From Candidatus Campbellbacteria bacterium GW2011_OD1_34_28 (GTDB taxonomy: Bacteria; Patescibacteriota; Minisyncoccia; Phycocordibacterales; UBA12079): 64,000 nt of DNA. The stretch is from the NCBI GenBank assembly GCA_001029775.1, contig CP011215.1:357722-421721 (forward strand). The letters are read 5' to 3'. The position numbers were made by a program, and so were the translations under genes. This document shows positions 1 to 64,000 of the stretch, one piece after another. Within the stretch, counting starts at the first letter, position 1; every line of letters begins with the position of its first letter. The notes under the pieces were generated by a model. That model ran no database searches. It saw only the letters and a list, made by a program, of their open reading frames with translations, and was not told where the DNA came from.

Positions 1-228
1 ACGGCTGACAAAGTTATGGCAAACAGAGAAGTAAAAGGAGTAAGAATCTGTGTGTCAGGAAGACTTGGAGGTGCTGAAATGGCAAGAAAAGAACAAGTAA
101 AACAAGGAAGAATTCCTCTTCAAACATTGAGAGCAGACATTGATTATTCAGTAAAGAGAGCAAATCTTACTTACGGTGTTATCGGAGTAAAGGTTTGGGT
201 TTACAAAGGAGACGTTTTTAATAAATAA
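1..228 (+). CDS. rpsC: 30S ribosomal protein S3, C-terminal part (5' end outside window)
   Basis: Frame is open from nt 1; C-terminal motif ...[12 protein letters not shown] typical of S3; followed by rplP as in the S10 operon. Confidence 0.85.
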
Positions 229-323
229 TATTTATTAAAAATATCCAATATCCAAAAAACGAATTAGAAATTGATAAATTGGACAAACTTTTAGAAATTA
301 GAAATTGGTAATTAGAAATTTGT

Positions 324-758
324 ATGTTATTTCCAAAGAAAGCAAAACATAGAAAATGGCAAAGAGGCCGAACACATCCCGACAAATTGGGAACGGCTGT
401 TCGTGGAGCAAAAGTTTCTTTTGGTTCTTTTGGACTTAAAGCATTGAGTGGCTCAAGAGTTAGATCAAATCAAATAGAATCGGCCAGAGTGGCTGCCAAC
501 AGAAAGATTGGTAAATTAGGAAAAATGTGGATTAGAATTTTCCCAGATATGCCTTTTACAGCAAAAGCCGCTGAAGTACCTATGGGTAAAGGAAAAGGTG
601 ATCCAAAGGGATATTGTGTTCAAGTTAAGCCAGGAAGAATTTTGTTTGAAGTAGACGGTGTTTCAGAAGAAGTAGCAAGAGAAGCTTTGAGAAAGGCTGG
701 AACAAAATTGCCAGTAAAGACAAAAGTAGTAAGCAGAGAAGAAGTAGACAACATTTAA
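324..758 (+). CDS. rplP: 50S ribosomal protein L16
   Basis: 144 aa; MLFPKK..HRK..RGR N-terminus and conserved L16 core; S10-operon position. Confidence 0.95.
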   Translation: MLFPKKAKHRKWQRGRTHPDKLGTAVRGAKVSFGSFGLKALSGSRVRSNQIESARVAANRKIGKLGKMWIRIFPDMPFTAKAAEVPMGKGKGDPKGYCVQVKPGRILFEVDGVSEEVAREALRKAGTKLPVKTKVVSREEVDNI

Positions 759-796
759 TTTGACTTAACATCGAAAATAGATAGTATATAACAGAT

Positions 797-994
797 ATGA
801 AAAAACAAGATAAACAAAATATTGATGACTTGCAAAAAATGCTTGCAGAAAAGAAATCAGCTTTGAGAGCCTTTCGTTTTGGAATATCAGGAAGTAAAAG
901 TAAAAATGTAAAAGAAGGCAGTAATTTAAAGAAGGACATTGCTAAGGTGCTGACTGAATTGAGGAAAAGAGAGATACAAGAAAATATACAATAA
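797..994 (+). CDS. rpmC: 50S ribosomal protein L29
   Basis: 65 aa helical protein between L16 and S17; LRAFRF motif. Confidence 0.85.
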   Translation: MKKQDKQNIDDLQKMLAEKKSALRAFRFGISGSKSKNVKEGSNLKKDIAKVLTELRKREIQENIQ

Positions 995-1018
995 TTTAAA
1001 ATTTTTAATTTATAAAAA

Positions 1019-1291
1019 ATGAACAAAGAAACACAAACAGAGAAAAAAGAAAGCACAAACAACGGTAAGATTTTGTCTGGTGTTGTTGTTTCTGACAAAA
1101 TGAAAGATACCATAGTTGTTAAGGTTCAGAGATTTGTTAAACATCCAAAATATCAGAAATATGTAAAGATTGATAAGAAAATCAAGGCTCACGATGCAGG
1201 GAATACAGCAAAGATCGGAGACAAAGTAGAAATTGTAGAAACAAAGCCGATTTCAAAAGACAAACACTTCAGGTTAGTGAAAAGTTCATAA
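1019..1291 (+). CDS. rpsQ: 30S ribosomal protein S17
   Basis: GVVVSDKMKDTIVVKV..KHPKYQKY motif. Confidence 0.92.
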   Translation: MNKETQTEKKESTNNGKILSGVVVSDKMKDTIVVKVQRFVKHPKYQKYVKIDKKIKAHDAGNTAKIGDKVEIVETKPISKDKHFRLVKSS

Positions 1292-1389
1292 AGTTCATAA
1301 AGTTTAAAGTAACGAATTCTGCTTTATAAAATTTGTTGCAAGATAACTTTAAAAACTTTATAACTTTATAAACATTTAACTCAAATATT

Positions 1390-1761
1390 ATGATTCAACC
1401 ACAGACAATAGTAAAAATAACAGACAATTCGGGAGGAAAAATCGGAAGAGTTTTCAAAATTCCCGGAGGATCAAAAAAGAGATATGCGAGAATAGGTGAT
1501 ATCGTTATCTTGTCTGTGCAAACAGCAGAACCAAGAAAACAAGTAAAGAAAAAAGATGTTTTGTCTGCTGTTGTTGTGAGACAAAGACAGCCTTTCAGAA
1601 GAAAAGACGGTTCTTACATTTATTTTGATGAAAACGCAGTTGTAATAATTGATAAAAACAAGAAAGAACCAAAGGCAGGTAGAGTTTTTGGACCAATCCC
1701 AAGAGAGATTTCAGAAATGGGTTATCAAAAGATTGCTTCATTGGCACCAGAGATAGTATAA
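1390..1761 (+). CDS. rplN: 50S ribosomal protein L14
   Basis: MIQPQTIVKITDNSGGK N-terminus, 123 aa. Confidence 0.95.
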   Translation: MIQPQTIVKITDNSGGKIGRVFKIPGGSKKRYARIGDIVILSVQTAEPRKQVKKKDVLSAVVVRQRQPFRRKDGSYIYFDENAVVIIDKNKKEPKAGRVFGPIPREISEMGYQKIASLAPEIV

Positions 1762-1794
1762 AAAGCTTATAGCCGATAGCTAATAGTAAAAAAT

Positions 1795-2103
1795 ATGAAA
1801 ATTAGAAAAGACGATAAAGTAATAGTGATTGCTGGAAAAGACAAAGGCAAAACAGGTAAAGTTTTGAAGGCTATTCCCGCTGAAGACAAAGTTGTTGTTG
1901 AGGGTGTTAATCTTAAAAAGAAACATCAAAAAGCAAACAAAAGCGGAAAAAAAGGCCAAATTATTGATAAAATTTTTCCAATTCACGTTTCTAATGTTAT
2001 GTTGGCTGATCCAAAATCAGACAAACCAACAAGAATTGGTAAGAAATTGGTAGGAGACAAGTTTGTTAGGATTGCTAAAAAGAGCGGAACAACTCTAAAA
2101 TAA
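1795..2103 (+). CDS. rplX: 50S ribosomal protein L24
   Basis: KIRKDDKVIVIAGKDKGKTGKV KOW motif. Confidence 0.92.
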   Translation: MKIRKDDKVIVIAGKDKGKTGKVLKAIPAEDKVVVEGVNLKKKHQKANKSGKKGQIIDKIFPIHVSNVMLADPKSDKPTRIGKKLVGDKFVRIAKKSGTTLK

Positions 2104-2108
2104 TATCT

Positions 2109-2678
2109 ATGGAAACATTAAAAGAAAAAAAGAATAAAATTTTTGATTTGATGAAAGGTGAGTTTGGTTATACAAATGTTATGCAAGCTCCAAAAATTGA
2201 AAAAATTGTTGTTTCTGTTGGTATTGGTTCTGTAAATGATAAAAATAAAATAACCCTTATTGAAGACCGAATCACAAAAATTACTGGACAAAAGCCATCT
2301 GTAAGAAAAGCAAAGAAATCAATCGCTGCTTTTAAATTGAGAGAGGGAACAGAAGTTGGATATCAAGTAACATTGAGAGGTCCAAGAATGATGTCTTTTT
2401 TTGATAAACTAGTAAATGTTGCATTGCCAAGAATGAAAGACTTTAGAGGTTTGACAACAAAAGGTGTAGATTCAATCGGAAATTATACTTTGGGATTGAG
2501 AGAACACACAATTTTCACAGAAGCATCTGATGAAGAATTGAAAAATGTTTTTGGTTTGGCAATTACAATTGTAACAACAGCAAAAACAAAAGAAGAAGCT
2601 ATTACTTTGTTAAAAAATCTAGGATGGCCATTTAAAAAGCAAGAAGATGAGCCAAAAAAGAAAAGAAAGATTAAATAA
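2109..2678 (+). CDS. rplE: 50S ribosomal protein L5
   Basis: 189 aa; conserved L5 core (KIVVSVGIG, GYQVTLRG). Confidence 0.95.
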   Translation: METLKEKKNKIFDLMKGEFGYTNVMQAPKIEKIVVSVGIGSVNDKNKITLIEDRITKITGQKPSVRKAKKSIAAFKLREGTEVGYQVTLRGPRMMSFFDKLVNVALPRMKDFRGLTTKGVDSIGNYTLGLREHTIFTEASDEELKNVFGLAITIVTTAKTKEEAITLLKNLGWPFKKQEDEPKKKRKIK

Positions 2679-2694
2679 TTTAAAATAAAATAGA

Positions 2695-2724
2695 AAAACC
2701 TCGGCTTGCGCCGAGGTTTTTCTA
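2695..2724 (+). terminator. Rho-independent terminator after rplE (cctcggc-ttgc-gccgagg + T-run)
   Basis: Perfect 7-bp GC stem followed by TTTTTCTATTTT. Confidence 0.6.
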
Positions 2725-2780
2725 TTTTAAATTATTATTTTTTTGTAATTCGAAAATTTTTAGGTAAAAATTGAAAATTA

Positions 2781-2810
2781 AAAAAGACAGGGACGAGCCC
2801 TGTCTTTTGT
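2781..2810. terminator. Bidirectional terminator hairpin gacaggg-acga-gccctgtc flanked by A-run and T-run
   Basis: Lies just 3' of the minus-strand ORF 2814-3119 and downstream of rplE. Confidence 0.5.
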
Positions 2811-2813
2811 GTC

Positions 2814-3119
2814 TTAATGACGGCAATTTGCCTCCGCGCTCTTTGTTTTTGGTTTTTTTTGTTGAAGGCGAGTTTTCGTTCCGACGATATTTCCGATAAT
2901 CTCGAATCTCTCATTGGGAAAAAATTTGAAGAGAGGACCTGCTTCAGACCGTGTTTCTCTAAAACACTCACCGCAAATGTGGTCGGCAATGATAAGGGAC
3001 TCTTTTTCTTTTCCGTTACGGGTAATTTTTTTTGTAAGGAATGTTTCTCCTACAAAAAATACCTCTCCAGGCAGTATGTCACTGTATGCCTTGGTTATAA
3101 TCGTCTCGTCCATGTCCAT
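2814..3119 (-). CDS. Hypothetical small protein (101 aa) with CxxC...CxH; non-ribosomal insert within the spc operon
   Basis: Minus-strand ORF with GAGAGGTGG Shine-Dalgarno 6 nt before ATG; its own terminator hairpin; no recognised family. Confidence 0.45.
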   Translation of the reverse strand: MDMDETIITKAYSDILPGEVFFVGETFLTKKITRNGKEKESLIIADHICGECFRETRSEAGPLFKFFPNERFEIIGNIVGTKTRLQQKKPKTKSAEANCRH

Positions 3120-3317
3120 TGTCCACCTCTCGCTCCGAAGGTTAATAAAAATACTTTTATCTGTATCAAGACTATCACAAATTTTTACTTCTTCAAAACT
3201 TGCAGGGACTCGGTTCCCGCAGGTTTAGTTTTTACAAATTTTTGTTAAAAAATACCAAGATTTAAACTTGGGTAGTGATGTATAAATAAAAACTAGATTT
3301 ATGTCGTAAGTAAGATT

Positions 3318-3373
3318 AAACCAAAAAATTACGAAATTTTCACGGTCGTGAAAATTTCGTAATTTTTTGGTTT
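3318..3373. repeat. Palindromic repeat, family P (AAATTACGAAATTTTCAC-GGTCGTG-...), variant copy
   Basis: Near-perfect 50-bp palindrome; related copies at 27927-27972, 28617-28663, 47794-47845. Confidence 0.7.
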
Positions 3374-3514
3374 GGAATTTGAAATTTGAAACATTTGAAT
3401 TTTAAAATCTTAAAATTACAAAAAGTAAAAAGTTCGCACGGGAGTTTTATTGAAGTATGAATTTTTTAATTTTTGACTTTAAAAATAATTGATATTTGAG
3501 AAATAAAAAATCAC

Positions 3515-3548
3515 CCAGCAGAAGCGCTTCTGCTGGGTGATGTGGTTG
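3515..3548 (-). terminator. Minus-strand rho-independent terminator (tcacccagcagaagc-gcttctgctgggtga + T-run on minus strand)
   Basis: 14-bp perfect stem; on minus strand followed by TTTTTTATTT. Confidence 0.6.
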
Positions 3549-4092
3549 GTGTCCTCGGACGCGTTCCGAGAACCCCCAGAGGCCGGCTTTGTGCCGGTTT
3601 ATCCGTGGAGGGGAATTTCACCCCTCCTGATCGATGGTCGCCGATGTGGGGCGTGTCCTTGACCCAAAACGCAGGCAATCTGACTTGCGTCTGTCGTTGG
3701 CACATGCCGTTGGCAACCTTCCTTGCCGTCGGTATCTCCACCGGAATCATCTATCGTGGCCTGCTAGCAAGCCACAACTCCTCCGGTACCGACTTCCAGA
3801 ATCCGTCAAGACGCTTTTTGTCTTCCATGGCGTGGCGGAACCAGTCTAAAATCGCTATGCGTGGCGATTCTCGACGGGATTTTCTCGTGCGACTGGCCCA
3901 GTATTTTAGGGCCGGCCGGTCTTGGAACTTCAGCCGAAGGCTATCGGGCAGGTGGTGGTGGCCCCGGCGACGATCGAAATCCGTTCGGGTCGCGGGGGTG
4001 CAGGGGTCTGGTTGTCGGCTTTCAGCAAGGTTTTGGCGATTGCGGGATGTCCTTTGTTCATGGCGTTTTTTCCTCCTCTGTTGTGGTTGGTG
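3541..4092 (-). other. GC-rich (~58-60%) ~0.55 kb non-coding island flanked by 11-bp direct repeats TGTGGTTGGTG; candidate structured RNA or foreign insertion
   Basis: GC far above the window background. All ORFs here are R/W/P-rich nonsense in every frame. Direct repeats at 3541-3551 and 4082-4092. Minus-strand terminator abuts it. Contains a 44-codon minus-strand ORF with a GGAGGA SD. Confidence 0.4.
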
Positions 4093-4430
4093 AAGAACAA
4101 TATTTTATAAAAACATCTTAGCACTCGTCAAAAATTTGTCAAGTGTTTATTTTGTATACATCTTTTGTTTTTATCGTATTTTTGTAATTCAAAATTAGAT
4201 ATTCAATTAAAATTTTAAATTTGAAATTACCTCCATACCCTAAACGCTATATGCTAAACCCTATTAGAATGTTGACTTTGAATCAGGTCTTTGATAAGAT
4301 ACTGTCTAGTTAATTAAAGCCTTGCGCTTTATTAGCGACGTAGAGTGAAAGAAATGAAAATTCATTTTCATTTCTGAACCGAGGAGCTAATATAAGGGCG
4401 CCTGCCGCTTTTATTTTAATTTTAAAAACA

Positions 4431-4616
4431 ATGGCAAAAAAATCAGTAATCGCTAGAGCAAATAGAACACCAAAATATTCTTCAAGAGTTGTTAGAAGAT
4501 GTTTTAAATGTGGCAGAAAACACGGATACATGAGAGATTTTGATTTGTGTCGTATTTGTTTCAGAGAATTAGCAAATGAGGGCAAATTGCCCGGAGTTAC
4601 TAAATCATCTTGGTAA
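4431..4616 (+). CDS. rpsN: 30S ribosomal protein S14, Zn-binding type Z
   Basis: 61 aa with [10 protein letters not shown]...CRICFRE zinc-ribbon. Confidence 0.93.
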
Positions 4617-4787
4617 AAAAAGAGCCAATAGCTAATAGCCGATAGCTGATAGTAAAAAATATGAAATTATTTTTGTAATATCCTATAAGCTATGAGCTGT
4701 CAGCTATAAGCTCGGTTAAATTCAATATAAATTACAAATATTAATAAATATTCGGGCTGTAGCAATGGCTAGACGACGAATAATAAT

Positions 4788-5177
4788 ATGGATAAAATTT
4801 CAAACTTAATAATAAATATAAAGAACGCAGGAAATGTTGAAAAAGAACATGCTTCTGTTCCTTTTTCTAATTTCAGAATGGAAATAGCTAATCTTCTAAA
4901 AAAAGAAGGTTATTTGAAAGATGTTGTAAAAAAAGGCAAAAAACCAAAATTTACAATTGAAATGGAGATTGCCTTCAAAGAAGACGGAACTCCAAGAGTA
5001 GAAGATGTAAAAAGAGTCTCAAAACCATCAAAGAGAATTTATTTTGGAGCAAAAGATATCAGACCTGTCAAAGGAGGAAGAGGTATTTTGGTGCTTTCTA
5101 CTCCAAAAGGTATTTTGACAGATAGACAAGCAAGAAAAGAAAATGTTGGAGGTGAAGTTTTATTTAAAATTTGGTAA
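4788..5177 (+). CDS. rpsH: 30S ribosomal protein S8
   Basis: 129 aa; ends ...GGEVLFKIW; spc-operon position. Confidence 0.95.
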   Translation: MDKISNLIINIKNAGNVEKEHASVPFSNFRMEIANLLKKEGYLKDVVKKGKKPKFTIEMEIAFKEDGTPRVEDVKRVSKPSKRIYFGAKDIRPVKGGRGILVLSTPKGILTDRQARKENVGGEVLFKIW

Positions 5178-5185
5178 AAAATATT

Positions 5186-5719
5186 ATGAGTAGAATAGGA
5201 AAAAGAGAAATATCAATACCTGAAAAGACAGAAGTCATCATTGATGGTAACAAAGTTACTGTTAAGGGCCCTTTGGGTGAGCTAACGAGAGAAATTAGAT
5301 CTGAAATAAAAATCAAGATTGAAAATGGGATTATTACAATGACACCAATAGATGAAACTGTTTTTGTGAGATCTTTGTGGGGAACAACATCTTCTCATAT
5401 ATCAAACATGATTGACGGAGTAAACAAGCCCTTCGAAAAGAAATTGATTGTTGAAGGAGTTGGTTTTAGAGCAGATGCAAAGGGAAAAGATTTGGTTATG
5501 AACCTTGGATTTTCACACGAAGTAATCATTCCTATTCCTGCCGATCTTACTGTAACGACAGAAAAGAACACAATCACAATTTCCGGAATTGACAAAGAAA
5601 GAGTTGGAAAGTTTTCCGCAGATGTGAGATCAAATAAAAAACCAGAACCTTACAAAGGAAAGGGAATCAGATATAGCGACGAGGTAGTAAGAAGAAAACA
5701 AGGAAAGAAAACAGCATAA
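5186..5719 (+). CDS. rplF: 50S ribosomal protein L6
   Basis: MSRIGKREI start (ORF-track start 5171 is probably too early); two L6 repeats. Confidence 0.93.
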   Translation: MSRIGKREISIPEKTEVIIDGNKVTVKGPLGELTREIRSEIKIKIENGIITMTPIDETVFVRSLWGTTSSHISNMIDGVNKPFEKKLIVEGVGFRADAKGKDLVMNLGFSHEVIIPIPADLTVTTEKNTITISGIDKERVGKFSADVRSNKKPEPYKGKGIRYSDEVVRRKQGKKTA

Positions 5720-5760
5720 AATATTTAAACATTTAAATATTTAAATATAAATTAAAAAAT

Positions 5761-6111
5761 ATGGACAAGTCAATTGCTAAAAAAGAAAAAAGAAATAGAA
5801 GACATAACAGAATCAGAGCCAAAGTAAAAGGTACAGCTCTTATGCCTAGATTGAATGTATTTAGATCAAATACGGCTATTTATGCTCAGATAATAAACGA
5901 TGATGCAGGAAGTACATTGGTATCTTTTTCTTCAAATGAAGTGAAAGGAAAGAAAGGTCTTGAAAGAGCAAAGCAAGTAGGAACTGAATTAGCAAAATTG
6001 GCTGTTGAAAAGAAAATAAAAAAGATAGTTTTTGACAGAGGAGGATATATTTATACAGGAAATATTAGAGCATTGGCAGAAGGAGCAAGAGAAGGAGGTT
6101 TAATTTTTTAA
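5761..6111 (+). CDS. rplR: 50S ribosomal protein L18
   Basis: RLNVFRSNTAIYAQIIND...ALAEGAREGGL. Confidence 0.93.
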   Translation: MDKSIAKKEKRNRRHNRIRAKVKGTALMPRLNVFRSNTAIYAQIINDDAGSTLVSFSSNEVKGKKGLERAKQVGTELAKLAVEKKIKKIVFDRGGYIYTGNIRALAEGAREGGLIF

Positions 6112-6161
6112 TAAATTAAAAAATAAATATTTAAAAATTTAAATATTTAAATATTGATAAG

Positions 6162-6749
6162 ATGGAAAATCAAGAAGAAAAAAATAATATTGTTGCCGAA
6201 GCAGGTGTTAAAGAAGAAAATAATTCTGCGGCTGTTGAGGTTGCAGGTGACAATTCAAAGAGACCTTTTTTGAAAAAGAACTTCAAATCAAGAAAACCAA
6301 GAACAAAACCTGAAAGACAAAAATCTGAATTTGATCAAAAAATTATCGATATTAGAAGGGTTACTCGTGTTGTTAAAGGAGGAAGAAGATTCAGCTTTAG
6401 CGTAGCAATGATTCTTGGAAATAAAAAAGGATCTGTTGGGGTTGGATTGGGAAAAGCATCTGATACATCTTTGGCAATTGATAAGGCAATGAGAGATGCT
6501 AAAAGAAAGATGGTTAGAGTTAAATTGACAAAAGATATGACAATCCCTCACGAAGTTAGCGCAAAATATTGTGCTTCTGATGTTGTGATTAGACCTGCAA
6601 AAGGAAGAGGAGTAGTAGCAGGTAGCTCACTTAGAACTGTTCTAGAATTGGCAGGAGTAAATGAAGTGGGAGGAAAAGTTTTGTCTAGAAGCAAAAATAA
6701 AATTAATAATGCAAGAGCTGCTATAAAAGCTTTGTCAAAGTTAAAATAA
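6162..6749 (+). CDS. rpsE: 30S ribosomal protein S5 with N-terminal low-complexity extension
   Basis: RVTRVVKGGRRFSFSVAMILG S5 signature. Confidence 0.93.
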   Translation: MENQEEKNNIVAEAGVKEENNSAAVEVAGDNSKRPFLKKNFKSRKPRTKPERQKSEFDQKIIDIRRVTRVVKGGRRFSFSVAMILGNKKGSVGVGLGKASDTSLAIDKAMRDAKRKMVRVKLTKDMTIPHEVSAKYCASDVVIRPAKGRGVVAGSSLRTVLELAGVNEVGGKVLSRSKNKINNARAAIKALSKLK

Positions 6750-6753
6750 AAAT

Positions 6754-7188
6754 ATGCAACTTAATAATATAAAAAAGAATAGATCAAACAAAACCTCTAT
6801 TCGTATCGGAAGAGGAGGAAAAAGAGGAAAGACATCTGGAAAGGGTACCAAAGGACAAAATGCTAGAACCGGTAACAGCACAAGACCTGAAATCAGAGAT
6901 ATGATAAAGAAGCTTCCTAAATTGAGAGGTTATCGTTTTAATTCTTTCAAGGTGCCAAGCACTCCAGTAAATTTGTCTGATTTAGATAAAGTTTTCGCTA
7001 ACGGAGAAAAAGTGACTCCAAGAATTTTGATTAACAAAAAAATCGTTAATTTGAAAGACGGAAAAGTTCCCACAGTAAAGATTTTGGCGACAGGGGAAAT
7101 CTCAAAGAAAATAAATGTTTCAGGTTGTGTATTTTCTCAAACAGCAAAAGAGAAAATTGAAAAAGCAGGAGGAACGGTAAAAATTTAA
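6754..7188 (+). CDS. rplO: 50S ribosomal protein L15 (follows S5 directly; no L30 gene)
   Basis: GRGGKRGKTSGKGTKGQNARTG motif; only 4 nt after rpsE. Confidence 0.92.
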   Translation: MQLNNIKKNRSNKTSIRIGRGGKRGKTSGKGTKGQNARTGNSTRPEIRDMIKKLPKLRGYRFNSFKVPSTPVNLSDLDKVFANGEKVTPRILINKKIVNLKDGKVPTVKILATGEISKKINVSGCVFSQTAKEKIEKAGGTVKI

Positions 7189-7214
7189 ACATTTAAATAT
7201 TTAAATATTGTTTA

Positions 7215-8483
7215 ATGAATTTCACAAACAAACTAAAACTAATATTTCAAGATAAGAACCTAAGAAGTAGAATTTTGTTTTTGCTTGGTTTTTTGGTTTT
7301 GTTTAGAGTACTAGCCGCTATTCCAATTCCAGGAGTTGATGCAGAAAAATTGTCACAATTTTTCTCAAACAACCAATTCTTTGGTTTGATGAACATCTTT
7401 TCAGGAGGAGGTCTATCTACTTTGTCTATCATAATGCTCGGAGTAGGTCCTTACATCACCGCATCAATTATTATGCAGTTGATGACAATGATGTCTGAAA
7501 GATTGAAAGCTTTGTATCACGAAGAAGGCGAGGCAGGAAGAAGAAAAATTTCTCAATATTCAAGATTGCTTACTCTTCCTTTGGGAATGTTGCAAGGTTT
7601 TGCTTTTCTAAATCTGTTAAAAAGTCAGGGTATTTTGGGTGAATTGACCAATTTTGAGATGCTAGTAAACATTTCTGTTATCGTTGCTGGTTCTATTTTG
7701 CTTGTTTGGATCGGAGAATTGATGAGCGAGTTTGCTATTGGAAACGGAGTATCAATCATAATCTTTGCAGGTATTGTGGCTAGTTTGCCAACGACAATCA
7801 GTCAAATGGCAGTTACTTTTGATGTATCACAAATCCCCGTTTACTTGGCATTCTTGGTTGTTGCTATTGTCATCATTACAGGTGTAGTCGTTGTCACAGA
7901 GGCAGAAAGACCAATTCCTATCAATTATTCAAAAAGAGTAAGAGGTGGAAAAGTTTACGGTGGTGTCTCAACATATCTTCCTCTACGAGTAAACCAAGCG
8001 GGTGTTATTCCGATTATCTTTGCACTTTCAATCTTGTTATTTCCACAAATGATTTTTAGTTTCTTGTCTCAGCTAAACAACGAAGTGATAAAGAATATTT
8101 CTGATGTTGGTTTGGATTTGTTGGCAAATCAGTGGGTATATGGAATATCATACTTTGTTCTTGTATTCTTGTTTACTTATTTCTACACAGCTGTTACTTT
8201 TGATCCAGAAGCAATCTCAACAAATTTGCAAAGGGGAGGGGCTTTTATTCCAGGAATTAGACCAGGAGCAAATACTTCTCAATATATTGCAAAAGTTTTG
8301 ACAAGAATTACTCTTGTTGGAGCATCTTTCCTTGGTTTCATTGCAATCTTGCCTTTGATAATGCAAGGTCTTACAGGAATTGCATCTTTGGCAATAGGAG
8401 GTACCGCACTTTTGATTGTGGTCTCTGTTGTCCTAGATTTGATTAAAAAGGTGGATGCACAGGTTTCTATTAGAGAATACTAG
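7215..8483 (+). CDS. secY: Preprotein translocase subunit SecY
   Basis: 422 aa, 10 TM helices, conserved SecY motifs. Confidence 0.95.
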   Translation: MNFTNKLKLIFQDKNLRSRILFLLGFLVLFRVLAAIPIPGVDAEKLSQFFSNNQFFGLMNIFSGGGLSTLSIIMLGVGPYITASIIMQLMTMMSERLKALYHEEGEAGRRKISQYSRLLTLPLGMLQGFAFLNLLKSQGILGELTNFEMLVNISVIVAGSILLVWIGELMSEFAIGNGVSIIIFAGIVASLPTTISQMAVTFDVSQIPVYLAFLVVAIVIITGVVVVTEAERPIPINYSKRVRGGKVYGGVSTYLPLRVNQAGVIPIIFALSILLFPQMIFSFLSQLNNEVIKNISDVGLDLLANQWVYGISYFVLVFLFTYFYTAVTFDPEAISTNLQRGGAFIPGIRPGANTSQYIAKVLTRITLVGASFLGFIAILPLIMQGLTGIASLAIGGTALLIVVSVVLDLIKKVDAQVSIREY

Positions 8484-8800
8484 TAAAAAGGTGTAAGGAA
8501 TAAGGTATAAGTAGTAAGTGGGCGGGAAATTTGCTTCGCAAATTTCCCGCCCTGTTCGTTTCTAAATTTTAATATAATTCGTCTTTGCGAGCGAAGCGAA
8601 GCAATCCACGTCGTTCGTCGTGTTTTAAAAATTATTTCATTAAAAATTGTTTATAAATTAAAAATTATAAATTAAAAATTATAAATTAAAAATTTTAACT
8701 CCTATTTTCTAAATTCTCACTACTTACCCCTCACACCTTTCTCCTTACCCCTTACTACTTAGAGTTAATATGTTATAATCCAATTCATATAATTAAACAT
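8484..8800. repeat. Composite MITE-like repeat region with ~40-bp imperfect inverted ends
   Basis: 8492-8520 is the inverted complement of 8715-8760. Interior holds the hairpin gggcgggaaatttgc-ttcg-caaatttcccgccc, repeat family A (8581-8610) and a 14-bp AT tandem repeat x3 (8650-8695). Confidence 0.45.
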
Positions 8801-8803
8801 ATT

Positions 8804-10222
8804 ATGGAAAAATATAAAGCTACAATCGGTTTGGAAATCCACGCGGAATTAAAGACAAAGACAAAGATGTTTTGTGATTCCAAGAATGATCCAGACGAAA
8901 CAAAACCCAATGTAAACATTTGTCCTGTGTGTATGGCACATCCAGGGACTTTGCCTGCGATAAATAAAACCGCGGTAAAAAGTGTTTTGAAAGTCGGACT
9001 GGCATTGAATGGAAATTTGGCAGATTTTACAGAATTTGATAGGAAAAATTATTTTTATCCAGATATTCCAAAAGGTTATCAGATCAGTCAGTACAAATAT
9101 CCTCTTGTTTCAGGAGGAGAATTAAACGGGGTTAAAATTACCCGTGTTCACCTAGAAGAAGATACCGCTAGATCTAGTCACGACACAGCTGGGCACAGTT
9201 TGGTTGATTACAACAGAGCAGGTATTCCGTTGATGGAATTGGTTACAGAACCTGTCGTAGAAAATGCACAACAAGCAAGAGACTTTGCAAAAGAATTGCA
9301 ACTTCTTTTGCGATATTTGGGAGTAGCAGAAGCAAACATGGAAAAGGGGGAGATGAGAATAGAGGCAAATATTTCTGTTAGCGATACTGAAAATTTTGGA
9401 ACAAAGGTAGAGGTAAAAAATCTCAACTCTTTCAAGGTGGTTGAAAAAGCGATTGAGTATGAAATAAAAAGACAGATAGAAGCAATTGAAAATGGAGAAA
9501 AAATAATTCAAGAGACGAGAGGTTGGGACGAGAACGGACAAAAAACTTTTTCACAAAGAATGAAAGAGGGTTCTGCTGATTACCGATATTTTCCTGACCC
9601 AGATTTACCAAAATTAAAAATAAGCGAGATACCAGAATTTTCAAAAGAAAATTTGAAAAAAGAAATTTCAGAATTGCCAAAAGAAAAAAGAGAAAGATAC
9701 ACAAAAGATTATGGAATCAAATCAGAGGATTTGGAGATGTATGTTACTGACAGCGAATTTGGAAATTTCTTTGAGGGAGTAGCAAAAGAATTGAAAGGGG
9801 ATAGAGACTTGATCAAGCTTGCTTCAAATTATATTACATCGGATGTTGTAGGATTGAAAAAAGATTCTTCAGTAATTGGGTTTGGAAAAATTGAAATAAG
9901 TACTTTTGCAGAATTGATAAAAATGGTCGGAGAAGGAAAAATTTCTTCTCGTGGAACAAAAGATATTTTGAAGATTATGTTTATCGAGGGAGGTGCTCCA
10001 AACGAGATAGCTGAGAAAAATAATTTACTTCAAAAGAGTGATGAGGGAGAGTTGGAAAAAATTGTTTTGAAAATAATTGAAAACAACAAAACGGTTGCTG
10101 ATGAATTTAGATCAGGCAAAGAAAGCTCTCTGCAATTTTTGATTGGGCAGGGGATGAAAGAAACGAAAGGATCCGCCAACCCAAAAATCCTAACAGGTCT
10201 ATTCAAGAAAAATTTGAAATAA
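8804..10222 (+). CDS. gatB: Asp/Glu-tRNA(Asn/Gln) amidotransferase subunit B
   Basis: GLEIHAEL..., CPVCMAHPGTLP; 472 aa. Confidence 0.93.
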   Translation: MEKYKATIGLEIHAELKTKTKMFCDSKNDPDETKPNVNICPVCMAHPGTLPAINKTAVKSVLKVGLALNGNLADFTEFDRKNYFYPDIPKGYQISQYKYPLVSGGELNGVKITRVHLEEDTARSSHDTAGHSLVDYNRAGIPLMELVTEPVVENAQQARDFAKELQLLLRYLGVAEANMEKGEMRIEANISVSDTENFGTKVEVKNLNSFKVVEKAIEYEIKRQIEAIENGEKIIQETRGWDENGQKTFSQRMKEGSADYRYFPDPDLPKLKISEIPEFSKENLKKEISELPKEKRERYTKDYGIKSEDLEMYVTDSEFGNFFEGVAKELKGDRDLIKLASNYITSDVVGLKKDSSVIGFGKIEISTFAELIKMVGEGKISSRGTKDILKIMFIEGGAPNEIAEKNNLLQKSDEGELEKIVLKIIENNKTVADEFRSGKESSLQFLIGQGMKETKGSANPKILTGLFKKNLK

Positions 10223-10344
10223 TTTGATATAACGAATCCGATCCACCCGTCTTTGCGAGCGACAGCGAACTTCGGATTTTTTAGGCAAAAAATTCGGAGC
10301 AATAAATCTAGATTTGTAATTTGTAACTTACAATATAAAATCAA

Positions 10345-10635
10345 ATGAGAGAAAAAACCGCCTATGTTTATATAATGGCAAGTAAGAAAAACGGAACATT
10401 GTATACGGGCGTAACATCTAATTTAGAAAAAAGAGTTTGGGAACACAAAAATAATATTGTAAAAAGTTTTACACAAAAATACAATGTTCACAATTTAGTT
10501 TATTTTGAATTCGGAGAAAATATTTTATCTGCGATAGAAAGAGAGAAACAAATTAAAAGTGGCTCTAGAAAAAAGAAAATAGAATTGATTGAAAAAGATA
10601 ATCCTGAATGGAATGATTTATCAAAAAACTTTTGA
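10345..10635 (+). CDS. GIY-YIG nuclease family protein (96 aa)
   Basis: YVYIMAS..GTLYTGVTSNLEKRVWEHK GIY...YIG motif. Confidence 0.8.
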   Translation: MREKTAYVYIMASKKNGTLYTGVTSNLEKRVWEHKNNIVKSFTQKYNVHNLVYFEFGENILSAIEREKQIKSGSRKKKIELIEKDNPEWNDLSKNF

Positions 10636-11165
10636 TGACGTGGATCGCGTCGGCTTCGCCTCGCGAAGACGATCCGCACGAACAACGTGGACCTGCCTCT
10701 TTTCTGAAAGAAAAGCAACGACACGGCGAGGCAGGTTGTTTCATTGCGTTCGCAATGACAAATTTCTAAAAGAAATTTGTCACCTTCGTCGTCATTGCGA
10801 GCGTAGCGAAGCAATCCATCATGAACTGTTTGTCCGAAATTAATGGACGTGGACCTGCCTGCCGGCGAGGCAGGTCGCTTCGGCTTCGCCTCGCGAAGAC
10901 GACCCGCACGAACAACGTGGACCTGCCTGCCGGCAGGCAGGTCGCTTCGTCGCTTCGTTGCACTCCGCTTCTCGCGAAGACGAAGCCACGTCGTCATTGC
11001 GAGCGTAGCGAAGCAATCCAGGACGACGAACAACTCAAAATAAACGACGTGGATTGCTTCACTTCGTTCGCAAAGACGGAATTTCTCAAAACGAAATTCC
11101 GTCACCTTCGTCGTCATTGCGAGCGTAGCGAAGCAATCCATAACAACTCGGTCTTGCAAAGAAAA
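10636..11165. repeat. Dense cluster of nested palindromic repeats (families A, B, C); non-coding
   Basis: Three forward copies of cgtcgtcattgcgagcgtagcgaagcaatcca (10788, 10990, 11110) plus an inverted copy at 11045. A 48-bp unit is duplicated (10650/10880). cctgcctgccggcaggcagg palindromes. Irregular spacing. Confidence 0.75.
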
Positions 11166-11347
11166 ATTACTTTTTTGTTGTTCTAATTTTCAAAAAATAA
11201 AAAGTTATCCACATTTAAAAATATACTATTTTTCGTAGTCTAAAAAACCTATATTTTAAGCCATCTCGTTTAGACGAGATAAATTAAAATAAGGGTTTTT
11301 TGACGGTGAATTTTTTCAAATAAAAAGTTATTATTATAGTAATAGAG

Positions 11348-14300
11348 ATGAGGGAAGAAATTATTTTAAATAGTAAAAAATTTCTCTCACTGAAAACTGC
11401 TGCGAGAGAAACAAACTATACCAATGACTACATTGGTCAGCTTTGTCGTTCAGGCAAAATCAATTCTCAAATGGTAGGAAAAATTCGTTTTGTGGAAGAA
11501 GATTCCTTGCTTGAATATGTTAAAAAAGCGAATGGTTTTGTAGATATAAAATATGCAGATATTGAAAATATTGCTATCAAAAATAACAAGGATCTCGGCG
11601 ATTTCTCGTCTGTACGAGATACTGATTTTGCTCATTTCCGTCAAGACAAAGCCAACAGTTTGTATGTAAACATTTTTGAAACAGTTTTCTCTAAAAAAGT
11701 AGTTCATGTCTATATCGCAATACTTGTTTTGTGTGGATTGTTTTTTGGTAGTACTTTGGACATACAAGGAGGTTTTGCAAAAATAAAAAATAAATCTGCC
11801 GAAGGATTGGCAAAAATTGTCATGGGAGCAAAAGTGGCGTCTGACAAAATTTCGGAAACGACATTAGCTGTTGCAAATGGCGAGATTGATTACGAAAAAG
11901 TTTATAAAAATTACTCAAATTTTTTAGGAGAGATGTCCGTTGATTTTGCCGAAGGTGAAGTAAAGTATTTCAAAAATGTTACTGGTGTAGGTAGCAAAGT
12001 AACCGAAGCAATTTTTAATCCAAGCGATACTTTTGTAACAGTTAAAACAGAGACAAAAAAAATTCAGGGAAGTGTAGAAGAAATAATTTTTGGTGGTGTG
12101 ATTTATTTTGAAAATCTTTCTACTAATTTAATTCGTGTAAATGAAAAAATTTCTCAAAATGGTTTTGCACAAGAAAAAAATTTGGCATTGTTGAGTCAAG
12201 ACAGTTTTGGATTTACAGAAAAATTTGCAATTACTTGGTATAGAACGATATCAGGTTTTTTTAGTTCCGCTGAAAAAATAGCCGACAGCACGGACGAAGC
12301 TGACAGCGGACAGCTAACAACCAACAGCACAGACGAAGACGACTCGTCCGTCTTTGCGAGCGATAGCGAAGTAATCCAGGAAGAAGACGAAGCCAACAGC
12401 CAACAGCCAACAGCTAACAGCACGAACCAAAACACAACCATCGTTACAAACCCAATCAGAGAAATCATAAAAGAAACCGTTGTAGAAAGAGTTATCCAAA
12501 CATCAGGCGTCACACTGGAAGATCTACAAAAACTAAACAACGAACTCCGAAGTGAAATCTACAAACTCTCATCAAATACAAATGCTCAAATCACCAACAC
12601 CTACCAAGTCATCTCTGCTACTAACAACATCGACAATCTGGGTAGTGTCACAATCACCGACTCAAACATCAGTTCCTCAAATGTCTCAGGAACAGAACTA
12701 AGCTTTACCAACGGAACAATTCAAAACCTAACTGTCACAGGCACAGCTACCTCTACATACGGTGGCCCTATTTCTGCAACCAGTGGAACATACTCTGGCA
12801 ATCTAACCGTAACAGGCAACACCACTCTAAACACTCTTACCGTATCAGGAGACACAATCTTTGACACAGACACTCTTTACATCGATTCAATCAACAACCG
12901 TGTAGGCATCGGATCAACAACACCCACAGATACTCTTTCAATAAACGGAGCAACATACCTTGCACCAATATCAGCTCCATCAATCACAACCGACAGACTT
13001 TACAACATCTCCAATGATTTATACTGGGGTGGTAATCTTTTATCAGGTTCTGCCGTTGGTAATTGGACATCCAACGGAACAGATGTTTGGAGAGCATCAG
13101 GAAATGTGGGTATCGGCACATCATCACCATCTTCAGATTACAGACTATCTGTTCAAGGTAACACTTACATCAAAGGTAATCTTAGGGTAAACGGAAATAC
13201 TACAATTTCAGATAGCGGAGAATTAACAGTCGGAGACAAAGTTATCTCAGAAGGAGAAATCGGAGTTGGAACATCTTCTCCCTATGCCAAACTATCTATC
13301 CAAGGAACAACTGTTTCCACAACCACTTTTGGTATCTATGGTTTTGCAAATCAAACACAGTCTCTCTTTGATGTATATGACAATCCTACGAATAATTTAA
13401 ATGTGTTTAGAATCACGAGTGATGGCAGCGTCGGTATCGCTACATCATCACCTTTTAGAAAGTTGAGTGTAGAAGGTAGTGCGTGGATTAGTGGAGACTT
13501 AACAGCCAACAGTTTCACTGCTACTTCTTCAATGAGCGCTCCTTACTTTACTGCAACAGACTCAAGTGCAACAAGTACTTTTGCAGGAGGCTTGGCTGTT
13601 GGAACAAACAAATTTGTTGTTGATTATTCTACGGGAAATGTGGGGGTGGGGACGGTGAGTCCGGATCAAAAATTGGATGTAAATGGCTGGGGTCGTTTTG
13701 AGGGGGCTGGGTCTACAAATCGTAGTGATTCTGGTGCAATAGAGTTTTATAACAATAATGCTTCATCTCTTAATGTGCAAGCTCAAATAAAGGGTCTACG
13801 AGGTATAGGTTCATATAATTCTGGTCAATTGGGATTTTTCACTAGACTAGCGGGTACACTTTATGAGCGAATGACACTAGATGAAAACGGCAACGTCGGC
13901 ATTGGGACGATGGTGCCGGGATATAAATTGGATATTGCTGGTTCTGTGGCAGCCCCGACGACTTTACTTGTCCAAGCAGGAGGCATAACTGAAAATACTG
14001 GGAATGCTTTTCGTGTTTATAGAAACAGAGCTTCCTCTTCTACAAACGCTCCGTTAGTAGATTTTATAAATGATGCAGCAACGGATGACCAGCCACTTTT
14101 TAGACTTCAACAAGATGCACCAGCTGATATTCTCCAAGTTTTTGATGGAGCAACTCAAGTGTTTACAATCCTAGACGGCGGCAACGTCGGGATCGGCACC
14201 ACTTCACCTCTCGCAAAACTATCTGTCAAAGGAGCAGGAACAACCACAGGCATAAACTTCCAAACAACCAATTCGGCTGACACTCCGTTGGTGACTGTTT

Positions 14301-17300
14301 TGGATAGTGGGAATGTGGGAATTGGGACGGTGAGTCCGGGAGCGAAGCTTGAAGTTTTTGGCGACATGATAATAGGAGACGTGACGAATGGAAGCGTTTT
14401 TAGATATAATCCAACCACGAACACGATTGTGAACGGTGCACATGAAAATAGTATAGGTGTTGGTTCCTCAAATTCTATAATAGCTGCAGGAGGAGCTACT
14501 GCAAGTTCTAATATCAATAGTATTGGAACTGATTCTTACGTGACTACGATTAGTGGTGGATACGATAACACAATTGGAAATGACTCTCCTGCCGCAACTA
14601 TCAGCGGGGGTGCTCACCATCGAATAGATACAGGAGGAACACATGGAACAATAGGTGGTGGATCAACCAACACCATACAGGCCGGCGGAGATTATGGTTT
14701 CATTGGAGCAGGATTGAGTAATATTGTTGGAGGCACATATGCGTTCATAGGAGCAGGAAGCAACAATGTGGCTACAGGATTTAGATCTGCCGTCATGGGA
14801 GGTTATTCTAATGATGCAACGGGTCAATATGCCACCATTCCTGGCGGTTGGGGTAATGCCGCATCGGGTGATTATTCTTTTGCTTTCGGTTATAGGGCGA
14901 ATGCTGCCGCGACTGGCGTGGTTGTATTCAAAGATTCAGTAAACGCGCAATATACGGTTAATACAACTAATATGTTTGGAGCGAATTTCACAGGTGGTTA
15001 TCAGTTGCTCGGTGGTAACGTCGGCATCGGCACCACCTCACCTTTCGCAAAACTCTCTGTCAAAGGAGCAGGAACAACCACAGGTGTAAACTTCCAAACA
15101 ACCAATTCGGCTGATACTCCGTTGGTGACTGTTTTGGATAGTGGGAATGTCGGTATTGGGACGACGAATCCTGGAGCAATGTTGGAGTTATCTTCTATAA
15201 GTATTAATGGTTCAGTTTTACGTTTATCTAATAATAATAATACAATTGCCCAAGGTGAAGAATTAGGAAGTATAGAATTTTTTAGTGGAGATAATAGTGG
15301 TTCTTACCCAGATACAGTAAAAGCAAAGATTTTATCTCTCACTGAAGATTCTGTAAGTCGTGATGGAAATCTAGTTTTCAAAACTTCACTTTTGTCTGAT
15401 GCCTCACCAGTAGAAAGAATGAGAATAAATAGTAATGGCAACGTCGGCATTGGTTCCACCTCACCTTTTGCAAAACTATCCGTCAAAGGAGCGGGAACAA
15501 CCACAGGGATAAACTTCCAAACAACCAATTCGGCTAACACTCCTTTGGTGACTGTTTTGGATAGTGGAAATGTTGGTATTGGGACGACAGCGCCTAGTGA
15601 AAAATTAGAAGTTGCTGGAAATATTTTGTTATGGAATAGTGTCAATGATAATACATTAAGATTTAAAGATAATAATGTCGCTCACGGATTAACTGACCTT
15701 GTTTCTACATATATACATACTGAATTAAGAAATGAAGATGTGTCAGCAGGAGGAACAAGACTATTGGGGGTTACTGATCAGGATCTTGCCTCAGGAATTA
15801 ATTTGTATGGAGTGTTGGGTGTGACTGACCCAACTGATACTGTTCCTGCAATTAAAATTAATGGGGCAAAGAAAAACACTACTAATGTGCAATCTCTTGG
15901 AAACTTAGAAACAGTTTTTCAGGTTCAAAATAATACTTCCCCGTTATTGACTTTATTGGGAAATGGCAACCTCGGTATCGGCACCACCTCACCTTTTGCA
16001 AAACTTTCCGTCGTCGGAGATGTTGTTGCCGACTATTTCAACGCAACTTCAACCACAGCAACATCAACATTCGCTGGCGGTTTAACAGTGGGAACAAACA
16101 AGTTGGTGGTGGATAGGAGTACGGGCAACGTCGGAATCGGGACGGCGAGTCCGAGTCAAATGTTATCAGTTGGCGCAAGCAGTCAGTTTACGGTTACTTC
16201 AGCAGGTGTCGTAACCGGACAAAATTTTGCAGTAACCAGTGGGGCTTATGTAATAGATGTCAGTAACGGTTTAAGGTTGTATTCAAATGGTGGTCTGGGA
16301 ATAAAATTTACGACTTGGGATGGCAGCTATGTTGATAGGATGGTCGTTTCAACAACAGGTAACATCGGCATCGGCACCACTTCACCTTTTGCAAAACTTT
16401 CAGTAACAGGAACCGGAACAGGCACTGGCTCGGCTTTTCAAGTTGCCGATTCTGCCAACTCACCAAAATTTACTGTTTTGGATAATGGGAATGTGGGGGT
16501 GGGGACGGTGAGTCCGACTCAAAAATTAGACGTTAATGGAAATATTCATTTAGGATCCAGCGTTGATGATTTAACAACGAGAAATATATATTTGGCCTCC
16601 AATCGTTATTTAAGCCTTACTTCTACAGGGCTAGATGTTTCGAACTGGTATGGTTCCGATGGCAGCGCTCATAAAGTTGGGTTTAATGGGAAAGAAGTAT
16701 TGGTGGTTGGATCTAACGGAATTGTTGCTATAGGCAATAATATTAATGGCGGTCCTGGTGATTACATGCCTCTTGTTTTACAGGGAAATGAATCGGGCGA
16801 TGTATTAATTAAAAGCGATCAATATCAATGGGGCGTTGATACGCGTCCAATAAGAATAATTACAGATGACCCCTATGCCAATACCGGACAGACTTTAAAT
16901 GCTGGAAATATAGTTCTTCAAACAGGAATAGGGACAAATGGAGGAGCAACAGGAATAATAAAATTTGAAATTGGTGCATCTGGTTCTGAAAAAATGCGAA
17001 TTGACACTTCTGGCAACATCGGCATCGGCACCACCACCCCATGGAGAACTCTTTCCGTAAACGGAACAGCTGCTTTCACCGGTCTAACCAACGACGGAAC
17101 AGGTTATTACGCTTGTATATCAACCAACGGAGAACTAGCCACATCAACAACCGCTTGTGGAGCATCGTCAGAAAGATTTAAAACAAACATAAATGATCTA
17201 ACATACGGTCTAGACACAGTCCTTCAACTACGCCCTGTATCTTTCAACTGGAAATCAGACTTTATCAATTCTTCTTCAACTCAAATCGGATTTATTGCAG

Positions 17301-18079
17301 AAGAAGTTGATTTGTTAATCCCAGAAGTCATCGGACACGATGACAAAGGTAACATCATGAACCTTGATTATCCAAAGTTGACGGCGGTCTTGGTAGGTGC
17401 AATGAAAGAACTTAATACAAAAATCTCGGCTATTGCTTCTTCGACCCCAATCGTCTCAACAGGAATTGTTGATTCCGTTCTATCTCATCTAGAAAGTTTG
17501 GGTGCAAAATTTGTTGACGGTATTGCTTACTTCAAAGATGTTGTCGTAAAAACTTTGACAGCAGAAAAGGTTATCACAAATGGAATTGAGATGGTGGACG
17601 AAGTAACAGGAGAAATATATTGTGTGAGAATTCAAAACGGAGCGATGGTTAATATTGCGGGAACTTGTGATACAGCTAATAGCCAACAGCCAACAGCAGA
17701 ACCTTCAAACACCACTCCTCCCACAATAACAATCACAGGCAACAACCCAGCCGTAGTAGAAATAAACAGCAACTATATTGATCTAGGTGCTACAGCAGTA
17801 GACTATCAAGGAAACTCTCTAATAGTAGATACAATAGACGCAGATACAGTAGACACAACAACAGCAGGAGAATACACAGTTACTTACACAACATTTGATG
17901 GAACACTGACTTCAACAAGTACAAGAACAGTACTTGTTGAAGATTCAACAGCTGTAACAACAGAACCAGCAACGACAACAGAGCCAACAGCAACGACAAC
18001 AAATCCTGTGGTAGAACCGACAGCTACGACGACAGATCCAGTGGTAGAACCGACAGCGACAACGACAGAGCAGATTTAA
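11348..18079 (+). CDS. Giant (2243 aa) membrane-anchored fibre-like surface protein. Order: N-terminal HTH-like segment, TM helix, many GNVGIGTTSPxAKLxV and Hep_Hag-like beta-roll repeats, peptidase-S74 intramolecular chaperone domain, C-terminal Ig-like (DUF5011-type) domain and Thr/Pro-rich tail.
   Basis: Single uninterrupted ORF. The S74 motif is SSERFKTNINDL...PVSFNWKS...GFIAEEV...PEVI...DYPKLTAVLVGAMKELN. The Ig-like motif is ITITGNNPAVVEINSNYIDLGATAVDYQGN...GEYTVTYT. Confidence 0.85.
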   Translation: MREEIILNSKKFLSLKTAARETNYTNDYIGQLCRSGKINSQMVGKIRFVEEDSLLEYVKKANGFVDIKYADIENIAIKNNKDLGDFSSVRDTDFAHFRQDKANSLYVNIFETVFSKKVVHVYIAILVLCGLFFGSTLDIQGGFAKIKNKSAEGLAKIVMGAKVASDKISETTLAVANGEIDYEKVYKNYSNFLGEMSVDFAEGEVKYFKNVTGVGSKVTEAIFNPSDTFVTVKTETKKIQGSVEEIIFGGVIYFENLSTNLIRVNEKISQNGFAQEKNLALLSQDSFGFTEKFAITWYRTISGFFSSAEKIADSTDEADSGQLTTNSTDEDDSSVFASDSEVIQEEDEANSQQPTANSTNQNTTIVTNPIREIIKETVVERVIQTSGVTLEDLQKLNNELRSEIYKLSSNTNAQITNTYQVISATNNIDNLGSVTITDSNISSSNVSGTELSFTNGTIQNLTVTGTATSTYGGPISATSGTYSGNLTVTGNTTLNTLTVSGDTIFDTDTLYIDSINNRVGIGSTTPTDTLSINGATYLAPISAPSITTDRLYNISNDLYWGGNLLSGSAVGNWTSNGTDVWRASGNVGIGTSSPSSDYRLSVQGNTYIKGNLRVNGNTTISDSGELTVGDKVISEGEIGVGTSSPYAKLSIQGTTVSTTTFGIYGFANQTQSLFDVYDNPTNNLNVFRITSDGSVGIATSSPFRKLSVEGSAWISGDLTANSFTATSSMSAPYFTATDSSATSTFAGGLAVGTNKFVVDYSTGNVGVGTVSPDQKLDVNGWGRFEGAGSTNRSDSGAIEFYNNNASSLNVQAQIKGLRGIGSYNSGQLGFFTRLAGTLYERMTLDENGNVGIGTMVPGYKLDIAGSVAAPTTLLVQAGGITENTGNAFRVYRNRASSSTNAPLVDFINDAATDDQPLFRLQQDAPADILQVFDGATQVFTILDGGNVGIGTTSPLAKLSVKGAGTTTGINFQTTNSADTPLVTVLDSGNVGIGTVSPGAKLEVFGDMIIGDVTNGSVFRYNPTTNTIVNGAHENSIGVGSSNSIIAAGGATASSNINSIGTDSYVTTISGGYDNTIGNDSPAATISGGAHHRIDTGGTHGTIGGGSTNTIQAGGDYGFIGAGLSNIVGGTYAFIGAGSNNVATGFRSAVMGGYSNDATGQYATIPGGWGNAASGDYSFAFGYRANAAATGVVVFKDSVNAQYTVNTTNMFGANFTGGYQLLGGNVGIGTTSPFAKLSVKGAGTTTGVNFQTTNSADTPLVTVLDSGNVGIGTTNPGAMLELSSISINGSVLRLSNNNNTIAQGEELGSIEFFSGDNSGSYPDTVKAKILSLTEDSVSRDGNLVFKTSLLSDASPVERMRINSNGNVGIGSTSPFAKLSVKGAGTTTGINFQTTNSANTPLVTVLDSGNVGIGTTAPSEKLEVAGNILLWNSVNDNTLRFKDNNVAHGLTDLVSTYIHTELRNEDVSAGGTRLLGVTDQDLASGINLYGVLGVTDPTDTVPAIKINGAKKNTTNVQSLGNLETVFQVQNNTSPLLTLLGNGNLGIGTTSPFAKLSVVGDVVADYFNATSTTATSTFAGGLTVGTNKLVVDRSTGNVGIGTASPSQMLSVGASSQFTVTSAGVVTGQNFAVTSGAYVIDVSNGLRLYSNGGLGIKFTTWDGSYVDRMVVSTTGNIGIGTTSPFAKLSVTGTGTGTGSAFQVADSANSPKFTVLDNGNVGVGTVSPTQKLDVNGNIHLGSSVDDLTTRNIYLASNRYLSLTSTGLDVSNWYGSDGSAHKVGFNGKEVLVVGSNGIVAIGNNINGGPGDYMPLVLQGNESGDVLIKSDQYQWGVDTRPIRIITDDPYANTGQTLNAGNIVLQTGIGTNGGATGIIKFEIGASGSEKMRIDTSGNIGIGTTTPWRTLSVNGTAAFTGLTNDGTGYYACISTNGELATSTTACGASSERFKTNINDLTYGLDTVLQLRPVSFNWKSDFINSSSTQIGFIAEEVDLLIPEVIGHDDKGNIMNLDYPKLTAVLVGAMKELNTKISAIASSTPIVSTGIVDSVLSHLESLGAKFVDGIAYFKDVVVKTLTAEKVITNGIEMVDEVTGEIYCVRIQNGAMVNIAGTCDTANSQQPTAEPSNTTPPTITITGNNPAVVEINSNYIDLGATAVDYQGNSLIVDTIDADTVDTTTAGEYTVTYTTFDGTLTSTSTRTVLVEDSTAVTTEPATTTEPTATTTNPVVEPTATTTDPVVEPTATTTEQI

Positions 18080-18084
18080 TATAA

Positions 18085-18395
18085 TCCGAATGCCTCGAAT
18101 TAGAATCCGAATGCCCCGAATTTCGAATTAATCCGAATTATTAGGAATAAAATTCGTCTTCGCGAGCGAAGCGAAGCGATCCAGAACGACGAACGAACGC
18201 CGTGGATTGCTTCGGACTTCGTCCTCGCAAAGACGGACGGAAGACGAAGTTGGGCAAAGCCCAACTTCGTCAACGAATTTTCTTTCAGAAAATTCGGATG
18301 ATTCGGCAATTCGGAGCACCTGCCTGCCGGCAGGCAGGTTAGGATATAATTTGTAGTATTCGGATTATATTAAAAAATTAAAATTTAACAAAAAA
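18085..18395. repeat. Nested palindromic repeat cluster (AATCCGAAT/ATTCGGATT arms, inverted family-A pair, family-C palindrome)
   Basis: The inverted partners are visible in the sequence. The ORFs called here run through the repeats. Confidence 0.7.
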
Positions 18396-18398
18396 TAT

Positions 18399-19457
18399 AT
18401 GGACAATACAAATAATAATAAAATTAAAGTAGCAATAAACGGATGTGGTCGTATCGGACGAGCGTTTTTAAAATTGGCTGAAGAAAATCCGCAGATTGAG
18501 GTAGTCGCTGTAAACGATTTAGGAAGTGTTGAAAATATCGCATATCTTTTGAAATATGATAGTGCCTACGGAAAAAGTGATTTGGATATAAAGGTTGAAA
18601 ACGGTTTTCTTTCTATCAATGGTAGGGAAATAAAATATTTGAGTGAGAAAGATCCAAAAAATCTGCCTTGGGGTGCTTTGGATATAGATGTCGTAGTTGA
18701 ATCAACAGGAGTTTTCAATTCTTACGAGAAATCAAATGCTCATATTGATGCAGGTGCAAAAAGAGTTGTCATAACTGCACCAGTAAAAAATGCACCTCAC
18801 GCAGAAGGCGTTCCAGATTATGGGGCAATTGGGCAAACTGTTTTAATGGGAATAAACGAAGATGATTTGAAAAAATGTAAAATCAGCTCCAATGCTTCTT
18901 GTACAACCAATGCAGGAAGCCCTGTTTTGGAAATTTTGAGAAAAGAAATTGGAATTGAAAAAGCGATGTTGAATACAATTCACGGATATACATCTACTCA
19001 AAAAATTGTTGATTCACCAAGTGAAAAAGATTTTAGAAAAGGTCGTGCCGGAGCACAAAATATTATTCCTTCTACAACAGGGGCCGCTGTTGCGACAACA
19101 CAGGTAATCACAGATTTGAAAGGAAATTTTGACGGTATTGCTGTTCGTGTACCAGTTATCTCTGGATCTATTTTAGATATTACTTTTATTGCAAAAAGAA
19201 ATACAAGTGTTGAAGAAATAAATAATATTTTGAAAAAAGCGAGCGAGGACCCAAATTGGAAAAACTTGTTTGCTATCACCGAAGAACCAATTGTTTCGTC
19301 AGACATTGTTGGCAGTCGATATGCTTCTATTGCCGATTTGTCATTTACAAGAGTAGTGGGAGGAAATTTGGTAAAGGTGTTGGCATGGTACGATAATGAA
19401 ATGGGGTATACGAGTGCTTTGGTGAGACATGTGGTGAAAGCAGGGGAAAGTCTTTAA
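18399..19457 (+). CDS. gap: Glyceraldehyde-3-phosphate dehydrogenase, type I
   Basis: NGCGRIGR NAD motif, SNASCTTN catalytic Cys region. Confidence 0.93.
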   Translation: MDNTNNNKIKVAINGCGRIGRAFLKLAEENPQIEVVAVNDLGSVENIAYLLKYDSAYGKSDLDIKVENGFLSINGREIKYLSEKDPKNLPWGALDIDVVVESTGVFNSYEKSNAHIDAGAKRVVITAPVKNAPHAEGVPDYGAIGQTVLMGINEDDLKKCKISSNASCTTNAGSPVLEILRKEIGIEKAMLNTIHGYTSTQKIVDSPSEKDFRKGRAGAQNIIPSTTGAAVATTQVITDLKGNFDGIAVRVPVISGSILDITFIAKRNTSVEEINNILKKASEDPNWKNLFAITEEPIVSSDIVGSRYASIADLSFTRVVGGNLVKVLAWYDNEMGYTSALVRHVVKAGESL

Positions 19458-19459
19458 TA

Positions 19460-19545
19460 GTTTTTAGTTTTTAGTTTTTGCGAAGCAAAATTCGTCACAC
19501 TCGTCGTCTTTGCGAACCGAAGGTGAAGCAATCCAGAAATTAATC
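19460..19545. repeat. Family-A-related repeat (tcgtcacactcgtcgtctttgcgaaccgaaggtgaagcaatccag)
   Basis: Sequence match to the repeat core. Confidence 0.6.
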
Positions 19546-19550
19546 AAAAT

Positions 19551-21494
19551 ATGTCTTTTTCTAAAACAACAAAAATAATAATTGCTACAATCATCGTCAT
19601 TGGTGGTTTTGCTCTTTTTTATTTTTTTCAAAATAAAAGTGATGAGAAGAACATGTTCTCTTTGGGAGAATTTAATCTGCCCGAGAGTTTTTTTGTGGAT
19701 GACGAGACAGAAATAAAATTTGAATGGACGGACGACAACAAGGGTGAAGATTTGATTATTCAATCAGATAAAAAAAGTTATTTTGGGATAAACAAGTCTG
19801 AAATTTATTTTTCTGTTTCCAGTTTGAATAAAGACGCTCAAAACTTTAATTTGCGATTTTTGTTTGGAGAAGAATCAGCAAAATTGGAAAAAATAGAAAA
19901 AATAAATTCAGGAGGCATTACGAGCGAATTGTCTTTATCCGAAAATACTTTCGTTAAATTTGACAGTATGGACGGATTCAGTTCTTCCTTGTATGTTGGG
20001 GACATTATTCAACCAGAGCAGACTAATTATTACAAAGCCGTGATTGCTTACAACCCGAATACAAAAGGCGAATTTTATATAGAAGCAAAAGGCGACAAAG
20101 GTGCTTATGGTCTCCTTGACCCATGGTACAATTCCACGGGCCTCGTCGGTTATTGGTCATTTGATGGAAATGATATGGACTGGTCAGCCACAACTGCGGA
20201 AGTGATTGATCGAAGCGGGCAGGGAAATCATGGGGATGCAACTAATATGACAAGTGCAAGTGTGGATATTGGAAAGGTTGGACAGGCTTTAGTTTTTGAT
20301 GGGGTGGATGATTCTATAAGTATTGGTATTGGTACAGATTATTTTCCGATGGATACTTTTTCTATGTGTAGTTGGGTTAAATCTCCAGGGCTTGCAGATG
20401 GGATGACACTTAATGGAATTTTAAGCATAACATATGGTTTGTCAATTTCATTGGATAATAGTGGTAGGTTTTTATCAAGAATGGATGACGGAGTTACCGC
20501 TATAAGTGTATCAGCAGGGGATAATTTAGCTGATAATGAATGGCATTGGGTATGTTTAACTTTTGATGGTATAAATAGGCACATGTTTGTTGATGGTGTA
20601 AATAAGTTATCAACACCAACTACATGGCTTGGAACAACTAGGTGGCCAACAAATGCTGGTAATATTGGATATGAAAATAATAATAAAGCACTTTATAAGT
20701 TTAATGGTTCAATTGACGAAGTTCTCGTCTACAACCGCGCGCTTTCCGTGGATGAAATAAGTGCTTTGTATAAATTGGGAACTAGAAAATCGCAGGTCAA
20801 AACCACAGGGTCTAACAAAATGAAAATAAACACATCAACCGTTAATCGTCTCACTGATGGCCTTGTTGGTCACTGGACTTTTGACGGCGCGGATATGGAT
20901 TGGTCATCAACAACGGCGGAAGTGTTGGACAGAAGCGGAAATGAAAATAATGGTAACGTTTTTGGTGAGACAAAATCTGCAATCGGAAAAATAGGACAAG
21001 CCCTAGAGTTTAACGGACAGAATGATTATGTTTTGTTTAACAATCCCCAAATAACAGGATCCGAGGTTTCCACTTTTGTCTCATGGTTTAAGGTAGATGA
21101 CCCCAGCAGATTACAAATGATTTTATATTGGGGTAACTTTTCTGATTATCTAGGTATGATGCAAGTAATACACGTTTCAACCGCAAAATGCGGTGGGACA
21201 TATAACACTATTAATTATTGGGTTGATACCGAGACAGTGGTCGCGGGGGAATGGAATCATTTAGCCTGTGTTTATGACGGAACGAACGTTCTGGCTTATC
21301 TTAACGGAGTTTATTACGGGAGTAATGTATACCCGGCAGCGGTAACTTCTAGCTCCCTTTATCTATCTAGGTATGATGCTACAAAGTATTTTAATGGCTC
21401 AATCGATGAAGTCAGAATTTATAACAGAGTCCTCTCTCCAACCGAAATAACAGAACTCTACAATATGGGAGCAAAAAAAATAAAAATTAGATAA
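19551..21494 (+). CDS. Membrane-anchored protein with two concanavalin-A-like lectin (LamG_3) domains
   Basis: N-terminal TM; two copies of LVGYWSFDG..DxSG.GN.G...FDG..D...YKFNGSIDEV.VYNR.LS..EI..LY. Confidence 0.7.
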   Translation: MSFSKTTKIIIATIIVIGGFALFYFFQNKSDEKNMFSLGEFNLPESFFVDDETEIKFEWTDDNKGEDLIIQSDKKSYFGINKSEIYFSVSSLNKDAQNFNLRFLFGEESAKLEKIEKINSGGITSELSLSENTFVKFDSMDGFSSSLYVGDIIQPEQTNYYKAVIAYNPNTKGEFYIEAKGDKGAYGLLDPWYNSTGLVGYWSFDGNDMDWSATTAEVIDRSGQGNHGDATNMTSASVDIGKVGQALVFDGVDDSISIGIGTDYFPMDTFSMCSWVKSPGLADGMTLNGILSITYGLSISLDNSGRFLSRMDDGVTAISVSAGDNLADNEWHWVCLTFDGINRHMFVDGVNKLSTPTTWLGTTRWPTNAGNIGYENNNKALYKFNGSIDEVLVYNRALSVDEISALYKLGTRKSQVKTTGSNKMKINTSTVNRLTDGLVGHWTFDGADMDWSSTTAEVLDRSGNENNGNVFGETKSAIGKIGQALEFNGQNDYVLFNNPQITGSEVSTFVSWFKVDDPSRLQMILYWGNFSDYLGMMQVIHVSTAKCGGTYNTINYWVDTETVVAGEWNHLACVYDGTNVLAYLNGVYYGSNVYPAAVTSSSLYLSRYDATKYFNGSIDEVRIYNRVLSPTEITELYNMGAKKIKIR

Positions 21495-21508
21495 AGATTA
21501 TACACAAA

Positions 21509-21527
21509 GACTGGGTCCGACCCAGTC
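21509..21527. repeat. Perfect hairpin gactgggtc-c-gacccagtc, copy 1 (upstream of RAYT gene)
   Basis: Identical copies at 21728-21746 and 22230-22248. Confidence 0.8.
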
Positions 21528-21549
21528 TCACTGTGTTAAAATAAAAAAC

Positions 21550-22251
21550 ATGAGAAGAAAAGTACTATTTGTAAACGGAGAATTTTATCATATCTTTAAT
21601 AGGGGAACAGATAAAAGAAACATATTTTCGGATAAAAATGATGCATTTAGATTTCTTGAAAGTATCGAAGTTTTTAATAATATTGAAGCCGGCAATAATA
21701 TCTTTCGCACTCATAGATTGAAAAATGGACTGGGTCCGACCCAGTCTAATCCAGAGAAGATAGAGAAAAAAGAACCAATAGTGAATATTATTTGTTATTG
21801 TTTAAATTCAAATCATTATCATTTTATATTGGAACAATTAGTTGATGGTGGAATAAGTGAATTTATGAAGAGGCTAGGAGGTGGCTATACTTGTTATTAT
21901 AATGAAAGACATAAAAGATCGGGGGTATTATTTCAGGGTAAGTTCAAAGCTGCTCATATAAAATCAAATGAACAATTATTGCGCCTTAGTTCTTATGTGA
22001 ATTTGAACAATAAAGTCCATCAAAAATTTGATAAATATAAAAAAAATTTCCTTGATTTGATTGCAAATAGATCAAGTTGGGAAGAATATATTAAAAAAGA
22101 TAATAAATACAGTATTTGCAAAAAAGATATCATTTTAGGACAATTTAAAAACAGAGAAGATTATAGAAAAAATGCCGAAGATGTGATAAAAGAAATTAAA
22201 GAAATGAGGTATGGGGAAGAAGTAAACTCGACTGGGTCCGACCCAGTCTAA
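21550..22251 (+). CDS. IS200/IS605-family HUH transposase, REP-associated tyrosine transposase (RAYT)-like
   Basis: EFYHIFNRG..IF, HUH motif NHYHFIL, GYTCYYNERHKRSGVLFQGKFKA..LSSYVNLNN; flanked by identical hairpins. Confidence 0.7.
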   Translation: MRRKVLFVNGEFYHIFNRGTDKRNIFSDKNDAFRFLESIEVFNNIEAGNNIFRTHRLKNGLGPTQSNPEKIEKKEPIVNIICYCLNSNHYHFILEQLVDGGISEFMKRLGGGYTCYYNERHKRSGVLFQGKFKAAHIKSNEQLLRLSSYVNLNNKVHQKFDKYKKNFLDLIANRSSWEEYIKKDNKYSICKKDIILGQFKNREDYRKNAEDVIKEIKEMRYGEEVNSTGSDPV

Positions 22252-22307
22252 ACGACCCAGTCTAAAAAGAATTTTGTTTGAAATTAATATAGTATAATAA
22301 AGATATT

Positions 22308-22760
22308 ATGAAAATATATATTGCATCAGATCATGCAGGTTACGAATTGAAACAAAAATTGATTGAGTATCTTCTAGATGAAGATTTTGATGTTTCTGAT
22401 GAAGGGGCATTTGAATTTGATGTGCAAGATGATTATCCAGATTTCATTTCAAAGGTAGCCGAAAAGGTTTCAAAAGATCCTAAAAATTCAAAAGGAATTA
22501 TTTTGGGTGGTTCGGGACAAGGAGAGGCAATTGTTGCCAATCGTTTCAAAAATATAAGAGCGGTTGTCTATTATGGCGGTGATATGGATATTGTTAGATT
22601 GTCTCGAGAACACAATGATGCAAATGTTTTGTCTTTGGGTGCGCGGTTTATTTCTTTTGATACAGCAAAGAATACAGTCAATTTATGGCTCAACACAGCC
22701 TTTTCTGAAGATGAAAGGCATTTAAGAAGAATTAAAAAGATAGATTCTTTAGATTTTTAA
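22308..22760 (+). CDS. rpiB: Ribose-5-phosphate isomerase B
   Basis: MKIYIASDHAGYELK...ILGGSGQGEAI. Confidence 0.85.
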   Translation: MKIYIASDHAGYELKQKLIEYLLDEDFDVSDEGAFEFDVQDDYPDFISKVAEKVSKDPKNSKGIILGGSGQGEAIVANRFKNIRAVVYYGGDMDIVRLSREHNDANVLSLGARFISFDTAKNTVNLWLNTAFSEDERHLRRIKKIDSLDF

Positions 22761-22763
22761 AAC

Positions 22764-23417
22764 ATGAAGATAACGCCCGCAATCATCCCAAAAAGTTATG
22801 AAGATTTAAGACAAAAGATTTCTTTAGTTAAAGATTTTTCTCATTTTGTTCAGATTGATATAACCGATGGTATTTTTGTCCCATCAACCAGTTGGCCATA
22901 TTCCGACTCTGTTTGGTCAGAGGGGATTTTTTTGGATATGCCATTTTGTAATGAATGCAATTTTGAATTTGACTTGATGATTCAAAATCCAGAGAAAACA
23001 ATTAACGACTGGGTTATGGAAGGAGCGAGTAAAATTGTTGTTCATGTTGAATCAACAGACAATTTGGAGTTGTTGATTGCAGAACTAAAAGAAAAAAATA
23101 TAGAGGTTGGTTTGGCTTTTAATATTGAAACACCTTTGGATCTGTATTCACATCTATTAGACAAGGCCGATTTTATTCAGTTGATGGGGATAGAAAAAAT
23201 TGGTTTTCAGGGACAGGCTTTTTCCGAAAAAATTTTTGAAAAAATAGCTGACTTAAGAAAAAGAAAGCCTGATGTTATAATGAGTGTTGATGGTGGGGTG
23301 AACTTGGAAAATGCAAAGAGACTGAAAGAAGCGGGTGTTAGTAGGGTGGTGGCTGGGTCTACGATTTTTGAAAGTGATAATATAGAGAAAGTTATTGAAC
23401 AGTTTAAGGAAATATAA
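22764..23417 (+). CDS. rpe: Ribulose-phosphate 3-epimerase
   Basis: VQIDITDGIFVP, MSVDGG, VAGSTIF motifs. Confidence 0.72.
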   Translation: MKITPAIIPKSYEDLRQKISLVKDFSHFVQIDITDGIFVPSTSWPYSDSVWSEGIFLDMPFCNECNFEFDLMIQNPEKTINDWVMEGASKIVVHVESTDNLELLIAELKEKNIEVGLAFNIETPLDLYSHLLDKADFIQLMGIEKIGFQGQAFSEKIFEKIADLRKRKPDVIMSVDGGVNLENAKRLKEAGVSRVVAGSTIFESDNIEKVIEQFKEI

Positions 23418-23421
23418 ATTT

Positions 23422-24261
23422 ATGATGGATGAAAATACAATAAAAGAATTAGAAAAGAAAGCAATTGATATCAGGGTTTCTGTTTTGGAATCTTTGGTTT
23501 CAGCGGGATCGGGACACACAGCAGGACCGCTTGGAATGGCAGATATTTTTACCGCTCTCTACTTTCATATTATGAAACACAATCCAAAAAAACCAGATTG
23601 GAAAGATAGAGATTATTTAATTTTATCAAATGGACATATTTGTCCGGTGCTCTATGCAACAATGGCACATGCGGGATATTTCCCAAAATCAGAACTTAAA
23701 AATTTGAGAAAATTGGGATCGCCTTTGCAAGGACACCCACACAGAGAATGGATGAAAGGTTTGGAAACAAGCTCGGGACCTTTAGGGTCTGGTTTGTCAC
23801 AGGCGGTGGGGATGGCGATTGCTGATAGAATGGATAATGGAATAACATCAGATAAAACTTTTTATTGTTTAATGAGCGACGGAGAAATTCAAGAAGGACA
23901 AACTTGGGAAGCAATAATGTTGGCAGGAAAAGAAAAATTGCAAAATATTATTGCAATTATTGATAGAAACAATATTCAAATAGAAGGAAATGTGGAAGAT
24001 ATAATGCCGTTGGAACCGTTGGATGAAAAGTTTGAAGCATTCAATTGGCATACAATTGAAATTGATGGGCACAATTTTGAACAAATAAATAATGCTGTAA
24101 ACGAAGCAAAAGCGATTACAGAAAAACCAGTTGTGATAATTGCCTATACAATTCCTGGAAAAGGGATAAAAGAATGGGAGAAAAAATATGAATGGCACGG
24201 AAAACCTCCGACGAAAGAAGAAGCCGAAAGAGCTATAAAAGAATTGAAAGCAGAGATGTAA
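23422..24261 (+). CDS. Transketolase, N-terminal (TPP-binding) subunit
   Basis: GSGHTAGPLGMADIF...SNGH; start chosen at MMDEN (ORF-track start 23395 overlaps rpe). Confidence 0.85.
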   Translation: MMDENTIKELEKKAIDIRVSVLESLVSAGSGHTAGPLGMADIFTALYFHIMKHNPKKPDWKDRDYLILSNGHICPVLYATMAHAGYFPKSELKNLRKLGSPLQGHPHREWMKGLETSSGPLGSGLSQAVGMAIADRMDNGITSDKTFYCLMSDGEIQEGQTWEAIMLAGKEKLQNIIAIIDRNNIQIEGNVEDIMPLEPLDEKFEAFNWHTIEIDGHNFEQINNAVNEAKAITEKPVVIIAYTIPGKGIKEWEKKYEWHGKPPTKEEAERAIKELKAEM

Positions 24262-24264
24262 TTT

Positions 24265-24435
24265 TAGCAACTAGCAACTAGTTTTTAGCAAACGAATGAC
24301 GACGTGGATTGCTTCGTTACACTCGCAAAGACGGATTTTGCGAAGCAAAATCCGTCACAAATTTTCTTTGGAAATTCGTCTTTGCGAACGAAGTGAAGCA
24401 ATCCACGATAGTTTCTAAAAACTAAAAACTAATAT
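24265..24435. repeat. Inverted pair of family-A repeats flanking the hairpin gacggattttgcgaagcaaaatccgtc
   Basis: gacgtggattgcttcg...cgaagtgaagcaatccacg. Confidence 0.75.
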
Positions 24436-24439
24436 TATT

Positions 24440-25420
24440 ATGTTAGAAAAAACTTTAAATAAAAAAATATTTGATAGGGAGGTTGAAAAAAAATCTACTC
24501 GTCAGGGTTATGGCGAGGGTTTGTTAGAGGCGGGGGAGAAAAACAAAAATATTGTTGCTCTTTGTGCAGACCTTACTCATTCTACATTTACAAATTTGTT
24601 TGCGGATAAATTTCCGGAAAGATTTGTTCAGATGGGTGTTGCTGAACAAAATATGGCGAGCGTGGCGTCTGGTATGGCGAGAATGGGCAAGATTCCTTTT
24701 ATTTCTTCTTATGCGATGTTTTCTCCAGGGAGAAATTGGGAACAAATTAGAACAACAATTTGTTATAATAATACAAATGTAAAAATCGTTGGTGCTCATG
24801 CAGGGATATCTGTTGGCCCAGATGGAGGAACTCATCAAGCGATAGAAGATATTGCTTTGACCCGTGTAATTCCAAGAATGACAGTGATTTATCCCTGCGA
24901 TTATCTTGAAGCAAAAAAAGCTGTTTTGGAGATGGCAAAAACCGACGGCCCTGCTTATATTAGACTGGCAAGAAATAATACACCTATTATTACGACAGAA
25001 AAAACTCCTTTTAAAATCGGAAAAGCACAAACATTTTTTGAATCAAAACAAAAAGCGCAAGTAGGAATTGTTGCCTCAGGGCATTTAGTTTACGAAGCTT
25101 TGATATCGGCAAAAGAATTGGAAAATCAAGGAATCGGGGTTAAGGTAATAAATCTTTCAACAATCAAACCATTGGATGAAAAAGCAATTATTGATTTAGC
25201 AAAAAGTGTTAAAGGAATTGTTACAGTAGAGGAACACCAAAAGGCAGGTGGTATGGGTTCGGCGATTGCTGAATTGTTGTCACAAAAATATCCTACAAAA
25301 ATTGAATTTGTTGCTATCAATGACGAGTTTGGACAATCGGGTGAACCTGATGAATTGATTAAATTCTATAAATTGGATTCAAATTCTATTATCAAAGCAG
25401 TTAAAAAATTATTAGTATAA
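24440..25420 (+). CDS. Transketolase, C-terminal (pyrimidine-binding) subunit
   Basis: FVQMGVAEQNMASVASGMA...; 326 aa. Confidence 0.88.
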   Translation: MLEKTLNKKIFDREVEKKSTRQGYGEGLLEAGEKNKNIVALCADLTHSTFTNLFADKFPERFVQMGVAEQNMASVASGMARMGKIPFISSYAMFSPGRNWEQIRTTICYNNTNVKIVGAHAGISVGPDGGTHQAIEDIALTRVIPRMTVIYPCDYLEAKKAVLEMAKTDGPAYIRLARNNTPIITTEKTPFKIGKAQTFFESKQKAQVGIVASGHLVYEALISAKELENQGIGVKVINLSTIKPLDEKAIIDLAKSVKGIVTVEEHQKAGGMGSAIAELLSQKYPTKIEFVAINDEFGQSGEPDELIKFYKLDSNSIIKAVKKLLV

Positions 25421-25424
25421 TTGA

Positions 25425-25525
25425 GCACATAGCGTATAGCGTGTAGCGTGTAGGGAACGAATTTTGCCTTTGGCAAAATTCGTTCAAAACCTATACCCCA
25501 TACCCTAAACGCTATACGCTAAAAA
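25425..25525. repeat. Family-D palindrome: TAG-rich heptamer arms (agcgtatagcgtgtaggg / ccctaaacgctatacgct) around a GC hairpin
   Basis: Arms are mutual inverted complements. Central hairpin is gaacgaattttgcc-tttg-gcaaaattcgttc. Related copies at 26700-26745, 41640-41730, 50700-50785. Confidence 0.7.
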
Positions 25526-25529
25526 GATT

Positions 25530-26699
25530 ATGAAAAAAACTTTATTTTTTGTGGGTGTTCTCGTAATTATTGTGGGTTTTTTGTGGCAAGTTGGTTTGAG
25601 AATGAAAGATGAAAAGGTCGTAGAAGAAGTTTCTCTTGGAAAAGATCCCCAAAACAGCACTTATATTTTAGATAATGAAAAAATAACTTTGGTTAATGGT
25701 TCTTTTGAATCTGACTCGGATTCAAAAATGATTGTAAAAAATTTTGGTGAACCTGTTTATGGTGATTTAAATGATGACGGAAAAGACGACGCTGTTTTGA
25801 TGCTTACTCAAGATTCAGGAGGAAGTGGTACTTTCTATTATGTAGGAGTTGCTTTGAATAGTGAAGATAAGGGTTTCGCTGGGACAAACTTGATCTTGTT
25901 GGGAGATAGAATCAGTCCGCAAAATATTGAAATAAAAAACGGAATTGCGATTGCAAATTATGCAGAAAGAAAAGAGGGTGATCCTTTTACTACCAGTCCA
26001 TCTGTTGGTGTCTCTAAATATATGTTTGTCGAAGAATCTTCCTTAGAAGAAGTTATTGGTTTGCAAAAAGGAGAGACGGTTTTGTGGGGAGGTTTGGTTT
26101 GGGGTGGCGAAGTTCGCACATTTATTCCATGTGGCGATGGCAATCCAGAATATTGGATAACTGGAAGTTCTACTGCTTTGCAAGAAATTAAAAGTAGATA
26201 CGAAACAGAAACAAAAGACGTCTTGCCTAAAAATTACGCACCTCTTTTTTCTGTAATTGTTGGAAAGATTGTAGATGCTCCAGAAGATGGTTTCGGCGCA
26301 GATTATCAGCAGGGGATTGAAATAAGTCAGGTTATAAAAACATCTAGGTCAGGAAATTGTAAAAGTGATTTGATTGTTTTGGATACCCCGCTTGTTGGTT
26401 CTGAAATATCTTCTCCTTTGAAGATAGAAGGAAGGGCCAGAGGAACCTGGTTTTTTGAAGCAAGTTTTCCTATAACTTTGACTGATTGGGATGGGAGAAT
26501 AATTGCACAAGGTATTGCGACTGCAACAGATGATTGGATGACAGAAAAATTTGTTCCTTTTACGGCCAATTTGGAATTTGAAAATCCACAAAATATAGGA
26601 GATTTTAGTCGAAGAGGAGCATTGATTTTGCAAAAAGATAATCCGTCTGGATTGCCAGAACATGATGATGCTTTGGAAGTAACCGTATATTTTAAATAG
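25530..26699 (+). CDS. Membrane-anchored hypothetical protein with C-terminal Gmad2/GerMN-like Ig domain
   Basis: N-terminal TM; C-terminal region resembles GerMN/Gmad2 fold (low-confidence family call). Confidence 0.45.
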   Translation: MKKTLFFVGVLVIIVGFLWQVGLRMKDEKVVEEVSLGKDPQNSTYILDNEKITLVNGSFESDSDSKMIVKNFGEPVYGDLNDDGKDDAVLMLTQDSGGSGTFYYVGVALNSEDKGFAGTNLILLGDRISPQNIEIKNGIAIANYAERKEGDPFTTSPSVGVSKYMFVEESSLEEVIGLQKGETVLWGGLVWGGEVRTFIPCGDGNPEYWITGSSTALQEIKSRYETETKDVLPKNYAPLFSVIVGKIVDAPEDGFGADYQQGIEISQVIKTSRSGNCKSDLIVLDTPLVGSEISSPLKIEGRARGTWFFEASFPITLTDWDGRIIAQGIATATDDWMTEKFVPFTANLEFENPQNIGDFSRRGALILQKDNPSGLPEHDDALEVTVYFK

Positions 26700-26790
26700 T
26701 TTAAGGTTAGGGTTTAGCGTATAGGAGACAAATTTTGCCAAAGGCAAAATTTGTCTTTGCGAGTGAAACGAAGCAATCCATAATCAAAAA
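26700..26790. repeat. Family-D arm, hairpin and family-A repeat
   Basis: ggttagggtttagcgtatagg...caaattttgccaaaggcaaaatttg...ttgcgagtgaaacgaagcaatcca. Confidence 0.65.
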
Positions 26791-26822
26791 ATTGAGAGGT
26801 TCGACCTCTCAATTTTTTTTGT

Positions 26823-27845
26823 TTAATTTATTTTTACAGGTCTGTAATTTTCCGGAGCCTCTTTTAAATATTTTTCAAGTTTCTCTCTGGTTAACAATCC
26901 TTCTTGTGCCCCTAAATATTGAACAACCGACATTGAATTGATGGGTCCCCACATCAATGCTTCGTCTATTGATTTTCCTAGAACTAAAGCAGATGTAAAG
27001 GTAGAAGAAAAAGAGTCGCCGGCACCTGTTCTGTCCACAGGTGATTTCTCGTCGGGATACATCGGCATATGCCACATTTCGTTTCCGTCATATGAATATG
27101 CTCCGTTTGGACCGTCTGTAATAACAACTATTTTTGGACCCAACTCTCGCATCATTTTCATTAATTCTTTAACATCAGCATTGTCTACATTTTTTCCCAA
27201 TGGTTTTAATATTCTTTGGGCTTCTTCTATATTGCAGAAAAATAATTCAGAAACTTCATAAACATTTTTTAATTTTTCATATCCCAAATTAATTTGAAAT
27301 GTTCCTGGTTGAAACGCCATTTTTATTTCTGGATTTTCTTTTACATATTTTGCGATCTCTAGTTGGTAGTTAAGAGAATTTTCCGCCAGAGAACTTAGAT
27401 AAATCCATTTTGGTTTTCCGATGTCTGGCAGTTTGTAATCAAATTCTGCGTGTTTAACCAAAATAGTTCTATCAGAATTGAAAGATAAAACAAAGTGATA
27501 ATTTGTTGGATGCTCTTTATGAGTTCTTATAAAATCGGCTATAACACCATCTTTTTTTAAAGAATTTAGGCATTTTATTCCATTTTCGTCATCTCCAATT
27601 TCTGCAATCAGTGCAGATTTTAATCCCAGTCGTGAAGCTGAAACAGAAGCGTTAGGACTGTTTCCAACTGCCGAAATTTCTGTTGATTTTCTGTAAGGAA
27701 TTTTATCGGCAAAATTCATACAAATTTTCTCTTTTCCGTCTTCTTTGTATGTCTCTGCTTCTATCAATTCAATAAAATTATCAACAACAATATCGCCGAT
27801 GGCAATAAAATCTAGGTCTTTATTTTTTTTATTTAATCCAAACAT
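26823..27845 (-). CDS. PfkB-family carbohydrate kinase (ribokinase-like)
   Basis: Two Gly motifs and DRTGAGDSFSS anion-hole motif. Confidence 0.85.
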   Translation of the reverse strand: MFGLNKKNKDLDFIAIGDIVVDNFIELIEAETYKEDGKEKICMNFADKIPYRKSTEISAVGNSPNASVSASRLGLKSALIAEIGDDENGIKCLNSLKKDGVIADFIRTHKEHPTNYHFVLSFNSDRTILVKHAEFDYKLPDIGKPKWIYLSSLAENSLNYQLEIAKYVKENPEIKMAFQPGTFQINLGYEKLKNVYEVSELFFCNIEEAQRILKPLGKNVDNADVKELMKMMRELGPKIVVITDGPNGAYSYDGNEMWHMPMYPDEKSPVDRTGAGDSFSSTFTSALVLGKSIDEALMWGPINSMSVVQYLGAQEGLLTREKLEKYLKEAPENYRPVKIN

Positions 27846-27926
27846 GTAATTAGTATATAGTATATAGTTTTTAGTTTCTAGTGTTGGGGTTGGGGACTAT
27901 GGGTAAACCTCAATTGTTTGTGTTTA

Positions 27927-27972
27927 TAAAAATTACGAAATTTACGCGACCGCGTAAATTTCGTAATTTTTA
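27927..27972. repeat. 46-bp perfect palindrome AAAATTACGAAATTTACGCGACCGCGTAAATTTCGTAATTTT (family P)
   Basis: Identical copy at 28617-28663; in divergent promoter region between the PfkB gene and ORF 28000. Confidence 0.85.
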
Positions 27973-27999
27973 TTTTTAAAGTTATAATATGACATATAT

Positions 28000-28551
28000 A
28001 TGAAACATATAAATGTTCAAAAAGTTATTTTAAATACTGTCGCTGTAGCAGGGTTGATTGGTGTTGCCGTTTTGGCTCCAAATGCTTTACAGGTTGTAAA
28101 GCAATTTACTCCAAAAAAGAAAAAATGGACAAGAGAAACATATTATATGAATGATTCGATTGAAAATTTGTTAGAGAAGGGATTGATAGAAAAGGTTAGA
28201 AAGGGCAATACTGAATTTATTAAACTTACGAAAAAGGGTGGTGAGCTGAGCGCAAGATATGAATTGGGTGATTTGGAAATAGAAAAACCTAAGAAATGGG
28301 ATAAAAAATGGAGGGTAATAATTTTTGATATTTCAGAAAACAAAAAAAGCCTGAGAGATTTGTTAAGATTAAATTTAAACAGGTTAGGTTTTGTTAAATT
28401 GCAAAATAGTGTTTGGGTTTTTCCTTATGAATGTGAAGAATTAATTTTCTTATTAAAGACAAAGTTTTTTATAGACAGCGATGTTTTGTATATGGAGGTT
28501 AATAGAATCGAAAACGAAAAATGGTTAAAAGAAGTTTTTGGCTTGAATTAA
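28000..28551 (+). CDS. Hypothetical membrane-anchored winged-helix protein with PaaX-C-like domain
   Basis: N-terminal hydrophobic helix, wHTH-like segment, C-terminal WRVIIFDISE...GFVKLQNSVWVFP resembling PaaX C-domain. Confidence 0.4.
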   Translation: MKHINVQKVILNTVAVAGLIGVAVLAPNALQVVKQFTPKKKKWTRETYYMNDSIENLLEKGLIEKVRKGNTEFIKLTKKGGELSARYELGDLEIEKPKKWDKKWRVIIFDISENKKSLRDLLRLNLNRLGFVKLQNSVWVFPYECEELIFLLKTKFFIDSDVLYMEVNRIENEKWLKEVFGLN

Positions 28552-28616
28552 CCCCGCCTAATATAAGAACAGATTATTGTTTTTGTGTTTGAGAGATTAA
28601 TAACTGAAATTCAAAA

Positions 28617-28663
28617 CAAAAAATTACGAAATTTACGCGACCGCGTAAATTTCGTAATTTTTT
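28617..28663. repeat. Second identical copy of the family-P palindrome
   Basis: Exact match to 27927-27972. Confidence 0.85.
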
Positions 28664-28864
28664 TTAAAATACTTGAATCATCTTAAATTGCAATCGGACT
28701 GAGCCGGTCTGAATTGAACTGAATCGAAATGACTGAACTGAATCGAATCGATTTGAATTTTTGAACTCCCAGACTTGGTATATTTGGAGATATTTTATTT
28801 TTGTGATAATTTTGTTTTAGGTTTGTCGCTGCATATAAATATAAAGGAATAGCAGGAGGAATTT

Positions 28865-29242
28865 ATGCCAGAAGTAAGGTTGGTTGCGTCCAAAGAGACT
28901 TTCAACAAGTTTTCAAAATCTCAACGAAAGGAATTTTCTGATGTTTTAAGATGCTGTGTTGCTACCAGTTTGAGTCTTTATCGATTAAAACCTTTTACAG
29001 AAGATAGCATAACTGTTCACTGGGATATCCCCGAGGAATCTTACAACGAGAACGATCTTGTTGTTAAGATTGAATTTTCTGTTGGAGGAAATGGCTTCAA
29101 TCCCTCTTATGAACAATTGAAGAACATTACTTCAGGTATATCCGCATTTATTTTCAAATGTCTCATTCATTCTAACTTGTTAGAGGTTGCTGTGTGGCTT
29201 CGCCCTCAACAAAATGGTGTGTGGATGTTGAAAAAGTCATAA
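28865..29242 (+). CDS. Hypothetical protein (125 aa), possibly tautomerase-superfamily fold
   Basis: ORF with AGGAGG SD; starts MPEVRL; terminator 29253-29280. Confidence 0.45.
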   Translation: MPEVRLVASKETFNKFSKSQRKEFSDVLRCCVATSLSLYRLKPFTEDSITVHWDIPEESYNENDLVVKIEFSVGGNGFNPSYEQLKNITSGISAFIFKCLIHSNLLEVAVWLRPQQNGVWMLKKS

Positions 29243-29252
29243 TTTTCATTTT

Positions 29253-29280
29253 GTGTTAAAAACCCGTGAAGTGCTTCACG
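29253..29280 (+). terminator. Rho-independent terminator cccgtgaagtgcttcacggg + T7
   Basis: Perfect stem and T-run. Confidence 0.65.
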
Positions 29281-29308
29281 GGTTTTTTTCTATGTTAATA
29301 TATAATAT

Positions 29309-30169
29309 ATGAAAACTTTAAAACAAATTATTCAAGAAGCCGATAATGGAAAAACAGCAATCGGACATTTTAATATTTCTAATATAGAAGGTTTGTGGGG
29401 TATTTTTAATGGAGCAAAAGAATTGAATGTACCTGTAATAATTGGGGCGTCAGAAGGAGAGAGAAAATTTTTTGGAACAAAACAAATTGTTGCAGTGGTA
29501 AAAAGTTTGCGAGAAGAATTTGATTATCCTATTTTTTGCAACGCCGATCATTGCCATTCATATGAAAGTTTTAAAGAAGCAGTAGATGCTGGGTTTGATG
29601 CGGTTATATATGACGGTGCAAAACTTTCACTGGACGAGAATATAAAAGAAACAAAGAGATGTGTTGAATATGCAAGAAGTGTTAACCCAGAAATCGTGGT
29701 GGAGGGGGAAACAGGATATATCGGAGATTCATCAAAATTACTAGATAGTATTCCTGACGGGGTAGCAATGAATGATGCAATGACAAAATCAGAGGATGCT
29801 GAAAGATTTGTTAAAGAAACAGGCGTGGATTTGTTTTCCCCTGCTGTGGGTAACATTCATGGTATATTAAAAGATATTGCTAATCCAAGATTGGATATTG
29901 AAAGGGTGAAAGTAATAAGAGAAAAAGCAGGCGTTCCTTTGGTTTTGCATGGAGGATCTGGAATAGCGGATGAAGACTTTGTTTCTGCTATAAAATCTGG
30001 AATTGCTATCGTTCATATAAATACAGAGATAAGGATTGCATACAAAGAATCTGCCAAAGAAAGCTTTGCTAACTGTGGTGAAGAAATCGCCCCTTATAAA
30101 ATAATGGAGAAATCAGTTTTGGCTATAAAAGATGTAGTCAAGAAAAGACTAGAACTTTTTAGTAAATAA
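29309..30169 (+). CDS. fba: Class II fructose/tagatose-bisphosphate aldolase
   Basis: IGHFNISN...ADHCHS, GETGYIGD, HGGSG. Confidence 0.82.
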   Translation: MKTLKQIIQEADNGKTAIGHFNISNIEGLWGIFNGAKELNVPVIIGASEGERKFFGTKQIVAVVKSLREEFDYPIFCNADHCHSYESFKEAVDAGFDAVIYDGAKLSLDENIKETKRCVEYARSVNPEIVVEGETGYIGDSSKLLDSIPDGVAMNDAMTKSEDAERFVKETGVDLFSPAVGNIHGILKDIANPRLDIERVKVIREKAGVPLVLHGGSGIADEDFVSAIKSGIAIVHINTEIRIAYKESAKESFANCGEEIAPYKIMEKSVLAIKDVVKKRLELFSK

Positions 30170-30189
30170 TTTTTTGTTAACATATAACT

Positions 30190-30435
30190 ATGTCACAAGT
30201 AAAATTTGAGGAATTTCAATCACAATCTTCTTATCGGGGATTTGATGACACATCTAAAATGGTGAAATGGGTTATTAAATATTCTGGCGGTTTTATTAAA
30301 AGCAAGATAGGGGCGAATTATTTTTTGTTAGGTGTTTTTGTCGTCTTTACTATTTTATCTTTATTTACGATATTTTCTTCTGCTGGAAAAGATCCTCTAA
30401 ATGGTGAAGTTCCTGTAGATCAAATTATTCCGTAA
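30190..30435 (+). CDS. Small membrane protein (cassette partner 1)
   Basis: MSQVKFEEF...KYSGGFIK then a TM helix; paralogous to 31121 and 34701. Confidence 0.5.
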   Translation: MSQVKFEEFQSQSSYRGFDDTSKMVKWVIKYSGGFIKSKIGANYFLLGVFVVFTILSLFTIFSSAGKDPLNGEVPVDQIIP

Positions 30436-30449
30436 TAAAGATTTATAAA

Positions 30450-31094
30450 ATGATGAGGTGTTTTTTAAAAGAAGAAAAAAAATATAATAAAATTTCAGCA
30501 GACACTGATGTATTTTTCCGAAAAAATAAGGGTTTCACTCTTATTGAGCTTTTAGTTGTTATTGCTATTATAGGAATGCTTTCTTCTGTTGTTTTGGTGA
30601 GCCTCAGTTCTGCTAGATCAAAATCTCGCGATGCAGGACGTATTGCTAGTGCAAAACAACTTCAAACTGCATTAGAGTTGTATTATAGTGAAAATGGACA
30701 CTATCCAATCTCCACAGGCGGTTGTGGATCAACTGTTCCAAATACAGCTTGGTGTAATAGCGTTCAATCTTTATCTGGTGGTCACTGGATTCACGACAAT
30801 GGTGTTTCAAGTGTTCTTGACCCTTTTCTGTCTGCCGAACCAATCGATCCAAAGCAAGGTTCTTCGCCTAATTTTCTGCCTCTGAACGGCGGGACATTTT
30901 ATTATTTTTCGTCTGGTTATGGAGGTAGTGGGAAATGGTATATGATAATTTTCGGTCTAGAAAATAGTCATGCAATTGAGAATATTGACGGAGCTCGTTC
31001 TTGTCCTTACACAGGCTATCCCGATGGTCGATTGTTCAATTATGGTAACGGAACAAATAATATTGTCACATTAGGAGCCGGGTGTAATTATTAG
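30450..31094 (+). CDS. Type IV pilin-like/pseudopilin protein with long leader
   Basis: ...KNKG|FTLIELLVVIAIIGMLSSVVLVSL class-III signal peptide; Cys-rich C-terminal domain. Confidence 0.75.
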   Translation: MMRCFLKEEKKYNKISADTDVFFRKNKGFTLIELLVVIAIIGMLSSVVLVSLSSARSKSRDAGRIASAKQLQTALELYYSENGHYPISTGGCGSTVPNTAWCNSVQSLSGGHWIHDNGVSSVLDPFLSAEPIDPKQGSSPNFLPLNGGTFYYFSSGYGGSGKWYMIIFGLENSHAIENIDGARSCPYTGYPDGRLFNYGNGTNNIVTLGAGCNY

Positions 31095-31120
31095 CATTAA
31101 TTTATATTAAGAATAAAATT

Positions 31121-31384
31121 ATGTCACAAGTAGAGTTTGAGGAATCTTCAACACAATCCAAAGTATTTTTTAATAAAAAGGAATCAAGAATTGTTGAATT
31201 TATTAAAAAATACTCTGGAGGATTAATTAAAAATGAAAGACAGGTAGCTTATTTTTTGTTAATTTTTGCCTGTCTTTCTGTTTTTTTATTTTTTAAAACC
31301 TTGTTTTTTGGCGGGCCTAACACAAATTCTCCGACGGGCCCAATAATAGAGGAAGCAGGGTCTCAAGTAGATATAATCTTCTAA
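31121..31384 (+). CDS. Small membrane protein (cassette partner 2)
   Basis: MSQVEFEES...KYSGGLIK then a TM helix. Confidence 0.5.
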   Translation: MSQVEFEESSTQSKVFFNKKESRIVEFIKKYSGGLIKNERQVAYFLLIFACLSVFLFFKTLFFGGPNTNSPTGPIIEEAGSQVDIIF

Positions 31385-31390
31385 ATTATT

Positions 31391-31960
31391 ATGTTTTTTA
31401 TAAAAACTAAAAACTCTTTAAATATAATATTTAAAGCAGAGACAAAATTAAAAAATAATAAAGGTTTTACCCTTATTGAATTACTTGCTGTTATTGCAAT
31501 AATAGGAGTTCTTTCGTCTGTTGTTCTGGCTAGTCTCAATTCTGCAAGAGAGAAAGCTAGAGACTCAAGAAGAAAATCCGATCTTGAACAAGCTAGAATT
31601 GCGTTGTCATTTTATTTCGATAAACACAACAATTGGATGCAGACTGGAAGTGGTTGTGGATCTGGTGGCAATGGTAATGGGTGGTTTAATTATGTAGGGG
31701 GTAGTTATCCAAAGGCTATGTCAAAATGTTTGCTTGATGAGGAATTTTCTGTTGCGGAAATAATAGATCCCACCGGAGGGAAGACATCCAATCCTACGAC
31801 AGGTTTTTCTTACATGAAGTATTCCTGTGGCGTACCTACCAAGACTTATGTTTATGCCAAACTGGAAGGAATTCCACAAAGTTCAACAGCGACCAATGGG
31901 ACATGTTGTGCCAGCTGTGACTCAAATTATGGTATGAATTATTATGTAATTGTTAATTAA
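31391..31960 (+). CDS. Type IV pilin-like protein with long leader
   Basis: KNNKG|FTLIELLAVIAIIGVLSSVVLASL. Confidence 0.75.
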   Translation: MFFIKTKNSLNIIFKAETKLKNNKGFTLIELLAVIAIIGVLSSVVLASLNSAREKARDSRRKSDLEQARIALSFYFDKHNNWMQTGSGCGSGGNGNGWFNYVGGSYPKAMSKCLLDEEFSVAEIIDPTGGKTSNPTTGFSYMKYSCGVPTKTYVYAKLEGIPQSSTATNGTCCASCDSNYGMNYYVIVN

Positions 31961-32092
31961 ATATAAATTTTTCAAACCATCTGTTGCTTTTTATCTCATA
32001 ATATAGTATCTTTATCACTGTTTAGAGGGTTTTTATATCATCTCATTTTTAATTAATTTTAAATTTTGAGATTTAAATTTTTAATTTGAAAC

Positions 32093-32719
32093 ATGTTAAC
32101 ACTTAACGTAAAAACAAGAGATTCAAAGAATAAGTTGAATGAAATTAGAAATGGAGGCGAAATCCCTGCTGTTTTTTATGGTAGAGAAGTTAAGTCAACA
32201 TCGATCTCTGTTTCTGCAAGTGAATTCAAGAGCGTTTGGAAAAAAGGAGGAAATTCATCAATCATCAACTTGAAAGGATTAAAAGATGAAAGAGAGGCAG
32301 TAATTCATGATATGGACATAGACCCTGTGAGTAACCAAGTAAGACATATTGATTTTTACATTGTTAAAAAAGGAGAAAAGATGGAGACGACAGTTCCTTT
32401 GGAATTCGTGGGAGAAGCTCCTGCTGTTAAAACACTAGGGGGTGTTTTGGTTAAAGCTTTGAGAGAATTGAATATAGAAGTTCTTCCAAAAGATTTGCCA
32501 CAACATATCGATGTGGATATTTCTTCTTTGGTAGATATGGACAGTCAGATTGCTGTAAAGGATTTGGTTTTGCCAACAGGTGTTACTGTAACTGATGATG
32601 CAGAAGAAGTGGTTGTTTTGATTACACATGCAGAAGAAGAAAAAGAAAGTGAACCTGTGGATATTTCAAGTATAGAAATTGAAAAGAAAGGAAAGAAAGA
32701 AGAAGAACCTGCTGAATAA
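32093..32719 (+). CDS. rplY: 50S ribosomal protein L25/general stress protein Ctc
   Basis: 208 aa; N-terminal L25 fold motifs, acidic C-terminus. Confidence 0.85.
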   Translation: MLTLNVKTRDSKNKLNEIRNGGEIPAVFYGREVKSTSISVSASEFKSVWKKGGNSSIINLKGLKDEREAVIHDMDIDPVSNQVRHIDFYIVKKGEKMETTVPLEFVGEAPAVKTLGGVLVKALRELNIEVLPKDLPQHIDVDISSLVDMDSQIAVKDLVLPTGVTVTDDAEEVVVLITHAEEEKESEPVDISSIEIEKKGKKEEEPAE

Positions 32720-32736
32720 TTAATTTTTTTAAAAAA

Positions 32737-32766
32737 CCCACGCGATAATCGCGCGGGTTTTTTATT
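32737..32766 (+). terminator. Rho-independent terminator cccacgcg-ataatc-gcgcggg + T-run
   Basis: Stem-loop then TTTTTTATTTTTT. Confidence 0.6.
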
Positions 32767-32812
32767 TTTTACACCCTTTTCTCAAAAAGAGAAAAAAGTT
32801 ATAATAAAGGTA

Positions 32813-34195
32813 ATGAAAAAAAGCACGAAAGGTTTAAGCATAATATTGCTAATGGTTGTTTTTTTGGTGTTTCCAAATCTGACAAAATCAGAGGTTACTT
32901 GCAGTATTAATCTTGATGGAAAAACAGATGAAGAGTTGCAAATAGCTTTGAAAAAATGTGAAGAAGAAATCGCTGAACAAAATGCACTACTTCAACAGAA
33001 ACAAAGAGAGTCTGTCACCATAGAAAGAGACATTGATATTATAAATAGTAAAATTACAAAAACTCAGGCTGATATTAGAGCAAAAGATATAAAAATTTAT
33101 CAGTTAAAACAGGGAATTTCTTCTAAAAAAGAAACATTGACTGAATTAAACAATAGATCAGAGAGAACTTTAGAGTCTATATCAGGTATCATAAAAAAGA
33201 CAAATGAACTGGATGATTTTTCTGTTGTAGAAGCGTTGCTTTCACAAGAGAGTATTTCTGAATTTTTCGTTGATTTTGATGATTTTGATATTTTGGAAAG
33301 TGATTTACAAAACAATTTGATGGCAATTAGGCAAATCAAAGGAGAAACAATGACCGCACAGCAGATTTTGGAAGAACAACAAAGAAACGAATTAGCTTTG
33401 AAAATTGCAAAAGAAGAAGAAAAGAGGAAAGCAGAGGCTTATAAAAGTGAAAATAAAAAATTGCTAAGTGTTAATAGAGCACAAGAAGATGAATACAAAA
33501 AAACAATTGCTGAAAAAGAAAGAATAAAAAATGAAATAAGGAATAGAATCTTCCGAACAGTCGGTGGTACTGAAATGAAATTTGGTGAAGCATTAAGATT
33601 GATTCAACCTTATGAGGATGCTATTGGTATTGAATCCGCTTTGGTTTTGGCTGTTTTGACACAAGAATCTGCCATTGATGGGGTAATAGGTAAAAATTTG
33701 GGAAGATGTACTTATAATCAAACTGCAAGCAACAGTGCCGGAACCGTTATGAGTAATTCTCAAAAACCATCATTTTTGGCGATTATGAAAGAGCTAGGAA
33801 TGGACCCAGATACGACACCCGTTTCTTGTCCTATTTATGGTGATGGAAATTATGGAGGAGCAATGGGACCTTCTCAGTTTATGCCAAGAACTTGGTATGA
33901 TATTGATACGGGATATGGATACAAAACAAGAGTTGCAAAAATACTGGGGATAAGCGCACCTTCGCCTTTTGTTAATCTTGATGCTTTCGTAGGAACAGCT
34001 AGTTATCTGAGTGACGCAAGAGCTTCTTGTTCAGCAAAATTTACAAGTCAATTTGAGATTTGGAGTTGTTCAGCTGCTAGGTATTATGCAGGAGGAAATT
34101 ATGCAAAGCATATGTATTCAAAATATAGTTATGGATACAAGGTTGCGGAAAGAGCTATGCAGTTCCAGAAAGATATAGATACGCTAGACCTTTAA
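32813..34195 (+). CDS. Secreted coiled-coil protein with C-terminal lytic transglycosylase (SLT)-like domain
   Basis: Signal/TM, ~250 aa coiled coil, then LAVLTQESA...GAMGPSQFMPRTW. Confidence 0.65.
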   Translation: MKKSTKGLSIILLMVVFLVFPNLTKSEVTCSINLDGKTDEELQIALKKCEEEIAEQNALLQQKQRESVTIERDIDIINSKITKTQADIRAKDIKIYQLKQGISSKKETLTELNNRSERTLESISGIIKKTNELDDFSVVEALLSQESISEFFVDFDDFDILESDLQNNLMAIRQIKGETMTAQQILEEQQRNELALKIAKEEEKRKAEAYKSENKKLLSVNRAQEDEYKKTIAEKERIKNEIRNRIFRTVGGTEMKFGEALRLIQPYEDAIGIESALVLAVLTQESAIDGVIGKNLGRCTYNQTASNSAGTVMSNSQKPSFLAIMKELGMDPDTTPVSCPIYGDGNYGGAMGPSQFMPRTWYDIDTGYGYKTRVAKILGISAPSPFVNLDAFVGTASYLSDARASCSAKFTSQFEIWSCSAARYYAGGNYAKHMYSKYSYGYKVAERAMQFQKDIDTLDL

Positions 34196-34240
34196 TAAAT
34201 TAAAGGTCTAGAATTGTAAATTTTAAATTTTAAATTAAAA

Positions 34241-34686
34241 ATGACAATTCAAAATTTAAAAATAAGGAAAGCGGAAACGAAAGAGGATATTGAAAAAGCA
34301 TTAGAGGTTAGAAAAAAAGTGTTTATTGACGAACAAGGAATAATCATTGATATAGAAAGGGATAACCATGACTGGTCTGATGCTGTTCATGTTATTGCTA
34401 TATAAATGATGATGGTAGTTGTGTTGGGACAGGAAGATTTATTCCAACAAAAGACGGTGCAAAAATTCAGAGAATGTCTGTCTTGTCCGAATATCGTAAT
34501 TGTGGACTCGGTGGCGAAATTTTGTTAAAACTTTTGGAGCTAATTGAGCAAGACGGTTTTAAGAGAGTTTATTTTTCAGCTCAAAAGACTGCCGAAGATT
34601 TTTATAAAAAATTTGGTTTTTCTTCTTATGGGGATGTTTTTGAAGAAGTTGATCGTCCTCACATAATGATGGATAAAGTGTTGTAA
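34241..34686 (+). pseudogene. GNAT-family N-acetyltransferase interrupted by a frameshift at a TATATA tract (~34400-34405)
   Basis: N-terminal part ends HVIAI* at 34405; continuation NDDGSCVGTGRF...KIQRMSVLSEYRNCGLGGEIL is in the +2 frame. Confidence 0.7.
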
Positions 34687-34700
34687 TGTAATTTAAATTT

Positions 34701-34967
34701 TTGTGGTATATTTGTTATATGAAAGGAATTCAATTTGAAGAAGAAAAATATAATAGTATAAGAGACTCTCAATCATTAGGGTCTGATTTTATTACTAGAA
34801 TTTTGTTGAAAACAGGTCTTTTTAATAATGCAGAAAAGGCAAGAAAGACAGCGATTTTTTTTGTTTTGCTGGTTGTTATTTTTTCCACATTTCTTTTTGT
34901 GAATTCTTTTAGAGGGGGGTATGAAGAGACTACAGAAAATAGCGATTATTATGTTCCTGCTGAATAA
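34701..34967 (+). CDS. Small membrane protein (cassette partner 3)
   Basis: MKGIQFEEEKY... then a TM helix. Confidence 0.45.
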   Translation: MWYICYMKGIQFEEEKYNSIRDSQSLGSDFITRILLKTGLFNNAEKARKTAIFFVLLVVIFSTFLFVNSFRGGYEETTENSDYYVPAE

Positions 34968-35493
34968 ATCAAAAAAAATAATTGAAAAACATAATCAAGG
35001 CTTTACTTTAATAGAAGTTCTTTTTGTTATTGGAATTATCTCTATTTTATCGGCAGTTATTTTGACGAATTTACATGATGCTAGGGGTTTTGGCAGAGAC
35101 GCCAAGAGACTTATTGATATGAAAGAGATTCAAAATGCTTTGGAGTTTTATTATGACACTAACGGTAGATATCCAAGTTCTGATACAGATGGTTGTGGCG
35201 GTTGGGATATTGGTAACCAGAGTTATCCTTTTATTAGAAATGGTCTTGTTGAATCAATGCCAAATCCTCCAGAAGATGCTGTTGCTACCGGTAATTGTAG
35301 TGGATATCGATATTATAGGTATAGTGCGGGTTCCAGTGGATGTCCCGTATCAAAAGGGGCTTTCTATGTTTTGGGTGTCACTGATATGGAATCGTCTGCA
35401 AGACCACATAGTCAAAGTGTTGGTTGGAGTTGTCCTAGTAGAAACTGGCAAAATGAAATGGATTGGGTTACGGGAAGATTTGAAAGACCATAA
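34951..35493 (+). CDS. Type IV pilin-like protein
   Basis: ...HNQG|FTLIEVLFVIGIISILSAVILTNL; start uncertain (ORF-track 34921). Confidence 0.7.
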   Translation: MFLLNKSKKIIEKHNQGFTLIEVLFVIGIISILSAVILTNLHDARGFGRDAKRLIDMKEIQNALEFYYDTNGRYPSSDTDGCGGWDIGNQSYPFIRNGLVESMPNPPEDAVATGNCSGYRYYRYSAGSSGCPVSKGAFYVLGVTDMESSARPHSQSVGWSCPSRNWQNEMDWVTGRFERP

Positions 35494-35542
35494 AGTTGTT
35501 CATATTTGCTTAGAAATTAACTTTGTGATATAAATACTGGGT

Positions 35543-35758
35543 ATGAAAAAAGATATTCATCCAAAATACAATTCAGAAGCATCAGTAATTTGTGCTTGCG
35601 GAAACAAATTTACAATAGGATCTACTCAAGACAAGATTGAAGTGGAAATTTGTAGTGCCTGCCATCCTTTCTACACAGGAAATGAAAAAGTTATGGATAC
35701 TGCGGGAAGAGTGGATAAATTTAAAAAGAGAGTGGAAGCAGCTAAAAAATCAAAATAA
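35543..35758 (+). CDS. rpmE: 50S ribosomal protein L31
   Basis: MKKDIHPKY...CxC...[10 protein letters not shown]. Confidence 0.9.
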
Positions 35759-35763
35759 AAAAA

Positions 35764-35790
35764 CTCGCCATTGGCGAGTTTTTTTATTTT
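35764..35790 (+). terminator. Rho-independent terminator ctcgcc-attg-gcgag + T7
   Basis: Stem-loop with T-run. Confidence 0.6.
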
Positions 35791-35866
35791 GATTTTTTAG
35801 CTAGTAGCAAGGATTGAGTAGTAAGTAATAAGTTAAAAAATTTGCTTTGCAAAATTTTTTACGTTT

Positions 35867-36853
35867 TTGTACTTGATACTTACTACTTACTACTCTATAC
35901 TAATTCCTATGGATTTAAATAAATTTAAAGAAAATCAAAAGACAAGTTTTTTGGCGGGAGAATATGAAAGACTTGAAAGAGAAGAAAAAAACATCGATGA
36001 GATGCTTTCTTTGGATTTATCAATGAAAGATCTTGTTGAAGAAGAAAAAAATAATTTGAAAATTCAGAAAGACGCAATATTGAAACAGATGGAAGAGATT
36101 GTTTCTCAGGAAGAAAAAGAAGAAAAATTTCCCAACGAAATTATTATGGAAATTAGAGCAGGAGCAGGGGGGGACGAAGCCTCGTTGTTTGCTCAGAATT
36201 TGGCTGAAATGTATGAAAAATATGCAATAAAAAGAGGGTGGCAACTTAAGAAAACAGAGGAATCTTTGGGGACTATGGGCGGTTACAAAGAAGTTATTTT
36301 TGAGATCAAAGGATTGGATGTATACAAAGATTTGAGATTTGAAAATGGAGTTCACCGAGTACAGAGAATTCCTGTAACTGAAAAGCAGGGGAGAATTCAC
36401 ACCTCAACATCTTCAGTAATGATTCTTCCAATGAGAAAAAAAACCAAGTTTGTTATTGATCCATCTGATATAGAGATGGAACTTTCTCGTTCTGGTGGTG
36501 CTGGTGGTCAAAATGTTAACAAAGTTGAAACAGCTGTTCGTCTTATTCACAAACCAACAGGAATTGATGTTCGATGTACTTCGGAAAGGAGTCAGTTGAA
36601 AAACAGAGAAAAAGCAATGTCTATCTTGGTCGCAAAATTGGAACAAAAGAAAGACGAGGAAGATATGGCAAAAATTTTGGAAGAGAGAAGTCAACTGGTT
36701 GGTACGGGGGATCGATCTGAAAAAATTAGAACATACAATTATCCACAAGATCGAATTACAGATCATAGACTGAAAGAGTCTTGGTCAAATATAGAGAATA
36801 TATTGAATGGTGATTTACAGCCAATAATTGACGAATTTAAAGATTTAAAATAA
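35867..36853 (+). CDS. prfA: Peptide chain release factor 1
   Basis: PVT tripeptide ([14 protein letters not shown]), GGQ motif ([11 protein letters not shown]); true start may be MDLNKF at ~35909. Confidence 0.88.
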
Positions 36854-36865
36854 ATTTTTCTTTTG

Positions 36866-36894
36866 TTGCAAAATGACCCTTAATTTGGTAGTAT
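36866..36894 (+). promoter_or_regulatory. Sigma70-like promoter TTGCAA-17-TAGTAT upstream of rpsB-tsf, followed by GC-rich structured 5'UTR
   Basis: -35/-10 spacing 17; ~85-nt leader before rpsB. Confidence 0.45.
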
Positions 36895-36983
36895 CTTTGG
36901 GTATGCGGGTTCTGTCAAAGAAGTGCTTTGATGGGCGAGAGCCGTAAGAATCCAAATTTATTAAATAAGAAAGTAAGAAAATA

Positions 36984-37706
36984 ATGGAAAATATAATTGA
37001 TAAAATGTTTAAAGTGGGTGCCCACTTTGGGTATTCAAAGACAAAAAGACATCCTTCTGTAAAGAAGTTTATTTTTGGTGCAAAAAATAGAGTAGAAATT
37101 TTTGATTTGGAGAAGACGGTTAAATCTTTGGAAGATACAAAAATTTTTGTAAGAGATTTGGCTTCTTCAGGAAAACAAATTCTTTTTGTTTCAAGCAAAA
37201 GCGAAGCAAAAGAGGCTGTTGAAATAGGGGCTTCATCAATCGGTGCTCCTTTTGTTGCAGGAAGATGGATTGGAGGAACTTTGACCAATGCAACAGAAAT
37301 AAGAAAAAGAGTAAGTAAATATCAAAAATTATTGAATGACAAAGACAAAGGACTTTTGACAAAATATACCAAAAAAGAAAGATTGCTTATTGATAGAGAC
37401 ATAGAAAAATTGTCAAGAAAATTCTCAGGATTGACTAGCTTGGAAGGAATGCCCTCAGCTTTGTTTGTAGTTGACCCTAAAAAAGAAGAAATTGCTGTAA
37501 AAGAAGCTTTTGAAAAAAATATACCTGTAATTGCTCTTGCAAACTCAGATTGTAATATTAAAGGAATTAAATATCCTATCGCTGCAAATGACTCATCAAG
37601 ATCAAGTATTCAATTTTTTGTGGATGAAATAGTAGGTGCTTACAATGAAGGAAAGAAAAATGCTCCTAAGAAAGTTGTAGAAGACAAAAAAGAAATCAGA
37701 AAATAA
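36984..37706 (+). CDS. rpsB: 30S ribosomal protein S2
   Basis: FKVGAHFGYSKTKRHP... Confidence 0.95.
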   Translation: MENIIDKMFKVGAHFGYSKTKRHPSVKKFIFGAKNRVEIFDLEKTVKSLEDTKIFVRDLASSGKQILFVSSKSEAKEAVEIGASSIGAPFVAGRWIGGTLTNATEIRKRVSKYQKLLNDKDKGLLTKYTKKERLLIDRDIEKLSRKFSGLTSLEGMPSALFVVDPKKEEIAVKEAFEKNIPVIALANSDCNIKGIKYPIAANDSSRSSIQFFVDEIVGAYNEGKKNAPKKVVEDKKEIRK

Positions 37707-37804
37707 TTATTAACAAAGCCAATAGCCAATAGCTGGTAGCAAAAAAATTCCAAGGGAAATTTTTTGCCTTAAACTATAAGCTATAAGCTATAAGCTAAAA
37801 TATT

Positions 37805-38383
37805 ATGGTTACAATAGATCAAATTAAAGAATTAAGAGAAAAGACCGGAATCTCAATCGGTCAATGTAAAAAAGCCCTAGAAGAAGCAGGGGGTGATATA
37901 GAAAAAGCCGTAGTTATTCTAAGTAAAAAAGGAGGAGACTTTGCTGCAAAAAAATCAGACAGAATGTTAAAATCAGGAACTATTGCAACTTATGTTCACA
38001 GCAATGGAAAAGTTGGTTCTATGGTGGAGCTTTTGTGTGAAACAGATTTCGTTGCTAAGAACGAAGAATTCACTAAATTGGCTTATGATATTGCTATGCA
38101 AATAGCTGCAACAAATCCAACTTTTGTGAAAAAAGAAGAGATCACAGAAGATGACAGACAAAAAGCAATTGCAGTTTTTGAAGAAGAGGTAAAAGACAAG
38201 CCGACTGAAATGAGAGAAAAGATTTTGGAAGGGAAAATAAATTCATATTTCAAGGACAAGGTTTTGACAGAGCAAGACTTTATCAAAAATCCAGAAAGTA
38301 CAATCAGTAAACTTATTGAAGGGGCTGTTCATAAATTTGGTGAAAGAATGGAAATAGGCAAGTTTGTTAGATTTCAACTCTAA
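37805..38383 (+). CDS. tsf: Elongation factor Ts (short form)
   Basis: IKELREKTGISIGQCKKALEEAGGDIEKA UBA-like N-terminus. Confidence 0.92.
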   Translation: MVTIDQIKELREKTGISIGQCKKALEEAGGDIEKAVVILSKKGGDFAAKKSDRMLKSGTIATYVHSNGKVGSMVELLCETDFVAKNEEFTKLAYDIAMQIAATNPTFVKKEEITEDDRQKAIAVFEEEVKDKPTEMREKILEGKINSYFKDKVLTEQDFIKNPESTISKLIEGAVHKFGERMEIGKFVRFQL

Positions 38384-38399
38384 GCTATAATTATAGATT

Positions 38400-38780
38400 A
38401 TGATAACTACGTCATTTATAATTTCCTTGAGTTTGTTAGCTTTGTTGTTTGGTCTAAAAATTTTTGAAACCAAAACAAACAAAGTAATCATTTCCAAGGA
38501 AATTTTAGATAAGAGTGATGATAAATTGAAGCAATTCTTTATTTATATTTTTCGTCATTATAAAAAATTCTTGTTTGAAGTTTATAAATTACCTAAATTT
38601 TTTGAAGAAATAAAAAAAGATTTGAAGAAATTTTTTGCAACAAAAAGAGACAGAATCGCGACAAAAGTAATCAGAGCTTTGAATATTCACAACATCAAAG
38701 ACATTGATAGAAATAGAGGATCGGTGTCTCTTTTTTTAAGGACAATTTCCGAAGAAAAGGAGAGAAACAAAGGGTTGTAA
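38400..38780 (+). CDS. Hypothetical membrane protein
   Basis: N-terminal TM helix; Lys-rich; no family recognised. Confidence 0.4.
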   Translation: MITTSFIISLSLLALLFGLKIFETKTNKVIISKEILDKSDDKLKQFFIYIFRHYKKFLFEVYKLPKFFEEIKKDLKKFFATKRDRIATKVIRALNIHNIKDIDRNRGSVSLFLRTISEEKERNKGL

Positions 38781-38810
38781 TTTTTTCATAATAATATATA
38801 ATTTTTTATC

Positions 38811-38884
38811 AGTTGGTAGTTGGTAGTTGGTAGTTGGTAGTTGGTAGTTGGTAGTTGGTAGTTGGTAGTTGGTAGTTGGTAGTT
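38811..38884. repeat. Heptanucleotide microsatellite (GTTGGTA)x~10 abutting the tRNA 5' end
   Basis: Unit matches the tRNA D-loop sequence cagttggtag. Confidence 0.85.
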
Positions 38885-38957
38885 GCCATCTTAGCTCAGT
38901 TGGTAGAGCAACGGTTTTGTAAACCGTAGGTCCTCGGTTCGAATCCGAGAGATGGCT
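38885..38957 (+). tRNA. tRNA-Thr (anticodon UGU)
   Basis: Cloverleaf: acceptor gccatct/agatggc, D-arm gctc-agttggtag-agc, anticodon stem acggt/accgt with loop tttgtaa, T-arm ctcgg-ttcgaat-ccgag. Confidence 0.85.
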
Positions 38958-39147
38958 CAGAAAAAGTTTACAGTTAACAGTAAACAGTTTACAGTAACAA
39001 AAAAATCCCTGCGGGGATTTTTTGTTTGTTGCTCTAACGACTGAGCTAGCTCAGTAGGATAAAAAGCAAACTGCTTTGCTTTTTATCCGGTTTTTGCTTT
39101 AGCAAAAAATTTCCGTTATCGAGTGAAGCGAGATAGGAAATAGGTGG

Positions 39148-39181
39148 GAGAGCAACGGTTTTGTAAACCGTAGGTCCTCGG
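39148..39181 (+). other. Partial duplicate of tRNA-Thr (D-stem 3' strand through T-stem 5' strand)
   Basis: agagcaacggttttgtaaaccgtaggtcctcgg identical to the intact tRNA; remaining T-loop/acceptor piece at 39483-39498 beyond the GIY-YIG gene. Confidence 0.6.
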
Positions 39182-39224
39182 CCCGCCCAGCACTCAATTT
39201 TATTTTTTTTGATATAATTTTTGC

Positions 39225-39473
39225 ATGTACTATTTTTATGTTTTAAAAAATAATGAGAATGAATTATATTATGGTTCAACGAGTGATATCAAAAAAAGAA
39301 TTTTTGAACATAATAATAACCGCTCAATTTCTACTAAAGGAAAAACTTGGAAATTAATTTATTACGAAGCATATTTATTTGAAGATGATGCCCGTAATCG
39401 TGAGCATCAAATTAAGCATCACGGACAAGCAAAGAGGTGGTTGAAAGAGAGAATCAAAAATTCTTTGAAATAA
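39225..39473 (+). CDS. GIY-YIG nuclease family protein (82 aa) inserted in tRNA-Thr duplicate
   Basis: YYFYVLKN..ELYYGSTSDIKKRIFEHNN; flanked by inverted cccagcactcaatttt / aaattgagtgctggg. Confidence 0.8.
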   Translation: MYYFYVLKNNENELYYGSTSDIKKRIFEHNNNRSISTKGKTWKLIYYEAYLFEDDARNREHQIKHHGQAKRWLKERIKNSLK

Positions 39474-39575
39474 AATTGAGTGCTGGGTTAAAATCCGAGA
39501 GATGGCTCAGAAAAAGTTTACAGTTAACAGTAAACAGTTTACAGTAACAAAAAAATCCCTGCGGGGATTTTTTTG

Positions 39576-39790
39576 TTTTGAATGAGACGAAGTTTCGTCC
39601 GTCTTTGCGAGGTACGAAGCAATTCACGACGGACGTGGATCGCTTCACTATTGTTCGCGAAGACGGAATTTCGCAAAGCGAAATTCCGTTCGACCCGTCC
39701 GTCATTGCGAGCGGTAGCGAAGCAATCCACAAAAACTGTTTAGATTTTGTTTTTTTAGGGCTTAGTGATGTTTTCAACACATGAATCTTT
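39576..39790. repeat. Family-A repeat cluster (forward, inverted, forward copies plus the hairpin gacggaatttcgcaaagcgaaattccgt)
   Basis: Direct sequence match to the repeat consensus. Confidence 0.75.
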
Positions 39791-39887
39791 AAAGGACCGT
39801 TTTTTGTTGACATTTTTTCGCTCTTGGTTAAGAATGATGAGGAAACCGGCTTTGTTGACCAAAGCCATTGTACCTTAAAATCTTGCT

Positions 39888-41123
39888 TTGTTGATCAAAG
39901 TGAGAAAAATGGAGGATGCCATGACAAACATTGAATGTGAAGATCCAAAAGAAACAGAGAGAAGGGAAAAAGAAACGGGTTTATTATCTTTGATTAGTTC
40001 TTATGGCTGGATATTACATCACCCGATTTTACTTTCTGTGGTAGAGGACGCTCCATCCCCAAAGTCTGCCGATAATTACATTATGACGCAGTTTAGCGGA
40101 TGCAGTACGGGCAGAAACATATTGGCACAGGCGGTTAGAAATGCCGTAAGAATAAAAGAGAAGGTTGAAAAGGGTGTCTGGGCAGAATTGCTTAAAAAAG
40201 AAAAAAATGCTCGTCTGTCAGATTTGTTTTGTTTTGATCATGGGGAACCTGTCGATATAGAAATGGGTGGGCAACAGATTACTTTTTCTACGGACATAAA
40301 ATTTTCAGATAGAACAATAGCTTGTTCTCACTGGCCGTTGTTTCTAAGAGAGTTTTGTCGCGAAAGCGATGACTACAAAGAAACCAGTGTTGATTGCCCT
40401 GGTGATGATTTTGTTTTTGGAGATGTCGACGAACTGGGAGAATCTTTTTGGAATGATCGTTCATTTAAAAGGGAAGTATCATCCAAAAATTATAAGATTG
40501 AAACCTCTGCGGTGAGAAGAGAATTTCCTCTCCCAAAGTGTGCTTTCTATCAGATTTTTATCAAGGACAAATTTATTCTTAAAAGTCAGATCGTAAAAGT
40601 TAAACCAAAGAAAGGAGAAATTTATCATCGTTTCTATAAAATCGTTTCTATTTATAACAAGGATTGTTATGGAGGCTTATGCGAATCTATCGATATCTCT
40701 TATCCTATTGATTCATTCAACAATCGTAGAAGAGAAGGCCTTCTCACTTTTAGTAAAGAAGTAAGTCCAGTAGACGGCAGAAATAACGGCCAGCTCTATG
40801 TTTTGTTGAGATTGAATTTTTTATTCGGAAATGATTTTCTCCTTATACCTAAGGGAAATGGTACTGGTGGAGAAAACGATTTTTTGAATTACATCAGTGT
40901 CAGAAGCAAACTGTGCCAAGAGAATCTTTTGTTCCAACCGATGTCTCCGGCTCCGAGTTGTGAGGTTGTCGGGCGAGCTGTTTCCAGACTATACGAAGAC
41001 TTTCTTTGTGCATGGAATTTTTACACAAAAAACAAAATCAGTCTGTGTGGTATTTTAGATCAGGGGCTGCTTAAAAATCCTCCCGATAATTTGCTCGATT
41101 TTTTCACAGGGAAAAAAATGTAA
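39888..41123 (+). CDS. Hypothetical Cys-rich protein (411 aa), no recognised domain
   Basis: Long ORF with terminator hairpin ggggtcgc-ttcg-tgcgacccc at 41129-41149. Confidence 0.5.
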   Translation: MLIKVRKMEDAMTNIECEDPKETERREKETGLLSLISSYGWILHHPILLSVVEDAPSPKSADNYIMTQFSGCSTGRNILAQAVRNAVRIKEKVEKGVWAELLKKEKNARLSDLFCFDHGEPVDIEMGGQQITFSTDIKFSDRTIACSHWPLFLREFCRESDDYKETSVDCPGDDFVFGDVDELGESFWNDRSFKREVSSKNYKIETSAVRREFPLPKCAFYQIFIKDKFILKSQIVKVKPKKGEIYHRFYKIVSIYNKDCYGGLCESIDISYPIDSFNNRRREGLLTFSKEVSPVDGRNNGQLYVLLRLNFLFGNDFLLIPKGNGTGGENDFLNYISVRSKLCQENLLFQPMSPAPSCEVVGRAVSRLYEDFLCAWNFYTKNKISLCGILDQGLLKNPPDNLLDFFTGKKM

Positions 41124-41261
41124 TACAAGGGGTCGCTTCGTGCGACCCCTTTAAAATTGTTTATTTTCAACACTTGCTCGATTTTTAAAACCCTGTTATT
41201 ATTATTTATAGCAGTAATCTAGTCAATTACCTGCACGATTAGAAGTTTTATTGAAATAAAG

Positions 41262-41585
41262 ATGGAAAGAGATCAAGAATTTTTGGAGTTTGTAGTAAAG
41301 TCCCTAGTTGACGAACCTTCAACTGTTAAGGTTGAAAGAAAGGTTGATGAAATGGGAGTTTTGATGACTCTAGATGTAGCCCCTGGAGATATGGGCAAGA
41401 TTATTGGTAGAAGCGGTAATACTGCTAAAGCTATAAGAACATTGTTGAGAGTAGTTGGAATGAAAAACAATGCTCGTGTTAACTTAAAAATCAACGAACC
41501 AGAAGGTGGAATGAGATCTGCAAATATGGTTCAAGCTGCTGATAGCGCAAGCGTTGATGCAGCACTAGAAGATCTAAAGATGTAA
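41262..41585 (+). CDS. KH-domain RNA-binding protein (YlqC/UPF0109-like)
   Basis: GKIIGRSGNTAKAIRTL KH GxxG motif. Confidence 0.8.
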   Translation: MERDQEFLEFVVKSLVDEPSTVKVERKVDEMGVLMTLDVAPGDMGKIIGRSGNTAKAIRTLLRVVGMKNNARVNLKINEPEGGMRSANMVQAADSASVDAALEDLKM

Positions 41586-41736
41586 TAATTTAAATTGATT
41601 ATACAAGCAAAAAGTCGTATCATTTGAGTACGGCTTTTTGTTTGTATAATCAAAGCGTATAGCGTATAGGGTGTAGGGTAATAGAAAATTTTTTAAAAAT
41701 TTTACTAAACGCTACACCCTAACCCCTATAAAAGAA

Positions 41737-42387
41737 ATGATTTTTCACATAATAACATTATTTCCAAATTCTTTTGATTCGTATATAAACGAGTCTATTT
41801 TGGCACGCGCTATAAAAACAAAAAAAATAAAAATAAAATTTTATAATCCTAGAGATTTTGCCAATAATAAAAGACAAGTAGATGACAGGCCTTATGGTGG
41901 AGGTCCAGGAATGGTTATAAAGGCTGAACCCGTAATAAAAGCGGTTCTGAAAGCAATGGGGAAAAAAACTGGTGTGAAAATAATTTTCTTAAGTCCGTCA
42001 GGAAAGCAATTTGATAATTCTTATGCAAAAAAGATTTCCAAGACCCATAAAGAAATAATAATAATTGCAGGTCACTACGAAGGCATAGACGCTCGCGTGA
42101 AGAAAATATTTAAAACAGAAGATCTTACTATTGGGCCTTATGTCTTAACGGGGGGAGAATTGCCTGCAATGTTGATAGTGGATGTAATAACAAGACAAAT
42201 AGAAGGTGTTTTGGGGGATGCTCAGTCTCTCGAAGAAAACAGAAATGCATCACCAGAAGTTTACACCAGACCAGAGAGTTTCAAATATAAAAATAAAAAT
42301 TACAAAGTGCCAAAAGTTTTACTCTCAGGGAATCATAAGGAGATAGAGGAATGGCGACAAAATAAAAATTCCAAAATCGGCTCATAA
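41737..42387 (+). CDS. trmD: tRNA (guanine37-N1)-methyltransferase
   Basis: IITLFP..F; RQVDDRPYGGGPGMV. Confidence 0.93.
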   Translation: MIFHIITLFPNSFDSYINESILARAIKTKKIKIKFYNPRDFANNKRQVDDRPYGGGPGMVIKAEPVIKAVLKAMGKKTGVKIIFLSPSGKQFDNSYAKKISKTHKEIIIIAGHYEGIDARVKKIFKTEDLTIGPYVLTGGELPAMLIVDVITRQIEGVLGDAQSLEENRNASPEVYTRPESFKYKNKNYKVPKVLLSGNHKEIEEWRQNKNSKIGS

Positions 42388-42559
42388 CTTCGTCAGTTTC
42401 AGAAAAAATATTTTCACCGTATGTTCAATACGGCTCAAATATTTTTTCTTCGCTTCCTCGTTCTGCACTCGATTTATGAAATTTTTTAGAATTATTTAGT
42501 GTTTAGAATTTAGAGTTTGTAAATTATATCAGATTTTTTTTTAAAAAATCTGATATAAT

Positions 42560-43528
42560 TTGTCTATGATCTACAAATTAAAAGTAGCTGTTTTGAGAGG
42601 AGGACCTGGTCTTGAATATGAATCATCAATGAATGCTGGTTCTTATGTCTTAAAAAATTTATCTTCCGAAAAATATGTCGTCTATGATGTTTCTATCTCT
42701 AGAAATGGCGACTGGTTTTTAAATGGCATTTCAATTTCCCCCGAAAAATTACTAGGGAGAATTGATTTGGTTTTTAATGCTTTGAAGGGTGAATATTCAA
42801 GAGGAAAAATTCAGAGAATGTTGGACGATTTTGGTATTCCTTATACAGGTTCAAAAACTTTGGCTTCTGCCTTGGCAACAAATAAATTTTTAACTAAAAA
42901 AGTATATCAAGACAGCGGTATAAAGACACCTTATCACGCTTTGTTTCGAAAAGAAGATTACGATAGAAAAAAAGCCCATCAGGTTTTTAGAGAAATGCCT
43001 GCACCTTTTATAGTAAAGCCTGTAAATACAGATGTTTCTTTTGGCGTTGGTTTGGCATATACATTGGAAGAATTAATAAATCTAATTGAAGGAAATTTTG
43101 AATCGTTTGATATGGTCCTCGTTGAGGAATATATCAGAGGAAAAGAAGTTGTCTGCGGAGTAATAGACAATTTTAGAGAAACAAAAAATTATACTTTTTT
43201 ACCAACTGAGATAAAAAAGAATAAATCTTTTCTTTGTAATTTATCAAAATTGAATAATGATTTTGAGTTGATAATTCCAACTGATTTAAGTTATGATCAA
43301 AAAGAAAAAATAAAAAAAATTACCATTGATGCTCACAATGCTTTGGATTTAGGACACTACTCTCATTCTGATTTTATTGTTACAAACAAAGGTGAAATAT
43401 ATTTACTCGAAACCAATTTTATTCCTGACATTCAAGAAGGCTCTGTTTTGGAGAAAATATTAGAAGCCTCAGGAACAAATCTCTTAGAATTTATTGAGCA
43501 TTTGATTCAATCTGCAAGAAAATATTAA
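42560..43528 (+). CDS. ddl: D-alanine--D-alanine ligase
   Basis: ATP-grasp; KVAVLRGGPGLEYESS...FNALKGEYSRGKIQRMLDDFGIPYTGS. Confidence 0.88.
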   Translation: MSMIYKLKVAVLRGGPGLEYESSMNAGSYVLKNLSSEKYVVYDVSISRNGDWFLNGISISPEKLLGRIDLVFNALKGEYSRGKIQRMLDDFGIPYTGSKTLASALATNKFLTKKVYQDSGIKTPYHALFRKEDYDRKKAHQVFREMPAPFIVKPVNTDVSFGVGLAYTLEELINLIEGNFESFDMVLVEEYIRGKEVVCGVIDNFRETKNYTFLPTEIKKNKSFLCNLSKLNNDFELIIPTDLSYDQKEKIKKITIDAHNALDLGHYSHSDFIVTNKGEIYLLETNFIPDIQEGSVLEKILEASGTNLLEFIEHLIQSARKY

Positions 43529-43568
43529 AAATTTGATAAGTCTTTTCCAATAGGTTATCATAGTACTA

Positions 43569-44438
43569 ATGGATATAGAAAAATTAACAAAAGCACAAAC
43601 TGTTCTTTTGACTTTGCTGATAAGCTTTGTCACTTCTATTGCTACAGGTATTGTTACCGTCACTTTGATGGACCAGGCTCCTCCTACCATAACTCAGACA
43701 ATTCAAAGAGTTGTTACAAAAACGATTGAAACAGTTTCACCAGAAAATACACAAACTGCTTCTGCAAAAAATGATATAGTCGCTGTCAAAGAACAAAATT
43801 CAGTCGCTGATGTTGTCGACAAGACGAAAGAAATTTTTGGTAGAATCGTAAATAAAACAGAGAATGGCGAAATTTTTTCTGGGTTTGGTATTTTTGTCGA
43901 TAAAAGCGGTATTTTTATGACTAACAGTTCAAATCTTGTTGAAGGAGGAGATTACGCTGTTTACATAGGGGACAGAAAAATTGATTTACAGAAAATAAGT
44001 ATAAACGAAAGTAAGCATATCGCTTATTTGAAAGTTGTACAAAATGATTCTCCAATATTTAAAACTTTTTTTAAAGAGGCAAATATTGTCAGTCCTGATT
44101 CTTTAAAACTTGGACAATCAATTATTGTTTTGGGTGGAATTGAATCTACAGAGGTATTTACCGGTATTGTTTCAGGATTCGTAAAAGACAATTTACTAGA
44201 TGACACAGCTTCAACGACACCGTCAGAGTCTTCCGAAATTAAAGATTTATCAATTTTGGCAATAAAAACAAACGTCTCTTCACCAAGTGTTTTTGGCGGA
44301 GCCCCCGTATTAAATCTAAAAGGGGAGATAGTCGGAATCAATATTGAAACCGGAACAAATTCGTTTATCCCAGTAGATTTTGTATCTTTTGATATAAAAA
44401 ATATCTTGAATCAGGATTCTGCTAAAAAGATTGACTAA
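43569..44438 (+). CDS. Membrane-anchored trypsin-like (HtrA-like) peptidase-fold protein, probably non-catalytic
   Basis: N-terminal TM; C-terminal ...SSPSVFGGAPVLNLKGEIVGINIE resembles GNSGGPLvnl.GevIGINT with the Ser replaced. Confidence 0.4.
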   Translation: MDIEKLTKAQTVLLTLLISFVTSIATGIVTVTLMDQAPPTITQTIQRVVTKTIETVSPENTQTASAKNDIVAVKEQNSVADVVDKTKEIFGRIVNKTENGEIFSGFGIFVDKSGIFMTNSSNLVEGGDYAVYIGDRKIDLQKISINESKHIAYLKVVQNDSPIFKTFFKEANIVSPDSLKLGQSIIVLGGIESTEVFTGIVSGFVKDNLLDDTASTTPSESSEIKDLSILAIKTNVSSPSVFGGAPVLNLKGEIVGINIETGTNSFIPVDFVSFDIKNILNQDSAKKID

Positions 44439-44531
44439 CCTCTAATATATATTATATTGTAATCTTGTCTTAAAAGTTTATTAATTTTTTTTTCTAAAGA
44501 CTAAAGATTAAAGACTAAAAACTTAAAAATT

Positions 44532-47204
44532 ATGATGCCACCATTAAATCAACTAACAACAAAAGCAAAAGAAGCGATTAAAAAAGCACACGAACTTGCT
44601 ATTGAAAGAGGACAAAATCATGTCGGTCCTGTGCATCTTTTTACTGCTCTTATGTTACAAGAAGAAAGTATCGTTATTTCAGTTTTAGAAAGATTGGGTG
44701 TTGATACAATGCTTTTGACCGAATCACTTTTTGAATTACTTGAAGAACCAGAAAGAACATCTACACTTAATCCCTCATATCAAATTTATTTAACTCCAGA
44801 ATTGGCGACTGTATTGGAAAATTCTACAAAAATTTCTTCAGAAATGGGAGATGAATTTATTTCAACAGAACATTTTCTGCTTTCATTATTGGATTCTTCT
44901 GGAAGCACAAAAGAACTTATTTCTAGATTTAAGATTGAAAAAGAAGTGGTAGAAGAAGTAATCAAAGAAGTTAGAGAGGGAAAGGTTTCTGAAATGAAGC
45001 AGCCGAAAAAATTTAAGGCTTTGATTAAATATACAAGGAATCTAACTCAATTAGCTTTGGACAACAAACTTGATCCCGTGATAGGAAGAGATGCCGAGAT
45101 AAGAAGAATCATCCAGATACTTTCTCGAAGAACAAAAAATAATCCAATATTGATTGGAGAAGCAGGGGTGGGAAAGACGGCAATTGTTGAAGGATTAGCT
45201 TTGAGAATTGTTCAAGGTGATGCGCCAGAGTCGTTAAAGGGGAAAGAATTACTTTCTCTTGATTTAGGGTTGCTTGTTGCTGGAACAAAATACAGAGGAG
45301 AGTTTGAAGACAGATTAAAAGCAATAATGAAAGAGGTTGAAAAATCAAATGGAAAAGTAATTTTGTTTATAGACGAGATTCACACAATCGTTGGAGCAGG
45401 AGCGTCTGAAGGTTCAATGGATGCATCAAATATGATAAAGCCAGCCTTGGCCCGTGGAGAATTGCGCGCAATCGGAGCGACTACTTTAAAGGAATATCAA
45501 AAATATATTGAGAAAGATCCTGCATTAACAAGAAGATTCCAACCAGTTATGGTAAATGAGCCATCTCTTGAGGATGCGAGAGCCATTCTTCGTGGACTTA
45601 AAGAAAAATATGAATTGTATCACGGAGTAAAAATAACTGACGATGCTATTGTTGCGGCAGTAGATTTGTCTAGTCGTTATATTACAGACAGATTTTTGCC
45701 GGACAAGGCCGTTGATTTGATTGATGAAGCTGCTTCTTCTTTAAAAATTTCTCTTGAAAATAAACCTCCTATTTTGGAAGATGCTCATAGAAAGATAATG
45801 CAATTGGAGATTGAGAAACAGGCTTTGACCAAAGAGAAAGATGGAAAGAAAAATAGTTCTAGATTAAAAGTGATTGATTCTGAAATTGGGGAATTGAAAG
45901 AAAAAACATCTGAATTGGAATTGAAATGGAAAAATGAAAGAGATGCTCTCTCTGGTATTAAATCGATAAAAAGTCAGCTAGAAAAAATAAGATCAGAAGC
46001 TGATCAAGCCGAAGCAATAGCGGATTTGTCCAAAGCGGCCGAGATTCGTTATGTAAAAATTCCTCAATTGGAAAAAGAGCTGGAGGTAAATACAAGCAAA
46101 CTGAAAAAACTTCAAAAATCAAGAAGAATTTTAAACGAGGAAATAAATGAAAATGAAATTGCTGATATTGTTAGTCGCTGGTCTGGTGTTCCGGTAACAA
46201 GAATGTTAGAAGAAGAAGTACAAAAATTAAATAGAATAGAAGATGAATTGAAAAAAGGTGTAATCGGACAGGAAGATGCTATTAGAAAAGTTTCTGATGC
46301 AATAAAGAGATCAAGAGTAGGAATCGCTGACCCAAATAGACCGATCGGATCTTTTATGTTTTTAGGACCAACAGGTGTTGGTAAAACAGAATTAACAAAA
46401 AAGCTTGCTGGATTTTTGTTTGATGATGAAAAAGCCTTGATTCGAGTGGATATGTCCGAGTTGATGGAGAAACATTCCGTTTCTAAATTGATCGGTTCTC
46501 CTCCAGGATACATCGGGCACGATGAAGGAGGAAAACTTACTGAACAAGTTCGTCACAGACCATATTCTATAGTCTTGTTTGACGAGATAGAAAAAGCTCA
46601 CCCCGAAGTTTTCAATGTTCTTTTGCAAGTTCTTGATAATGGAAATTTGACTGACGGAAAGGGAAGAACAGTCAATTTTAAAAATACAGTTATTATAATG
46701 ACTTCAAATATTGGGTCAGAGTTTATAGATAAAATGGAAGCGATTGGTTTTGGACAAAACAAAAGCGATGTAGAAAATTATCGTGATGCAAAAACAAATG
46801 TAATGAAAGCACTAAAAGACAATTTTCGTCCCGAATTTATAAATAGATTGGATGAGATAATTATATTTGATGTTTTGTCTCCTGAAGTGATTAGAAAAAT
46901 TGTTGATATTCAGGTTGGTTTAATAGCAGAAAGATTGGAAGAAAAAGATGTGAAATTTGAAATTTCTCCAAAAGCGATAGAGCATTTAGCAAAAGAGGGA
47001 TACAACCCACAATATGGAGCAAGACCACTAAAGAGATTAATTCAAAACAAAATATTGACTCCGATTGCAAACAAAATGATTGAAAACAACATGATGTCAG
47101 GAGGGGGAGTTTTTGTGGATGAAAAGAGTGGGGAATTTGTTTTTGATGTTAAAAAGAAATCAAAAGGAAATTCTGTCAAAAAAAAAGTAAAAACGAAAGT
47201 TTAA
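44532..47204 (+). CDS. clpB: ATP-dependent chaperone ClpB
   Basis: 890 aa, Clp-N, two AAA+ modules (GEAGVGKT; GPTGVGKT), middle coiled-coil. Confidence 0.95.
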
Positions 47205-47309
47205 ACAAAAAATAAACAATCCAAAGATGGATTGTTTATTTTTTTATTGATATTTGCTATTATTATTTTTAGAAAATTTAGAGGATAATTTTAAACAAGG
47301 AGGTTGATA

Positions 47310-47534
47310 GTGCACCCAATTGGAGTTGAATACGAAGAATACACTGTGGCTTTGGAAATAAATAAGATTCAAGATCCTCATCAAAAGGCTATTAGAATTA
47401 AGAAATGGGAAAAGGAGACTGGTAAAGATTTTCCGTGGGGTTTCCCGAACGCTGAATCTCTTTTGCTTGAATTTGGAGATTGGGAGAATGCTGTAAACAG
47501 TATAGCTTCTCTTTTTAAAAAACAACAGAATTGA
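47310..47534 (+). CDS. Hypothetical small protein (74 aa)
   Basis: AGGAGG SD 8 nt before GTG; terminator aaaaaacggggg-aaa-ccccgttttt directly after. Confidence 0.45.
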   Translation: MHPIGVEYEEYTVALEINKIQDPHQKAIRIKKWEKETGKDFPWGFPNAESLLLEFGDWENAVNSIASLFKKQQN

Positions 47535-47650
47535 AAAAACGGGGGAAACCCCGTTTTTGTTTTGCAAAATTATCTTTTTAGTTTATAATCAACAGGTAAT
47601 AAATGCGTCCATATTGGATAAATTTACAATAGAATATAGAATAAATGCAC

Positions 47651-47732
47651 GCGTCGGTACTCAAGTGGTCAACGAGGGCAGACTGTAAATCTGCTGGCTT
47701 AGCCTTCGCAAGTTCGAATCTTGCCCGGCGCA
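47651..47732 (+). tRNA. tRNA-Tyr (anticodon GUA), long variable arm
   Basis: Acceptor gcgtcgg/ccggcgc, anticodon stem gcaga/tctgc with loop ctgtaaa, T-arm gcaag-ttcgaat-cttgc; terminator at 47738-47770. Confidence 0.85.
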
Positions 47733-47793
47733 CAATTAAAAAAATCTGACTTTTGTCAGATTTTTTTAATTTGATTTTATAAAATTTTCTTTT

Positions 47794-47845
47794 AACAAAT
47801 CATCTTAAAATTTATGCGACCGCATAAATCTTAAGATGATTTGTT
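47794..47845. repeat. Family-P palindrome variant (aacaaatcatcttaaaatttatGCGACCGCataaatcttaagatgatttgtt)
   Basis: 52-bp perfect palindrome sharing the GCGACCGC core. Confidence 0.8.
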
Positions 47846-48140
47846 TTTTTATTTTTAAATTTAAAAATATTTAAAAAAATTTTTTTCACAAAAATATTTT
47901 TAGAAATAAAAAATAAAATTTATTTTTTTAAATTTTTTAAAAAATTTTTGTAAAAAAATTATCCACACTTTTTGCAAAAAAATATTTCTTACTTTGAAAA
48001 AAGTTGTATAATTATAGTAAAGAAAAAACATTTTTTGTTTAGACTTATTTTTAAAAATTTTTTTAAAAAAGATTTTTTGAAAATAAGTCTAACGGAAAGG
48101 TCGAATCTTTATTATTAAAAAATTAAATTTTTTAAATAAC

Positions 48141-48302
48141 ATGCCTACAAAGAAAAAAGCTGCTAAAAAAACAACAAAGAAGAAAGTTGTTAAGAAAGCT
48201 GTTAAAAAAGTAGCAAAGAAGAAAGTTGCAAAGAAGAAAGTTGCTAAAAAAACAGTTAAGAAAGTAGCAAAGAAGAAGACAGTAGCAAAGAAAAGAAAAT
48301 AA
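48141..48302 (+). CDS. Small lysine-rich basic protein (53 aa), histone H1/Hc1-like (absent from ORF track, <60 aa)
   Basis: MPTKKKAAKKTTKKKVVKKAVKKVAKKKVAKKKVAKKTVKKVAKKKTVAKKRK; terminator hairpin 48326-48352; long AT-rich upstream region. Confidence 0.55.
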   Translation: MPTKKKAAKKTTKKKVVKKAVKKVAKKKVAKKKVAKKTVKKVAKKKTVAKKRK

Positions 48303-48398
48303 TTTCTTTTCAAGTCTCAAAAAAACAAAAATGTCCTATCACAGATAGGGCATTTTTGTTTATTGCATAATAGATTTAAATATATATTATTGAGGGTA

Positions 48399-49541
48399 AT
48401 GATTAATAAAAACAGAAAAAAAGTATTTGTAGGATTGTCTGGCGGGGTAGACTCGTCTGTTTCTGCTGTTTTATTAAAGAATCAAGGATATGATGTTACG
48501 GGTGTTTTTATCAAGGTTTGGCAACCTGAATTTGTAAAATGTGATTGGAGAGAAGACCGATTAGATGCTATGCGTATTTGTGCAAAACTGGAAATACCTT
48601 TTATGGATTTAGATTTGGAAGAAGAATATAAAAAACAAGTTTTTGATTATATGATTGAAGAATACAAAAACGGAAGAACTCCTAACCCGGATGTAATGTG
48701 CAATAAAGCAATCAAGTTTGGTGGATTTTTGAAATTTGCTTTGGATAACGGTGCGGATTATGTTGCGACGGGTCATTACGCACGCTCTGTGGAGCGTGAA
48801 TTTCTAATTTCCAATTTCCAATTTCCAAATAAGGAATTCTCTAATTCTCAAGAATTAGAGAATAGATTTGAGTTGTTGGCGGGGAAAGATGATAACAAAG
48901 ATCAGTCTTATTTTCTTTGGACATTAACTCAAGATCAACTGAAATATATTTTGTTTCCTGTAGGGCATTTAGAAAAACCAAGAGTGAGAGAATTGGCAAA
49001 AAAATATGATTTGCTGACTGCAGAAAAAAAAGATAGCCAAGGCCTTTGTTTTGTTGGTATGGTAGAGATGAAAGATTTTCTTAAGAGATTTTTGCAAGAA
49101 AAAAGAGGAGATGTATTAAATGAAAATGGAAATATAATCGGATACCATGACGGAGCTTTTTATTATACCTTTGGTCAGAGACACGGATTTGTAATTACCG
49201 AAAAGACATCCGATGATAAGCCTTATTTCGTTATCGAAAAAAGCATAGAGAAAAACACAATTACTGTTTCAGAAAAACTTCGTGAAAAAAATATTTTTGA
49301 TAAAAAAGAAATTGAAATTGAAAATATAAACTGGATTTCTGGAAATGAACCAGATTTAGATAAAAAATATCAAGCGAGGATAAGATACCGACAACCACTG
49401 CAATCGTGCAAAATATATAAGAACTCGTCTTCTGAAAATTTTAAAGTTATTTTTGATGAACATCAAAAATCAGCCTCATCTGGGCAATCCGTTGTTTTTT
49501 ATGATGGCGAGGTTTGTTTGGGAGGAGGAATTATTTGCTAG
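48399..49541 (+). CDS. mnmA: tRNA-specific 2-thiouridylase MnmA
   Basis: VFVGLSGGVDSSV PP-loop; contains an in-frame insertion with AATTTCC x3 at ~48800. Confidence 0.9.
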   Translation: MINKNRKKVFVGLSGGVDSSVSAVLLKNQGYDVTGVFIKVWQPEFVKCDWREDRLDAMRICAKLEIPFMDLDLEEEYKKQVFDYMIEEYKNGRTPNPDVMCNKAIKFGGFLKFALDNGADYVATGHYARSVEREFLISNFQFPNKEFSNSQELENRFELLAGKDDNKDQSYFLWTLTQDQLKYILFPVGHLEKPRVRELAKKYDLLTAEKKDSQGLCFVGMVEMKDFLKRFLQEKRGDVLNENGNIIGYHDGAFYYTFGQRHGFVITEKTSDDKPYFVIEKSIEKNTITVSEKLREKNIFDKKEIEIENINWISGNEPDLDKKYQARIRYRQPLQSCKIYKNSSSENFKVIFDEHQKSASSGQSVVFYDGEVCLGGGIIC

Positions 49542-49608
49542 TTATTATTTAATGGTATATAGTTTTTAGAGATTCTTATTAATTTTTGGAAAAAAAAGGT
49601 GATATTCA

Positions 49609-49815
49609 ATGGGAATTGAAAAATTTAGACATGATTATGATTGTGGACAGTGTTTGTTTAAAGAACAAAATCTTCATGAATGTCCCAAAAACGGACGACG
49701 ATGTTTGTATTATGTTTGTATCTCGGTTGTTTTGCTTCATTTAGATAAAGCGAGAAGACCAAAATATTATGAACAAGGAATGAACATTATCGCCACAAAC
49801 GGGGGACGAGTTTGA
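49609..49815 (+). CDS. Hypothetical small Cys-rich protein (68 aa)
   Basis: Ends at terminator gggggacgag-tttgat-gctcgtccc + T-run (49800-49831). Confidence 0.35.
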   Translation: MGIEKFRHDYDCGQCLFKEQNLHECPKNGRRCLYYVCISVVLLHLDKARRPKYYEQGMNIIATNGGRV

Positions 49816-49851
49816 TGCTCGTCCCATTTTTTATGATATAATTTTTGATAT

Positions 49852-50688
49852 ATGCAAGATATATATATAGTAAAATTAAACGGGGAAAGAGAGCTATTTG
49901 ATATAACAAAATTAAAAAACTCTTTAAGAAGGGCTGGTGCTGATGAAAAATCAATTCAGGAAATCTCTTTAAAAATAGTTGAGGAATTAAAAGACGGAAC
50001 AACAACAACAAAAATATACAAAAAAGCTTTTTCTTTTCTTAGAAAAAAAGATAAAGTAATTGCAGGTAAATATTCTGTGCGTAGAGCAATAGAAGGTCTT
50101 GGTCCACACGGCTTTCCTTTTGAAGATTTTATAGGAGAAATATTTAGAGCAAAAGGTTATGATGTTGAGGTAGGACAGACCGTTAACGGCAAGTGTGTTA
50201 TGCACGAGATGGATGTTGTTGCACACAATGAAAAGGAAATTATTGTTGGGGAAATAAAGTTCCACAACGACACCGCTTTAAAATCTGATTTAAAGGTTGC
50301 TCTTTATGTAAAAGCACGACTTGATGATATAAAAGAGGGTGATTTTTATCAGCGTTTTGGAGAAGGAAAAGAAATAAAACATTATCTGATAACAAATACA
50401 AAATTTAGTGGAAGAGCTATCCAGTACGGTAATTGTGCCGGTTTAAATTTGATAGGGTGGAATTATCCTTCACAGGGAAATCTTCAAGATTTAGTCGAGG
50501 AGACAAAAGTACATCCTTTGACTTGTCTGGTATCTTTAACAAAAAAAGAAAAACAAGAATTTCTTAATCAGGGAATCGTTTTATGTAAAGATATTATTGG
50601 GGGCGGAGAAAATATTCTTGGCACAGTAGGAATATCTGGACAAAGAGTAGAAAAAGTTTTGGCAGAAGCAAAAAATATTTGTAAATAA
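49852..50688 (+). CDS. ATP-cone domain fused to Mrr-like (PD-(D/E)xK) restriction-endonuclease domain
   Basis: N-terminal IYIVKLNGERELFD..KL..SL..AG ATP-cone; C-terminal FEDFIGEIFRAKGYDV...MDVVAH..EIIVGEIK. Confidence 0.65.
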   Translation: MQDIYIVKLNGERELFDITKLKNSLRRAGADEKSIQEISLKIVEELKDGTTTTKIYKKAFSFLRKKDKVIAGKYSVRRAIEGLGPHGFPFEDFIGEIFRAKGYDVEVGQTVNGKCVMHEMDVVAHNEKEIIVGEIKFHNDTALKSDLKVALYVKARLDDIKEGDFYQRFGEGKEIKHYLITNTKFSGRAIQYGNCAGLNLIGWNYPSQGNLQDLVEETKVHPLTCLVSLTKKEKQEFLNQGIVLCKDIIGGGENILGTVGISGQRVEKVLAEAKNICK

Positions 50689-50788
50689 ATTATTAAATTA
50701 AGCGTATAGCGTATAGTGTGTAGGGAAACGAATTTTTGCGAAGCAAAAATTCGTTCAAACTAAACCCTAATCGCTAGACCCTAAATAT

Positions 50789-51340
50789 ATGAGTTACGAT
50801 TTTTCAAAATTTAAAAAAGAACTTTCTGAAATAGAAAGTTGGTTAACAAAAGAATATACAACAATTAGAACAGGGATGGCATCTCCTGCACTTTTGGATA
50901 GCGTAAAGGTTGAGAGCTACGGTTCTTTTATGCCGATTAACCAATTAGCAACTGTTGGTACCGAAGATGCTCGTACGATCAGAGTTTCTCCTTGGGACAA
51001 ATCTCAGGTTAGGGGAATAGAAAAAGCGATAAATGATGCTAACCTAGGTGTTTCTGTTGCTTCAGATAGCGCAGGAGTAAGGGTTATTTTCCCAGAATTG
51101 ACTTCAGAGAGAAGAGTTTTGCTGATTAAATCTGCAAAAGAAAAATTGGAAAAGGCAAGAGTTTCTTTGAGAGGGGAAAGAGAAAAGGTCTGGGAAGATA
51201 TTCAGAAAAAAGAAAAAAATGGTGAAATGGGAGAAGATGAAAAATTTAGTTTGAAAGAAGAAATGCAAAAATATGTAGATGCATCAAACAAAAAATTTGA
51301 AGAAATTTTTAGTAAAAAAGAAAAAGAAATTTCAATTTAG
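50789..51340 (+). CDS. frr: Ribosome recycling factor
   Basis: 183 aa; RRF motifs. Confidence 0.92.
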   Translation: MSYDFSKFKKELSEIESWLTKEYTTIRTGMASPALLDSVKVESYGSFMPINQLATVGTEDARTIRVSPWDKSQVRGIEKAINDANLGVSVASDSAGVRVIFPELTSERRVLLIKSAKEKLEKARVSLRGEREKVWEDIQKKEKNGEMGEDEKFSLKEEMQKYVDASNKKFEEIFSKKEKEISI

Positions 51341-51808
51341 ATGGAAATAGAAAACAAAGAATTACATAGAATCGCTCTGACTGCTATTATTCACAAAGAT
51401 GGAAAATTTTTGATTACTAAAAGAAGTCTGGACAAAAAAGCTTTTCCTGGAAAATGGACAGTTCCTGGTGGAGGGCTGGAAACCGATGATTATATCAACA
51501 CAAAACCAACAACCGAAGCTGGTCAGTGGTATTATGCGGTTGAAAACGCTTTGAGAAGAGAAATAAAAGAAGAAGTAAATATCGAAGTTGATAAACCCAA
51601 ATATTTGTTGGATCTGACTTTTATTAGACCAGACGGTATCCCTGTTGTGGTGCTAAGTTTTTACTGTAATTATGTTTCAGGAGATGTTAAACTAGATGAT
51701 GATAGCGTTGATTATGCTTGGGTTGATGTGAATGAATTGGACAAATATGACTTGATTGATGGTATAGCTGACGAAATAAGGGAGGTTGCAGAAAAAATTA
51801 AAAATTAA
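51341..51808 (+). CDS. NUDIX hydrolase
   Basis: GKWTVPGGGLE...REIKEEVNI Nudix box. Confidence 0.78.
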   Translation: MEIENKELHRIALTAIIHKDGKFLITKRSLDKKAFPGKWTVPGGGLETDDYINTKPTTEAGQWYYAVENALRREIKEEVNIEVDKPKYLLDLTFIRPDGIPVVVLSFYCNYVSGDVKLDDDSVDYAWVDVNELDKYDLIDGIADEIREVAEKIKN

Positions 51809-51857
51809 CAATTATGGTGCTGTCAGCTGTGGGCTGTCAGCTGTAAGCTTATAAAAC

Positions 51858-52952
51858 ATGACAATTATTTTATTTATTATAGTTCTCGCAGTTTTGATTT
51901 TGGTTCACGAGTTTGGACATTTTATCACTGCTAAAAAATTGGGAATGAGGGTGGATGAATTTGGAATAGGATTTCCTCCGAGAATTTTTGCTATTAAAAA
52001 AGGTGAAACCGAATATTCTATAAACTCGGTTCCTTTAGGAGGCTTCGTTAAAATTTTTGGAGAAGATCCCGATGATACTTCTATAAACGGACCAGACAAA
52101 GGAAGAAGTCTAATAAATAAACCAAAATGGGCGCAAGCAATTGTAATCTCTGCCGGTGTTATATCCAACGTTATTTTTGCTTGGTTTTTAATCGCTATTG
52201 GTTTCATGATTGGTTTGCCTGTTTCTGTAGATCAGCCGGGATTTGAGGATGCTCTGGACCAAAAAGTAGTGATTGTTGATGTTAAAAAAGATTCACCTGC
52301 AATGAATGCAGATTTGCAAATAGGCGACAAGCTGGTTTCTTTGAGTACTGAATCAGAAACAATAAAGGATTTTGGAGAAGATAAGATGAGAGATTTTATT
52401 TCTGTTCATGGGGGAGAAGAAATAGAAATCGTGATTGAAAGAGGAAAAAATAATACAGTAACTACATCTGCGATTCCAATTGCTGGAATACTTGAGGGAG
52501 GTTATGCGATAGGAATTGCAACAGATGTTGTAGGAATTGCCAAACTTTCATTTTTTGATGCATTGTGGGAAAGTGCCAAATTGACAAAAGATTTACTCAT
52601 AGCAATTGTAGAGAGTTTTGCAGGATTTATTACAAGTTTGTTTGATGGAACAGGCAACTTCTCAAACCTTGCTGGACCTATTGGTATCGTTGGAATGGTG
52701 GGGGATGCTTCTCAATTTGGTTGGGTTTACCTATTAAATTTTGTCGCATTTATTTCTATCAACTTGGCAATTATAAACTCTATTCCTTTTCCTGCACTGG
52801 ACGGAGGAAGATTGTTGTTTATCGTGATTGAGTCTATTGTGAGAAAAAATATAAAACCAATTGTAACCAATACTCTTAATACAATAGGATTTGTTCTGCT
52901 AATTGTTTTGATGATTGCAGTGACCTATAACGATATTTTGAAATTGTTTTAA
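51858..52952 (+). CDS. rseP: RseP-like site-2 protease (M50, PDZ)
   Basis: HEFGH zinc motif in TM1, PDZ, C-terminal LDGG. Confidence 0.88.
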   Translation: MTIILFIIVLAVLILVHEFGHFITAKKLGMRVDEFGIGFPPRIFAIKKGETEYSINSVPLGGFVKIFGEDPDDTSINGPDKGRSLINKPKWAQAIVISAGVISNVIFAWFLIAIGFMIGLPVSVDQPGFEDALDQKVVIVDVKKDSPAMNADLQIGDKLVSLSTESETIKDFGEDKMRDFISVHGGEEIEIVIERGKNNTVTTSAIPIAGILEGGYAIGIATDVVGIAKLSFFDALWESAKLTKDLLIAIVESFAGFITSLFDGTGNFSNLAGPIGIVGMVGDASQFGWVYLLNFVAFISINLAIINSIPFPALDGGRLLFIVIESIVRKNIKPIVTNTLNTIGFVLLIVLMIAVTYNDILKLF

Positions 52953-53062
52953 ATAAAATCAAACTAAAAATAACCCAGATTTTTATAGTTTGGGTTATTT
53001 TTTATTGTATTTAACTTGGTGGAGCTTGATACTAATTACTTGATACTTTATACTTAATCCTA

Positions 53063-54295
53063 ATGAAACAATCACAATTATTTACAAAAACAAGAAAAGA
53101 GGCGCCAAAAGACGAGGTGTCAAAGAACGCACAGCTTTTGATACAAGCAGGCTTTGTTTATAAAGAGATGGCGGGCGTTTATTCTTATTTACCACTTGGA
53201 CTAAGGGTTTTAAATAAAATAAACGATATTATTAGAAAAGAAATGAATAAAATTGGTGGACAGGAATTATTCTTAACTAATCTTCAAGATCCTAAAATCT
53301 GGGAAGCAACAGGCCGATGGAGTGATGATGTTGTGGATAATTGGTTTAAAACAAAATTAAAAAGCGGGACAGAGCTTGGTCTCGGATTTACTCACGAGGA
53401 GCCAATTACCAGAATGATGAAAGATCACATTAGTTCTTTCAGAGATCTTCCCCTTTCTGCTTATCAAATTCAAACAAAATTTAGAAACGAATCACGAGCA
53501 AAAAGCGGTATTATGAGGGGGAGAGAATTTTTAATGAAAGATCTATATTCTTTTTCTAGAGACGAGAAAGAGCACGATGATTTTTATAATAAGGCAATAA
53601 TCGCGTATACAAATATTTTTTCTAAAGTTGGTTTGGGCGAAAAAACTCACGTTACTTTTGCATCTGGAGGAACTTTTTCTAAATATTCACACGAATTTCA
53701 AACTGTTTCAGACGCTGGTGAAGACATTATTTATATAGCACCAAACGGTTTAGCTGTTAATGAAGAGGTATTCAATGATGAAGTTTTAAAGGATTTAGGT
53801 TTTGAAAAAAAGGATCTTAAAAAGGAAAAATCAATAGAAGTCGGTAATATCTTTAGTTTGGGAACAAAATTTTCGGAAGCTTTTGATTTAACTTTTTCTG
53901 ATGAAAAAGGAGAGAATAAATTTGTTGTTATGGGTTGTTATGGTATTGGTCCAGGAAGATTAATGGGTACTGTGGTTGAAGCATTGTCTGACGAAAGAGG
54001 AATTATCTGGCCAGAGACTATTGCTCCTTTCAAAGTTCATTTGTTAAGTTTGGGTGCAAATGAAGAAACAGAAAAAATTTATAATCAATTACAACAAAAT
54101 GGAATAGAAGTTTTGTTTGATGACCGAGATAAAAAAGCAGGGGATAAATTTGCAGACAGTGATTTGATAGGTATTCCTTATCGTGTAGTTGTTTCAGAAA
54201 AATCTCTGTCTCAAGGCGGAGTAGAATTGAAAAAGAGAGCAGAAAATGATGGAAAAATTTTTTCAATAAATGATCTTATTGAATTGTTAAAATAG
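53063..54295 (+). CDS. proS: Prolyl-tRNA synthetase (short form without editing domain)
   Basis: Class IIa motifs FRNESRAKSGIMRGREFLMKDLYSF; C-terminal anticodon-binding domain. Confidence 0.82.
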   Translation: MKQSQLFTKTRKEAPKDEVSKNAQLLIQAGFVYKEMAGVYSYLPLGLRVLNKINDIIRKEMNKIGGQELFLTNLQDPKIWEATGRWSDDVVDNWFKTKLKSGTELGLGFTHEEPITRMMKDHISSFRDLPLSAYQIQTKFRNESRAKSGIMRGREFLMKDLYSFSRDEKEHDDFYNKAIIAYTNIFSKVGLGEKTHVTFASGGTFSKYSHEFQTVSDAGEDIIYIAPNGLAVNEEVFNDEVLKDLGFEKKDLKKEKSIEVGNIFSLGTKFSEAFDLTFSDEKGENKFVVMGCYGIGPGRLMGTVVEALSDERGIIWPETIAPFKVHLLSLGANEETEKIYNQLQQNGIEVLFDDRDKKAGDKFADSDLIGIPYRVVVSEKSLSQGGVELKKRAENDGKIFSINDLIELLK

Positions 54296-54389
54296 GACAA
54301 AATGTGTTGAAAAATAAAGGCTCGGACGCCTGTGGTGTCCGAGCCTTTAAAATTTGTCTTTTATCTTTCTTTTGTGTAATATTAAGCCA

Positions 54390-55472
54390 ATGGCTTTTCT
54401 AAATAATATAAATGAGCGAATAAAGAAAAAATTTGATGGTTGGTTTGCCAACGATGTTGGTATTGATTTGGGTACTGCTAACACATTAGTTTACAGAAGA
54501 GGAAAAGGTATCGTTTTAGACGAACCATCTGTTGTTGCTGTAAATCAAAAAACAGGAAGAGTAGTGGCAATTGGAGAGCAAGCAAAAAAAATGATAGGAA
54601 GAACGCCTGGTCATATTATTGCTATAAAACCTCTGGTTGATGGAGTGATTTCTGATTTTGAAGTGACGGAAGAAATGATTGCTTATCTTATCAACAAGGC
54701 ACAAAAAGATTCTAAAAAAATGATAGGACCAAGAGTTCTTGTTGGAGTTCCTTCGGGAATTACAAATGTTGAAACAAGAGCAGTTAGAGACGCTGCTAGA
54801 AATGCTGGCGCTCGAGAAGTACACATCATTGAAGAGCCAGTGGCGGCTGCTATTGGGCATCGTCTTCCTGTAAAAGAACCCGTGGGAAGCGTAATTATAG
54901 ATATTGGAGGAGGAACTACCGATATCGCTGTTATCTCACTTGGCGGTATTGTAAACGCTAAAAATTTAAGAATTGCAGGAGACAAATTTAACCAAGACAT
55001 TATTTCTTATATGCGAGATGAATATAAAATGTTGATTGGTGAAAAAACAGCGGAAAATTTGAAAGTAGCCATCGGATCGTTAATTCCTCAAAAACAAAAA
55101 GAAAAATATTTGGCTAGAGGAAGAGATCTTGTGACAGGACTTCCGCGAGAAATTAGCGTAACGGATGAAGACATCAGAAGAGCAATCGGTCCTTCTATTG
55201 ATATAATTTTAGATGCGGTGAAAGAAGTTTTGGAGACAACCCCTCCCGAAATTGTTTCGGACATAATTCACAGAGGAGTATATTTGGCAGGAGGAGGCGC
55301 TTTGATAAAAGGGCTGGACCAATTGTTGAGTGCTTATATTGAAGTTCCTGTTTATATTGTTGATGAGCCTTTAACCGTTGTTGCTAGAGGAACAGGGATT
55401 GTCTTGGAAGACTTAGATAATTATAGAGAAATGTTGATTCAAAATGACGATGAATTACCACTTAAAAACTAA
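54390..55472 (+). CDS. mreB: Rod shape-determining protein MreB
   Basis: GIDLGTANTLVY...; start at MAFLNN (ORF-track 54354 probably too early). Confidence 0.92.
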   Translation: MAFLNNINERIKKKFDGWFANDVGIDLGTANTLVYRRGKGIVLDEPSVVAVNQKTGRVVAIGEQAKKMIGRTPGHIIAIKPLVDGVISDFEVTEEMIAYLINKAQKDSKKMIGPRVLVGVPSGITNVETRAVRDAARNAGAREVHIIEEPVAAAIGHRLPVKEPVGSVIIDIGGGTTDIAVISLGGIVNAKNLRIAGDKFNQDIISYMRDEYKMLIGEKTAENLKVAIGSLIPQKQKEKYLARGRDLVTGLPREISVTDEDIRRAIGPSIDIILDAVKEVLETTPPEIVSDIIHRGVYLAGGGALIKGLDQLLSAYIEVPVYIVDEPLTVVARGTGIVLEDLDNYREMLIQNDDELPLKN

Positions 55473-56238
55473 TAATAGAAAGAAGAGCAGAAAACTTTTT
55501 TGGTTTGTCTTGGTAGTTCTTATAATCTTTGCTTACCCTAAGACAAATAATTTGTTTAGTGGTGTCTTCAAATCAGCTCTTGATCCTTTTTGGAATAATG
55601 ATAAAAAACAAGAAGAAAAATCTCTAAATTTTTTTGGATTTTTTTCAGCGAAAGAAAAATTGCTTTCTGCCAATGAACAATTAGAAAAAGATTTGTCAGA
55701 AGCAGAAATGATGCTTGCAGATAGAAATTTGCTTTTAAAAGAAAATTTGGAACTAAAAGACATTCTGGGTCGTTTGGCTACAAACAATATGATTTTGGCA
55801 TCTGTCTTAGCAAAACCAAATGCGTCTCTTTATGATACCGCGATAATTGATGCTGGAAGCAATCTGGGAATAAAAGTTGGAGACAAAGTTTTTGTACTGG
55901 GAAATATTTTGGTAGGAGAGATTGCAGAGGCTTCAAAAAATAATTCCACAGTAAAATTTTATTCATCTTTCAAAGAAGAGGTTTCTGTGATGGTTGGTTT
56001 GTATAATATAGAAGCTACAGCAGTTGGTCGTGGGGCAGGTAATTTTGAAATTAAATTACCGAGAGACATAGATATAAAAGTAGATGACCCTATTTTTATT
56101 GCTGGAACAGAAGCTCGTGTTTTAGGCAATGTTTCCGAGATAATTTTTGATCCAAAAGACCCTTTTCAATTAGTTTTGATTAAAAGTCCTGTTAATTTGT
56201 TTGAGTTAAAATGGGTTCAAATATTAAAATCAGAATAA
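55444..56238 (+). CDS. mreC: Rod shape-determining protein MreC
   Basis: TM, coiled coil, beta-barrel region ASLYDTAIIDAGSNLGIKVGDKV. Confidence 0.82.
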   Translation: MTMNYHLKTNNRKKSRKLFWFVLVVLIIFAYPKTNNLFSGVFKSALDPFWNNDKKQEEKSLNFFGFFSAKEKLLSANEQLEKDLSEAEMMLADRNLLLKENLELKDILGRLATNNMILASVLAKPNASLYDTAIIDAGSNLGIKVGDKVFVLGNILVGEIAEASKNNSTVKFYSSFKEEVSVMVGLYNIEATAVGRGAGNFEIKLPRDIDIKVDDPIFIAGTEARVLGNVSEIIFDPKDPFQLVLIKSPVNLFELKWVQILKSE

Positions 56239-56483
56239 TAATAGACTTCCTGATAGTTATTTTTATTGCGATGGCTTTTCCTTGGTGGCTGTCACTGGGC
56301 CTAGTGTTTTTGGGTATTTTTTTGTATCGCAATTTTTACGAGGCGTTTCTATTTGCTTTTGTGATGGACTCTGTTTACTCGGTCACTAAAAATTTATTTT
56401 TTGGAAGGATGTTTGTCTATATAGTAATTGTTTTTGTATTGTTTCTTTTTGTGCGTTGGTTTAAAGAGAGGTTAAGACTATAG
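56211..56483 (+). CDS. mreD: Rod shape-determining protein MreD-like small membrane protein
   Basis: Position between mreC and PBP2; 3 TM helices. Confidence 0.5.
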   Translation: MGSNIKIRIIIDFLIVIFIAMAFPWWLSLGLVFLGIFLYRNFYEAFLFAFVMDSVYSVTKNLFFGRMFVYIVIVFVLFLFVRWFKERLRL

Positions 56484-56490
56484 TTTTAAA

Positions 56491-58182
56491 ATGAGACTTT
56501 TAAATAGAAAAAATAGATTTAATGGAGAAATAGATCCAGATGAAATCTTTCTGGATTCTTCAAACTTGCCGAAATTTAATAAACAACAGTTTGAAGGAAC
56601 AATAGAAAAACCAATTGGGAAAAAGACTTTTTTCTTTTTTGGTTTTTTCTTTTTTCTTGTTCTGGCAATTTTTTCTTCAAAGATTTTTGCTCTACAGATT
56701 ATTGATGGGGAGAAAAATTTTTCAAAATCGGACAGTAATCGTCTAGATCATTTTGTGGTTTTTTCTGAGAGAGGCCTCGTATATGATAGAAATGGAAAAG
56801 AGCTTGTTACAAATGAACTAAGTAGCACCACTGAAGAAACACACAATAAAAGATCTTATATAAAAAAAAGTGGTTTATCTCATGTGTTGGGTTATGTGAC
56901 TTATCCTCAAAAGGATAGTTCCGGAAATTACTATGAAACAAAAACTATCGGAAGAGATGGTGTTGAGAAAATTTTTGATGAAAAATTGAATGGCAAAAAT
57001 GGAACAAAACTTATTGAAGTAGATGCTTTGGGACAAGTTATCTCTGAGGCAATTTTTGAACCATCAATTGAAGGTGAAAATATAACGCTATCTATAGATT
57101 CCGAATTGCAAGCTTATATGTACGAAACAATACGAACACTTGCAAACAGAGTCCATTTTACGGGTGGTGCTGGTGTGATTATGGATGTAACAAACGGAGA
57201 AATCTTGGCTTTGACCAATTATCCCGAATACAGCTCGGACGTTCTTTCAAACAGCGAGGACAATAATCTAGTTGCAGGCTATATTTTTGATGAAGGCAAT
57301 CCTTTTTTGAATAGGGTAACATCTGGTTTATATATTCCGGGATCTATCGTAAAACCTTTTATGTCTTTGGGTGTTTTGAACGAGGGATTGATTGATCCCA
57401 AAAAACAAATTTTGAGTACTGGTTCTATCTCTATTCAAAATCCTTATAATCCAGATCAAAAAACTGTTTTCAAAGATTGGAAAGCTCATGGGTGGGTAGA
57501 TATGCGACAAGCAATTGCTGTTTCTTCCGATGTTTATTTTTATGCTGTTGGAGGGGGATATGGTGATCAAAAAGGATTGGGAATTACAAAGATAAATGAA
57601 TATATGAAAATGTTTGGCTTCGGCAAACCGACTGAGGCCGAAGTTACCAAAGAAGAAATTGGAAATGTTCCAAATCCTGAATGGAAAAAAGAAAATTTTG
57701 AAGGAGAGGATTGGACATTGGGAAATACTTATCACACATCTATTGGACAATATGGTTTTCAGGTAACCCCCTTGCAAGCAGTTCGCGCGACCGCTTCTGT
57801 CGCTAATAATGGGTATTTGTTGAAACCCACTTTTATTAAAGACAGTGAATTAAATAAAAAATATCCAGAGAGAATTCCTATTGATTTAAATAATTTTAAA
57901 ATCGTAAAAGAGGGGATGCGACAGGCGGTTACAGAAGGAACCGCCCAGGGTCTCAGTGTCCCTTATACAAAAGTTGCGGGGAAAACAGGTACCGCCGAAT
58001 TGGGTGTAAGTAAAAAATATGTTAATGCTTGGATAATAGGGTTTTTTCCTTATGAAAATCCAAAGTATGCTTTTGCTGTGATAATGGAACATGGGCCAAA
58101 AGAAAATACTGTTGGAGGTTTGTATGTAATGCGTCAGACTTTGGATTGGATGAGTATCAACAGACCTGAGTATTTTAAATAA
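56491..58182 (+). CDS. mrdA: Penicillin-binding protein 2 (elongasome transpeptidase)
   Basis: SIVKP (SxxK), SSD (SxN), KTGTAE (KTG). Confidence 0.9.
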   Translation: MRLLNRKNRFNGEIDPDEIFLDSSNLPKFNKQQFEGTIEKPIGKKTFFFFGFFFFLVLAIFSSKIFALQIIDGEKNFSKSDSNRLDHFVVFSERGLVYDRNGKELVTNELSSTTEETHNKRSYIKKSGLSHVLGYVTYPQKDSSGNYYETKTIGRDGVEKIFDEKLNGKNGTKLIEVDALGQVISEAIFEPSIEGENITLSIDSELQAYMYETIRTLANRVHFTGGAGVIMDVTNGEILALTNYPEYSSDVLSNSEDNNLVAGYIFDEGNPFLNRVTSGLYIPGSIVKPFMSLGVLNEGLIDPKKQILSTGSISIQNPYNPDQKTVFKDWKAHGWVDMRQAIAVSSDVYFYAVGGGYGDQKGLGITKINEYMKMFGFGKPTEAEVTKEEIGNVPNPEWKKENFEGEDWTLGNTYHTSIGQYGFQVTPLQAVRATASVANNGYLLKPTFIKDSELNKKYPERIPIDLNNFKIVKEGMRQAVTEGTAQGLSVPYTKVAGKTGTAELGVSKKYVNAWIIGFFPYENPKYAFAVIMEHGPKENTVGGLYVMRQTLDWMSINRPEYFK

Positions 58183-58189
58183 AAATAAA

Positions 58190-58470
58190 AAAGAGGGAGC
58201 CAAAGCTCCCTCGTTTGTGACGTTACGAAAATAATTTTCTACATCCTTTCAGCAACAGGATTGCATTAAGGGATGGTTATTTCCGTGGTTGATCGTAATC
58301 CTGTATTTACGACCAGTCTGATTACTCACTCTCACAACTGTCGTTCCCCCTTGAGGACATGGTTCATTTCGGTCGTGGCTTTCATCTTTTATTTTCCCTC
58401 GCCGGTACTTTTGGGCTTTAATGCACGTCACAGCATCAAGCCCTAATTCCCAACTTTCGTTGTGGGATAC
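58190..58470 (-). ncRNA. Candidate ~275-nt structured sRNA (unclassified) with own promoter and terminator
   Basis: Minus-strand TTGACT-17-TATATT promoter (+ coords 58499-58504 / 58476-58481). GC-enriched body with multiple hairpins and no credible ORF. Terminator gagggagctttggctccctc + U-run at 58186-58215. Confidence 0.4.
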
Positions 58471-58556
58471 GAGTAATATATTAAATTAAGAGTATAAAGT
58501 CAATGACTTGTGGTTTTTTGGGCAATATTGTGGTAAAATGACATCTATATAAAATT

Positions 58557-59018
58557 ATGGCAAAAGAATACTTAACAAAAGAAAGATACGAAGAGCTTAA
58601 GAAGGAACTTGAGAATCTTACGACTGTCAGAAGAAAAGAAATCGCAAACGAGCTTGATCAAGCCGTTTCTTTAGGCGATTTGAAAGAAAATGCCGAATAT
58701 CATCAGGCAAGAGAAGATCAGGCAAATTTGGAACAGAGAATTTTACAAATAGAAATGATTTTGCAAGACGCAGAGGTTGTTAAGGGTAGCAAAAAAGATA
58801 TAGCCGGAGTAGGAAGCGAAGTAAAAATTTGTAAAAAAGGTGAAAAAGATTGTGTAATTTATAAAATTGTCGGAGCCGAAGAGGCAGATATGACAGTTAG
58901 AAAAATTTCATCAAGCTCTCCTTTGGGTATGGCAATGCTAGGAAAAAAAGTAGATGATGTTTTCACTTTTAGTGCTCCTAAAGGCAAAATGGAATACACA
59001 ATTATTGAAATAAAATAA
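58557..59018 (+). CDS. greA: Transcription elongation factor GreA
   Basis: LTKERYEELKKEL...GDLKENAEY. Confidence 0.92.
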   Translation: MAKEYLTKERYEELKKELENLTTVRRKEIANELDQAVSLGDLKENAEYHQAREDQANLEQRILQIEMILQDAEVVKGSKKDIAGVGSEVKICKKGEKDCVIYKIVGAEEADMTVRKISSSSPLGMAMLGKKVDDVFTFSAPKGKMEYTIIEIK

Positions 59019-59053
59019 AGTTTTATTTCCATAATTTCATTCATATAATAGCT

Positions 59054-60664
59054 GTGGAAAACAAAACAGAAACAAAGCATTGGAGTGAATCTTTTGCCGA
59101 CGAGGTGTTGGAAAAATCTCCTAATAAAAATATCTATACTTGTTCGGCTGGAATCAGCCCATCGGGCACTATTCACTTTGGAAATTTTAGAGATGTAATC
59201 ACTTCTCTCGGTGTTTTTGAAGAATTAAAGAAAAGAGGTAAAAAAACGAGAATAATTTTTTCTTGGGACGATTTTGATCGTTTTAGAAAAGTGCCCGTAG
59301 GGATAGACGCTTCTTTTGAGCAATACATCGGATTGCCGTTGTCAGTAGTCCCTTGTCCCGAAGGAAAATATTCTTCTTATGCAGAAAAATACGAAAAAGA
59401 ATTTGAAGCCTCAATGAAAGATTTGGGAATTGATTTGGAATATCGTTATCAGTCACAAGAATATAAATCTGGAAAGTATGACGATTTGATTATAAAGGCC
59501 CTTCAAAACAGAGAGAAAATCGCTGATATTCTTTTGTCTTTTATGACAGAAAAAGGAAAGGAAAACAAAAGTATTGATCCACAAGAATACAAAAAAAACT
59601 TTTATCCTGTTTCCGTTTATTCTTCTTTTACAGGCAAAGACAATACAAAAGTGACGGCCTATGACGGAGATAAAAAAATTACCTATAAGTGTTTTGATAC
59701 AAAAAAGGAAGAAACTATTGATATTACAGAAACAAGAATCGTCAAGTTGGCATGGAAAGTAGATTGGCCAATGAGGTGGTTTTTTGAGGGGGTAGATTTT
59801 GAACCAGGAGGAAAAGACCACTCTTCTCCGGGGGGCAGTTTTGATGTAGCAAGTGTTATTGTGAAAGAAATTTTTGAAAGTGCTGCTCCTGTTTTCAAAG
59901 GTTACGAGTTTGTTGGATTGCAAGGGCTAGGGGGAAAAATGTCTGGATCAAAAGGGAACAGTGCTTCTCCAAAACAGTTGTTGGAAATTTATACTCCAAA
60001 TATTTTAAAATGGCTGTATCTGAGAAAAAGACCAAAACAAAGTTTTTTGTTGGCTTTTGATTCTGAGATCTATAGACAATACAGTGAGTTTGATAAAGAG
60101 GTTGCCGATTTTCTTTCTGGGACTTTAGACATTTCTAGTCGGGTATCTCTTGCTTTAGCGGGACTGACAAAAGAGAATTCTTTTAAAAACCCGATTCCAT
60201 TTAGACAGATAGTCGGTTTTGGGCAAATTGTACAATGGAATAAAGAAAAATTGTTAACTATTTTGAAAGAGCTTGAACTTGATTATGATATTCAATCTAT
60301 TGATGACAGACTGCCAAGAGCGAAAGCGTGGTTGGAAACATACAACAGAGATGAACTTGTAGAGTTGAGAGAAAATATAAATATTGATTTTGTAAAAACA
60401 ATTTCTGAAAAAGATAAAGAAAATATTCAAAAATTGAGAGAGGGATTATCGGTAAATGAAAAGATGTCGGTGAAAGAATTGGAAACTTTTGTTTATGATA
60501 TTCCAAAGGACAAAAATTTGGACGAAAAAGAAAATGCTGTTTTGCAAAGAGATTTTTTCAGAGTGGTTTATAACCTTTTAGTTAGCAAAGACAAGGGCCC
60601 GAGACTCTCAACATTTTTGTGGGCGGTGGATAGGGAAAAGGTTCTTGCTCTGTTGAAAATTTAA
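59054..60664 (+). CDS. lysK: Lysyl-tRNA synthetase, class I
   Basis: HWSESFADEV, SPSGTIHFGNFRDV (HIGH-like), SWDDFDRFRKVP, KMSGSKGN (KMSKS); GTG start. Confidence 0.85.
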   Translation: MENKTETKHWSESFADEVLEKSPNKNIYTCSAGISPSGTIHFGNFRDVITSLGVFEELKKRGKKTRIIFSWDDFDRFRKVPVGIDASFEQYIGLPLSVVPCPEGKYSSYAEKYEKEFEASMKDLGIDLEYRYQSQEYKSGKYDDLIIKALQNREKIADILLSFMTEKGKENKSIDPQEYKKNFYPVSVYSSFTGKDNTKVTAYDGDKKITYKCFDTKKEETIDITETRIVKLAWKVDWPMRWFFEGVDFEPGGKDHSSPGGSFDVASVIVKEIFESAAPVFKGYEFVGLQGLGGKMSGSKGNSASPKQLLEIYTPNILKWLYLRKRPKQSFLLAFDSEIYRQYSEFDKEVADFLSGTLDISSRVSLALAGLTKENSFKNPIPFRQIVGFGQIVQWNKEKLLTILKELELDYDIQSIDDRLPRAKAWLETYNRDELVELRENINIDFVKTISEKDKENIQKLREGLSVNEKMSVKELETFVYDIPKDKNLDEKENAVLQRDFFRVVYNLLVSKDKGPRLSTFLWAVDREKVLALLKI

Positions 60665-60728
60665 TTTGAAAAATGAGGACATAGCCGAAATATTGCAATA
60701 TTTCGGCTATTCTGTTAATATATGCCTC

Positions 60729-61259
60729 ATGTTAAAAATCAGATTACAAAGAGTTGGAAGAAAGCACGATCCTTCATTCAGGATTGTTTTAACTGATTCT
60801 AAAAATGGTCCAAAGAGCGGTAAATTCTTGGAAATTCTTGGAAATTATGACGCTAAAAAAGACACCAAGGTTGTTAATGGAGAAAGAGTAAAAGAATTGA
60901 TTTCTCAAGGAGCACAGATCTCAGATACTGTTCACAATATTTTGATAAGTGAAAAGATAATAGAGGGAAAGAAGAAAAATGTTTTGCCAAGCAAATCTCC
61001 TGTGGTAGATGAAGCAAAGATAAAAGCAGAAGAAGAAGCAAAAAAGGCAAAGGAAGAAGCTGAGGCAAAGGCTAGAGCCGAGGCACAAGAGGCTCAGAAA
61101 AAAGCAGAGGCAGAAGAAAAGGCAAAAGCTGAAGCAGAAGCACAGGCTGAAAAGGAAGCAAAGAAAGAAGAAACTCCAGCAGAAGAAGTCCCGGTTGTAG
61201 AAGAAGCACCAGTTGTTGCGGAAACTACTGAAACTGTTGAAACTGCCGAAACTGAATAA
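60729..61259 (+). CDS. rpsP: 30S ribosomal protein S16 with Ala/Glu/Lys-rich C-terminal extension
   Basis: MLKIRLQRVGRKHDPSFRIV; tail of (AEAK)-type repeats. Confidence 0.88.
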   Translation: MLKIRLQRVGRKHDPSFRIVLTDSKNGPKSGKFLEILGNYDAKKDTKVVNGERVKELISQGAQISDTVHNILISEKIIEGKKKNVLPSKSPVVDEAKIKAEEEAKKAKEEAEAKARAEAQEAQKKAEAEEKAKAEAEAQAEKEAKKEETPAEEVPVVEEAPVVAETTETVETAETE

Positions 61260-61276
61260 TAAAAAATTTAAAAAAA

Positions 61277-61310
61277 CTTGCAGGGACTCGGTCCCTGCAA
61301 GTTTTTTGTT
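61277..61310 (+). terminator. Rho-independent terminator cttgcaggga-ctcgg-tccctgcaag + T6 (degenerate copy at 3199-3230)
   Basis: 10-bp perfect stem, T-run. Confidence 0.7.
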
Positions 61311-61344
61311 TCATACACACACATATAAACACAGAAAAATTTTT

Positions 61345-61572
61345 GAAAATAAAAATACCCCCATCAGTCGCGAGACGACGGGGGCATTATGTTGTTTTCG
61401 GTCTCTGATGTGAGACCGGAGAACCTGATGTTCGTCTTTGGTGATGGTTCTCATCCCACCAAGACTATCCCTGTAATACCCCGTAACTAGCCGAGAGGCG
61501 CTAATGGTGTCACGAAGCCTAGGCTGTTGAACTTCTGTCGAAACACCCGCCTAGTGATGTTTGATATTTAAA
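61345..61572 (-). ncRNA. Candidate ~220-nt structured sRNA (unclassified) with consensus promoter and terminator
   Basis: Minus-strand TTGACA-16-TAATAT (+ coords 61594-61599 / 61572-61577). GC-enriched body. Terminator cccccgucgucucgcgacugauggggg + U-run at 61345-61383. No ORF. Confidence 0.45.
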
Positions 61573-61715
61573 TATTAGCACACCTTAAAAATCTGTCAAT
61601 GGTTTTGGATAATTCAAAAAAGTCTTTATAGACTTTCGTTTTTATAAATCATATACTTATGATATGAAATCCCTTTGGAAAATATTGGGATATTAAAAGC
61701 TAATTTTTTAATGAA

Positions 61716-62216
61716 ATGAATAAAATAACTATAATTATATTGTTGATCATTTTCATTGCCGCAGGATTTTTCTTTTTAAGAGGAGATGAAGACGCATGGA
61801 TTTGTGAAGATGGTATTTGGGTAAAGTATGGGAACCCTTCTACTGAAGTTCCAACAGAACCTTGTGACGATGGTGTGGTAAGTAATTTTGAAGAATGTAT
61901 TGCAGATGCAAACAATGTTGTGATGGAAAGTTTTCCTCGGCAATGTCGCGATTCAAAGACAGGCAATTCTTTTGTGGAAGATATCGGTCTAAATGATAAC
62001 GCGTCTACTACTGGTACGGGAGAAAAATTTTTTTGTCCTGCTGATAGAACAGAAACAGATTTTTGTATAGAGCTTTATGAACCAGTTTGTGCGACTGTAA
62101 ATATTCAGTGTATCAAAGCACCTTGTGACCCTATAAAAGAAACATTTTCAAATTCTTGTACGGCTTGTATCAATCCTTTGGTAGAAAGTTATACGCAAGG
62201 GGAGTGTAAAAATTAG
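61716..62216 (+). CDS. Secreted Cys-rich protein with C-terminal Kazal-like domain
   Basis: Signal/TM; C-terminal C..LYEPVCATV...C..PC.P..ETFSNSCTAC...Y.QGEC. Confidence 0.5.
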   Translation: MNKITIIILLIIFIAAGFFFLRGDEDAWICEDGIWVKYGNPSTEVPTEPCDDGVVSNFEECIADANNVVMESFPRQCRDSKTGNSFVEDIGLNDNASTTGTGEKFFCPADRTETDFCIELYEPVCATVNIQCIKAPCDPIKETFSNSCTACINPLVESYTQGECKN

Positions 62217-62247
62217 TAGGTAGTAAGTAGTGAGTAGTGGATAGAAG

Positions 62248-62283
62248 AAGGCGGGAAATTTGCTTCGCAAATTTCCCGCCTTT
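62248..62283 (+). terminator. Terminator ggcgggaaatttgc-ttcg-caaatttcccgcc + T5 (same hairpin as after secY)
   Basis: Identical hairpin at 8520-8552. Confidence 0.7.
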
Positions 62284-62433
62284 TTGTATTTAAAAATAAA
62301 ATAAAAAACCCCGCACGAATGCGGGGTTAGACAGACGGGGAGAGGTTCTTGTTCTCCAACCAGCTTCGTTGACGAAGGGGTTGAAATTACCCTTTTAGGG
62401 GACTCGTGGTCCCACCCTGCTGTCTTTTCGAGG

Positions 62434-62655
62434 CTACTCGTTGATCGGAGGAAACGCCTCCGCAACAAGCTTGTTCGCCATATCGGTGGCGAATTCCCGG
62501 GCCTCATCGGGGCTGATTCTCAGCTCAGCTGCCGTCGTCCCGATTTGTCGGGCCACCACGTTGGGCATCAAACTGCCGATGCCCTTTGACCGCGCCTGGT
62601 TTAAAACAAGCAGGTACGCGATCTGGTTTCTTCTTTCTTCTGTCATCTTTGCCAT
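62434..62655 (-). CDS. GC-rich (~58%) small hypothetical protein (74 aa), possible DNA-binding regulator
   Basis: GGAGG SD 7 nt before ATG. Inverted repeat TTCACGAAGGATTCGTGGAA upstream at ~62680. Minus-strand terminator ccccgcattcgtgcgggg + U-run at 62293-62316. Confidence 0.5.
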   Translation of the reverse strand: MAKMTEERRNQIAYLLVLNQARSKGIGSLMPNVVARQIGTTAAELRISPDEAREFATDMANKLVAEAFPPINE

Positions 62656-63144
62656 AGGAAACCTCCTTTTCGGCAATTTTTCCACGAATCCTTCGTGAAT
62701 AGGGTAGCAGAGAATCCTCAAACTACAATACAATTATACATCATATATTTGTATTTGTAAATGGTGTGAGTTTCATAAAATTCACAAACTTGGTTTTTGC
62801 TTAATACTTATACCTTAATCCTTAAGCCTTGGTTTCTATACCCTAACCGCTACACCCTATACCCTGAATGAGTTTTCCACAATTGACAAATCTTTTTGTT
62901 GACAAACTGTTATTTTTTAGATAAACTCTTACCCATCATATATCGGATCTAAGATTGAGTTTCGGCAGAACCCCTGATATTTATTAATAGCGCGCACATT
63001 AATAAAACCGTCCGAGGCAGAAGGATGGTCAAATTTATTTTGTTTAAGGGTGATATTAAATAAGAAAAAGTTAGAGAAACCTCTTTGAGGTGACTTTTTT
63101 GTTTTAGTATTGTCAATTTTATTAGCGAAAAAATAGAAAACATC

Positions 63145-64000
63145 ATGAGTACAAAGAAACTAGAGAAAAAATATTTCGGCAAATTCAAAGAGCCGATGAT
63201 TGAATTACCAGACATGGTCAATTCACAATTGGAGTCATACAAGTGGTTTATGGATCAAGGACTTCAAGAAGTGTTAAGTGAATTCACACCAATCAAAGAT
63301 ACTTCTGGAAAAAAGTTTGAAATGGAGTTTAAGGGTTTTGAATTTGAAAAACCAGAGCACGATGAATTTTATGCAAAAGATAACAAACTTTCTTATACCA
63401 CTGCGCTTAGTGTAAAAGTAAAGTTGTCTAACAAAACATTTAATACAAGCAAAGAACAAAATATTTTCTTGGTTGATTTTCCTATGATGACAAATCACGG
63501 AACTTTCATAATCAACGGAGTAGAAAGAGTTGTTGTTCCACAGCTAGCTCGTTCTTTCGGAGTGTTCTTTACTGCACAAGAATTGAAGGGTAGAAAACAA
63601 TTCGGAGCAAAAATAATTCCTCAAAGAGGTGCTTGGATAGAATTTGAATCTGATTTGGATGGAGTTATTTATGTAAGAATCGATAGAAAGAGAAAGTTCT
63701 CAGTTTCTTCTCTTTTGAGAATTTTTGGTGTGAACGATAAAGAAATGGTTTCTATGTTCAAGGATGATATCGTTAAAAAATCTATTGAAGTTTCAATCAA
63801 AAAAGATTCTGCCAAAACAGCAGAAGAATCATATGTCGAAGTTTATAAAAGATTGAGAGATGGAGGAATGGTTGCTCCTGCTCATGCAAAAGAATTTGTA
63901 GATTCTATTTTTGAAGTAGAAAAATACGATATTTCAGAAGTGGGAAGATTTCACTTTAACCAAAGATTTGGAAACCCTACTGACAAAAAAGCTCTTACAA
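63145..64000 (+). CDS. rpoB: DNA-directed RNA polymerase subunit beta, N-terminal part (continues past window)
   Basis: MSTKKLEKKYFGK...PDMVNSQLESYKWF...TNHGTFIINGVERVVV; tandem TTGACA promoter-like elements at ~62880-62925. Confidence 0.95.
   Translation, partial: MSTKKLEKKYFGKFKEPMIELPDMVNSQLESYKWFMDQGLQEVLSEFTPIKDTSGKKFEMEFKGFEFEKPEHDEFYAKDNKLSYTTALSVKVKLSNKTFNTSKEQNIFLVDFPMMTNHGTFIINGVERVVVPQLARSFGVFFTAQELKGRKQFGAKIIPQRGAWIEFESDLDGVIYVRIDRKRKFSVSSLLRIFGVNDKEMVSMFKDDIVKKSIEVSIKKDSAKTAEESYVEVYKRLRDGGMVAPAHAKEFVDSIFEVEKYDISEVGRFHFNQRFGNPTDKKALT

Follow-up and report, generated by a model that had tools for sequence, protein, structure and literature searches.

A probable Ssn/SRM locus and a separate stem-bracketed GIY-YIG cassette in a Candidatus Campbellbacteria genome

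Two small GIY-YIG nuclease genes, at 10345-10635 and 39225-39473, lie in a stretch of 64,000 nucleotides of Candidatus Campbellbacteria bacterium GW2011_OD1_34_28 (the window; contig CP011215.1), and each has a GC-rich repeat cluster downstream, which raises the question of whether nuclease and repeats are coupled. The initial annotation had reported both genes and both clusters and had suggested two independent modules; our analysis confirmed the genes, as the sole GIY-YIG ORFs in the window, and the clusters. We consider it very likely that module 1 (10248-11143) is an Ssn/SRM locus, and that module 2 is a separate stem-bracketed cassette whose proximity to Ssn-related motifs (SRMs) is coincidental. 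The nuclease-repeat coupling of module 1 is real but already described: in the Ssn system, single-stranded DNA is cut beside a hairpin repeat by a very small GIY-YIG enzyme, and biochemical work has shown four Ssn homologues to cut such DNA beside the repeats that flank their own genes (Chenal et al., Nat Commun 2025, PMC11893778).

The product of the first gene has a single Pfam match, GIY-YIG PF01541, over residues 6-78 (E 3e-15), and at 96 aa it resembles the ~94-aa Ssn proteins in being a single-domain enzyme without a DNA-binding extension. Our Neisseria reference was the 94-aa SsnA orthologue of two N. gonorrhoeae chromosomes that PLSDB lists as plasmids, whose gene is flanked by 16 copies of the NTS repeat. 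It is 48% identical to the window protein (blastp, E 5e-31), within the cut-off used for Ssn by Chenal et al. (homology to Neisseria SsnA at E < 1e-10; PMC11893778), and in a tblastn search of a 7.3-Gb collection the window protein matched N. gonorrhoeae at E 7e-21. In a 20-sequence alignment the window protein keeps all the invariant columns (Y9, Y20, G22, R30, E33, H34 and E67). The 82-aa product of the second gene also matches PF01541 (E 1.5e-12) and is 29% identical to SsnA at a pairwise E of 6e-8, short of that cut-off; the comparison of the two window proteins with each other and with their relatives, which had been recommended at the outset, found them to be 36% identical and members of different families. 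No NCBIfam family scored above its cut-off for the window GIY-YIG proteins, TIGR01453 reaching 19.7 and 17.8 where 56 is required. We rejected the I-TevI type, the classical GIY-YIG homing endonuclease with a catalytic domain plus a C-terminal DNA-binding module, found in group I introns or as a free-standing phage gene, on the TIGR01453 scores and the single-domain build of both proteins (82-96 aa). The sole match in the PDB was the UPF0213 protein 1ZG2, and the weakness of this match (E 1e-4) places the 96-aa protein outside UPF0213, a sister group. Literature searches on GIY-YIG proteins with palindromic or intergenic repeats and on COG2827/UPF0213/YhbQ returned nothing useful. Neither the Slx1/UvrC-like nor the classical homing-endonuclease class, both named by the initial annotation, proved relevant to module 1.

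The repeat of the window, CGTCATTGCGAGCGTAGCGAAGCAATCCA, belongs to the CGTC-tagged REPs and is a variant SRM. Its frame, CGTC followed by ATTGC...GCAAT and CCA, parallels that of NTS (CGTCATTCCCGCG..GCGGGAATCC) and fits the published description of CGTC REPs (PMC3733652); the stem, TTGCGAG...GAAGCAA, has an internal loop that is conserved and an inner hairpin that is short and variable. The published SRM string, HGTCWYN(0-2)YYVSBRHN(0-5)WNVSBRGN(0-2)RNCYNB (Chenal et al., PMC11893778), matched an NTS control sequence and had 0 matches in the window; we therefore defined a broader anchor pattern, GTCWTYGCRA-N4-40-GCRATYC, so that the window motif is a variant by our own definition. This pattern has 15 matches in the window and none in 97 of 100 dinucleotide shuffles (~0 expected). 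The outer stem pair covaries (T-A 66, C-G 13, discordant 2), and inner stems average 2.46 bp as against 1.40 bp in shuffled sequence. The pattern-matched units carry the CGTC-REP tag and tail, with CGTC or TGTC before the stem and AATCCA after it. The stem opens with A-T pairs, as in CGTC REPs, where there are two of them, but it has only 5 canonical pairs (ATTGC/GCAAT); beyond these lie an internal loop and an inner stem of 2-6 bp that closes a loop of 3 nt. Head-to-head dimers, which predominate among CGTC REPs, occur as the pairs 11051/11113, 24306/24378 and 39637/39701, along with one tail-to-tail pair at 18156/18204. The SRM monomer is predicted to fold weakly (-2.7 kcal/mol, z 0, compared with -11.2 kcal/mol for the Neisseria NTS), which, like the 0 matches of the published string, counts against the Ssn/SRM reading. 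A literature search with the repeat sequence as a string gave chance primer matches only.

The first gene and the repeats around it are laid out as follows.
10248-10311, plus strand: degenerate 5' SRM of the ssn unit, made of CGTCTTTGCGAGCGACAGCGAA, a ~30-nt insertion and GCAATaaATCTAG, from alignment with the ssn unit in two other contexts
10345-10635, plus strand: ssn gene, whose 96-aa single-domain GIY-YIG product belongs to the Ssn family by PF01541 and SsnA homology
10636-10685, minus strand: SRM unit U1, which closes the ssn unit at its 3' end in inverted orientation (pattern match 10642-10670; 47-bp unit)
10686-10822, no single strand: head-to-head pair U2(-)/U3(+) with a spacer hairpin, by sequence reading
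10846-10988, minus strand: units U4 and U5, two SRMs that both have GCGA and TCC of the tail parted by a nested palindrome of 20-21 bp
10989-11143, no single strand: U6(+), then head-to-head pair U7(-)/U8(+) (pattern matches 10993, 11051 and 11113)

The repeat block was found where it had first been reported, directly 3' of the ssn stop codon, and spans 10636 to ~11145 with eight units in the orientations - - + - - + - +. A nested palindrome of at least 20-21 bp is present in three of the eight; when it is removed from U4 and U5, GTCTTCGCGAG...GCGATCCACG is restored, and U2 contains a nested CCTGCC...GGCAGG hairpin. The spacer hairpin of U7/U8 is GGAATTTC...GAAATTCC, and this dimer has a predicted fold of -28.8 kcal/mol (z -7.9). 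The gene is thereby enclosed as in NTS-ssnA-NTS, with the degenerate (+) motif at 10248-10311 and the (-) motif at 10636-10685, both of which are intact in L176 and L168. In two other contexts of the ssn unit an intact SRM(+) ends ~35 nt before the ATG; the degenerate state of the 5' SRM in the window copy counts against the Ssn/SRM reading. Unit U1 is kept after the stop codon in L176 and L168 and is missing from strain L174, as a clean 47-bp indel. In E-value mode, Rfam gave only spurious microRNA-like hairpin matches in the block, so that the repeats are not a curated RNA family; at the gathering threshold it reported two tRNAs and nothing else across the whole window.

Repeat units also occur at six places away from both GIY-YIG genes (8581, 12350, 18156/18204, 19506, 24306/24378 and 26753), listed here together with one palindrome.
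8581-8607, plus strand: single dispersed SRM, pattern match
12350-12378, plus strand: near-complete SRM in frame inside a 2243-aa surface-protein ORF, encoding ..SVFASDSEVIQ..
18156-18234, no single strand: tail-to-tail SRM pair downstream of the giant ORF
18319-18338, no single strand: perfect 20-bp palindrome CCTGCCTGCCGGCAGGCAGG, an insertion relative to two related strains
19506-19534, plus strand: single dispersed SRM, the same site being occupied in a relative with 87%-identical GAPDH
24306-24404, no single strand: head-to-head SRM pair, REPIN-like, folding at -34.1 kcal/mol (z -7.9)
26753-26779, plus strand: single dispersed SRM, pattern match

Repeat clusters equally frequent away from the nuclease genes had been named as grounds for refuting the coupling; they do not discriminate, because SRMs are dispersed genome-wide and such clusters are expected of an Ssn/SRM system. 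Two GC-rich islands, 3541-4075 and 62420-62660, fall outside the repeat family.

The association of gene and repeat extends far beyond the window. Among 80 loci homologous to the window Ssn, drawn from many phyla, 41 have the published string no farther than 500 bp from the gene and 31 have it on both flanks, and adding the window-type pattern raises these counts to 56 and 40; the window-type variant itself lies near 15 of the 80. By the published string, SRM density in the same loci is 1.47 per kb near the gene and 0.050 per kb distally, a ~29-fold difference. In the modal arrangement a (+) unit lies upstream, a median of 30 bp away, and a (-) unit downstream, at a median of 18 bp, and one motif of 29 nt is identical in an alphaproteobacterial locus (L065). 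An identical Ssn protein is found in a gatB context (L177, L178) and in a DGR context (L176, L179), and an 84%-identical copy in a giant-ORF/adk context (L168-L171), with inverted SRMs bounding every ssn copy compared in the three. Single repeat units are also gained or lost between strains, as with the 47-bp indel of L174. What is new in module 1 is that one clade holds the same inverted-motif-bounded ssn gene in at least three genomic contexts and that single units turn over between strains, both of which bear on whether CGTC repeats are mobilised and by what (PMC11893778, PMC3733652).

Homology, motif, cross-phylum association, architecture and polymorphism of module 1 are thus direct observations, and by analogy with the four homologues of Chenal et al. 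they suggest how it may work. The 96-aa Ssn would bind the motif only in single-stranded DNA and only on the CGTC strand, and would nick it a few nucleotides 5' of the CGTC tag; the cleavage chemistry of the window Ssn is presumed from those homologues. Ssn-family cleavage is strand-specific, takes place on ssDNA beside the motif and spares dsDNA and RNA. The ssn gene has a (+) motif upstream and an inverted (-) motif right behind its stop codon, and this unit, like the dispersed monomers and dimers, behaves as part of a population of repeats that come, go and change place. By the same analogy, the repeats of gene 1 would be the cleavage target of the nuclease and part of the same element, two of the relationships first suggested for them. 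Its role in Campbellbacteria may be the control of incoming or replicative single-stranded DNA, mobility, or both.

A rival to this reading takes SRM-ssn-SRM for an autonomous mobile element, with Ssn as its transposase or nickase and the dispersed monomers and head-to-head dimers as non-autonomous, REPIN- or MITE-like derivatives; it agrees with the Ssn/SRM reading on identity and differs on the purpose of the system. The same protein in three contexts, with similarity stopping outside the inverted SRMs, speaks for such an element, as do the dominance of the (+)/(-) arrangement across phyla, the clean single-unit indels between strains, the SRM copy in frame inside a gene at 12350, and protein identities of 55-72% across phyla with many copies on short contigs. 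CGTC REPs have moreover been reported without a transposase (PMC3733652), and Chenal et al. themselves remarked on a likeness to insertion sequences (PMC11893778). However, neither a target-site duplication nor a clean whole-unit empty site was found for the unit, and the relatives' GAPDH loci yielded no clean empty site of a single SRM: the 19506 unit is present in the relative at 87% GAPDH identity, and at 88% the neighbourhood is different. Since it is kept in the former relative, the 19506 SRM looks old, not recently inserted. The 47-bp indel sits between ACGTGGA direct repeats, so that slippage or recombination explains it equally well, and recombination among dispersed repeat clusters could move the gene passively. 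To our knowledge, strand transfer has never been demonstrated for any GIY-YIG enzyme. On balance, the autonomous-element reading is possible, if rather unlikely. Its stricter form, in which the inverted-SRM-bounded unit is an active transposable element whose ~95-aa GIY-YIG protein nicks each strand just outside the CGTC terminus in single-stranded DNA and leaves the dispersed CGTC REPs as non-autonomous progeny, is doubtful; if true, CGTC REPs would have their 'missing transposase', and prokaryotic DNA transposons would include a class based on GIY-YIG, here moving among Campbellbacteria genomes.

The surroundings of the second gene are of a different kind.
38885-38958, plus strand: intact tRNA-Thr(UGU), in which the site that the cassette occupies in the pseudo-copy is 'empty'
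39149-39181, plus strand: tRNA-Thr fragment reaching from the 3' side of the D-stem to the 5' side of the T-stem and lacking the 5' strand of the acceptor stem
39186-39487, plus strand: stem-bracketed GIY-YIG cassette (left arm, ORF 39225-39473, right arm)
39488-39573, plus strand: tRNA-Thr 3' fragment, duplicated downstream segment and terminator (direct repeat D10, 96% over 94 nt)
39601-39728, no single strand: SRM cluster of three units, a single (+) unit and a head-to-head pair, from pattern matches; judged unrelated to the cassette

The initial annotation had placed this ORF in a tRNA duplication followed by repeats, and that description held: the 3' part of tRNA-Thr is duplicated. The copy consists of 39149-39181, called by neither ARAGORN nor Rfam, plus 39488-39573, with 96% identity over 94 nt to the region of the intact gene, and the cassette is lodged in the T-loop of this pseudo-copy between the arms CCCAGCACTCAATTTT (39186-39201) and AAAATTGAGTGCTGGG (39472-39487). 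In 71 of 78 loci of the gene 2 family, as against 0 of 78 controls, the ORF lies between the arms of a covarying inverted repeat that is 14 nt or longer. In 39 of 84 relatives rRNA homology is present on either side of the ORF, no more than 200 nt away, Rfam confirming 23S. With its GIY-YIG ORF in a 16-bp stem, module 2 (39149-39573) belongs to this cassette family, which occurs in Patescibacteria only and usually sits at 23S/16S rRNA helix tips; the window copy itself occupies a tRNA-Thr fragment, not 16S or 23S rRNA.

Both GIY-YIG proteins might still act on the repeats as two independent nuclease-repeat modules, given that an SRM cluster (at 39601-39728 with a dimer fold of -27 kcal/mol, z -5.1) lies in the downstream intergenic region of the second ORF as of the first and that the two proteins are distantly related, but this is highly improbable. 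The flanks of 80 loci of gene 2 relatives, 255 kb in all, contain 0 SRMs, whereas 56 of 80 loci of gene 1 relatives have one nearby; there are none at the gene 2 relatives L081-L084 and L086, and the family of ORF 2 consists of rRNA-insertion cassettes. Repeat adjacency is also looser for ORF 2 than in module 1, because 102 nt with the tRNA 3' fragment and a terminator intervene. Repeats occupy ~8 of roughly 58 intergenic gaps, so the chance of a repeat beside gene 2 is ~0.14, and its closeness to SRMs is a coincidence. The proposed coupling of nuclease and repeat thus stands for gene 1, as a member of the Ssn family with SRM-enriched relatives, and falls for gene 2, and with it the notion of two modules.

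A last reading takes the repeats for REP-like terminators or mRNA stabilisers of the ordinary sort, their position beside a GIY-YIG gene being functionally meaningless. It fits the intergenic position of most units downstream of genes, the very stable folds of the dimers and the seven other repeat-bearing sites, six intergenic and one inside a gene, without a nuclease gene, but it is the least credible reading in view of the local enrichment around homologues in dozens of unrelated phyla, the published binding and cleavage by four homologues (PMC11893778) and the lack of any intrinsic-terminator-like site in the block.

Compared with the Ssn system of Neisseria meningitidis (SsnA with NTS/SRM; PMC11893778), module 1 shares a ~95-aa single-domain GIY-YIG protein, oriented hairpin repeats in the frame CGTCATT...AATCC that flank the gene, repeats dispersed and clustered elsewhere in the genome, and an association across phyla. 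It differs in its host, a member of the Patescibacteria, in a motif that the published string misses, in a monomer that is a weak palindrome and in an activity that is predicted only. The text of PMC11893778 contains neither 'Patescibacteria' nor 'Candidate Phyla', and module 1 would extend Ssn/SRM into the Candidate Phyla Radiation; as the published string misses the window variant, published censuses probably undercount such systems. With the CGTC-tagged REPs (Neisseria dRS3, Rickettsia RPE-4/RPE-6; Di Nocera et al. 2013, PMC3733652) the window repeats share the tag, the A-T pairs at the stem start, the CCA tail, head-to-head dimers and occasional in-frame copies inside genes, whereas the published stems are 8-9 bp with loops of 4-5 nt and the window has its 5-bp stem, internal loop, 2-6 bp inner stem and 3-nt loop. 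Di Nocera et al. found no associated enzyme, and in the window, as in Chenal et al., the GIY-YIG gene is that enzyme. REP/REPIN elements with RAYT (REPtrons) similarly combine one small nuclease gene with flanking hairpin repeats that the nuclease recognises in single-stranded form, and inverted dimers scattered in intergenic regions. The window system differs in its enzyme (GIY-YIG, not HUH/Y1), its tag (CGTC, not GTAG) and in that transposition is not demonstrated; REP/RAYT membership, which requires an HUH/Y1 tyrosine transposase and GTAG, was rejected.

Module 2 has its nearest parallels in the rRNA-gene insertion sequences with homing endonucleases of CPR bacteria (Tsurumaki et al. 2024, PMC11270868) and in classical 23S rRNA intervening sequences: its relatives lie at recurrent 23S/16S sites and each encodes one small endonuclease-family ORF. 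It differs in that the window copy sits in a tRNA-Thr pseudo-copy and that the element is a ~300-bp ORF unit closed by a covarying stem of 14-24 bp; GIY-YIG ORFs in CPR rRNA insertions are on record, if sparsely, in PMC11270868, a text without the terms 'tRNA' or 'inverted repeat'. Sites of the cassette family comprise rRNA helix tips, a tRNA T-loop and the 5' end of a protein gene, each with partial duplication of the target.

Two GIY-YIG ORFs, and no others, are present in the AT-rich window (about 33% G+C) from Candidatus Campbellbacteria, and their products share 36% identity. The initial annotation had described small GIY-YIG genes with a repeat cluster downstream, and we confirmed this observation: a repeat block lies directly 3' of the first ORF, and a cluster at 39601-39728 lies past the second. 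The repeats are Ssn-related motifs (SRMs), CGTC-tagged hairpin repeats, Ssn being a family of small GIY-YIG nucleases acting on single-stranded DNA.

GIY-YIG genes and SRMs of the window; (-) marks units in minus orientation
8581, 10642(-), 10791, 10993, 11051(-), 11113, 18156, 18204(-): SRM pattern matches
19506, 24306(-), 24378, 26753, 39601, 39637(-), 39701: SRM pattern matches, continued
10248-10311: degenerate SRM copy just upstream of the first GIY-YIG ORF
10345-10635: first GIY-YIG ORF (ssn), 96 aa; sole Pfam match GIY-YIG, E 3e-15
12350-12378: degenerate, near-complete SRM (one mismatch), in frame in the ORF of the 2243-aa surface protein (11348-18079), where it encodes SVFASDSEVIQ in an acidic linker
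39186-39487: cassette interrupting the T-loop of a truncated second tRNA-Thr copy
39225-39473: second GIY-YIG ORF, 82 aa; sole Pfam match GIY-YIG, E 1.5e-12

According to Di Nocera et al. 2013 (PMC3733652), CGTC-tagged REPs have, besides the tag that names them, a stem whose first pairs are A-T, a CCA tail and a mostly head-to-head dimeric organization, and 'apparently lack a dedicated transposase'. Part of this gap was filled by Chenal et al. 2025 (PMC11893778), who reported that the Neisseria NTS (CGTCATTCCCGCGMAVGCGGGAATCYRG) and related SRMs flank ssnA, which encodes a 94-aa, single-domain GIY-YIG protein (CDD cd10448); that SRMs surround 71% of Ssn homologues and lie on both sides in 42%; that the four homologues purified act only on single-stranded DNA of the motif-bearing strand, which they bind and cut just 5' of the motif; and that Ssn activity in N. 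meningitidis modulates natural transformation. A tblastn search of PLSDB with the 96-aa protein returned a gonococcal match (E 7e-21), where a 94-aa protein (48% identity by blastp, E 5e-31) has 16 NTS copies around it within 1.5 kb; the records supplying this SsnA orthologue and its NTS, NZ_CP119140.1 and NZ_CP119142.1, are 2.17-Mb 'plasmids' that are evidently chromosomes. Relatives of the 96-aa protein number in the thousands, and the best (55-75% identity) are spread over widely different phyla, including Patescibacteria, Alpha-, Beta- and Gammaproteobacteria, Thermodesulfobacteriota, Treponema, Chitinophagales, Nitrospirota, Chloroflexota, Chlorobi and Opitutales. Among 80 homologous loci, the window-type pattern occurred within 500 bp of the gene in 15, the published SRM string in 41 and either definition in 56 (70%), with motifs on both sides in 40 (50%), figures that reproduce the published association. 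Motif density was about 29-fold greater within 500 bp than farther out (1.47 versus 0.050 per kb for the published string). The nearest upstream unit was mostly (+), with a median distance of 30 bp to the start, and the nearest downstream unit mostly (-), with a median distance of 18 bp past the stop; a (+)/(-) pair was the commonest arrangement (22/40 loci). The 29-nt motif of one alphaproteobacterial locus (L065) is identical to that of the window. Thus, on the gonococcal homology and the matching association figures, the first module is an Ssn/SRM locus, which adds a new member carrying a variant motif to the system published in 2025, and by analogy its mechanism in this organism would be that described for Ssn by Chenal et al. 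The published degenerate string has zero matches in the window; the stem here begins TTGCGAG, against the string's YY positions. Also in contrast to the published work, which is based on RefSeq reference genomes and does not mention Patescibacteria in its text, the host here belongs to that phylum.

The GC-rich block begins right after the ssn stop codon and ends at about 11145. Within it, a unit recurs in which (C/T)GTC-W-T-Y-GCGAR is followed by a short stretch of variable sequence and then by GCRATCC-A, as in the typical copy CGTCATTGCGAGCGTAGCGAAGCAATCCA; the anchor pattern that we used for window-type SRMs, GTCWTYGCRA-N4-40-GCRATYC, has 15 matches in the window and zero in 97 of 100 dinucleotide shuffles. 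Eight units in the orientation - - + - - + - + make up this 530-bp block, and in three of them a CCTGCC...GGCAGG palindrome is nested between the tail GCGA and TCC. In a DNA nearest-neighbour model, one unit on its own forms only a weak fold (-2.7 kcal/mol, z about 0) and is far less of a palindrome than the Neisseria NTS (-11.2 kcal/mol); inverted SRM pairs fold at -25 to -34 kcal/mol (z -5 to -7.9). Across 81 distinct units pooled from the window and related loci, the outer stem position covaries (T-A in 66, C-G in 13, discordant in 2), and pairing within the variable segment gives a short inner hairpin (mean 2.46 bp versus 1.40 ± 0.08 when shuffled), as in GGAC-GAA-GTCC, GCCCTCAGGGC and GCGCGTAAGCGC. 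These features make the unit a hairpin whose internal loop is conserved (GAG opposite CGAA or CGTG), as opposed to a simple palindrome. The in-frame copy at 12350-12378 is reminiscent of the in-frame insertions of Rickettsia RPEs, which are CGTC families. SRMs outside inverted pairs (8581, 10248, 12350, 19506, 26753 and 39601) are all (+), which is also the orientation of almost every gene and of the positive GC skew, six units being too few to split transcription from replication effects; no SRM was found at 40-64 kb. A 20-bp perfect palindrome, CCTGCCTGCCGGCAGGCAGG, at 18319-18338 is a clean insertion, lacking a target duplication, relative to two related strains, and three copies or variants of it in the post-ssn block (10922-10941, 10854-10874 and 10692-10734) occupy the same SRM-tail position between GCGA and TCC; the sequence has the appearance of a second mobile palindrome, of still smaller size.

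Genes for exactly this 96-aa protein occur in two mutually unrelated contexts. The window genome (loci L177, L178) has the order secY-gatB-ssn-giant surface-protein ORF; in L176 and L179, ssn is placed within a diversity-generating retroelement, with bAvd on one side and the reverse transcriptase on the other. The two share 97.7% nucleotide identity over window positions 10305-10683, and the flanks beyond differ. The retroelement copy (L176 2343-5600 and L179), with its own SRMs, adjoins an Lcl_C-domain target gene, and further SRMs lie around it. A third, 84%-identical copy (L168-L171) lies between the giant-ORF orthologue and adk, with copies of one head-to-head dimer on both flanks. Alignment revealed a unit common to the three contexts, consisting of an SRM(+) CGTCTTTGCGAG..., about 35 nt, the ORF and an SRM(-) ...CTCGCGAAGACG; in the window, the 5' SRM is degenerate, with an internal insertion. 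In addition, a strain with a 99%-identical protein in the same context as the window copy (L174) differs by the absence of precisely one 47-bp unit downstream of the stop codon (window 10639-10685); ACGTGGA direct repeats bound this unit. These data fit relocation of the ssn unit and turnover of the repeats, and are equally compatible with transposition and with recombination between dispersed repeats. That the unit bounded by inverted SRMs is a transposon, with the CGTC REPs as its derivatives, seems to us rather unlikely.

The initial annotation had also proposed that nuclease and repeats are coupled in both modules; this holds for the first and is wrong for the second. The 82-aa protein (29% identical to SsnA) belongs to a different, Patescibacteria-restricted family, and no SRM was found around its relatives in 80 metagenomic loci (255 kb) or in loci L081-L084 and L086. 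Since SRMs occupy about 8 of about 58 intergenic gaps of the window, a chance SRM neighbour for one gene is unremarkable; the cluster here sits past a duplicated terminator, the 3' part of the truncated tRNA-Thr copy and this terminator duplicating 38930-39023. Instead, an inverted repeat brackets the ORF; its length is 14 nt or more in 71 of 78 loci (median 19 nt), versus 0 of 78 shuffled controls. The arms vary in sequence and keep their complementarity (CCCAGCACTCAA, CCCCGCACTAAC, CCGGCACTCAAC, CCCCGCCTCTAAATC), covariation among lineages that would fit an RNA stem, e.g. an RNase III processing site. Both flanks show rRNA homology within 200 nt in 39 of 84 loci, grouped at a few recurrent 23S sites, and Rfam confirmed 23S genes spanning the cassette; sparse GIY-YIG ORFs have been reported from the rRNA insertions of CPR bacteria (PMC11270868). 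Among L087-L166 and L081, the recurrent 23S positions are at about 180-236, 1546 and 2440 in the coordinates of L103, and some cassettes lie near the 16S 5' end. The cassette also repeatedly adjoins a partial duplicate of its own target, namely the 3' part of tRNA-Thr in the window (39149-39573), the 5' half of a tRNA ahead of the intact tRNA (L083, about 2850-3340) and the first 39 nt of a GAPDH gene ahead of the intact gene (L180, about 2150-2500), which suggests that insertion takes place in a way that keeps an essential target available as an intact copy.

At the same tRNA locus, about eleven tandem GTTGGTA heptamers (38811-38884) run directly into the tRNA-Thr 5' end, the heptamer being part of the D-arm of this tRNA (cAGTTGGTAgagc). 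Between the two tRNA-Thr copies, a minus-strand fragment (39030-39055) resembles the 5' acceptor/D-arm of another tRNA (GAGCTAGCTCAGTCGTTAGAGCAA) and suggests repeated rearrangement here. Elsewhere, a 530-bp island at 3541-4075 (45-56% G+C within a 33% G+C genome) has a strong hairpin (3513-3540) as its boundary and a Shine-Dalgarno/ATG-like signal near 4062 on the minus strand; neither strand contains a clean long ORF, and Rfam gave no match for the island up to E 1. A second GC-rich islet (62434-62655, minus strand, 54% G+C), encoding a protein of about 74 aa (MAKMTEERRNQIAYLLV...) not assigned to a family, looks foreign to the genome.

Follow-up and report, generated by a model that had tools for sequence, protein, structure and literature searches.

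A predicted surface fibre of phage tail-fibre parts with a DNA-binding-type domain at the inner end of its membrane anchor in Candidatus Campbellbacteria

The 64,000-nucleotide stretch that we analyzed (the window) contains a gene of a tiny patescibacterium, Candidatus Campbellbacteria, at positions 11348 to 18079 on the + strand, whose product is predicted to be a surface fibre made of phage tail-fibre parts, with a membrane anchor that bears a DNA-binding-type domain at its inner end. This gene (GenBank AKM84079.1, UR58_C0001G0362; recorded as "hypothetical protein") is a single intact ORF, as an earlier sequence-only reading had it, running from an ATG start through 2243 residues to a stop codon with no internal stops. 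We found no published description of its design, in which a helix-turn-helix (HTH), a transmembrane (TM) helix, a fibre, and an S74 domain follow one another:

11348..11533, + strand: winged HTH of MerR/excisionase (HTH_17) type, aa 1-62, predicted cytoplasmic
11534..11698, + strand: linker, aa 63-117, predicted cytoplasmic, poorly conserved, with KK at its membrane end
11699..11758, + strand: TM helix, aa 118-137, VVHVYIAILVLCGLFFGSTL, predicted signal anchor, N-in/C-out
11759..12499, + strand: juxtamembrane region, then acidic S/T-rich low-complexity spacer, aa 138-384, predicted extracellular
12500..12682, + strand: conserved "neck" at the fibre base, aa 385-445, …LEDLQKLNNELRSEIYKL…NNIDNL, as read from the sequences
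12683..17164, + strand: fibre shaft of ~1500 aa, aa 446-1939, the mature portion N-terminal of the predicted cleavage site
14597..14926, + strand: Gly-rich repeats like a trimeric autotransporter adhesin head (UspA1/YadA-type left-handed beta-roll), aa ~1084-1193
17165..17437, + strand: Peptidase_S74 intramolecular chaperone/autoprocessing domain, aa 1940-~2030
17465..17707, + strand: conserved module with two Cys, aa 2040-2120, …TGEIYCVRIQNG…GTC
17726..17938, + strand: bacterial surface Ig-like domain (PF16403), aa 2127-2197
17945..18076, + strand: Thr/Pro-rich C-terminal repeats, aa 2200-2243

We consider it probable that the protein is a cellular, type-II-anchored fibre, likely trimeric, that acts as an adhesin and whose HTH binds DNA. 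Since the protein has no N-terminal signal peptide, its only hydrophobic segment (aa ~118-137) is predicted to be a signal anchor, which would keep the first ~117 residues, including the HTH, in the cytoplasm and place ~2100 residues outside the cell.

Fibre, chaperone domain, and tail

The Peptidase_S74 domain, which the earlier reading had correctly placed in the C-terminal part of the fibre, was detected well above the Pfam cut-off (PF13884, aa 1940-1994; E = 1.6e-12; score 48 bits, cut-off 22). Its dyad is intact, with Ser1940 at 17165-17167 and Lys1945 five residues on at 17180-17182; both residues are invariant in 22 aligned homologues, and an S-x4-K motif is found in 89 of 100. An S74 profile aligned with solved chaperone domains with the dyad in register, including 8jov (E = 6e-14), 6f45, MYRF 7dc3 (E = 9e-9), T5 pb1 8hqz, and 3gud. 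From what is known of the family, cleavage should occur between Ala1939 and Ser1940. By the alignment with the solved domains, the nucleophile is the first Ser of SSERFK rather than the Ser directly before ERFK that had been put forward.

A loose pattern counts 15 G[NS]VGIGT…AKLxV-type repeats in the shaft and a strict pattern 12, not the "dozens" previously reported, and two repeat families, with 9 and 7 copies, are seen in the DNA of the gene. The shaft matches PHROG tail-fibre families (phrog_9942, E = 6e-42; phrog_18345, E = 1e-32), as well as fibres from cyanophages, Pelagibacter phages, and Thermus phages at 26-32% identity. As for the proposed Hep_Hag-like beta-roll repeats, Pfam Hep_Hag was undetected in the protein even at E ≤ 10, but a phmmer search of the PDB matched aa ~1084-1193, a block with high compositional bias, to the UspA1 head (3pr7, E = 9.5e-13; 3ntn, E = 5e-5). 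At the membrane-proximal end, the neck motif also follows the TM helix in two other proteins (P0144 and P0150), while aa 138-384 gave no Pfam match and are matched only by two close relatives (P0001 and P0002).

Beyond S74, the predicted Ig-like domain and T/P-rich repeats are both present (PF16403, E = 4.8e-9, score 36.6 bits, cut-off 27; a 33-nt tandem repeat of 2.7 copies at 17980-18069). The tail is shorter than the ~330 aa originally given: it measures 249 aa if counted from the end of the Pfam S74 match, or 304 aa if counted from where cleavage is predicted. The Cys module has no Pfam family, and an ad hoc profile found it in 24 C-terminal homologues and several related giants. The C-terminus carries neither an LPXTG motif nor a YadA anchor. 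A tail of 260-410 aa follows S74 in every complete S74-carrying relative, and the Ig-like domain sits at the same place, ~105-145 aa after S74, in 10 of 10 homologues tested; HTH, TM helix, and fibre are likewise continuous in independent genomes. The idea that the ORF might be a frameshift fusion of two genes thus fails.

By analogy with phage fibres, endosialidases, and MYRF, S74 would join three chains and start their folding at the C-terminus, producing a long fibre that consists of phage tail-fibre-type repeats and has a YadA/UspA1-like head block midway. It would then cut the chain using Ser1940 and Lys1945. Unlike in phages, the released piece would comprise the chaperone domain, the Cys module, the Ig-like domain, and the T/P repeats, and might be shed or kept bound as a cap. 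A homotrimer is most likely, given how the related families assemble, and attachment to a host cell or other surface is the most likely role on the same grounds; the host attachment that the earlier reading raised as a possibility is plausible.

Known fibres share only parts of this design. Phage tail fibres and tailspikes (endosialidase K1F, T5 pb1, phi29/GA-1 gp12, and S16 long tail fibre) have a similar repeat-rich shaft and an S74 domain with the Ser/Lys dyad in register, and a C-terminally nucleated trimer is expected in both. However, S74 is the extreme C-terminus of phage fibres, as also seen in PHROG tail-fibre profiles, and their N-terminal part attaches to the virion, whereas the Campbellbacteria fibre has a further tail at one end, an HTH and TM anchor at the other, and a cellular context. 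The trimeric autotransporter adhesins YadA, UspA1, and BadA are also long modular fibres, but they are held by a YadA-type beta-barrel, while the N-terminus of the Campbellbacteria fibre would sit in the cytoplasmic membrane. Patescibacteria are not known to have an outer membrane.

A structural surface-coat or spacer element, similar to an S-layer stalk, would need no adhesive function, and we regard this as unlikely. It would agree with a large, conserved locus that is chromosomally fixed and lies next to housekeeping genes, with the presence in related loci of genes for a cell-wall-associated WxL-interacting-protein-like complex, and with the recognition by Pfam of no receptor-binding domain except one Ig-like domain. 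However, modules of the tail-fibre and UspA1-head kinds typically belong to receptor-binding proteins, and variable outer parts on a conserved HTH are what would be expected of host-range determinants.

Genomic setting and upstream DNA

The fibre gene is bordered by the housekeeping genes gatB and gap, with no phage genes among the neighbors examined, in agreement with the earlier reading. Upstream lie rpsE, rplO, secY, gatB, and a GIY-YIG ORF, and downstream gap, a gene for a LamG protein, an IS200-like ORF, and rpiB. Gene neighborhood is conserved across related loci, 59 of 82 of which share the position after gatB. We also tested whether this might be a tail-fibre gene from a prophage or tailocin, or the product of a misassembly or frameshift that joined separate genes; this was not supported, and we consider it extremely improbable. 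The tail-fibre similarity would fit, internal repeats can in principle cause misassembly, and overall G+C is higher (41% vs. ~35%). Yet GC3 (0.30) equals that of neighboring genes (0.23-0.32), the surplus sitting at codon position 2 because the protein is rich in T, G, S, and A; the 2243-aa sequence is present identically in three sources; and the domain order is repeated in independent genomes. Moreover, relatives of the HTH were found neither in 2.9 M viral contigs nor in 50,697 phage records. While 292 phage records match the S74 part alone, none extends over 80% of the C-terminal query, and none matches the HTH or the post-S74 tail. These findings confirm that the gene is cellular, as initially proposed.

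Two short elements precede the start codon:

11205..11213, + strand: DnaA-box 9-mer TTATCCACA, an exact match to the DnaA-box consensus, 143 nt 5' of the start codon
11313..11340, + strand: promoter-like site, TTTTCA-16-TATAGT, from a consensus scan only, its -10-like hexamer ending 7 nt 5' of the ATG

The 9-mer occurs 4 times in the window against 0.66 expected. It lies upstream of 48 of 91 genes of the fibre's HTH family, compared to 24 of 603 other genes, and also 5' of dnaN in 5 related loci. Promoter-like sites in the consensus scan were no more numerous than by chance; many relatives have TATAAT 7-8 nt 5' of the ATG, a placement that suggests a leaderless or near-leaderless mRNA.

The N-terminal domain and its ligand

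The domain consists of a beta-hairpin, helices at 15-22 and 26-35, a beta-wing at 40-50, and a helix at 51-61. On their own, these residues match HTH_17 (E = 0.024, 15.3 bits vs. a cut-off of 27, profile positions 1-49 of 51) and the TIGR01764 excisionase family (E = 8e-4, positions 1-49 of 49) below the Pfam and NCBIfam cut-offs, though along the full profile, while homologues exceed the Pfam cut-off at 28-55 bits. Since the A2 profile search of PDB sequences gave no match, the assignment depends on this transitivity and on the predicted fold: an AlphaFold (AF2) model (pLDDT 87.4), whose structural matches are excisionases, BldC, and MerR-family proteins. Both lines agree with the original call of an excisionase/MerR-type HTH followed by one TM helix. 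The earlier reading named, as a ground for rejecting this call, membership in a common signal-anchor family with no HTH relationship; the region does belong to a very common signal-anchor family, but one related to HTH_17. The linker is more variable, with a ~50-aa insertion in a 79%-identical homologue (P0001).

The HTH, linker, and TM helix would link the base of the fibre to a ligand in the cytoplasm that is conserved across Patescibacteria. We favor DNA, bound by a membrane-tethered regulator or a nucleoid tether, and consider a protein partner less likely. Nearly all the closest structural matches are DNA-bound or DNA-binding proteins, and the conserved basic residues (positions 10, 16/17, 34, 37, 41, and 45; median pI ~9) fall where MerR/Xis domains contact DNA. 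Docking of an otherwise identical fibre onto a conserved cytoplasmic protein, for instance of the cytoskeleton, divisome, or pilus/secretion machinery, is doubtful in view of this evidence and because the conserved neighborhood offers no obvious partner gene, but it deserves consideration. RodZ, whose N-terminal HTH binds MreB, is a precedent, and the structural matches also include CbpM and DafA, protein-binding MerR-like folds. The would-be DNA-contact helix is almost invariant across a superphylum. Such invariance is unusual in transcription factors, and a conserved protein partner would account for it no less well than DNA would.

RodZ and ToxR/CadC/TcpP have the topology predicted here, with a cytoplasmic HTH, one TM helix, and an extracytoplasmic domain, but their HTH is of another class (Xre in RodZ, OmpR in ToxR, against MerR/excisionase), and they have a small sensor or periplasmic domain in place of a 2100-aa fibre. 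A contact sensor, in which host binding or fibre shedding triggers intramembrane proteolysis that frees the HTH of a membrane-tethered transcription factor (as in Notch, MYRF, and ToxR/RIP), would exploit the ToxR/CadC-like arrangement. MYRF too combines, in one polypeptide, a DNA-binding-type domain, a self-cleaving S74/ICA trimerization domain, and a single TM helix, and short two-HTH paralogues head surface-protein operons and adjoin a divergent small MerR-like gene. Nevertheless, we judge this sensor quite improbable. MYRF has the order DBD-ICA-TM, such that cleavage frees its Ndt80 DBD, whereas in the order HTH-TM-fibre-ICA the predicted cut lies outside the cell, ~1800 residues from the membrane, and cannot release the MerR/Xis-type HTH. 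In addition, no protease site or partner was identified, diversified regulons would not be expected of an invariant recognition helix, and the conserved upstream 9-mer is more simply a DnaA box.

The best structural matches to the N-terminal domain are small MerR-like proteins lacking an effector domain, namely BldC, the excisionases Xis/AlpA/RdfS, and RacA. These line up head to tail along DNA, a mode of binding that would suit HTH copies in tandem or clustered by a trimer. They are soluble, whereas the Campbellbacteria HTH is fused to a membrane anchor and a fibre predicted to be extracellular.

Recurrence across Patescibacteria

The HTH module matched 6811 cluster representatives and was found in no fewer than 594 genomic stretches; every one of the 80 loci kept is patescibacterial. 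In 83 Patescibacteria loci it heads at least 32 ORFs of at least 1000 aa, usually downstream of gatB; these ORFs usually have a hydrophobic segment around aa 90-250. The order HTH…S74 recurs in seven loci (L001, L006, L021, L029, L035, L078, and L083). In L002/L003, two genes of one cluster encode the parts separately, one a 377-aa HTH-TM protein and the other a 3412-aa S74 giant; that these parts are fused in the window argues that HTH-TM and S74 fibre work together. Outer parts differ greatly among relatives, from ~100 aa to >3000 aa, while the HTH stays conserved. Therefore, the two features singled out as unusual, the N-terminal HTH and the tail beyond S74, are real but not peculiar to this gene, both being the rule in its family.

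The HTH-linker-TM unit characterizes a very large family of Patescibacteria proteins with a single membrane pass, and the design of a giant fibre with an HTH on its membrane anchor recurs across the whole group.

The giant gene and its fibre

The giant gene is an uninterrupted ORF at 11348-18079 (+), and its 2243-aa product exactly matches AKM84079.1, annotated as "hypothetical protein UR58_C0001G0362" of Candidatus Campbellbacteria. The identical 2243-aa sequence is on record from three sources. The window is AT-rich, with a G+C of 33-37%, and its + strand carries nearly all genes. The G+C of the giant gene is 41%, with the excess at codon position 2 because of a Thr/Gly/Ser/Ala-rich composition, and its GC3 of 0.30 matches that of its neighbours (0.23-0.32), so the gene looks native. 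Recent horizontal transfer was ruled out, since the G+C excess is at codon position 2. Upstream lie rpsE, rplO, secY, gatB and a GIY-YIG ORF, and downstream gap, a LamG-domain protein, an IS200-like ORF and rpiB; no phage genes were found among these flanks in the window.

The encoded protein has a single TM segment, at aa 118-137 and directly preceded by KK, as judged by hydropathy. Neither an N-terminal signal peptide nor an LPXTG sorting signal is present in the 2243-aa sequence, and Pfam gave no Gram_pos_anchor match, which rules out a sortase-anchored Gram-positive surface protein. Lacking a signal peptide, the protein would have to rely on its TM helix as signal anchor, in N-in/C-out orientation. 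The shaft (aa 446-1939) contains 15 G[NS]VGIGT motifs and is encoded by DNA with several repeat families (4 x 177 nt, 9 x 58 nt and 7 x 53 nt). Neither Hep_Hag nor any other significant Pfam family was detected in the shaft segments.

The shaft is similar to phage tail-fibre families, matching the tail-fibre PHROGs phrog_9942 (E 6e-42) and phrog_18345 (E 1e-32), as well as fibres of cyanophages, Pelagibacter phages and Thermus phages, with 26-32% identity in tblastn. In contrast to phage tail fibres, the gene is flanked by gatB, gap, secY and ribosomal genes rather than by phage structural genes, and S74, the Peptidase_S74 intramolecular chaperone domain, is internal instead of forming the C-terminal end. 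This cellular gene context and the non-terminal S74 rule out a prophage fibre. Trimeric autotransporter adhesins (TAAs) offer a second comparison, because aa ~1084-1193 match the UspA1 head (3pr7, E 9.5e-13, a compositionally biased match), but the protein is without their barrel anchor. No YadA-type beta-barrel was matched in Pfam at E<=1 anywhere in the 2243-aa protein, and a TAA identity was ruled out on this ground.

Several further features were seen around the gene. The protein encoded two genes downstream, at 19551-21494, has 647 aa, an N-terminal TM anchor and two LamG/Laminin_G_3 domains. A few related loci (cluster 13, five loci including the window) encode similar LamG proteins close to the family gene, for the most part on its downstream side, and the 647-aa protein may be a partner surface lectin of the giant fibre. 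Between the GIY-YIG ORF and the giant gene, at 10640-11160, there is a cluster of G+C-rich palindromic repeats, which also occur at 8583 and 24306; the cluster comprises a 41-nt unit three times and a 54-nt unit twice, plus inverted partners. The 25-nt repeat core CATTGCGAGCGTAGCGAAGCAATCC occurs five times in the window, where none is expected. These palindromic elements resemble REPs, and a candidate for their cognate RAYT is the IS200/Y1-transposase-like ORF at 21550-22251. In P0001, a close homologue of the giant protein, the stretch separating HTH and TM has gained an in-frame insertion that resembles a translated REP-like element. In promoter and terminator scans of the window, the numbers of sites were not above chance.

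The N-terminal HTH domain and the family it defines

The HTH domain is the most conserved part of the giant protein. Its aa 12-60 match both HTH_17 and the excisionase model TIGR01764 over their full length but below threshold, with 15.3 bits (cut-off 27) and 19.7 bits (cut-off 28.8), respectively. Several homologues of the same domain exceed the HTH_17 cut-off, with 28-55 bits, and one homologous protein, P0163, displays two HTH_17 copies plus Peptidase_S74. Against PDB sequences, phmmer gave a chance-level match only and an HTH profile (A2) gave none. When aa 1-150 were modelled by AlphaFold from a single sequence, pLDDT was 36.7, and the model became usable only with a 50-sequence alignment, in which pLDDT reached 87.4 and the order of elements was beta-hairpin, two helices, beta-wing and helix. 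The two helices followed by a beta-hairpin wing are those of the HTH_17/excisionase-MerR fold, and Foldseek agrees with this assignment. The sequence-only reading, which had called an HTH domain at the N-terminus, was therefore right. Y24, D27 and R34 are invariant, Y28, G30, Q31, L32 and G44 are conserved in at least 94% of sequences, basic residues are conserved at positions 10, 16/17, 34, 37, 41 and 45, and the median pI is ~9.

Word-indexed protein searches with the N-terminus returned few relatives, and it took an exhaustive search of representatives to reveal the family. A profile built from the first 66 aa of four sequences and scored against 1.84 billion cluster representatives matched 6811 proteins at E<=1e-3 and 3999 at E<=1e-10. 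Of the top 150 matches, 146 carry the domain twice in tandem and four carry it three times; 139 have a single hydrophobic, TM-like segment, and the median length is 326 aa. A few giants are found among the top matches, such as P0144 (1995 aa) and P0163 (1699 aa). No copy of the module was found in 50,697 phage records or in 2.9 M viral contigs. The alternative of a signal-anchor family without any HTH relationship fails: the module does form a common signal-anchor family, yet it is a true HTH_17 relative.

A scan of one genome per species identified at least 594 genomic stretches with the HTH module, and all 80 of the 80 loci kept from it are from Patescibacteria, covering Paceibacterota/Parcubacteria, Campbell-, Lloyd-, Taylor-, Wolfe-, Kaiser- and Nomurabacteria, and records labelled Saccharibacteria (among them loci L021, L022 and L078). 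In 83 loci we counted 95 HTH-headed ORFs, including 32 of at least 1000 aa (11 complete and 21 cut by the locus end, the longest >3390 aa), most of which have a hydrophobic segment at ~aa 90-250. Six of the 11 complete giants contain S74 (L001, L021, L029, L035, L083 and the window), as do the truncated L006 and L078, and in the complete ones S74 is always followed by 260-410 aa. The genes gatB and Obg lie upstream in 59 (including the window) and 51 of 82 loci, respectively, an AI-2E-family permease is found in 26 and SecA in 23, and many loci encode secreted proteins downstream, one of which reaches the WxLIP_PGBD cut-off.

Other recurring arrangements were observed in these loci. In 36 of 82, the gene immediately upstream of the HTH-TM gene is divergent, on the opposite strand, and encodes a 71-82-aa MerR-family protein that is BldC-like, without an effector domain (MerR 38.7 bits, HTH_17 30.5 bits). 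Downstream of a short HTH-TM gene, L002, L003, L077, L080 and others carry a conserved cluster of secreted/membrane proteins, among them proteins of ~240 aa, ~327 aa (just reaching the cut-off for WxLIP_PGBD, PF06030, with a C-terminal TM), ~260 aa and ~570 aa (fn3). This cluster, absent from the window, resembles the WxL/Csc cell-surface complex loci of Firmicutes. We searched the window for the small MerR-like gene and for WxL-type genes, and none is present.

The same-strand cluster in L002/L003 begins with a 377-aa two-HTH-TM protein, continues with four secreted/membrane proteins and ends with a 3412-aa S74 giant. The window protein looks as if the opening and closing genes of such a cluster had been fused into one, which argues that anchor and fibre work together. 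L046 has an HTH-headed 1548-aa ORF (10001-14647) followed directly by a separate 425-aa ORF (14819-16096) that starts with S74, a pair that may have arisen when the fused architecture was split or frameshifted, or that may naturally consist of two genes.

The internal S74 domain and its C-terminal tail

Peptidase_S74 (PF13884) was detected at aa 1940-1994 with 48 bits, against a cut-off of 22. Across 22 aligned homologues, no column is invariant except those of Ser1940, Lys1945, one Gly and one Ala, and 89 of 100 homologues have S-x4-K, i.e., the catalytic dyad of S74, a Ser with a Lys at +5. A phmmer search of the region against PDB found nothing, and a profile search was required. With the dyad in register, the profile matched tail fibre 8jov (E 6e-14), the S16 long tail fibre (6f45), MYRF (7dc3, E 9e-9), T5 pb1 (8hqz) and GA-1 gp12 (3gud), whose chain starts at the Ser aligned with Ser1940. 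Since the dyad is in register with these solved domains, we predict from the alignment that the protein would cleave itself between Ala1939 and Ser1940, one residue earlier than the position initially proposed. By analogy with endosialidases, phage fibres and MYRF (family knowledge), three chains would associate via S74, the fibre would fold and the chain would then self-cleave; the mature fibre, aa 1-1939, would remain membrane-anchored, and a separate 304-aa fragment would be produced. The T4 long tail fibres suggest, as a rough estimate by analogy, a fibre length of ~80 nm.

The Pfam match to S74 is followed by 249 residues, which include PF16403 (Bact_surface_Ig-like) at aa 2127-2197, above the Pfam cut-off, and T/P-rich tandem repeats at the C-terminus. 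In 10/10 homologues checked, S74 is followed by 105-145 aa and then by PF16403, and many homologues are annotated "tail fiber domain-containing protein [Patescibacteria]". This conserved order implies that the tail is a conserved module and not a fusion artefact. In phages, all PHROG matches have S74 at the C-terminal end of the profile, and for all 292 phage records the match to a 343-aa C-terminal query is limited to its first ~134 residues. A frameshift fusion of two genes, which the sequence-only reading had named as an alternative, was ruled out by the S74-tail order in homologues, the identical records and the HTH-TM-fibre ORFs of independent genomes. The HTH head and post-S74 tail singled out as oddities are both real, and they are family hallmarks rather than singularities.

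Another known protein with a non-terminal S74 is MYRF. Unlike in MYRF, the TM of the giant protein (aa 118-137) stands between HTH and S74, which rules out a MYRF-like membrane-bound transcription factor with S74-driven release. The giant protein family is a second natural setting, besides MYRF, with a non-C-terminal S74. Two S74 domains were seen in one HTH-headed giant in L006 (aa 1164 and 1295) and L029 (aa 2230 and 2541), so that such a chain would either have two self-cleavage sites or carry one S74 copy that is degenerate.

The observation of a giant surface protein is thus confirmed overall, and its interpretation as a fibre is supported. Each part is of a known kind (S74, tail-fibre repeats, a putative TAA-like head, an Ig-like domain and a MerR/Xis winged helix), and Patescibacteria repeatedly combine a cytoplasmic winged helix with a signal anchor, a giant fibre, an internal S74 and an Ig-like tail. 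In Pfam, NCBIfam and searches of the open-access literature, we came across no account of this architecture.

A DnaA-box 9-mer and the ligand of the HTH domain

The 9-mer TTATCCACA, a classical DnaA-box consensus, occurs on the coding strand in the 300 nt preceding 48/91 family genes and 31/41 family genes of at least 600 aa, compared with 24/603 other genes. Because only 4% of other genes have one, a general promoter element was ruled out. Its distance from the start codon is nearly constant, in most cases -44 to -69, and a reading of ~ten loci puts it 22-31 nt upstream of TATAAT. It is also upstream of dnaN in five loci, where dnaA-dnaN is ~8-9 kb from the giant gene, and is therefore most simply the real DnaA box of these organisms. 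No dnaN was found in the window, where the 9-mer is placed as follows.

11205-11213: TTATCCACA, -143 from the giant-gene start, same position in the closest relative (locus L004)

These sequence patterns suggest that family surface genes may be under DnaA, hence cell-cycle, control. The -10 box is often immediately preceded by a second motif, (C)CGAGAT, and in the window the hairpin ATCTCGT-TTAG-ACGAGAT lies nearby. Another TTATCCACA is found at 47959-47967, 39 nt upstream of a promoter-like TTGTATAAT that precedes a 53-aa Lys/Ala-rich ORF (MPTKKKAAKKTTKKK…, 48141-48302) with no Pfam match, whose product resembles a histone-H1-like nucleoid protein.

As for the ligand of the HTH, we place DNA somewhat ahead of a conserved protein partner, without strong confidence. 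DNA binding is favoured because of the fold matches and the pattern of conserved basic residues. BldC and Xis bind DNA as head-to-tail arrays, and by analogy tandem or trimer-clustered HTH copies would suit such binding. That the HTH binds a conserved protein partner instead is in keeping with its near-invariant recognition helix and has precedents in RodZ, CbpM and DafA. Release of the HTH by S74 cleavage as in MYRF is excluded because the TM helix separates the two, and its being freed by some other protease is a low-probability speculation. It is possible, but we consider it unlikely, that the HTH-TM unit is a physical, signal-carrying link from the fibres to DNA, with three winged helices, trimer-clustered at the membrane, on a superphylum-conserved site, which could be origin-proximal DNA or the DnaA-box-bearing promoter of the family's own genes. 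If true, such a link would couple the assembly of surface fibres, or contact with a host, to gene expression, chromosome anchoring or the cell cycle, in a bacterial counterpart of MYRF or ToxR acting on a 2000-residue adhesin.

Patescibacteria make up a large fraction of bacterial diversity, and their cultivated members live attached to other cells. To our knowledge, their attachment machinery is largely uncharacterised. In one Saccharibacterium, "multiple adhesins" were essential by Tn-seq (PMC10633639, PMC11665869). The family described here represents a widespread design in which a membrane-anchored fibre of the cell has been made from domesticated building blocks of phage tail fibres, and its 60-residue profile provides a handle for candidate surface fibres in any Patescibacteria genome. 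The predicted self-cleavage site and the HTH ligand are both testable. For an episymbiont lineage, a fibre as such is no surprise. What does surprise is that giant surface fibres have at their base a cytoplasmic domain of DNA-binding type that is highly conserved throughout the superphylum, and this is directly testable.

Follow-up and report, generated by a model that had tools for sequence, protein, structure and literature searches.

The two linkers of a giant gene in the window (the whole 64,000-nt stretch of DNA that was analyzed) are probably patchworks of intergenic repeat modules, which were inserted or recombined and then turned over in frame within a giant surface protein. The repeats in these linkers were homologous to intergenic DNA, were read in frame, and were replaced at specific sites among relatives, and the sequence on both flanks was under purifying selection. 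The gene and the two segments that border its first linker were as follows:

11348-18079, plus strand: the giant gene, an ORF of 2243 aa; the same gene was called in locus L001.
12236-12262, plus strand: left anchor of linker 1, the conserved WYRT(I/V)SG(F/L)F motif that closes the N-terminal domain.
12433-13128, plus strand: stalk module to the right of linker 1 (REIIKETVVERVIQ...), 96.6% shared with the same-genome paralog L012.

The predicted protein consisted, in order, of an N-terminal HTH-like segment, a TM helix, linker 1, fibre-like GNVGIGT repeats, Peptidase_S74 (aa 1940-1994), linker 2, and an Ig-like domain (aa 2127-2197). The product is read as a giant surface fibre protein, with the linkers as interdomain spacers. 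Exact look-up of the protein sequence gave no match. In the anchor motif, W12 and R14 were invariant, and Y13 and T15 were found in 7 of the 8 rows of alignment A1. The stalk module was rich in A+C. The junction at linker 1 was the same in independent assemblies (L001: 99.94% identity; L002: 100% identity through window position 12609).

Linker 1 was a spacer of about 150 bases (12280-12424) with three in-frame pieces, namely an array, a family A arm, and a second array. Its elements and a peptide stretch of the predicted protein were:

12280-12335, plus strand: heptamer array 1, degenerate (AGCCGAC, GCTGAC, AGCGGAC, AGCTAAC, AACCAAC), encoding ADSTDEADSGQLTTNST.
12340-12380, plus strand: solo family A arm with a GTCC leader, encoding DSSVFASDSEVIQ.
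12383-12395, plus strand: fragment GAAGACGAAGCCA, identical at 13/13 positions to intergenic 10976-10988, which lies beside family A (E = 0.02, weak alone).
12391-12424, plus strand: heptamer array 2 (three AGCCAAC units plus AGCTAAC), encoding ANSQQPTANS.
Peptide stretch in the predicted giant protein: SSVFASDSEVIQEEDEANSQQPTANS.

The initial annotation had described a forward family A repeat at 12352 and heptamers with CAG in place of TAG, translated in frame as an acidic low-complexity linker. The repeat was present and belonged to a real family, but CGTCTTTGCGAGCGATAGCGAAGTAATCCAGG had its single occurrence at 12349-12380 (plus strand) and not at 12352. The CAG-for-TAG heptamers were found as AGCCAAC-type units at 12391-12421 (TRF: period 7, 4.4 copies, 95% matches, score 55) and in the degenerate array at 12280-12335. 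The translation was as quoted and corresponded to aa 312-358 of the ORF, with 15 D+E against 1 K+R, 17 S+T, and a GRAVY of -1.25. In an AlphaFold2 model of aa 1-560, linker 1 had no secondary structure and the lowest pLDDT (22-25) in a model that was poor as a whole (mean pLDDT 39), which weakly suggests that linker 1 is probably disordered.

The intergenic repeats used for comparison were:

39628-39735, plus strand: reference palindromic composite of about 100 nt, made of an inverted arm, a small hairpin, and a forward family A arm.
10636-11140, no strand assigned: densely packed intergenic repeats, namely family A with GC-rich companions, downstream of a GIY-YIG gene.
4623-4652, plus strand: intergenic TAG-type heptamer array (AGCCAAT, AGCTAAT, AGCCGAT, AGCTGAT) with stops in all three frames.
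38965-38999, plus strand: intergenic CAG-type heptamer array (AGTTTAC/AGTTAAC), having 11-mers in common with the in-frame array of L012.

Family A was a GC-rich unit of 27-40 nt, usually found as inverted pairs that make long hairpins; in 20 doublets from other loci, the loops were 13-37 nt. GTCWTTGCGAGCGNAGCGAAGCAATCC had 9 copies in the window with 3 or fewer mismatches against 0 expected, and all 9 lay outside credible genes. A near-identical 27-mer was found by DNA pattern search and BLAST in Alphaproteobacteria, Legionella, cyanobacteria, and about 108 IMG/VR contigs. A protein search with a repeat-made ORF gave 4 matches; repeat-only ORFs such as 10500-11159 (minus strand) are spurious. 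Rfam gave no match at gathering thresholds, with merely chance-level matches to miRNA models (E up to 1), and literature searches by peptide words, DNA words, and topic found no description of these repeats. TRF showed more than 25 period-7 arrays in the window, almost all intergenic.

The family A arm of linker 1 matched intergenic 39691-39729 over 39 nt without gaps (ident 89.7%, E = 2.4e-8) and 10247-10269 over 23 nt (ident 95.7%). TATAGCCGATAGC and ATAGCCGATAGC of heptamer array 1 recurred at intergenic 1768 and 4635, and heptamer array 2 matched intergenic 51837-51817 on the minus strand (19/21, E = 0.02). When 2232 coding segments of 160 nt were ranked by GC-containing 11-mers in common with intergenic DNA, leaving out three doubtful ORFs at 39046-39813, only linker 1 and one transposase-like gene ranked high; the latter (21728, 22230) carries a hairpin of its own.

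Folding analysis showed that the intergenic family A copies at 39632-39732, 24296-24410, and 10985-11085 formed hairpins (z -4.7 to -8.2), with the reference composite at -27 kcal/mol (z -4.7). The arm in linker 1 formed no hairpin (z -0.4 to -1.5); it is a non-folding half-element, and thus the palindrome has been lost in the window copy. The paralogs L012 and L005 carried the complete composite of about 100 nt in frame. The coding linker of L012 was 88% identical to intergenic 39640-39723 over 84 nt, with a local score of 64 where shuffled sequences reached at most 14 (alignment A3), and L005 was 81% identical to 39628-39735 over 110 aligned columns. The palindrome in the paralog coding linker folded at -35.7 kcal/mol (z -7.2). 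The repeats had been called palindromic, which held in full for the paralogs, whereas the window copy was one unfolded arm.

These matches bear on an origin of the resemblance in situ, through slippage or convergent composition within a low-complexity acidic linker and without transfer from intergenic DNA. Slippage is a frequent way in which low-complexity linkers evolve, and the heptamer match to intergenic DNA was, taken alone, of moderate significance (19/21, E = 0.02). However, the non-periodic matches of 39 nt and 84 nt were far beyond chance, a complete folding palindrome was present in a paralog coding linker, and expansion by a single 7-nt unit would shift the frame. The matches and the paralog fold largely refute an origin in place, which we regard as highly improbable.

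Linker 2 was built from the same type of unit:

17672-17697, plus strand: heptamer array 3, directly before the Ig-like domain, encoding ANSQQPTA.

The second CAG variant noted near 17680 was located at 17676-17704 (GCTAATAGCCAACAGCCAACAGCAGAACC), encoding TANSQQPTAEP. At the site of heptamer array 3, locus L007 carried an inverted family-A-like unit (NDVDRFVPREDG).

Reading-frame analysis showed how such repeats could remain open. Family A was free of stops in all six frames. The array at 4623-4652 was the stop-bearing counterpart of the genic arrays: intergenic GCC AAT AGC TAA TAG CCG reads ANS-stop-stop-P, and the gene in that phase reads ANSQQP. In the arrays of L013, L015, L016, and the L007 tail, TAG was retained in both of the out-of-frame phases, and CAG or AAG stood only at positions where TAG would have been read as a stop. 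In the window arrays, the out-of-frame units were mostly CAG as well, which an open frame does not need, and some of the CAG-type changes were synonymous (GAT to GAC). Because CAG-type arrays also exist between genes (38965, 39515, and 51817 on the minus strand), conversion of T to C in place is not required.

Relatives were sampled thinly, with 3 relevant loci from the genome scan and 6 from the metagenome scan. The initial annotation had proposed a comparison with orthologs. In L008, an ortholog from another species, the flanks aligned at 87-91% nucleotide identity upstream and 81% downstream, and the sequence across window positions 12249-12455 could not be aligned, the L008 linker being a patchwork of other repeat units. 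The dN/dS values against L008 for three flanking segments were 0.34, 0.25, and 0.17; purifying selection acted in one and the same frame on either side of linker 1. In all, 10 linker variants were found with WYRT... and ...KETVVERV as their common anchors, all of them open and unlike each other in repeat content. Heptamer array 1 was homologous to the L013 linker, whose units are of the TAG type (GCCGATAGC, TTGATAGTC), and heptamer array 2 was missing from the paralogs L012 and L013.

A second site lay upstream in the gene. L008 had a 180-nt in-frame repeat cluster at window position 11637, P0001 had a different in-frame cluster there, and the window had none; a deletion may have left TTCCGTCAAGAC at 11636. 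Each linker event was an insertion or a deletion, and the sampled sequences fit either. The earlier proposal that the repeats had been exapted or inserted with the frame intact was borne out by L008 and the paralogs as to insertion and turnover; exaptation went beyond this evidence.

The long ORF might also not be one translated gene: the repeats could mark what was once a spacer between two genes and is open by accident, or the gene could be a pseudogene or an assembly chimera. The layout of array, GC-rich unit, and array mimics intergenic spacers, accidental read-through would be easy because family A is stop-free, and the contigs of one assembly break shortly past the linker. Against this stand the purifying selection in the same frame on both flanks, the identical junction in independent assemblies, and the architecture of N-terminal domain, linker, and stalk, which was retained in about ten relatives, including the distant L017 and P0009 with the same domains and no GC-rich repeats in their linkers. 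This explanation is very unlikely. Fusion of two genes across a spacer was rejected, since the architecture is also kept by distant homologs whose linkers are free of repeats.

Another explanation gives the linker repeats a function, as recombination substrates that shuffle N-terminal anchors onto common stalk and fibre modules by cassette exchange or gene conversion, and not as sequence that is merely tolerated. Homology to paralogs began precisely where the linker ends on its right, at 12433 (L012, L007, L016) or 12461 (L008, L014, L015), and the homology blocks of L012, L013, and L014 finished near 13119-13128. From 12433 on, the same-genome paralog matched the window at 96.6% identity, and it was unrelated before that point. 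Of the 12 differences that separate the window from L001, 10 fell within 12526-13186, and composition changed abruptly at 12280-13000. However, homology to L013 began upstream of the linker, at the WYRT motif (12239), which suggests that crossovers may lie in conserved coding motifs rather than in the repeats, and no recombinant pair with a breakpoint within a repeat unit was found. Shuffling is compatible with insertion and turnover of intergenic modules and does not exclude it; as an explanation of the linkers we consider it unlikely, though the least so of the alternatives.

The 7-nt arrays could instead be contingency tracts, in which gaining or losing one unit would shift the frame and so toggle the giant surface protein by phase variation. 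A 7-nt unit is not a whole number of codons, the array lies within a gene for a surface protein, and the genome has a perfect AGTTGGT array of 10.7 copies (38811-38885), evidence that heptamer tracts can grow there. On the other side, the window arrays in question have just three perfect units, the array at 12391-12424 was the same in L001 and L002 (consensus assemblies, in which minority variants are invisible), and the arrays were degenerate in several relatives. Phase variation is an improbable role for them.

The simplest reading, which suffices for the data, is tolerated insertion and turnover of repeat modules in a disordered acidic spacer. Family A units and 7-nt arrays would have entered the giant gene through insertion or recombination, and modules in the linkers would be continually gained, lost, and swapped. 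They would survive only if their total length keeps the frame and the frame that is read is free of stops; heptamer arrays, in which one TAG per three units falls in frame, would be tolerated once CAG or AAG stands in its place. The product would be an acidic, Ser/Thr-rich tether, probably disordered, that joins the membrane-proximal N-terminal domain to the stalk. As judged from the DNA, translation of the linkers, a pure spacer role, and this mode of module movement are putative.

Rickettsia palindromic elements (RPEs) are the closest analogue of the translated linker repeats. Two reports (PMC10969869, PMC3184786) describe RPEs (Ogata et al. 2000) as dispersed palindromes located between genes and in frame within ORFs, translated as extra peptides that the host protein tolerates, present or absent between related genomes, and occurring as single elements of about 100-150 bp in many unrelated Rickettsia genes. 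Family A likewise occurred between genes and inside an ORF with the frame unbroken, and varied in presence among relatives. However, its units are 27-40 nt long (about 100 nt as doublets) and mixed with 7-nt arrays, its insertions are repeatedly found in the same pair of linkers within a single giant-gene family, and the window copy is a 39-nt half-element and not a palindrome of about 100-150 bp, the palindrome being found only in L012 and L005. The host belongs to the Patescibacteria (Campbellbacteria), which makes membership in a Rickettsia RPE family implausible, and the family A unit also occurs in other phyla.

Family A resembled REP elements and REPINs in its inverted unit pairs with a short variable loop and a long hairpin, and in its intergenic position, often just past stop codons and without target-site duplication. 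REP elements have a GTAG head and are usually lineage-specific, whereas family A lacks this head and its 27-mer spans distant phyla. A RAYT was rejected as mobiliser: the sole Y1-transposase-like gene in the window (Y1_Tnp-like, 21550-22251; 64 kb examined) was flanked by the unrelated hairpin ACTGGGTCCGACCCAGT and not by family A. GIY-YIG is not proposed as mobiliser either; both GIY-YIG genes of the window (10345-10635 and 39225-39473) abut repeat clusters, but none of 108 other loci with family A encoded a detectable GIY-YIG ORF.

MITE-type repeats fused to ORFs include ERIC, BOX, RUP, BRE, and Coxiella QMITE (PMC3184786, PMC10969869, PMC5896051). Both kinds are small and non-autonomous, have open frames, and lengthen or interrupt coding sequence in frame. 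Family A also has inverted arms, but it showed no target-site duplication (a flanking direct repeat was missing at 19 of 20 doublets), and its units are much shorter and form a modular mix with tandem heptamers.

Cyanobacterial STRR heptanucleotide repeats were reportedly described by Vioque in 1997 inside the RNase P RNA gene. Like the arrays here, they are tandem 7-nt repeats, plentiful between genes and occasionally found in a gene; a sequence relationship, for example of CAACAGT with CAACAGC, is putative. The phylum is different, however, the intergenic arrays here carry a TAG per unit with stops in three frames, and array variants lie within protein-coding frames.

Conversion of repeat to protein is clear here, yet it is not unprecedented. 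The initial annotation had called it rare, which was not upheld: cases of this type are already known (RPEs and others; PMC10969869, PMC3184786), and they recur in the giant-gene family. What the window adds is a passage from non-coding repeat DNA to protein sequence that can be traced base by base in a streamlined, uncultured lineage, as a process that recurs at defined permissive sites and is not a one-off. It also adds two undescribed features, a cross-phylum 27-nt palindromic unit and heptamer arrays with stops in all three frames.

The mnmA gene contained a heptamer array and a hairpin in frame, and this insertion was missing from an ortholog (86% protein and 88% nucleotide identity) and from solved MnmA structures, which suggests that in-frame repeat insertion is a general process. 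Tentatively, the 27-nt palindromic unit and the TAG-heptamer arrays might be a general, ongoing supply of coding spacers in Patescibacteria, rewriting the linkers of giant proteins and permissive enzyme loops (MnmA), and through them the surface fibres of these episymbionts may vary in length or antigenicity or have their modules shuffled. For annotation, the peptide words VFASxAKQS, VDRFTIVRED, DLPAGRQ, ANSQQP, and DSQKSIVDS mark translated repeats and not domains.

The giant gene, which houses the repeats of two linkers, encodes a surface fibre-like protein, and the window matched both the 1.44-Mb scaffold ANAN16-1 and contigs of GCA_003489565.1 at 99.9-100% identity. Its features were as follows.

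11348-18079 (+), giant gene, ORF of 2243 aa
aa 1940-1994 of the giant protein, Peptidase_S74 (Pfam)
aa 2127-2197 of the giant protein, bacterial surface Ig-like domain (Pfam)
12280-12335, degenerate heptamer array 1, read from the sequence

The N-terminus of the protein was a small, confidently modelled domain followed by a hydrophobic helix, and the body consisted of GNVGIGT-type fibre repeats (repeat families D1, D2, D5, and D8). Linker 1 (12280-12424) reads in frame as the same acidic low-complexity peptide that the initial annotation gave (15 D+E versus 1 K+R; Ser/Thr-rich; GRAVY -1.25); it had the lowest pLDDT and lacked secondary structure in a model that was otherwise poor overall. A composition break was also observed at the linker (12300-13000): GC skew changed from +0.2 to +0.37 upstream to -0.4 downstream, AT skew reached +0.55, and the coding strand was A+C-rich.

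The family A repeat (a GC-rich dispersed unit) proposed for this gene proved real; the quoted 32-mer occurred once, at 12349-12380 rather than at 12352. GTCWTTGCGAGCGNAGCGAAGCAATCC had nine copies at ≤3 mismatches in the window, where none was expected, and all nine lay between credible genes. BLAST analysis of linker 1 against the intergenic DNA of the window revealed a 39-nt ungapped match (89.7%, E=2.4e-8) to 39691-39729, a copy of the same length variant (GCGAGCG-R-TAGCGAAG), a 23-nt match (95.7%) to 10247-10269, and five more matches with E ≤0.006. The AGCCAAC-type heptamers were recovered by TRF (AGCCAAC x4.4, 12391-12421), and the second CAG-variant copy, reported near 17680, corresponded to a period-7 array at 17672-17697 (linker 2). 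When 11-mers shared with intergenic DNA were counted in credible coding windows, the outliers were linker 1 and a hairpin-bearing transposase-like gene only.

Between genes, family A units usually formed inverted pairs and thus long hairpins. Many spacers had a recurring order of 7-nt array with TAG in each unit, hairpin or family A pair, and 7-nt array of CTA-containing units.

39632-39732, family A hairpin, -27 kcal/mol, z -4.7
24296-24410, family A hairpin, z -8.2
10985-11085, family A hairpin, z -5.2
8581, 10791, 10993, 11051, 11113, 18156, 24306, 24378, 26753, and 39701, family A 27-nt units
4623-4712, 24262-24439, 25421-25529, 37707-37804, and 50689-50788, examples of spacers with the TAG array, hairpin, CTA array order

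The family A copy of the giant gene was the right arm alone and did not fold (z -0.4 and -1.5). In the same-genome paralog L012, the in-frame element was palindromic over its full length (-35.7 kcal/mol, z -7.2). Intergenic DNA at 39628-39735 was collinear with the coding linker of L012 (84 nt, 88%, ungapped; score 64 versus a shuffle maximum of 14) and with that of another paralog, L005 (81% over 110 aligned columns). A further in-frame palindromic element, CCCGTTAGAGACCACGACTGTCTCTGACAGTCTGTCTCTAACGGGG, encoding PLETTTVSDSLSLTGQ, was present in L005 (10790-10840), in the linkers of L014 and L015, and in the C-terminal tail of L007; in its variant IPSQTTVVSDDLSATGQ, the palindrome was preserved by paired changes in both arms.

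Relatives were searched with the first 538 residues of the giant protein and their loci were retrieved, giving one true ortholog (L008, from another species) and the paralogs L004/L012 (same genome), L013, L007, L005, and L014-L017. Every relative had a linker of ~50-90 aa between WYRT(I/V)SG(F/L)F and REI(I/V)KETVVERVIQ, with an open frame throughout and differing content.

L012 linker 1, VFASVAKQS, DVDLPAGEAGRF, TIVREDEVSQSETSSDSS, VFASDSEA
L008 linker 1, VFARS..., DLPAGRQ, VDRVVVVTPRED, VIANAVKQS
L005 linker 1, a similar set, plus PLETTTVSDSLSLTGQ
L013, L015, and L016 linker 1, DSQKSIVDS arrays
L017 (most distant, most AT-rich) linker 1, without GC-rich repeats

At the DNA level, the giant gene was 87-91% identical to the ortholog upstream and 81% downstream, 12249-12455 was unalignable, and dN/dS in three flanking segments was 0.34, 0.25, and 0.17. 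Conserved flanks around an unalignable linker are what the initial annotation counted in favour of repeat-to-protein conversion, and the opposite of the linker conservation that it named as evidence against. At window position 11637, the ortholog held 180 nt of in-frame units (family A, PAGRQ-type, and related), and the relative P0001 had another cluster there. Linker 2 had an ANSQQPTA array in the window versus an inverted family A-like unit, NDVDRFVPREDG, in L007. Linker 1 thus far compared consists of intergenic repeat modules, and their turnover outpaces divergence of the flanks.

TAG arrays had stop codons in all three frames, and family A was stop-free in all six. Window array 1 was homologous to the L013 linker, whose TAG-type units (GCCGATAGC, TTGATAGTC) had 12-13-mers in common with the intergenic arrays at 1768 and 4635. 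In L013, L015, L016, and the C-terminal tail of L007, TAG was kept in the two out-of-frame phases, and AAG or CAG stood exactly in the in-frame phase. Intergenic GCC AAT AGC TAA TAG CCG reads ANS-stop-stop-P, and GCC AAC AGC CAA CAG CCA of the gene reads ANSQQP. CAG-type arrays were also intergenic (38965, 39515, and 51817(-)), so stop-free arrays could have been inserted ready-made. The out-of-frame units of the window arrays were mostly CAG as well, and several changes were synonymous (GAT to GAC). Since a 7-nt unit cannot expand singly within the frame, arrival of a pre-formed array is favoured over growth in place.

The initial interpretation was supported, strict exaptation and the route of movement aside: intergenic modules are tolerated in the linker because the frame is kept and stops are absent. 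Compatible with this reading, the linker repeats are suggested to serve additionally as recombination junctions. Homology blocks began at 12433 or 12461, the same-genome paralog was 96.6% identical directly after the linker, and strain differences were concentrated in 12526-13186; homology with L013, however, started at the conserved WYRT motif and not within a repeat. All 12 differences from the scaffold L001 (99.94% identical over 18.5 kb) lay within the giant gene (12526-13186, 17194, 17788), 10 of them in the stalk module shared with a paralog, a pattern suggestive of gene conversion between paralogs or of mixed paralog reads.

Ample precedent exists for repeats inserted in frame, from the classic Rickettsia palindromic elements to ERIC, BOX, RUP, BRE, and Coxiella MITEs (PMC10969869, PMC3184786). 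The giant gene works in the same way, but its units are small, modular, and mixed with heptamer arrays, they recur at fixed linkers within a single gene family, and the host is patescibacterial. Family A doublets resembled REPINs in forming hairpins without target-site duplication. The local Y1 (IS200-like) transposase-like gene (21550-22251), however, is flanked by a hairpin other than family A, ACTGGGTCCGACCCAGT, at 21510 and at 22231 (overlapping the stop codon), with a third copy in frame within the gene at 21729.

The family A 27-mer was not lineage-specific. Exact copies stood in 108 stretches of IMG/VR contigs, whose loci ranged in GC from 0.39 to 0.73 (median 0.65). Plasmids of Novosphingobium (one replicon with the unit in at least 40 places), Methylobacterium, Methylosinus, Legionella, and heterocystous cyanobacteria had it too. 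It usually formed inverted pairs around a loop of 13-37 nt, with unique flanks and no target-site duplication. No Rfam match was found, and the literature search returned no published description.

In the regions 10345-11140 and 38885-39735, both GIY-YIG genes of the window were directly followed by GC-rich repeat clusters; no GIY-YIG ORF was found in the 108 other family A loci. The second gene (39225-39473) lay between 94-nt duplicates (38930-39023 and 39480-39573) comprising a tRNA 3' end, the trailing array, and a terminator, and 39149-39181 was a partial tRNA copy; the region resembles a tRNA gene that has received an insertion. A perfect AGTTGGT x10.7 array (38811-38885) abutted the 5' end of the tRNA gene at 38885-38957.

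In the secY-gatB spacer, 48 nt (8545-8592) were missing from the assembly L002, with one edge of the deletion within a family A unit, reflecting either repeat-associated polymorphism or an assembly artefact. A 219-aa ORF (10500-11159, -) consisted wholly of repeat translations (DCFATLAMT, LLRYARND, PAGRQ...); public assemblies annotate it as a gene (L001 13286-13927; P0013), but it is almost certainly spurious.

The housekeeping gene mnmA (48399-49541) carried AATTTCY x4 and a small hairpin (9-bp stem) in frame at ~48798-48860; the reverse complement, TTRGAAA, resembled the intergenic array at 291-320. Solved MnmA structures lack the 19 aa that this insertion adds, and it was missing in the ortholog 86% identical in protein (88% nt). 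Across Patescibacteria MnmA, this loop was a length-variable hot spot with seven-residue-periodic peptides.
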